DNA of 18,628 nt from an uncultured bacterium (GTDB lineage Bacteria; Hydrothermota; UBA3073; NMUJ01), in the NCBI GenBank assembly GCA_965612795.1, contig CBFDTI010000023.1, forward strand, positions 1 to 18,628, in the 5' to 3' direction. The notes under the pieces are model-generated. The model did not search any database, was not told the origin of the DNA, and saw nothing but the letters and a program-made list of their open reading frames with translations. Numbering within the stretch: position 1 is the stretch's first letter; each line of letters opens with the position of its first letter. The translations under genes were made by a program, and so were the position numbers. This document shows, piece by piece, positions 1 through 18,628 of this stretch.

Positions 1-31
1 TAGATTTAGATTTTATCAGTAAGGGGGCAAA

Positions 32-1396
32 ATGATAGAACTGTTACGACGTGCGTTAGAGATAGCGGATACGGAGTATGTGGACATAAGGTTTGAAGAG
101 ATAACACGTACCGAAATCATTTATATGGGTAAGGAGCTCGATGAAATAGGTGTAAAGGTACGTCGTGGTGGCAGCGTAAGGGCATTCCATCGTGGTGCGT
201 TTGGGTTTGCCACGTTTACGTTACCGGAGGAAGCCACCGATGCGGTAAAACATGCGGTACGGTTGGCTAAGTTAGCTTCCAAACAGGGTGATGGACGTCT
301 ATTTCCGATGAAACCTATCACGGCTAAGGTGCCACTCAACATAAAAAACGACCCCCGTAACGTGACGCTCGACGAGAAGGAAGCACTAACCCGCAAATAC
401 AATGAGATTTTGCTCAGTGGAGGTGAAAAGATCCAAAGTACACGTACGATATATCGAGACGAATACATTCACCACTATTTTCTATCATCAGAGGGTAGCT
501 CCATAGAAGAGGAGCGCTTACATACGGGTATATCGATGTCAGCTACCGCACGTGATGGTACGAATGTACAAACTGCATGGGTGACGTTTGGTGACCAACG
601 TGGTTACGATACCGTAATGGGACACGAAGCCGATGCTGAGCAGGTGGTGAAAGATGCACTCGACCTGTTAAAAGCCGAGAAAGTAGATGCCGGCGTGTAT
701 ACGGTGATACTTGATCCGAGGTTGGCAGGTGTCTTCATACACGAGGCGTTTGGCCACCTATCAGAAGCTGACCACATATGTCGTAACGATAAGTTACGCA
801 ACATCATGAAGATAGGGGCACAATTCGGTATAGATCAGCTATCGGTAGTAGATGATGGCTCCCTTATTGGTGAACGTGGCTACTATGCGTACGATGACGA
901 TGGTGTACCCTCACGTAAAACGTATCTCATCAAAGATGGTAAACTTCATTCACATCTACATTCACGATACACTGCATACCTTATGGATGAAGAGCCCACA
1001 GGTAACTCAAGGGCACTTAACTACACGTTTATGCCTATTGTGAGGATGTCAGTCACCTACATAGAGCCACGTGATGCATCGTTCGACGAACTTATTGATA
1101 TCCCCTACGGATTATATGTGGTGGGTGCACTCGGTGGACAGACTGAACTGGAGATGTTCACATTTTCGTCAATGAAGGCATACGTTATTGAAAAAGGTAA
1201 ACTCAAGAAGATGGTACGTGACGTCATACTCTCAGGTAATGTGTTTGAGACACTCAAAAATATCGATAAAATAGGTAACGACTTACAGATATATGGTGGG
1301 TTAGGTGGTTGTGGCAAAGCAGGACAGTCACCCCTACCGGTGTCGGACGGTGCACCCCATATAAGGATAAAAAATGTGGTAATCGGAGGTAAATAA
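32..1396 (+). CDS. tldD: TldD family metalloprotease (catalytic subunit of TldD/PmbA)
   Basis: 454 aa. Contains HEAFGHLSEAD (HExxGH metal site), YDDDG, TGNSRA..PIVRMS and the C-terminal GGCGKAGQSPLPVS motif typical of TldD. G-rich SD (AAGGGGG) upstream. Confidence 0.93.
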   Translation: MIELLRRALEIADTEYVDIRFEEITRTEIIYMGKELDEIGVKVRRGGSVRAFHRGAFGFATFTLPEEATDAVKHAVRLAKLASKQGDGRLFPMKPITAKVPLNIKNDPRNVTLDEKEALTRKYNEILLSGGEKIQSTRTIYRDEYIHHYFLSSEGSSIEEERLHTGISMSATARDGTNVQTAWVTFGDQRGYDTVMGHEADAEQVVKDALDLLKAEKVDAGVYTVILDPRLAGVFIHEAFGHLSEADHICRNDKLRNIMKIGAQFGIDQLSVVDDGSLIGERGYYAYDDDGVPSRKTYLIKDGKLHSHLHSRYTAYLMDEEPTGNSRALNYTFMPIVRMSVTYIEPRDASFDELIDIPYGLYVVGALGGQTELEMFTFSSMKAYVIEKGKLKKMVRDVILSGNVFETLKNIDKIGNDLQIYGGLGGCGKAGQSPLPVSDGAPHIRIKNVVIGGK

Positions 1397-2700
1397 TGGT
1401 GGACCGTTTTATTGATGTATTAAAGAAAAAAGGTGTGAATCAATACGAACTCTATTATAGTGAAAGCTATATTGAACCGGTAAAATTCGACCAGAACGTA
1501 CTGCAGTCACTTGAGGTCAAAAGCGAAAAGGGGCTCGGCATCCGAGTGATACAGGATGGTAAGGTTGGCTTTACAGCGACCAACGATTTTGACAACCCCG
1601 AACCCGCAGTCGAGCGTGCACTCGCGGTGACTAAGTTTGGCAAACCCGTAGGGTTTGAATTTCCCAGCAAATCGGTATACCCAGAAGTTAACGTGTACGA
1701 GCCAACCGGCTGGCCCACCGAGTCCCGTATAGAGTTAGGGCGGGAGCTCATCGATACGCTTGTCACATTATGTAAGGAGTTGAAATTAAACGTAGAGCTA
1801 AACTATGCAGACAGTACAGTACGTGTGGTCAACTCCAGTGGGCTCGATTTCAGCTACCAAAAAACTGACTATACTTTAGAGGTAGAAGGGTTGGCGATAT
1901 TGGAAACTGGTATCACATGGATATTTGATTGGCTGGCAAGTGCAAACCCGATAGCCGACCCACGTGCGGTTATACCGCGATTACGTAGGCAATTGGAACA
2001 CGCGAATAGGTTAGCACACTTCAAGAGTGGTAAGATGGTGGTCATATTTGCACCGCTGGCGTTCTTCATGACGTTTGTACGTACGTTATCTGCGGGACTA
2101 TCCGGTAAAAGCGTAGTACGTAAGATTACACCATTACTGGGTAAGGAGGGTGAAAAGGTGTTAGGTGAATCGTTCACCCTGTGGGATGATGGTACAATGG
2201 ATTGGATGTATGGAAGTCGGCCATTTGATGACGAGGGTGTACCTACCACGAAACGTAAACTTATCGATCACGGTGTATTACAAGGATTTGTTTTTGACCT
2301 TGATACCGCTGCTAAAGCAGGTAAACCACCCACCGGTAACGCTGTCCGTGACTACGCCAGTACACCGACACCGGGGTTCAACAACATGGTGATAGAAGCT
2401 GGTAATACCTCTATCGACGATATGATCAAAAACACCAAGAGAGGCATCCTCATATACGGAGTTATAGGAGGTGGTCAATCCAATGTCTTGGCGGGCGATT
2501 TCTCGGTAAATGTGGGGTTGGGTTTTCTAATCGATAACGGTGAAATAGTTGGCCGTGTCAAGGATACTATGGTAGCTGGTAATTTCTACGAACTGTTTAG
2601 AGATGGTAGATTCATGTTATCTAAAGAACAACAGGTGATCGCTAACTACAAATTACCATACGCATATATTGAGGATGTAATGGTGGCGACCAAATCGTAA
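1396..2700 (+). CDS. pmbA: PmbA/TldE family protein (non-catalytic partner of TldD)
   Basis: 434 aa. Contains GLGIRVI, SRPFDDEGVP, TGNA, GDFSV and GNFYELF, and lacks HExxGH. Coupled to tldD by a TAATG overlap at 1394-1398. Confidence 0.9.
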   Translation: MVDRFIDVLKKKGVNQYELYYSESYIEPVKFDQNVLQSLEVKSEKGLGIRVIQDGKVGFTATNDFDNPEPAVERALAVTKFGKPVGFEFPSKSVYPEVNVYEPTGWPTESRIELGRELIDTLVTLCKELKLNVELNYADSTVRVVNSSGLDFSYQKTDYTLEVEGLAILETGITWIFDWLASANPIADPRAVIPRLRRQLEHANRLAHFKSGKMVVIFAPLAFFMTFVRTLSAGLSGKSVVRKITPLLGKEGEKVLGESFTLWDDGTMDWMYGSRPFDDEGVPTTKRKLIDHGVLQGFVFDLDTAAKAGKPPTGNAVRDYASTPTPGFNNMVIEAGNTSIDDMIKNTKRGILIYGVIGGGQSNVLAGDFSVNVGLGFLIDNGEIVGRVKDTMVAGNFYELFRDGRFMLSKEQQVIANYKLPYAYIEDVMVATKS

Positions 2701-2732
2701 CCTGTGACCAACAGCCTATAACCGCTTGCTGA

Positions 2733-3797
<1,065 letters not shown>

Positions 3798-3882
3798 CGA
3801 TAGAGCTTTACCTAACATATAGGGCAACCGAAACAGGGTACACCTTGCGTAGGTGGTAACTGTAATTTAAGTTGAGGTTAGC

Positions 3883-4848
3883 ATGAAATTAGGGGTGAGT
3901 TATTTCGGAAATAAAGATATCGATTGTGTACACAGACATATGGAAGATATAAAAGGAGCGGGGTTTGACTTCGTTGTACTCACATACTCGGAAAACGATC
4001 ACGAATATTATGAGGGTACATTTGACAAGATCGTGAAGGTAGCACAGGGGGTTGGCTTAGAAGTATATCTCGACCCATGGGGGGTAGGTGGCGTATTTGG
4101 TGGTGAAGCCTATTCGTATCTCGTGATGAAAAACGTACACGAACGTCAGATATCATCCAGCGGCAAGATATTGCCAGCATTATGTTTCAACTCCACCGAG
4201 CTACGTACTTATATACAGAAATGGATACAATCAGCACAGAAGATAGGGGTTGACGGCATATTTTGGGACGAACCTCACTTCTATCATGTAGATAAGGGAT
4301 GGGCCTGTTGCTGTCAGATATGTAGGGAAGAGTTTCGCAACCGCATGGGGTTTGAAATGCCGCGTCAACTTACGGCTGAAGTACGCGAGTTCCGTATTGA
4401 GATGCTGTTGGACTTCATAACTTATATTACCAAAACTTCCAAGGAGGCTGGACTAAAAACGATGTTGTGCTTGATGCCGGGTGAAGATATCGATTGGGAT
4501 AAAGTTGGTCGTATGACATGGATTGATGTGATATCCACCGATCCATATTGGTTATGGGCACGTGGTGATTATCGTGAACATGTTAGGTTCTGGGCCAAGA
4601 GGGTTTATAAGATAGCAGAGAAATTTAATAAAGAGCCATTGATATGGGTGCAAGGATTTAAAATTAAAAAAGACGAAATAGATCGTATCAGTGAAACCGT
4701 AAAGATTGCGAACGATGTGGGGATAGAGAACTTTGCGGTGTGGAGTTACAAAGCTACAAAATATATGTCAAGCATAGCATGTGAAGACCCTGATACAACA
4801 TGGCAGGCTATTTTGGATGCATTTAAATCCCTATCCTCCGACAGATAG
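3883..4848 (+). CDS. Uncharacterised glycoside hydrolase-like TIM-barrel protein (GH42-like Cys cluster)
   Basis: 321 aa. Alternating beta/alpha pattern, GLEVYLDPWG, CFNS, and DGIFWDEPH followed by CCCQIC and TDPYW. SD GAGGT upstream. The exact family is uncertain. Confidence 0.6.
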   Translation: MKLGVSYFGNKDIDCVHRHMEDIKGAGFDFVVLTYSENDHEYYEGTFDKIVKVAQGVGLEVYLDPWGVGGVFGGEAYSYLVMKNVHERQISSSGKILPALCFNSTELRTYIQKWIQSAQKIGVDGIFWDEPHFYHVDKGWACCCQICREEFRNRMGFEMPRQLTAEVREFRIEMLLDFITYITKTSKEAGLKTMLCLMPGEDIDWDKVGRMTWIDVISTDPYWLWARGDYREHVRFWAKRVYKIAEKFNKEPLIWVQGFKIKKDEIDRISETVKIANDVGIENFAVWSYKATKYMSSIACEDPDTTWQAILDAFKSLSSDR

Positions 4849-7800
4849 CGAGTGCACATATTGTAAAAACTAAGAAGATACCAGTACCTACAAGCCCATT
4901 ATAGAAGTAAAATTGTGATTGCATGTACATATAGAATGTATAACGGGTTAAAATGTATGAACCAGTGCCTATCCAATATGCGGGTAGATTATCACGCCAG
5001 AAGTATCGTACAACAAACAACACGTAAGCGATGAATGTGAGCACATATAGCGATGAGAATAAAATATCCTGCGGTGAAGCTGCTTCCCATAACGATAGAG
5101 TTGCGATGTAAACCACTATCAACATTATGGTAAGTGGCTTGTATTTTACAATGTAAAATGCGAAAAACGTTACGGTGAGTATCGGTAATAGTTTAAACAC
5201 TATATGGTTGTAAGCGAGCCATGGCAGTGTAGCACCGGGGTATAGACACGCTAAATCGGGCAATACAATCGATGGTAACTTCGGTAGAGGTAACCCCAAT
5301 CTCAAGAATAGGTTCTGTATAAGATACATAAAGAAGAACAGCGATGCACCACCAAGGATACCGTGGTAAATGGCGGATGTGAGGTATGATGTAGGGGTTT
5401 CATGTGGTAACAAATATTTCCTACTCGTATAGGCACGGAATAACGTAGCCTGTAGAGATATTGATAAAAATGTACACACCATAATGGCAACAAACTGGAT
5501 AAAGGTTCTGTTTGCTTTCGTCACAACGTATTTTGTCACACCTACAGCACTGTCGTAACCTTTGTAGAAATTAACCACATATGCATTACATACGCACATG
5601 ATGTATGTGATTGCAATAAATACGAGAAACACGAGACCAGCCCTCCACACTACCTCACGTTTTGCAATATGTAGAATAAACATGAAGGCCATTATTGCGA
5701 TGGTGAGCCACTTGATTACTAATTGCCAATAATGTTTCAACATGTGGAACTTTGAGAAACCCACAGTGGTAGCAGTTGATAGTTCATAACGGATATCGAA
5801 ATTATGTGCTTCATTGCCGATTACCTCAATATGTATGATTTTGATGAGGTGGGGTAGGTTAGATTTTGTCCATTCAAATACGTAAGCTTCATATGAGGGA
5901 TATTTGATGACCTCTTTTTTGGCTAGATGGTACCCCTTTAGTGATAGACCATGCTTATACAAATAATCCATCGCAATCCTATATGCATTTGTGAAGCTTA
6001 CGTAGGGTATAAACCGGTGTGTGGGAGGCTTGTATGTGTGTGAGTAGAGTTTGCCGTCAGCATCTAACTTGAAAATATATTGCTCATGGGTGGAGGGATT
6101 GATAAATTTTATCTCCCAATACCAATAAGGTGGTTCGGTTACATATAACTCGTTTAACCTATCGATACCCGCAGTCTGATAGATGTAACGTTCTACAGGA
6201 CCCTGTGTACGTTGTTTGAATTCCACAACCTGTATGAAACCCTCTAAATTGCAGCTTTTAGCAAGGCTATCCGATATCTTCTCCACGTCACGCCAGTTGA
6301 TGGTGACACGTACGTTAGCACCCAATATTTTATTAGGTATACGTAGTGCTATTATTGCAAATAATATGGTGATACATAAGAGGAAGCTTTTTGCAGCTCT
6401 GCCCGTATCTATATAAGGGGGTTCCTCCCAGCGTGTGATAATAGGTTCGGGTGGAATGCGTTTCCATGCTAAGTTAAGTATTGTAGTATCGTGATGAAAC
6501 TGCCCAGTACGTAAGTAATGTATGGCTGTGAATATGAGAGGATATAGAAACAGCATGGCATTTATAGGTACGAGTACGATGCTATACTTAGCATCTGAGT
6601 AGAACAGCGGCAACCCAAGTATGATGGTGATAGCAACAAACTGTGATACAACTGTGGCTAATAGGCCGAACTTCACCATTACGAAACCGAGTACCACACC
6701 CCATATGGCTATCGTCACCCCGTAAAGATAAGGTGGCGATTGTGGTAGTAACGAGAAACTAAACCCCGACAGTAATGATATGACACAGATAGCAGGTAAC
6801 AGCCTAATCTTGCTATTTAGCCATGATATACCATATAGTCTGAATAGTGACTCATTAAGCAACGCAAACGTCAATGCGGGTAGGAAAATGAGATATGGTA
6901 GCTTCAGGTTATAAGTTATACGTACTGGTAATATCAGAGGTAACCATAACCCTTTTCTTGTTAAGATAGTATGGAGCAATGCAAGCCACCCAAGTTGTAG
7001 CAACCCTACACAGTAACCAATAAGTATAGAATAGAGGAACTCACGCGTTCTTATTCCAGTTGGCGTGGGTAAAAAATTGGGGTATAACTTGAAAGGGGCA
7101 ACTATCGTATAGTGATGTCTACCTACAAGTAAAGCCAAGCTTATAACCACAGAGATAGCTAGTGAAATTAATAGATTCTGACGAAGATTGTGTGTACCAA
7201 ACATGCTGTAAGTGGCGGCAAATACCAGTACAGAGGTTACGGTAAAGCATAGTATGAGTTCATAAATGGATATCCAACCCCACCTCATAAAAGTAACAAT
7301 ATGTATGGACAAAGGAATAAGGATAAGCAGAAATATAGCAAAAGCCGCTATATAGGTTAACCCTAACCTACAAAAGTAGTTACGCTTGTAGTTTACGTAG
7401 GTATCGGCTGGGAGGATAAACCCTATCCGTATGCTTTTGAGTCCATCATCTGTGAGATGTGCAACTATACCATATCTTGCACCTTTAACGTTGAAGTCAG
7501 CTTCGTACCATAATAGTTGTAAATACGATGGGCCCAACTTCTCCGCTCCAGAATAAACAAATTTGTCGATCTCCTCACCCAATATCTTATGAAGCAGAGA
7601 GACAACAAACTGCTGTGCTCTACGTGTATCTAAAGGTTGAGCGTAAGGTAGTGCCCGCCTTTTGTGAAACCCGAGTAATGTTAAGCTTTCCGGGTGTAGC
7701 TCTACAGTTAGGGTGTCCCCAGTATTCGGTACGTAAAAAGTTACACGCCAACACCAAAGTGATTTGCCAGCCTCTATAATATCACGCAGGGTATCGGATA

Positions 7801-8044
7801 CGTTACGTAAAAGAAAGTATTTGGCAATCTCGTTTTCAGCGAATTCGATTTCTATATGGTAATGTGTGAGCGTATCGCCTAAGATACGATAAAGGTAGGA
7901 TTTGGCAGCTATCTCTATCTTATGGAGATTGGTTTGGATTTTTAGGTAGCTTTCCGGGCATGTGGTTTGGGTTACTCTAACAAAACATAGTAGGGCAAAT
8001 ATCGCGAAGAATCCACACAATGCGAGAACAAGCCGATTACGCAT
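4823..8044 (-). CDS. Large polytopic membrane protein with a degenerate CPBP (Abi/CAAX protease) domain and two related soluble domains
   Basis: 1073-aa open frame with many hydrophobic segments. ALLNESLFRLYGI resembles the CPBP EExxFR motif, followed by PQSPPYLYG. Confidence 0.65.
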   Translation of the reverse strand: MRNRLVLALCGFFAIFALLCFVRVTQTTCPESYLKIQTNLHKIEIAAKSYLYRILGDTLTHYHIEIEFAENEIAKYFLLRNVSDTLRDIIEAGKSLWCWRVTFYVPNTGDTLTVELHPESLTLLGFHKRRALPYAQPLDTRRAQQFVVSLLHKILGEEIDKFVYSGAEKLGPSYLQLLWYEADFNVKGARYGIVAHLTDDGLKSIRIGFILPADTYVNYKRNYFCRLGLTYIAAFAIFLLILIPLSIHIVTFMRWGWISIYELILCFTVTSVLVFAATYSMFGTHNLRQNLLISLAISVVISLALLVGRHHYTIVAPFKLYPNFLPTPTGIRTREFLYSILIGYCVGLLQLGWLALLHTILTRKGLWLPLILPVRITYNLKLPYLIFLPALTFALLNESLFRLYGISWLNSKIRLLPAICVISLLSGFSFSLLPQSPPYLYGVTIAIWGVVLGFVMVKFGLLATVVSQFVAITIILGLPLFYSDAKYSIVLVPINAMLFLYPLIFTAIHYLRTGQFHHDTTILNLAWKRIPPEPIITRWEEPPYIDTGRAAKSFLLCITILFAIIALRIPNKILGANVRVTINWRDVEKISDSLAKSCNLEGFIQVVEFKQRTQGPVERYIYQTAGIDRLNELYVTEPPYWYWEIKFINPSTHEQYIFKLDADGKLYSHTYKPPTHRFIPYVSFTNAYRIAMDYLYKHGLSLKGYHLAKKEVIKYPSYEAYVFEWTKSNLPHLIKIIHIEVIGNEAHNFDIRYELSTATTVGFSKFHMLKHYWQLVIKWLTIAIMAFMFILHIAKREVVWRAGLVFLVFIAITYIMCVCNAYVVNFYKGYDSAVGVTKYVVTKANRTFIQFVAIMVCTFLSISLQATLFRAYTSRKYLLPHETPTSYLTSAIYHGILGGASLFFFMYLIQNLFLRLGLPLPKLPSIVLPDLACLYPGATLPWLAYNHIVFKLLPILTVTFFAFYIVKYKPLTIMLIVVYIATLSLWEAASPQDILFSSLYVLTFIAYVLFVVRYFWRDNLPAYWIGTGSYILTRYTFYMYMQSQFYFYNGLVGTGIFLVFTICALAICRRIGI

Positions 8045-8072
8045 CGCATCGAATGGAATCGTTCAGTATAAA

Positions 8073-8933
8073 TTAGCTACTTCCTTTCATACATTGCGCA
8101 AGTAGATCAAGTGCACCCTCGGTGGCTTCCCAGAACCTACCGTATTCTTGCCAATAAACGTAAGCCTCTTCACGACTACCGGGGGGTACGCCTTGAGATT
8201 TTGGCTTCGTATGACGTTTTTTAAGCAGCTCTTTACCAATACGTGGGTTAAGTGAAGTAGCTACCTCTAATGTATGGGTAGCTTCGGCTTTCCTACCTAA
8301 TTGCAACAAAGCGAGCGGTCTCCCATACAGGAGATCCGGTGTGGTATCATTACTATATAGATCACATATCCTCAATACATCCTCGGGATGATTGAGCTCA
8401 AAGTTACACCACACGATATAACCACGTATGTACTGCTCATCATCCGGGTTGTATAAAAGTAACCGGTAGAACCCATTAAGTGCCTCCTCTACATAGCCAC
8501 GGTTTAACATCTCTTCGTTGAGTGCTTTAAACAACTGAAGGAATGGACGGTTTTCTTCGATAGACCATGGTAACTGGTTATCAAGTGTGTCTACAAACCC
8601 CTCAGGTAACGCCTTAAGGGCTTCGTCATAACCTACAGCTAGGATGACAAATTTAGTGTCACGGAAACGTTTCTCTTCGTCAGGATCGGTGGGTTTATTT
8701 TCTATCAGGTAATTCTCTATTGCTAATGCTAAATTATAGTAAGCAGCAAGAAACTGTGGACATTTATCGATAATTGTACGGAATACATCTATAGCAGCAG
8801 TATGTTTGCTTTCGTCCATTAGTTGGAGTGCTTCATTAAAAGTATCTTCAAGTGCATCTACACAGGGAGGATGTTTAAACATCCAAACCTTTGGGTGTAC
8901 CTCTACTACTTCTAATTTATTCTGTTCCGTCAT
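8073..8933 (-). CDS. Tetratricopeptide-repeat-like helical protein
   Basis: 286 aa with TPR-like segments (CPQFLAAYYNLALA; EEALNGFYRLLLYNPDD; LALLQLGRKAEA..LNP). Strong SD AGGAGGT. Confidence 0.7.
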   Translation of the reverse strand: MTEQNKLEVVEVHPKVWMFKHPPCVDALEDTFNEALQLMDESKHTAAIDVFRTIIDKCPQFLAAYYNLALAIENYLIENKPTDPDEEKRFRDTKFVILAVGYDEALKALPEGFVDTLDNQLPWSIEENRPFLQLFKALNEEMLNRGYVEEALNGFYRLLLYNPDDEQYIRGYIVWCNFELNHPEDVLRICDLYSNDTTPDLLYGRPLALLQLGRKAEATHTLEVATSLNPRIGKELLKKRHTKPKSQGVPPGSREEAYVYWQEYGRFWEATEGALDLLAQCMKGSS

Positions 8934-9076
8934 TAATACCTCCTAAAATAAAGATAAGTGGATTAGGTAATAACACAAGTGACGTATTGCAGATTATGAA
9001 GTTAAATTATTTTCTAACAACACGTGATGAAACTTGTTGAGAAGATGTTTATTCGTGATTTTAACCGGGAGGTATT

Positions 9077-10270
9077 ATGGAGGTTGTGCTCGATAAACTT
9101 ACCCAGAAGAACGATAGAAAGTTATTGCTGCTCGTGATAGATGGTATAGGAGGGGCACCTTACCGAGGTAAAACCGAACTTGAAGCTGCGCATACACCGA
9201 ATATGGATAGGTTAGCAAAATCATACATTACAGGTATTGCTGACCCCGTAGCACCTGGTATCACACCCGGTAGTGGGCCAGGCCATCTGGCGTTGTTTGG
9301 ATATGATCCGTTGAGATATGAGATAGGACGTGGTATACTTGAGGCACTGGGAGTGGGGTTAGAAGTTACCCCAAAAGATGTAGCAGTTAGGGGTAACTTT
9401 GCCACAATCGACGACAATGGTATAATCATAGATAGAAGGGCGGGCAGGATATCGACCGATCTGAATCGCCAGCTATGTACTCGTATACAACAGGAAATTA
9501 AGACAATAGATGGAGTTGAAATTATCGTCAAACCTGGTAAGGAGCATCGATTTGTCCTCATTTTGAGAGGCGAGGAGTTGAGCGATAAAGTTACAGAAAC
9601 GGATCCACAGAAAGAAGGTAACCCACCACTTAAATGTGAACCCCTCATACCCGAGGCTGTGCATACTGCAGAGGTGGTGAACAAATTTGTAGATAAAGCA
9701 CGTAAGTTATTGAAACCGCCTGCTAACTTTGTGTTATTACGTGGGTTTGCTAAGCATCCACAACTTAGGTCGATGCAGGAACGGTTTAAGTTGACACCTG
9801 CAGGTATAGCCACGTATCCAATGTATAAGGGGCTGGCAAGGCTTGTGGGTATGGACATACTTGAGACAGGGCCAGAAATCGAAGACGAAATAGAGACACT
9901 GCGTAAGAACTGGGATAACTACGACTTCTTTTACTTTCACATAAAACGTACCGATAGTCTTGGTGAGGATGGTAACTGGGAAGCTAAAGTGGAGTTAATC
10001 GAAAAGATCGATAAACTATTGCCTGATATTTTAGACTTGCACCCTGATGTACTTGTCATCACAGGCGACCATTCCACACCAGCCATACTTAAGGCGCATT
10101 CATGGCACCCTGTACCTGTACTTTTTGTATCCCCCTATGTGATACCTGACAAGAGTGAAGCGTTTAACGAACGTGAATGTATGCATGGAGGGCTGGGTAG
10201 GATAAGGTTGCTCGACCTGTTACCGTTGATGCTGGCGCATGGACTTAAATTGAGAAAATACGGTGCATAA
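9077..10270 (+). CDS. apgM: 2,3-bisphosphoglycerate-independent phosphoglycerate mutase, ApgM (archaeal-type) family
   Basis: LLVIDGIG, TELEAAHTPNMD, TPGSGPGHLALFGYDP (catalytic Ser), IIDRRAGRI, ITGDHSTP and HSWHPVP. SD GGAGGT. Confidence 0.93.
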   Translation: MEVVLDKLTQKNDRKLLLLVIDGIGGAPYRGKTELEAAHTPNMDRLAKSYITGIADPVAPGITPGSGPGHLALFGYDPLRYEIGRGILEALGVGLEVTPKDVAVRGNFATIDDNGIIIDRRAGRISTDLNRQLCTRIQQEIKTIDGVEIIVKPGKEHRFVLILRGEELSDKVTETDPQKEGNPPLKCEPLIPEAVHTAEVVNKFVDKARKLLKPPANFVLLRGFAKHPQLRSMQERFKLTPAGIATYPMYKGLARLVGMDILETGPEIEDEIETLRKNWDNYDFFYFHIKRTDSLGEDGNWEAKVELIEKIDKLLPDILDLHPDVLVITGDHSTPAILKAHSWHPVPVLFVSPYVIPDKSEAFNERECMHGGLGRIRLLDLLPLMLAHGLKLRKYGA

Positions 10271-10287
10271 CGAGCAACCGTGTGTGG

Positions 10288-10314
10288 TTGACATTTCATA
10301 ATTTGAAATATTGT
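10288..10314 (+). promoter_or_regulatory. Putative sigma70-type promoter of tRNA-His
   Basis: TTGACA at 10288-10293 and TATTGT at 10309-10314, immediately upstream of the tRNA. Confidence 0.55.
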
Positions 10315-10322
10315 ATATTTAC

Positions 10323-10397
10323 GGTGGGCGTAGCTCAACCGGTCAGAGCACCAGACTGTGGCTCTGGGGGTTGAGGGTTCGAGTCCCTTCGCCCACC
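10323..10397 (+). tRNA. tRNA-His (anticodon GTG); G-1 encoded, CCA not encoded
   Basis: Acceptor stem GTGGGCG/CGCCCAC, with G-1 (10323) opposite discriminator C (10397). D arm GCTC/GAGC. Anticodon arm CCAGA-CTGTGGC-TCTGG. T arm GAGGG-TTCGAGT-CCCTT. Followed by TTG rather than CCA. Confidence 0.96.
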
Positions 10398-10415
10398 TTG
10401 TAAGAGGGGGGATAG

Positions 10416-10670
10416 ATGTTACCATTTTGGATGAGTGTTATTGCATTTATTGTTTATTGGTTACAGGCGTTCTTCGGGCGTGCAGGATTGGAAGCCCTTT
10501 CTTCAACTTTTCTCATAATCACAATCGTATTCACCGCACTCTCTATTTACACAGGGTTCTGGGGTGAAGTTAAGTACGGGGAGGGCGACATCAAGCGTAC
10601 ACTCTCAACTGCCGCAAGGTGGATGGGTATCCTCATATTCATATTCCTAGTAGTGGGTTGGGTATTCTAA
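10416..10670 (+). CDS. Small hypothetical membrane protein (about 3 TM helices)
   Basis: 84 aa with three hydrophobic stretches. Purine-rich SD (AAGAGGGGG) upstream, and a terminator follows. Confidence 0.7.
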   Translation: MLPFWMSVIAFIVYWLQAFFGRAGLEALSSTFLIITIVFTALSIYTGFWGEVKYGEGDIKRTLSTAARWMGILIFIFLVVGWVF

Positions 10671-10685
10671 TTCCTAATGGATGAG

Positions 10686-10717
10686 AACCCTCCCCCGACG
10701 GGGGAGGGTTTTATTTT
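10686..10717 (+). terminator. Rho-independent terminator
   Basis: Perfect 11-bp stem AACCCTCCCCC-gac-GGGGGAGGGTT followed by TTATTTT. Confidence 0.85.
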
Positions 10718-10722
10718 AGGTA

Positions 10723-11254
10723 ATGAAACAAGAGGTGCCGTTAAAACATAGTTTACGACTAATAAACAATGGGCCTGTCGTTCTTGTAACTTCACGTTAT
10801 AAAGGTAAAGACAATATAATAACGATTGCATGGTGTTCGCCAGTAAGCCATGAACCACCCGCCCTCGCTATAGCGGTGAAGAAAACACGCTTTTCGTATG
10901 GATTGATAAAAGGAGCAGGTGCGTTCGTTGTCAATATACCTGATATAAAGTTACTCGATAAGGTGATTTTCTGTGGCAAACATTCAGGCAGCGAGGTAGA
11001 TAAGTTTGATGCATGTGGGTTCAGTAAATCACCCGCAAAGTACGTGAACGTACCGGTGATCGGTGAATGTGTTGCAAATATCGAATGTAGAGTGATGAAA
11101 GACATGGACTGTGACAGCCATACTATATTTATAGGTAAGATACTGTACGCGGTGGTAGAAGCGGGGTTATTTGCAGATCATTGGTTACTTGATAAGGTTA
11201 CGCTAATACATCATCTCGGTGGTAAGTATTACGAAAAGTCCGGCACGTCTATCA

Positions 11255-11262
<8 letters not shown>
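10723..11262 (+). CDS. Flavin reductase-like (flavoredoxin-type) FMN-binding protein
   Basis: GPVVLVTS, NIITIAW, FVVNIP, CGKHSG..DKF, ANIECRV and HTIFIGKI motifs. Confidence 0.88.
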
Positions 11263-14121
<2,859 letters not shown>

Positions 14122-14131
14122 CAGAAATTAA

Positions 14132-14158
14132 GTGATAAGAATAATCGGCGATTGTCAA
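14132..14158 (-). promoter_or_regulatory. Putative promoter of the yhhQ-tgt-MFS operon
   Basis: Minus-strand TTGACA at 14158-14153 and a weak -10 (TATCAC) at 14137-14132. No SD before the ATG. Confidence 0.4.
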
Positions 14159-14229
14159 CTTAAGAGATGACCAACGTTTAACCCATAACATACGATATGT
14201 AAAATACACCTACAATACCCCCCCCAATA

Positions 14230-14259
14230 TTGACAAATAGATAGCCATCTATATATTTT
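14230..14259 (+). promoter_or_regulatory. Promoter of the sdpR operon with a palindromic operator between -35 and -10
   Basis: TTGACA at 14230-14235. Inverted repeat ATAGAT-agcc-ATCTAT at 14237-14252. TATATT/TATTTT at 14252-14259. Confidence 0.7.
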
Positions 14260-14265
14260 ATTAAG

Positions 14266-14541
14266 ATGTTGACGTATGTGTTTAAGGCGTTGGGTGATCC
14301 CACCAGGCGCAGGATATTGGAGTTATTGCGTGATCGTGATCTTACGCCAACTGAGATATTACGTGAGTTAAATGTTACGCAACCTACGTTATCGCATCAT
14401 CTTGACATTTTGAAGCGTGCAAATCTTGTCACCAGTGAGCGTGAAGGTCAGTTCATAAGATATTCGCTGAACATGGGGGTGTTGGAGATGGCACTTAAGT
14501 ACATTATGGGGTTTTTGAGCAGGAGGGAAGATGGCGGATAA
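14266..14541 (+). CDS. sdpR: ArsR/SmtB family autorepressor, SdpR-like
   Basis: FKALGDPTRRRILELL, TQPTLSHHLDILKRANLV and REGQFIRYSLN. Directly precedes an SdpI-family gene. Confidence 0.88.
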   Translation: MLTYVFKALGDPTRRRILELLRDRDLTPTEILRELNVTQPTLSHHLDILKRANLVTSEREGQFIRYSLNMGVLEMALKYIMGFLSRREDGG

Positions 14542-15187
14542 GTGGAATTTACGGCGTGACATCATCCCGATAGGGTTGATAGTTGTAGCGATATGTTTGG
14601 CTTTTTATTACTATCCACGGTTACCGGCAACTATACCCGTACATTATAATGTAGAGGGTATACCGGACCGCTATGCAGGTAAGTTACAGGGTATTCTGTT
14701 CTTCCTCATTCTCCTACCTGCACTTTATCTATTGCTTACATTTGTGCCGTTTGTTGATCCCTTCAAACGTCGTGCATTACGTAAGTATAAAGTATTTCTT
14801 GTGATGCGTGATATATGTCTATTTTTCTTCTTCTATATTTATGTGTTAACACTCATAAGTGTAGCTGCGGGTAGGTTACATCCTACGGCGATACAAGTGG
14901 GTATAGGGTTACTTTTTGTACTTTTGGGTAACTACCTGCCAAAGTTACCACGTAACTTTTTCTTTGGAATAAGATGTCCATGGACTATAGCGTCTGAGGT
15001 TGTCTGGCGGCGCACACATATACTTGGGGGCTGGCTATTTGTTATTGGCGGGTCACTATTAATTTTACTGTCGTTGCTTAAGGTGCCGTTCACCATATTG
15101 CTCCCAATGATACTTGGCCCAATAGTGCTCGTATCTGCGATCATCTACCCGCTGTTACTTTACCGTAAGTTAGAGGAGCAGAAATGA
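14531..15187 (+). CDS. sdpI: SdpI family immunity membrane protein (DUF1648 + SdpI)
   Basis: YPRLPATIPVHYN, GNYLPKLPRNFFFGIRCPWTIASEVVWRRTH. SD AGGAGG lies within the 3' end of sdpR. Confidence 0.9.
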   Translation: MADKWNLRRDIIPIGLIVVAICLAFYYYPRLPATIPVHYNVEGIPDRYAGKLQGILFFLILLPALYLLLTFVPFVDPFKRRALRKYKVFLVMRDICLFFFFYIYVLTLISVAAGRLHPTAIQVGIGLLFVLLGNYLPKLPRNFFFGIRCPWTIASEVVWRRTHILGGWLFVIGGSLLILLSLLKVPFTILLPMILGPIVLVSAIIYPLLLYRKLEEQK

Positions 15188-16476
15188 TCGCATTTATCCT
15201 CATAAACTCGCTAGTACCGAACCCCTACGTAGATGTTCAGCAACTCAAAGCTGTAGAGTTTGTACAGCTACTTGTTGATGGCAGGTTTGACACTGCTTAT
15301 GAGATGTTTGACACCACAATGAAAGTGATGCTATCACGTGATAAACTTGCAACTATATGGACGGATCTCATTAACCAAGTAGGTAGTTACAAAGGTATTA
15401 TCCAAAGCCGATCCGAACCTATACAGGAGTATGAGGTCATCTACGTAACGTGTGCGTTTGACAAGATGGTGCTCGATGTGAAGGTTGTGCTTGACCAAGA
15501 ATCTAGGGTATCAGGGTTGTGGTTCTTGCCCTCAACCCAGCCGACCTATGAGATACCATCGTATGTGGATACCACAAGGTTTATTGAGGTCATTGATACC
15601 ATAGGTGTATCCGGATGGCGATTACCAGCTGTACTTACGATGCCGAAAAGTGGTACAAACCTACCCGCAGTTATACTGGTACATGGATCGGGGCCACACG
15701 ACTGGGATGAAACCATCGGCCCAAATAAACCATTTAAGGACTTAGCGTGGGGATTAGCCACCCGCGGTATAGCTGTGTTACGGTACAGTAAACGGACCTG
15801 GTACTATTCTACCGAAGTGCGGAACAGGTTGAAGGATTTCACAGTCAAGGATGAAGTCGTGGACGACGTGATAGCAGCGATCGATTTCGTCACAAACCAA
15901 GACAGGATAGACAGACACCGTATATTTGTGTTAGGACATAGCTTTGGTGGTATGTTAGCACCGAGGATTGCCACACAAGATACAGCCGTGCATGGTATAA
16001 TATTGATGGCAGCCAATAGTAGGGATCTGCTTACTCTTATGATAGAGCAGGTACATTATATTGCTGAATTGGATGGTAAACTTGATACCAACGAAATGCG
16101 AGAGATTGAAGAACTACAGAAGAAGGTTGATAGAATAAAGCGGTTGCAACTCAAACCCGACGAGATAGTATTGGGTGCATCAAAGGCTTACTGGCAGGAT
16201 CTATTGGACTATGAGCCTGTCGAAGTAGCTAAACAGCTGGATATACCCATATTGATACTACAGGGTGGTAGAGACTATCAGGTAACCATGGAGGATTTCA
16301 GACTATGGCAAACACTGGGTGATAAGCCAAATATAGAGTTTAAGCTATATCCGGGGCTTAACCATCTGTTCATGTACGGTGAGGGTAAATCGACACCTGA
16401 TGAGTACCTTCAGCCAGCTCATGTAGCGGAACAGGTTATCGAAGATATTGCAAATTGGATACACAGGATAGATTAA
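15184..16476 (+). CDS. Alpha/beta-hydrolase with an N-terminal DUF3887-like domain
   Basis: VHGSGPHDWDET, nucleophile elbow GHSFGG, QGGRDYQV (Asp) and GLNHLF (His). ATGA overlap with sdpI. Confidence 0.85.
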   Translation: MIAFILINSLVPNPYVDVQQLKAVEFVQLLVDGRFDTAYEMFDTTMKVMLSRDKLATIWTDLINQVGSYKGIIQSRSEPIQEYEVIYVTCAFDKMVLDVKVVLDQESRVSGLWFLPSTQPTYEIPSYVDTTRFIEVIDTIGVSGWRLPAVLTMPKSGTNLPAVILVHGSGPHDWDETIGPNKPFKDLAWGLATRGIAVLRYSKRTWYYSTEVRNRLKDFTVKDEVVDDVIAAIDFVTNQDRIDRHRIFVLGHSFGGMLAPRIATQDTAVHGIILMAANSRDLLTLMIEQVHYIAELDGKLDTNEMREIEELQKKVDRIKRLQLKPDEIVLGASKAYWQDLLDYEPVEVAKQLDIPILILQGGRDYQVTMEDFRLWQTLGDKPNIEFKLYPGLNHLFMYGEGKSTPDEYLQPAHVAEQVIEDIANWIHRID

Positions 16477-16483
16477 TGTAGAG

Positions 16484-17173
16484 ATGCGGATGATAGGACT
16501 TTTAGGTGGGCTCTCCTGGCATTCGACGCTTGAGTACTATCGGATCATAAACGACGAGATAGCCAAGAGGTTGGGAAGTAAGCATTCTGCACGCATTATA
16601 CTGTACAGCTTCGATTTCAACGAAATACATGAGCTACAGAGTAAGGGTGATTGGCGTACGATTGTAGATAAGTTCGTACATGCAGGTAAAGTGCTTGAGC
16701 ATGCAGGTGCAGAGGCCATCCTCATATGTGCTAACACAATGCATAAGGTAGCGGATGAAGTACAATCTGGGTTACGGGTAAAGCTTCTACACATATGTGA
16801 CGCAACAGCGAAGGCGATAAAGAGCAAAGGGTTGAGTAAGGTTGGCCTGCTGGGTACCAAGACCACAATGACGGATCCATTCTACAAGGAAAGGCTCGAA
16901 CGCCATGGTATAGCTGTGATCGTACCCAGCAATAACGATATTGTAACAGTAGATTCAATAATATTCGATGAATTAGTGAAGGGTATCATCAGTGACACAG
17001 CTCGTAGCAGGATGGTGCAAATCATCAACAACCTGGTAGAGGAGGGTGCGGAAGGCATCATACTGGGGTGTACTGAACTACCTCTGCTTATAGAGCAACA
17101 ACATGTATCGGTACCGTTGTTCGATACCCTACGGTTGCATGCGATGAGTGCGGTCAAATTTGCATTAGCATGA
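16484..17173 (+). CDS. Aspartate/glutamate racemase family protein (YgeA/RacX-like)
   Basis: IGLLGGLSWHST.EYYR, CANTMH, GLLGTKTTM and ILGCTELP. Both catalytic Cys residues are present. Confidence 0.92.
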   Translation: MRMIGLLGGLSWHSTLEYYRIINDEIAKRLGSKHSARIILYSFDFNEIHELQSKGDWRTIVDKFVHAGKVLEHAGAEAILICANTMHKVADEVQSGLRVKLLHICDATAKAIKSKGLSKVGLLGTKTTMTDPFYKERLERHGIAVIVPSNNDIVTVDSIIFDELVKGIISDTARSRMVQIINNLVEEGAEGIILGCTELPLLIEQQHVSVPLFDTLRLHAMSAVKFALA

Positions 17174-17269
17174 TATTTCTGTTTATCCTCAATGCAATAA
17201 TACAGAGAAAGGTTATCGACCTCGAAACCTCCTACCCTATACGCTATTGTAATGTTTGGGTGAGATCAC

Positions 17270-18076
17270 ATGGAGATCGTTAACGATTTACCGGAAGAAC
17301 TGTACCTAGAGTATGATGAGTTCCTTGCATACGTAGGGATTTATGATGATAAGCTACGTATAGAGCGATATAAGAAGTTTATTAAGAAACTGAACCCACG
17401 GGATAAGGTTTGCGTTGAAGCAGGTGCTGGGTATGGTGTATTTGCTGAGTTTATGTTGAAGCTGGGTGCAGGTAAGGTCTACGTGGTGGAAAGGAACAGG
17501 TTTATGCTCAACATTCTACGTGAGAAGTTTGGCAACAACTCACGTGTGGAGATAATAGGCTGCGATATAAAAGAGTTCGTACCAGAAGATGATATATATC
17601 TATTGGTGCACGATTTCTACGGCGCTATGTTGTACGATGAGGATCTACATGCGCTTGAGGAGCTTAAATTTAAGCCAGGTAATGTTTTGCCGGATGCAGG
17701 TAGGTTGATGGTCGCGGTTGTAAATGCGGATAATTACCTGGATACAGCAGTAAACCGAAAAGTTTTGGAGCAACTCAAAGGGGTATTGGTGACGGATCTA
17801 TTTGCTGTTAAAAATACTTTGGTTAAACAGCTGAAAGGGGTTGAAGTTTTACACTGGCATTATGAAAGTGGACTCAGAGGTGGTAGATTGGATATATCAA
17901 ACTATGAGGGTGACCTGCTTGTCTTCTGGGTGGAACTCGTACATGGAGGGCAACTTCTATGTCGTGCTGGTGAATGCTTCAACTGGCCACTTGTATGGAC
18001 ACCACGTGCAGGTGATGTGTTTGAGATAGGGTTTACAAAACGTGGAGCTGCACCATCTTTTAAGTGGATAAAATAG
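17270..18076 (+). CDS. Class I SAM-dependent methyltransferase, PRMT-like
   Basis: DKVCVEAGAGYG (motif I), GAGKVYVVE (post-I) and IIGCDI. Also carries PRMT-like DxxR, double-acid loop and KPG..LP motifs. Confidence 0.75.
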   Translation: MEIVNDLPEELYLEYDEFLAYVGIYDDKLRIERYKKFIKKLNPRDKVCVEAGAGYGVFAEFMLKLGAGKVYVVERNRFMLNILREKFGNNSRVEIIGCDIKEFVPEDDIYLLVHDFYGAMLYDEDLHALEELKFKPGNVLPDAGRLMVAVVNADNYLDTAVNRKVLEQLKGVLVTDLFAVKNTLVKQLKGVEVLHWHYESGLRGGRLDISNYEGDLLVFWVELVHGGQLLCRAGECFNWPLVWTPRAGDVFEIGFTKRGAAPSFKWIK

Positions 18077-18104
18077 TCCAATATATGAGAAAATAGGGGG
18101 TGTT

Positions 18105-18628
18105 ATGAAAAGGATTACCGCCATTTTAATGGGGTGCCTACCACTTATAATATGGGCGGATGGTGTGATAATACCAGGACCGGGTGTACCACCAAAGACG
18201 TATTTGGAGCTTATCGATCATCACGTTGAGATAAAAGTGATCAATAACATATGTAAGGTAGAGGTTACCGAAACTTTCTATAACCCCTACGAACGGCGGG
18301 TTGAAGGTGAGTACATATTCCCGTTACCACGTGGTGCGATGCCATCATACTTTGCGTTGATGATAGGTGATGTGGAGCTAAAGGGTGAGGTGTTGGAGCG
18401 TAACGAAGCAAGAAGGATCTACGAAGATATAGTACGTAGGATGCGTGACCCAGCATTACTCGAGTATTACGATTCGGACCTGTTTAGGGCAAAAGTATTC
18501 CCCATACCCCCCAAGACAGAACGTAGGGTGATATTCAAGTACGAGTATGAGTTACCGCGTGTGGGTGAGTTCTATGAGATAGAATATCCGTTTAAGATAG
18601 AGGGTATATCACCCAAACCCATAAAGGA
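18105..18628 (+). CDS. VIT (vault/inter-alpha-trypsin) domain protein with a signal peptide; partial, runs off the window
   Basis: Not in the ORF track. Translation begins MKRITAILMGCLPLIIWADGVIIP..., then TETFYNPYERRVEGEYIFPLP, KGEVLERNEARRIYEDIVRRMRDPALLEY and KVFPIPP. The frame stays open to the window end. SD AGGGGG upstream. Confidence 0.88.
   Translation, partial: MKRITAILMGCLPLIIWADGVIIPGPGVPPKTYLELIDHHVEIKVINNICKVEVTETFYNPYERRVEGEYIFPLPRGAMPSYFALMIGDVELKGEVLERNEARRIYEDIVRRMRDPALLEYYDSDLFRAKVFPIPPKTERRVIFKYEYELPRVGEFYEIEYPFKIEGISPKPIK

Follow-up and report, generated by a model that had tools for sequence, protein, structure and literature searches.

According to our analysis, the open reading frame at 17270-18076 of the window (the whole stretch of 18,628 nucleotides that was analysed) belongs to a new subfamily of bacterial proteins with the predicted fold of the protein arginine methyltransferases (PRMTs), which is distinct, compact and vertically inherited, has an N-W loop and is predicted to form dimers by strand swapping. 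With regard to its function, we lean towards a housekeeping enzyme that monomethylates arginine in a single conserved cellular protein or in a few such proteins; by analogy, the protein most likely functions like PRMT7. More tentatively, it may stand for an old bacterial monomethylase lineage, belonging to the housekeeping of WOR-3 and KSB1, in which a swapped N-terminal strand completes the active site and gates the entry of arginine.

The frame is a real gene under purifying selection. It encodes 268 amino acids on the plus strand with no internal stop, and the frame of the opposite (minus) strand over the same interval is riddled with stops. Relative to the copy from the same genus, 38 synonymous and 12 non-synonymous differences were counted (dN/dS 0.076; the neighboring racemase gene, used as a control, gave 0.135). 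The gene order, all on the plus strand, is Asp/Glu racemase (16484-17173), PRMT-fold gene and a VIT-domain gene (from 18105). Promoter and terminator scans around the gene yielded no signal above shuffled sequences. RNA contigs of a ~93%-identical relative (four runs, one sample) span the gene, and since their even cover extends over the surroundings too, DNA carry-over is possible.

Contigs of a ~93%-identical relative diverge on either side of a gap at 14145-14229 of the window; this break indicates that the ArsR-SdpI-esterase-racemase-methyltransferase block was joined to other DNA there, at a rearrangement point. Elsewhere in the window, the minus-strand region 4823-8044 encodes a 1,073-aa protein with many hydrophobic stretches and no Pfam match at E ≤ 0.1, which looks like a repeated architecture of membrane and soluble domains. 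The gene at 3883-4848 (plus strand) encodes a 321-aa protein with no Pfam family above cut-off; we assume that its pattern recalls a TIM-barrel glycoside hydrolase. In the minus-strand region 12384-14121, a queuosine-precursor transporter (Pfam Vut_1) lies immediately upstream of the next gene, which we take to be a tRNA-guanine transglycosylase, the two being a likely salvage pair.

All the motifs quoted in the original prediction are where it had placed them in the 268-aa protein: D27-x-x-R30 followed by Y34, motif I (DKVCVEAGAGYG, residues 45-56), the post-I stretch GAGKVYVVE (66-74), the double-E stretch (LLVHDFYGAMLYDE, 111-124) with nine positions from D115 to E124, KPGNVLP (135-141) and LLVFWVEL (216-223). 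CFNWPL (236-241), which had been described as the C-terminal end, is likewise present but is followed by 27 further residues. I24 and D27 align on M163 and D166 of CARM1, and R30 is presumably the arginine that binds the SAM carboxylate. The coordinates of the recognized parts are listed in Table 1.

Table 1. Parts of the PRMT-fold gene and their positions in the window.
Feature	Positions	Strand	Basis
Whole gene: SAM-binding Rossmann domain, short arm, shortened beta-barrel	17270..18076	+	Open reading frame, AlphaFold2 model, PRMT7 alignment, dN/dS
N-terminal segment M-(D/E)-I-x-N-x-L, residues 1-7	17270..17290	+	Conservation; predicted partner contacts
I24-Y25-D26-D27-x-x-R30...Y34	17339..17371	+	Alignment to CARM1 MMQDYVRT; conservation
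SAM motif I (residues 45-56) and post-I (66-76, E74)	17402..17497	+	Aligned to PRMT3 and CARM1
Double-E loop H114-(D/E)115...D123-E124-x-L126	17609..17647	+	Aligned with CARM1 SEPMGYMLFNE; conservation
Putative short dimerisation arm, residues ~152-190, with conserved D158 and L-x-G-V-L-V-x-x-L-F	17723..17839	+	Model, predicted interface, conservation
THW-position loop C231-x4-C236-x-N238-W239...W-T-P-R	17960..18007	+	FNW aligned on THW; conservation

Both the sequence and the structure comparisons were led by PRMTs. A phmmer search against 177,635 solved sequences gave PRMT3 (E 2e-7) and CARM1 as the best matches, and the first 41 of the best 60 were PRMTs. With a 62-row family profile, PRMT3 and CARM1 reached E 1e-18, and the 55 sequences found at E ≤ 1e-10 were PRMTs without exception. 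[quoted passage not shown] The 42 Foldseek matches listed for the AlphaFold2 model (mean pLDDT 96.2) were all PRMTs, the best being trypanosome PRMT7. When the model was compared with 48,161 representative solved chains, PRMTs occupied the top 15 places (Z 21.5 to 14.6); the best chain was 5eku of trypanosome PRMT7 (Z 21.5; 259 aligned, rmsd 3.7), whose alignment covers residues 3-268, i.e., the Rossmann domain together with the barrel. Across the PRMT7 comparisons, 256-259 of the 268 residues aligned (rmsd 3.3-3.7). The best non-PRMT chain (Z 10.6), PrmA (Z 10.3) and ErmE (Z 9.3) matched the Rossmann part only, and among the structure matches listed the two-domain fold always belonged to a PRMT or its inactive partner.

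The model predicts the whole PRMT core, including the barrel, and a SAM-binding Rossmann domain with motifs I, post-I, II and III, as in the PRMT superfamily, is recognizable in the sequence. The original prediction had proposed a minimal 268-aa PRMT-fold enzyme, to be doubted if the barrel were missing or if PrmA or an rRNA methyltransferase matched best. The barrel is present in the model, PRMTs top the structure lists ahead of PrmA and the rRNA methylases, and these PRMT-led fold and family comparisons remove both grounds for doubt. None of 62 family members matched Pfam PRMT_C at E ≤ 0.01, their barrel being too diverged. Between motif III and the loop Trp, the family has ~23 residues fewer (median 95, n = 62) than the THW-type relatives (median 118, n = 40).

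The best Pfam match, RrnaAD (E 6e-7), lies above its cut-off, and NCBIfam returned Erm and KsgA models, which would favor an RNA methyltransferase of the KsgA/Erm kind. These matches, however, are confined to the Rossmann part, and the NCBIfam ones (residues 35-104) score far under the cut-offs (26.8 versus 212 bits for Erm, 21.9 versus 171 for KsgA; PRMT5 was matched at E 0.02). ErmE, moreover, aligns over 143 residues at Z 9.3, compared with 259 residues at Z 21.5 for PRMT7, and the family is acidic (median pI 4.9; 77 of 93 members below 6.5), which argues against RNA as the substrate; this acidity is like that of an enzyme for basic substrates. We consider an RNA methyltransferase very unlikely.

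The family forms a tight group of proteins of 260-285 aa, with ~34-58% identity to the query and a sharp gap to all other sequences. A 96%-identical protein in NCBI is labelled candidate division WOR-3, which makes this phylum the likely host of the gene, and 30 full-length loci came from bins of WOR-3, KSB1, Calditrichaceae, Ignavibacteriae, Bacteroidota, Omnitrophota, Spirochaetota and Thermotogota. The gene occurs as a single copy in 42 of 272 genomes of the WOR-3 phylum (27 of 181 among the high-quality ones), where some families are complete (12/12, 6/6, 5/5) and many empty; within the KSB1 phylum, 43 of 167 genomes carry one copy each, all these counts being taken from incomplete genomes and including kin, so that they are non-independent. 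One copy (L026:8001-8819) carries an internal stop or frameshift, which points either to a mistake in the sequence of that bin or to a gene in decay.

The 23 family rows grouped in one branch (SH-aLRT 98) of a quick tree built from 143 Rossmann domains, and the rows with full type I motifs fell elsewhere. A phage set stood beside the family branch with a support of 82, a placement from a quick tree with long branches for which we claim no closeness. Searches of viral contigs for the family gave 72 pattern matches, 0 of them confirmed; PHROGs holds no family for the PRMT-fold protein, and no fused or longer forms appeared among 7,998 candidates (weak evidence). The own genome of the gene (1.42 Mb, 99.5% complete, 128 contigs) contains one full match and two Rossmann-only matches, i.e., no second PRMT-fold protein. 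No description of a WOR-3/KSB1 subfamily was found in the literature full text, which included few subscription papers.

Conservation was assessed over 151 rows of <95% identity, drawn from 191 gathered and with fragments of <240 aa excluded. R30, D123, G118 and L19 are present in 151/151, E124 and W239 in 150, N238, D27 and Y25 in 149, N5 in 144, I3 in 131 and I24 in 128 (Met in 14), and the set D/E115, D123, E124, N238, W239, D27 and R30 is jointly kept in 146 of these non-redundant relatives; G52, G54, E74 and P141 occur in 93 of 93 members. A double-E loop with two carboxylates nine residues apart and a THW-type loop with a Trp after a polar residue, both as in PRMTs, are recognizable from these residues, although the literal T-H is absent. 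The accessible part of PMC4655611 describes T-H as missing also from PRMT5 (Ser) and PRMT7 (Gln). The family signature consists of N238-W239 at the THW position, the invariant D123, the lack of YFxxY and a conserved N-terminal strand. Both C231 and C236 are found in 127 rows, neither in 20 and C236 only in 4 (n = 151); this cysteine pair before N-W is a possible disulfide or metal site.

The original prediction had read the replacement of Glu by Asp at position 115 and of THW by FNW as signs of a different substrate or methylation type. In the comparison with relatives, most of the argument for a different substrate failed. Position 115 is acidic in 151/151, with Glu in 101 and Asp, the residue of the query copy, in 50; the tree needs 12 switches, 9 of which are forced by well-supported branches, and such repeated switching marks Asp as an interchangeable variant and not as the sign of a new substrate. 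No paper on Asp at the first double-E position was found in the literature. As for FNW, F237 occurs in 2/151, and only the N and W are fixed.

The loss of the type I signature residues might also suggest a scaffold that has lost its catalytic activity, comparable to the PRMT1 prozyme of trypanosomes, and such pseudo-enzymes exist (PMC8226133, in the portion available). Against this, the SAM motifs and the pocket acids are near invariant and no second PRMT-fold partner was found in the genome; we hold a dead scaffold to be highly improbable.

The type of product can be approached through residues assigned in PRMTs. According to the accessible part of PMC4655611, YFxxY, Met163 and His415 in CARM1 go with asymmetric dimethylation, Phe327 and Ser578 in PRMT5 with symmetric dimethylation, and Gln329 in trypanosome PRMT7 with monomethylation. 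Gln at the loop position blocks both dimethylations (PMC4655611 and PMC8226133, each in part), and E181D and E181D/Q329A alter the PRMT7 product (PMC8226133, same portion). In our family, the YFxxY consensus is absent (Tyr15 in 9/151, the query copy included, and no Tyr consensus at 11), and Ile24 and Asn238 stand in place of the type I Met and His. The features of type II (PRMT5) are also lacking, given Ile24, Asn238 and a length of 268 aa without the extra domain (TIM barrel). Compared with type III, Asn rather than Gln precedes the loop Trp, and PRMT7 is the best structure match but is tied with type I chains. The lack of YFxxY, Ile for Met, Asn for His/Gln and the retention of the second Glu together suggest monomethylation by analogy; the side chains of Asn238 and D115, shorter than those of Gln and Glu, could leave space for dimethylation. 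A different methylation type, as had been suggested, is plausible, given that other residues stand in place of YFxxY, Met and His of type I throughout the family.

The enzyme is predicted to be a dimer. Two copies modelled with SAH scored 0.89, against 0.00 for the best control. In the calibration, which holds only roughly because our own alignment and a ligand were used, 20 of 30 proteins with solved pairs attained the mark, as did 1 of 23 with a solved single chain. At least 98% of contacts recurred between runs, and the partner pLDDT was at least 94; this result may in part reflect likeness to solved PRMT dimers. The predicted interface includes the arm (159-177), whose helices lie at 163-167 and 184-187 of the AlphaFold2 model, and the N-terminal helix 15-26. 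Arm-on-helix packing is the usual PRMT dimer, according to the accessible text of PMC8619983. Conservation is higher at the 44 interface positions than at the other 219 (p 0.02). Covariation was rejected as support for the dimer: just two of the 24 predicted crossing-strand pairs, 6-261 (z 4.2) and 4-242 (z 3.1), gave a notable signal, and lineage seems to drive the top pairs.

The best-placed predicted contacts run from residues 2-7, within the segment M-(D/E)-I-x-N-x-L that family members share together with the start Met, to residues 119, 120, 123, 171-175, 242 and 261-264 of the partner; the crossing strand is also predicted to touch partner residues 240-242. Residues 119 and 240 (the latter via the profile-profile alignment) are the equivalents of CARM1 Y262 and Y417, two tyrosines that touch the substrate peptide (PMC9293414, in part). 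The strand, touching such peptide-contacting positions in the model, may leave the groove too closed for a protein substrate; residues 2-7 might give the peptide groove its shape, act as its gate or obstruct it.

This crossing strand is the main reason why a small-molecule substrate stays in play. The strand and the short barrel might close the groove to a pocket for a small guanidino compound, such as free arginine, agmatine or acylated arginine, consistent with the predicted contacts of partner residues 2-7 with the pocket rim and with the shortened stretch between motif III and the loop Trp. Small-molecule guanidino N-methylases are known in Streptomyces, namely SznE (PMC12637814) and BlsL (PMC5572114), as described in the accessible parts of these papers. 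Against a small-molecule substrate, no metabolic neighbor recurs across 49 independent groups and no arginine or polyamine pathway family was found in the own (incomplete) assembly. We regard it as a minor, though appreciable, possibility.

The survey of gene neighborhoods that had been proposed for the homologs covered 3 kb around 102 loci (49 groups at 70% identity; 528 neighboring ORFs), many loci being clipped by contig ends or having 1.5-kb flanks only, and revealed no conserved neighbor. A conserved operon was rejected, since the commonest neighbor cluster was found in just 7/49 independent groups; a short-chain dehydrogenase was found in 5/49. In seven loci of one WOR-3 family (L013, L030, L053, L058, L060, L061 and L068), the upstream gene encodes a fusion of ribonuclease III and DJ-1/PfpI. 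After orthologue repeats and likely spurious frames had been dropped, 62 of the 116 adjacent ORFs were scanned; their products are a mixture of housekeeping, transport and secreted proteins, and none belongs to a peptide-synthetase or peptide-maturase family. It is quite unlikely that the enzyme tailors an arginine of a ribosomal or non-ribosomal peptide natural product encoded elsewhere in the genome: besides the lack of such genes among these neighbors, the 1.42-Mb own genome has no condensation domain, no fused form was found (a weak argument), and the single-copy inheritance is steady. In the own genome we also found no amidinotransferase/arginine deiminase, arginase/agmatinase or spermidine synthase. 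Single copy, whole-family inheritance and shifting operons suggest that the protein behaves as a housekeeping protein modifier and not as a pathway enzyme.

A housekeeping role could also belong to a fold reused for lysine, histidine or the N-terminus of a protein, e.g., as a stand-in for PrmA. The change of the THW His to Asn and the extra invariant D123 and Y25 agree with this, and PrmA (TIGR00406, E ≤ 1e-25) had no match in the own genome or in any of the 42 WOR-3 carriers. However, 37 of 43 KSB1 carriers do have a PrmA match, and PrmA replacement was rejected on this ground; in addition, 219 WOR-3 genomes lack both PrmA and the methyltransferase, and both guanidinium-binding acids and the loop Trp are retained. 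Another nucleophile is, in our view, unlikely. Within the WOR-3 phylum, PrmA was seen in 11 of 272 genomes, all of one family (f8) and none above the curated cut-off.

With respect to protein substrates, histones and RGG proteins were rejected for lack of candidates in the own genome: no histone-fold protein was found, the 5 of 1,450 crude ORFs that passed a loose filter for RG/RGG-rich proteins were all weak, and the single RRM protein has no RGG tail. A link to McsB (arginine phosphorylation) was rejected as well, since across 272 genomes the gene is found regardless of the McsB state; among the families that bear the methyltransferase, McsB is absent from f20 (0/7) and f21 (0/12), strong in f16, f18 and f25 and weak in f1 and f14, and carriers without, with strong and with weak McsB speak against a link. 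Independently of the methyltransferase, several WOR-3 families have a weak McsB or none; the McsB-like protein of the own genome (G000:C37:2475-3518, L081) matches the Pfam family at E 2e-33, compared with ~1e-60 in most relatives. A growth temperature of ~76 C was estimated from amino acids, a crude value from unfiltered ORFs that we set aside.

For the favored housekeeping monomethylase, we propose the following mechanism. A stand-alone acidic PRMT-fold protein, likely dimeric, would likely move one SAM methyl to an arginine side chain. In the model, the short arm would pack on the N-terminal helix of the partner, and residues 2-7 would line the mouth of the arginine pocket of the partner. 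By analogy with PRMT chemistry, D115 and E124 would hold and activate the guanidinium, and N238, with D27, might hydrogen-bond the other terminal nitrogen, like Q329 of trypanosome PRMT7. With neither the YFxxY tyrosines nor the PRMT5 phenylalanine, the reaction would be expected to stop at monomethylarginine.

Lysine and arginine methylation is common in bacteria by proteomics (bioRxiv 10.1101/2023.06.29.546327, in part), and the literature full text, with few subscription papers included, yielded no PRMT-fold enzyme shown to methylate the own proteins of a bacterium. The family is a small, concrete candidate writer of bacterial arginine methylation that can be expressed and assayed, and its Asn loop, Asp/Glu first acid and lack of YFxxY make it a natural experiment on PRMT product specificity. 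If the old monomethylase lineage, the more tentative reading, were true, a PRMT-fold enzyme would be writing methylarginine on the proteins of its own bacterial cell, and it would serve as a minimal model of how PRMTs set the product type.

That bacteria have PRMT relatives, and many of them, is already known, which limits the surprise. The premise that PRMTs are essentially eukaryotic does not hold: many bacterial and phage clusters share the fold, and bacterial relatives that act on peptide metabolites are in print (PMC3417536, in part). The secondary-metabolite or NRPS-embedded relatives (Aravind et al., in the accessible part of PMC3417536) are, like our family, bacterial and PRMT-folded; the WOR-3/KSB1 family differs in being stand-alone, single-copy and outside peptide-synthesis operons, and none of the 62 scanned adjacent genes showed the association with NRPS, dioxygenase or amine oxidase. 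The bacterial, archaeal and phage PRMT-fold clusters of the ESM Atlas, mostly labelled PrmA, reach TM 0.75-0.80 to the Atlas model of the query, whereas their sequences match it in the Rossmann half only (E 1e-10 or weaker), mostly have His before the Trp (31/40) and fall outside the family branch (SH-aLRT 98).

A compact phage set (230-280 aa) is similarly short and also has a PRMT-like fold. Such compact proteins are common on the viral contigs L083-L162, where 137 of 234 pattern matches were confirmed; P0131, P0044, P0082, P0141 and P0145 are members. For one model of this viral set (pLDDT 85), the Foldseek matches listed were all PRMTs, and PHROGs hardly covers the set. PrmA, the L11 lysine methyltransferase, has the class I Rossmann domain and the stand-alone housekeeping behavior in common with our family, but only its Rossmann part aligns (Z 10.3, 135 residues), no full-length TIGR00406 match with the L11-binding domain was found in the own genome, and the two coexist in the KSB1 carriers mentioned above.

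The closest known systems are the PRMTs themselves. The type I enzymes (PRMT1, PRMT3, CARM1/PRMT4, PRMT6 and PRMT8) gave the best sequence matches and have motifs I, post-I, II and III and the D-x-x-R helix in common with the family, for which an arm-mediated dimer is predicted; the family differs in the absence of YFxxY, Ile for Met, Asn for the THW His and a diverged barrel, and a Phe presumably replaces the SAM-side His of the type I enzymes. The best structure match, within 1 Z of PRMT6, PRMT1, PRMT3 and PRMT2, is the monomethylating type III enzyme PRMT7 of T. brucei (4m38, 5eku). Compared with it, our protein is 14-15% identical and ~70 residues shorter, its first acid is often Asp in the family, Ile replaces M75, and the invariant D123 and Y25, the C-x4-C before the loop and the predicted crossing strand are its own; the two share a single catalytic core, the double-E spacing and an amide before the loop Trp, Q329 there and N238 here.
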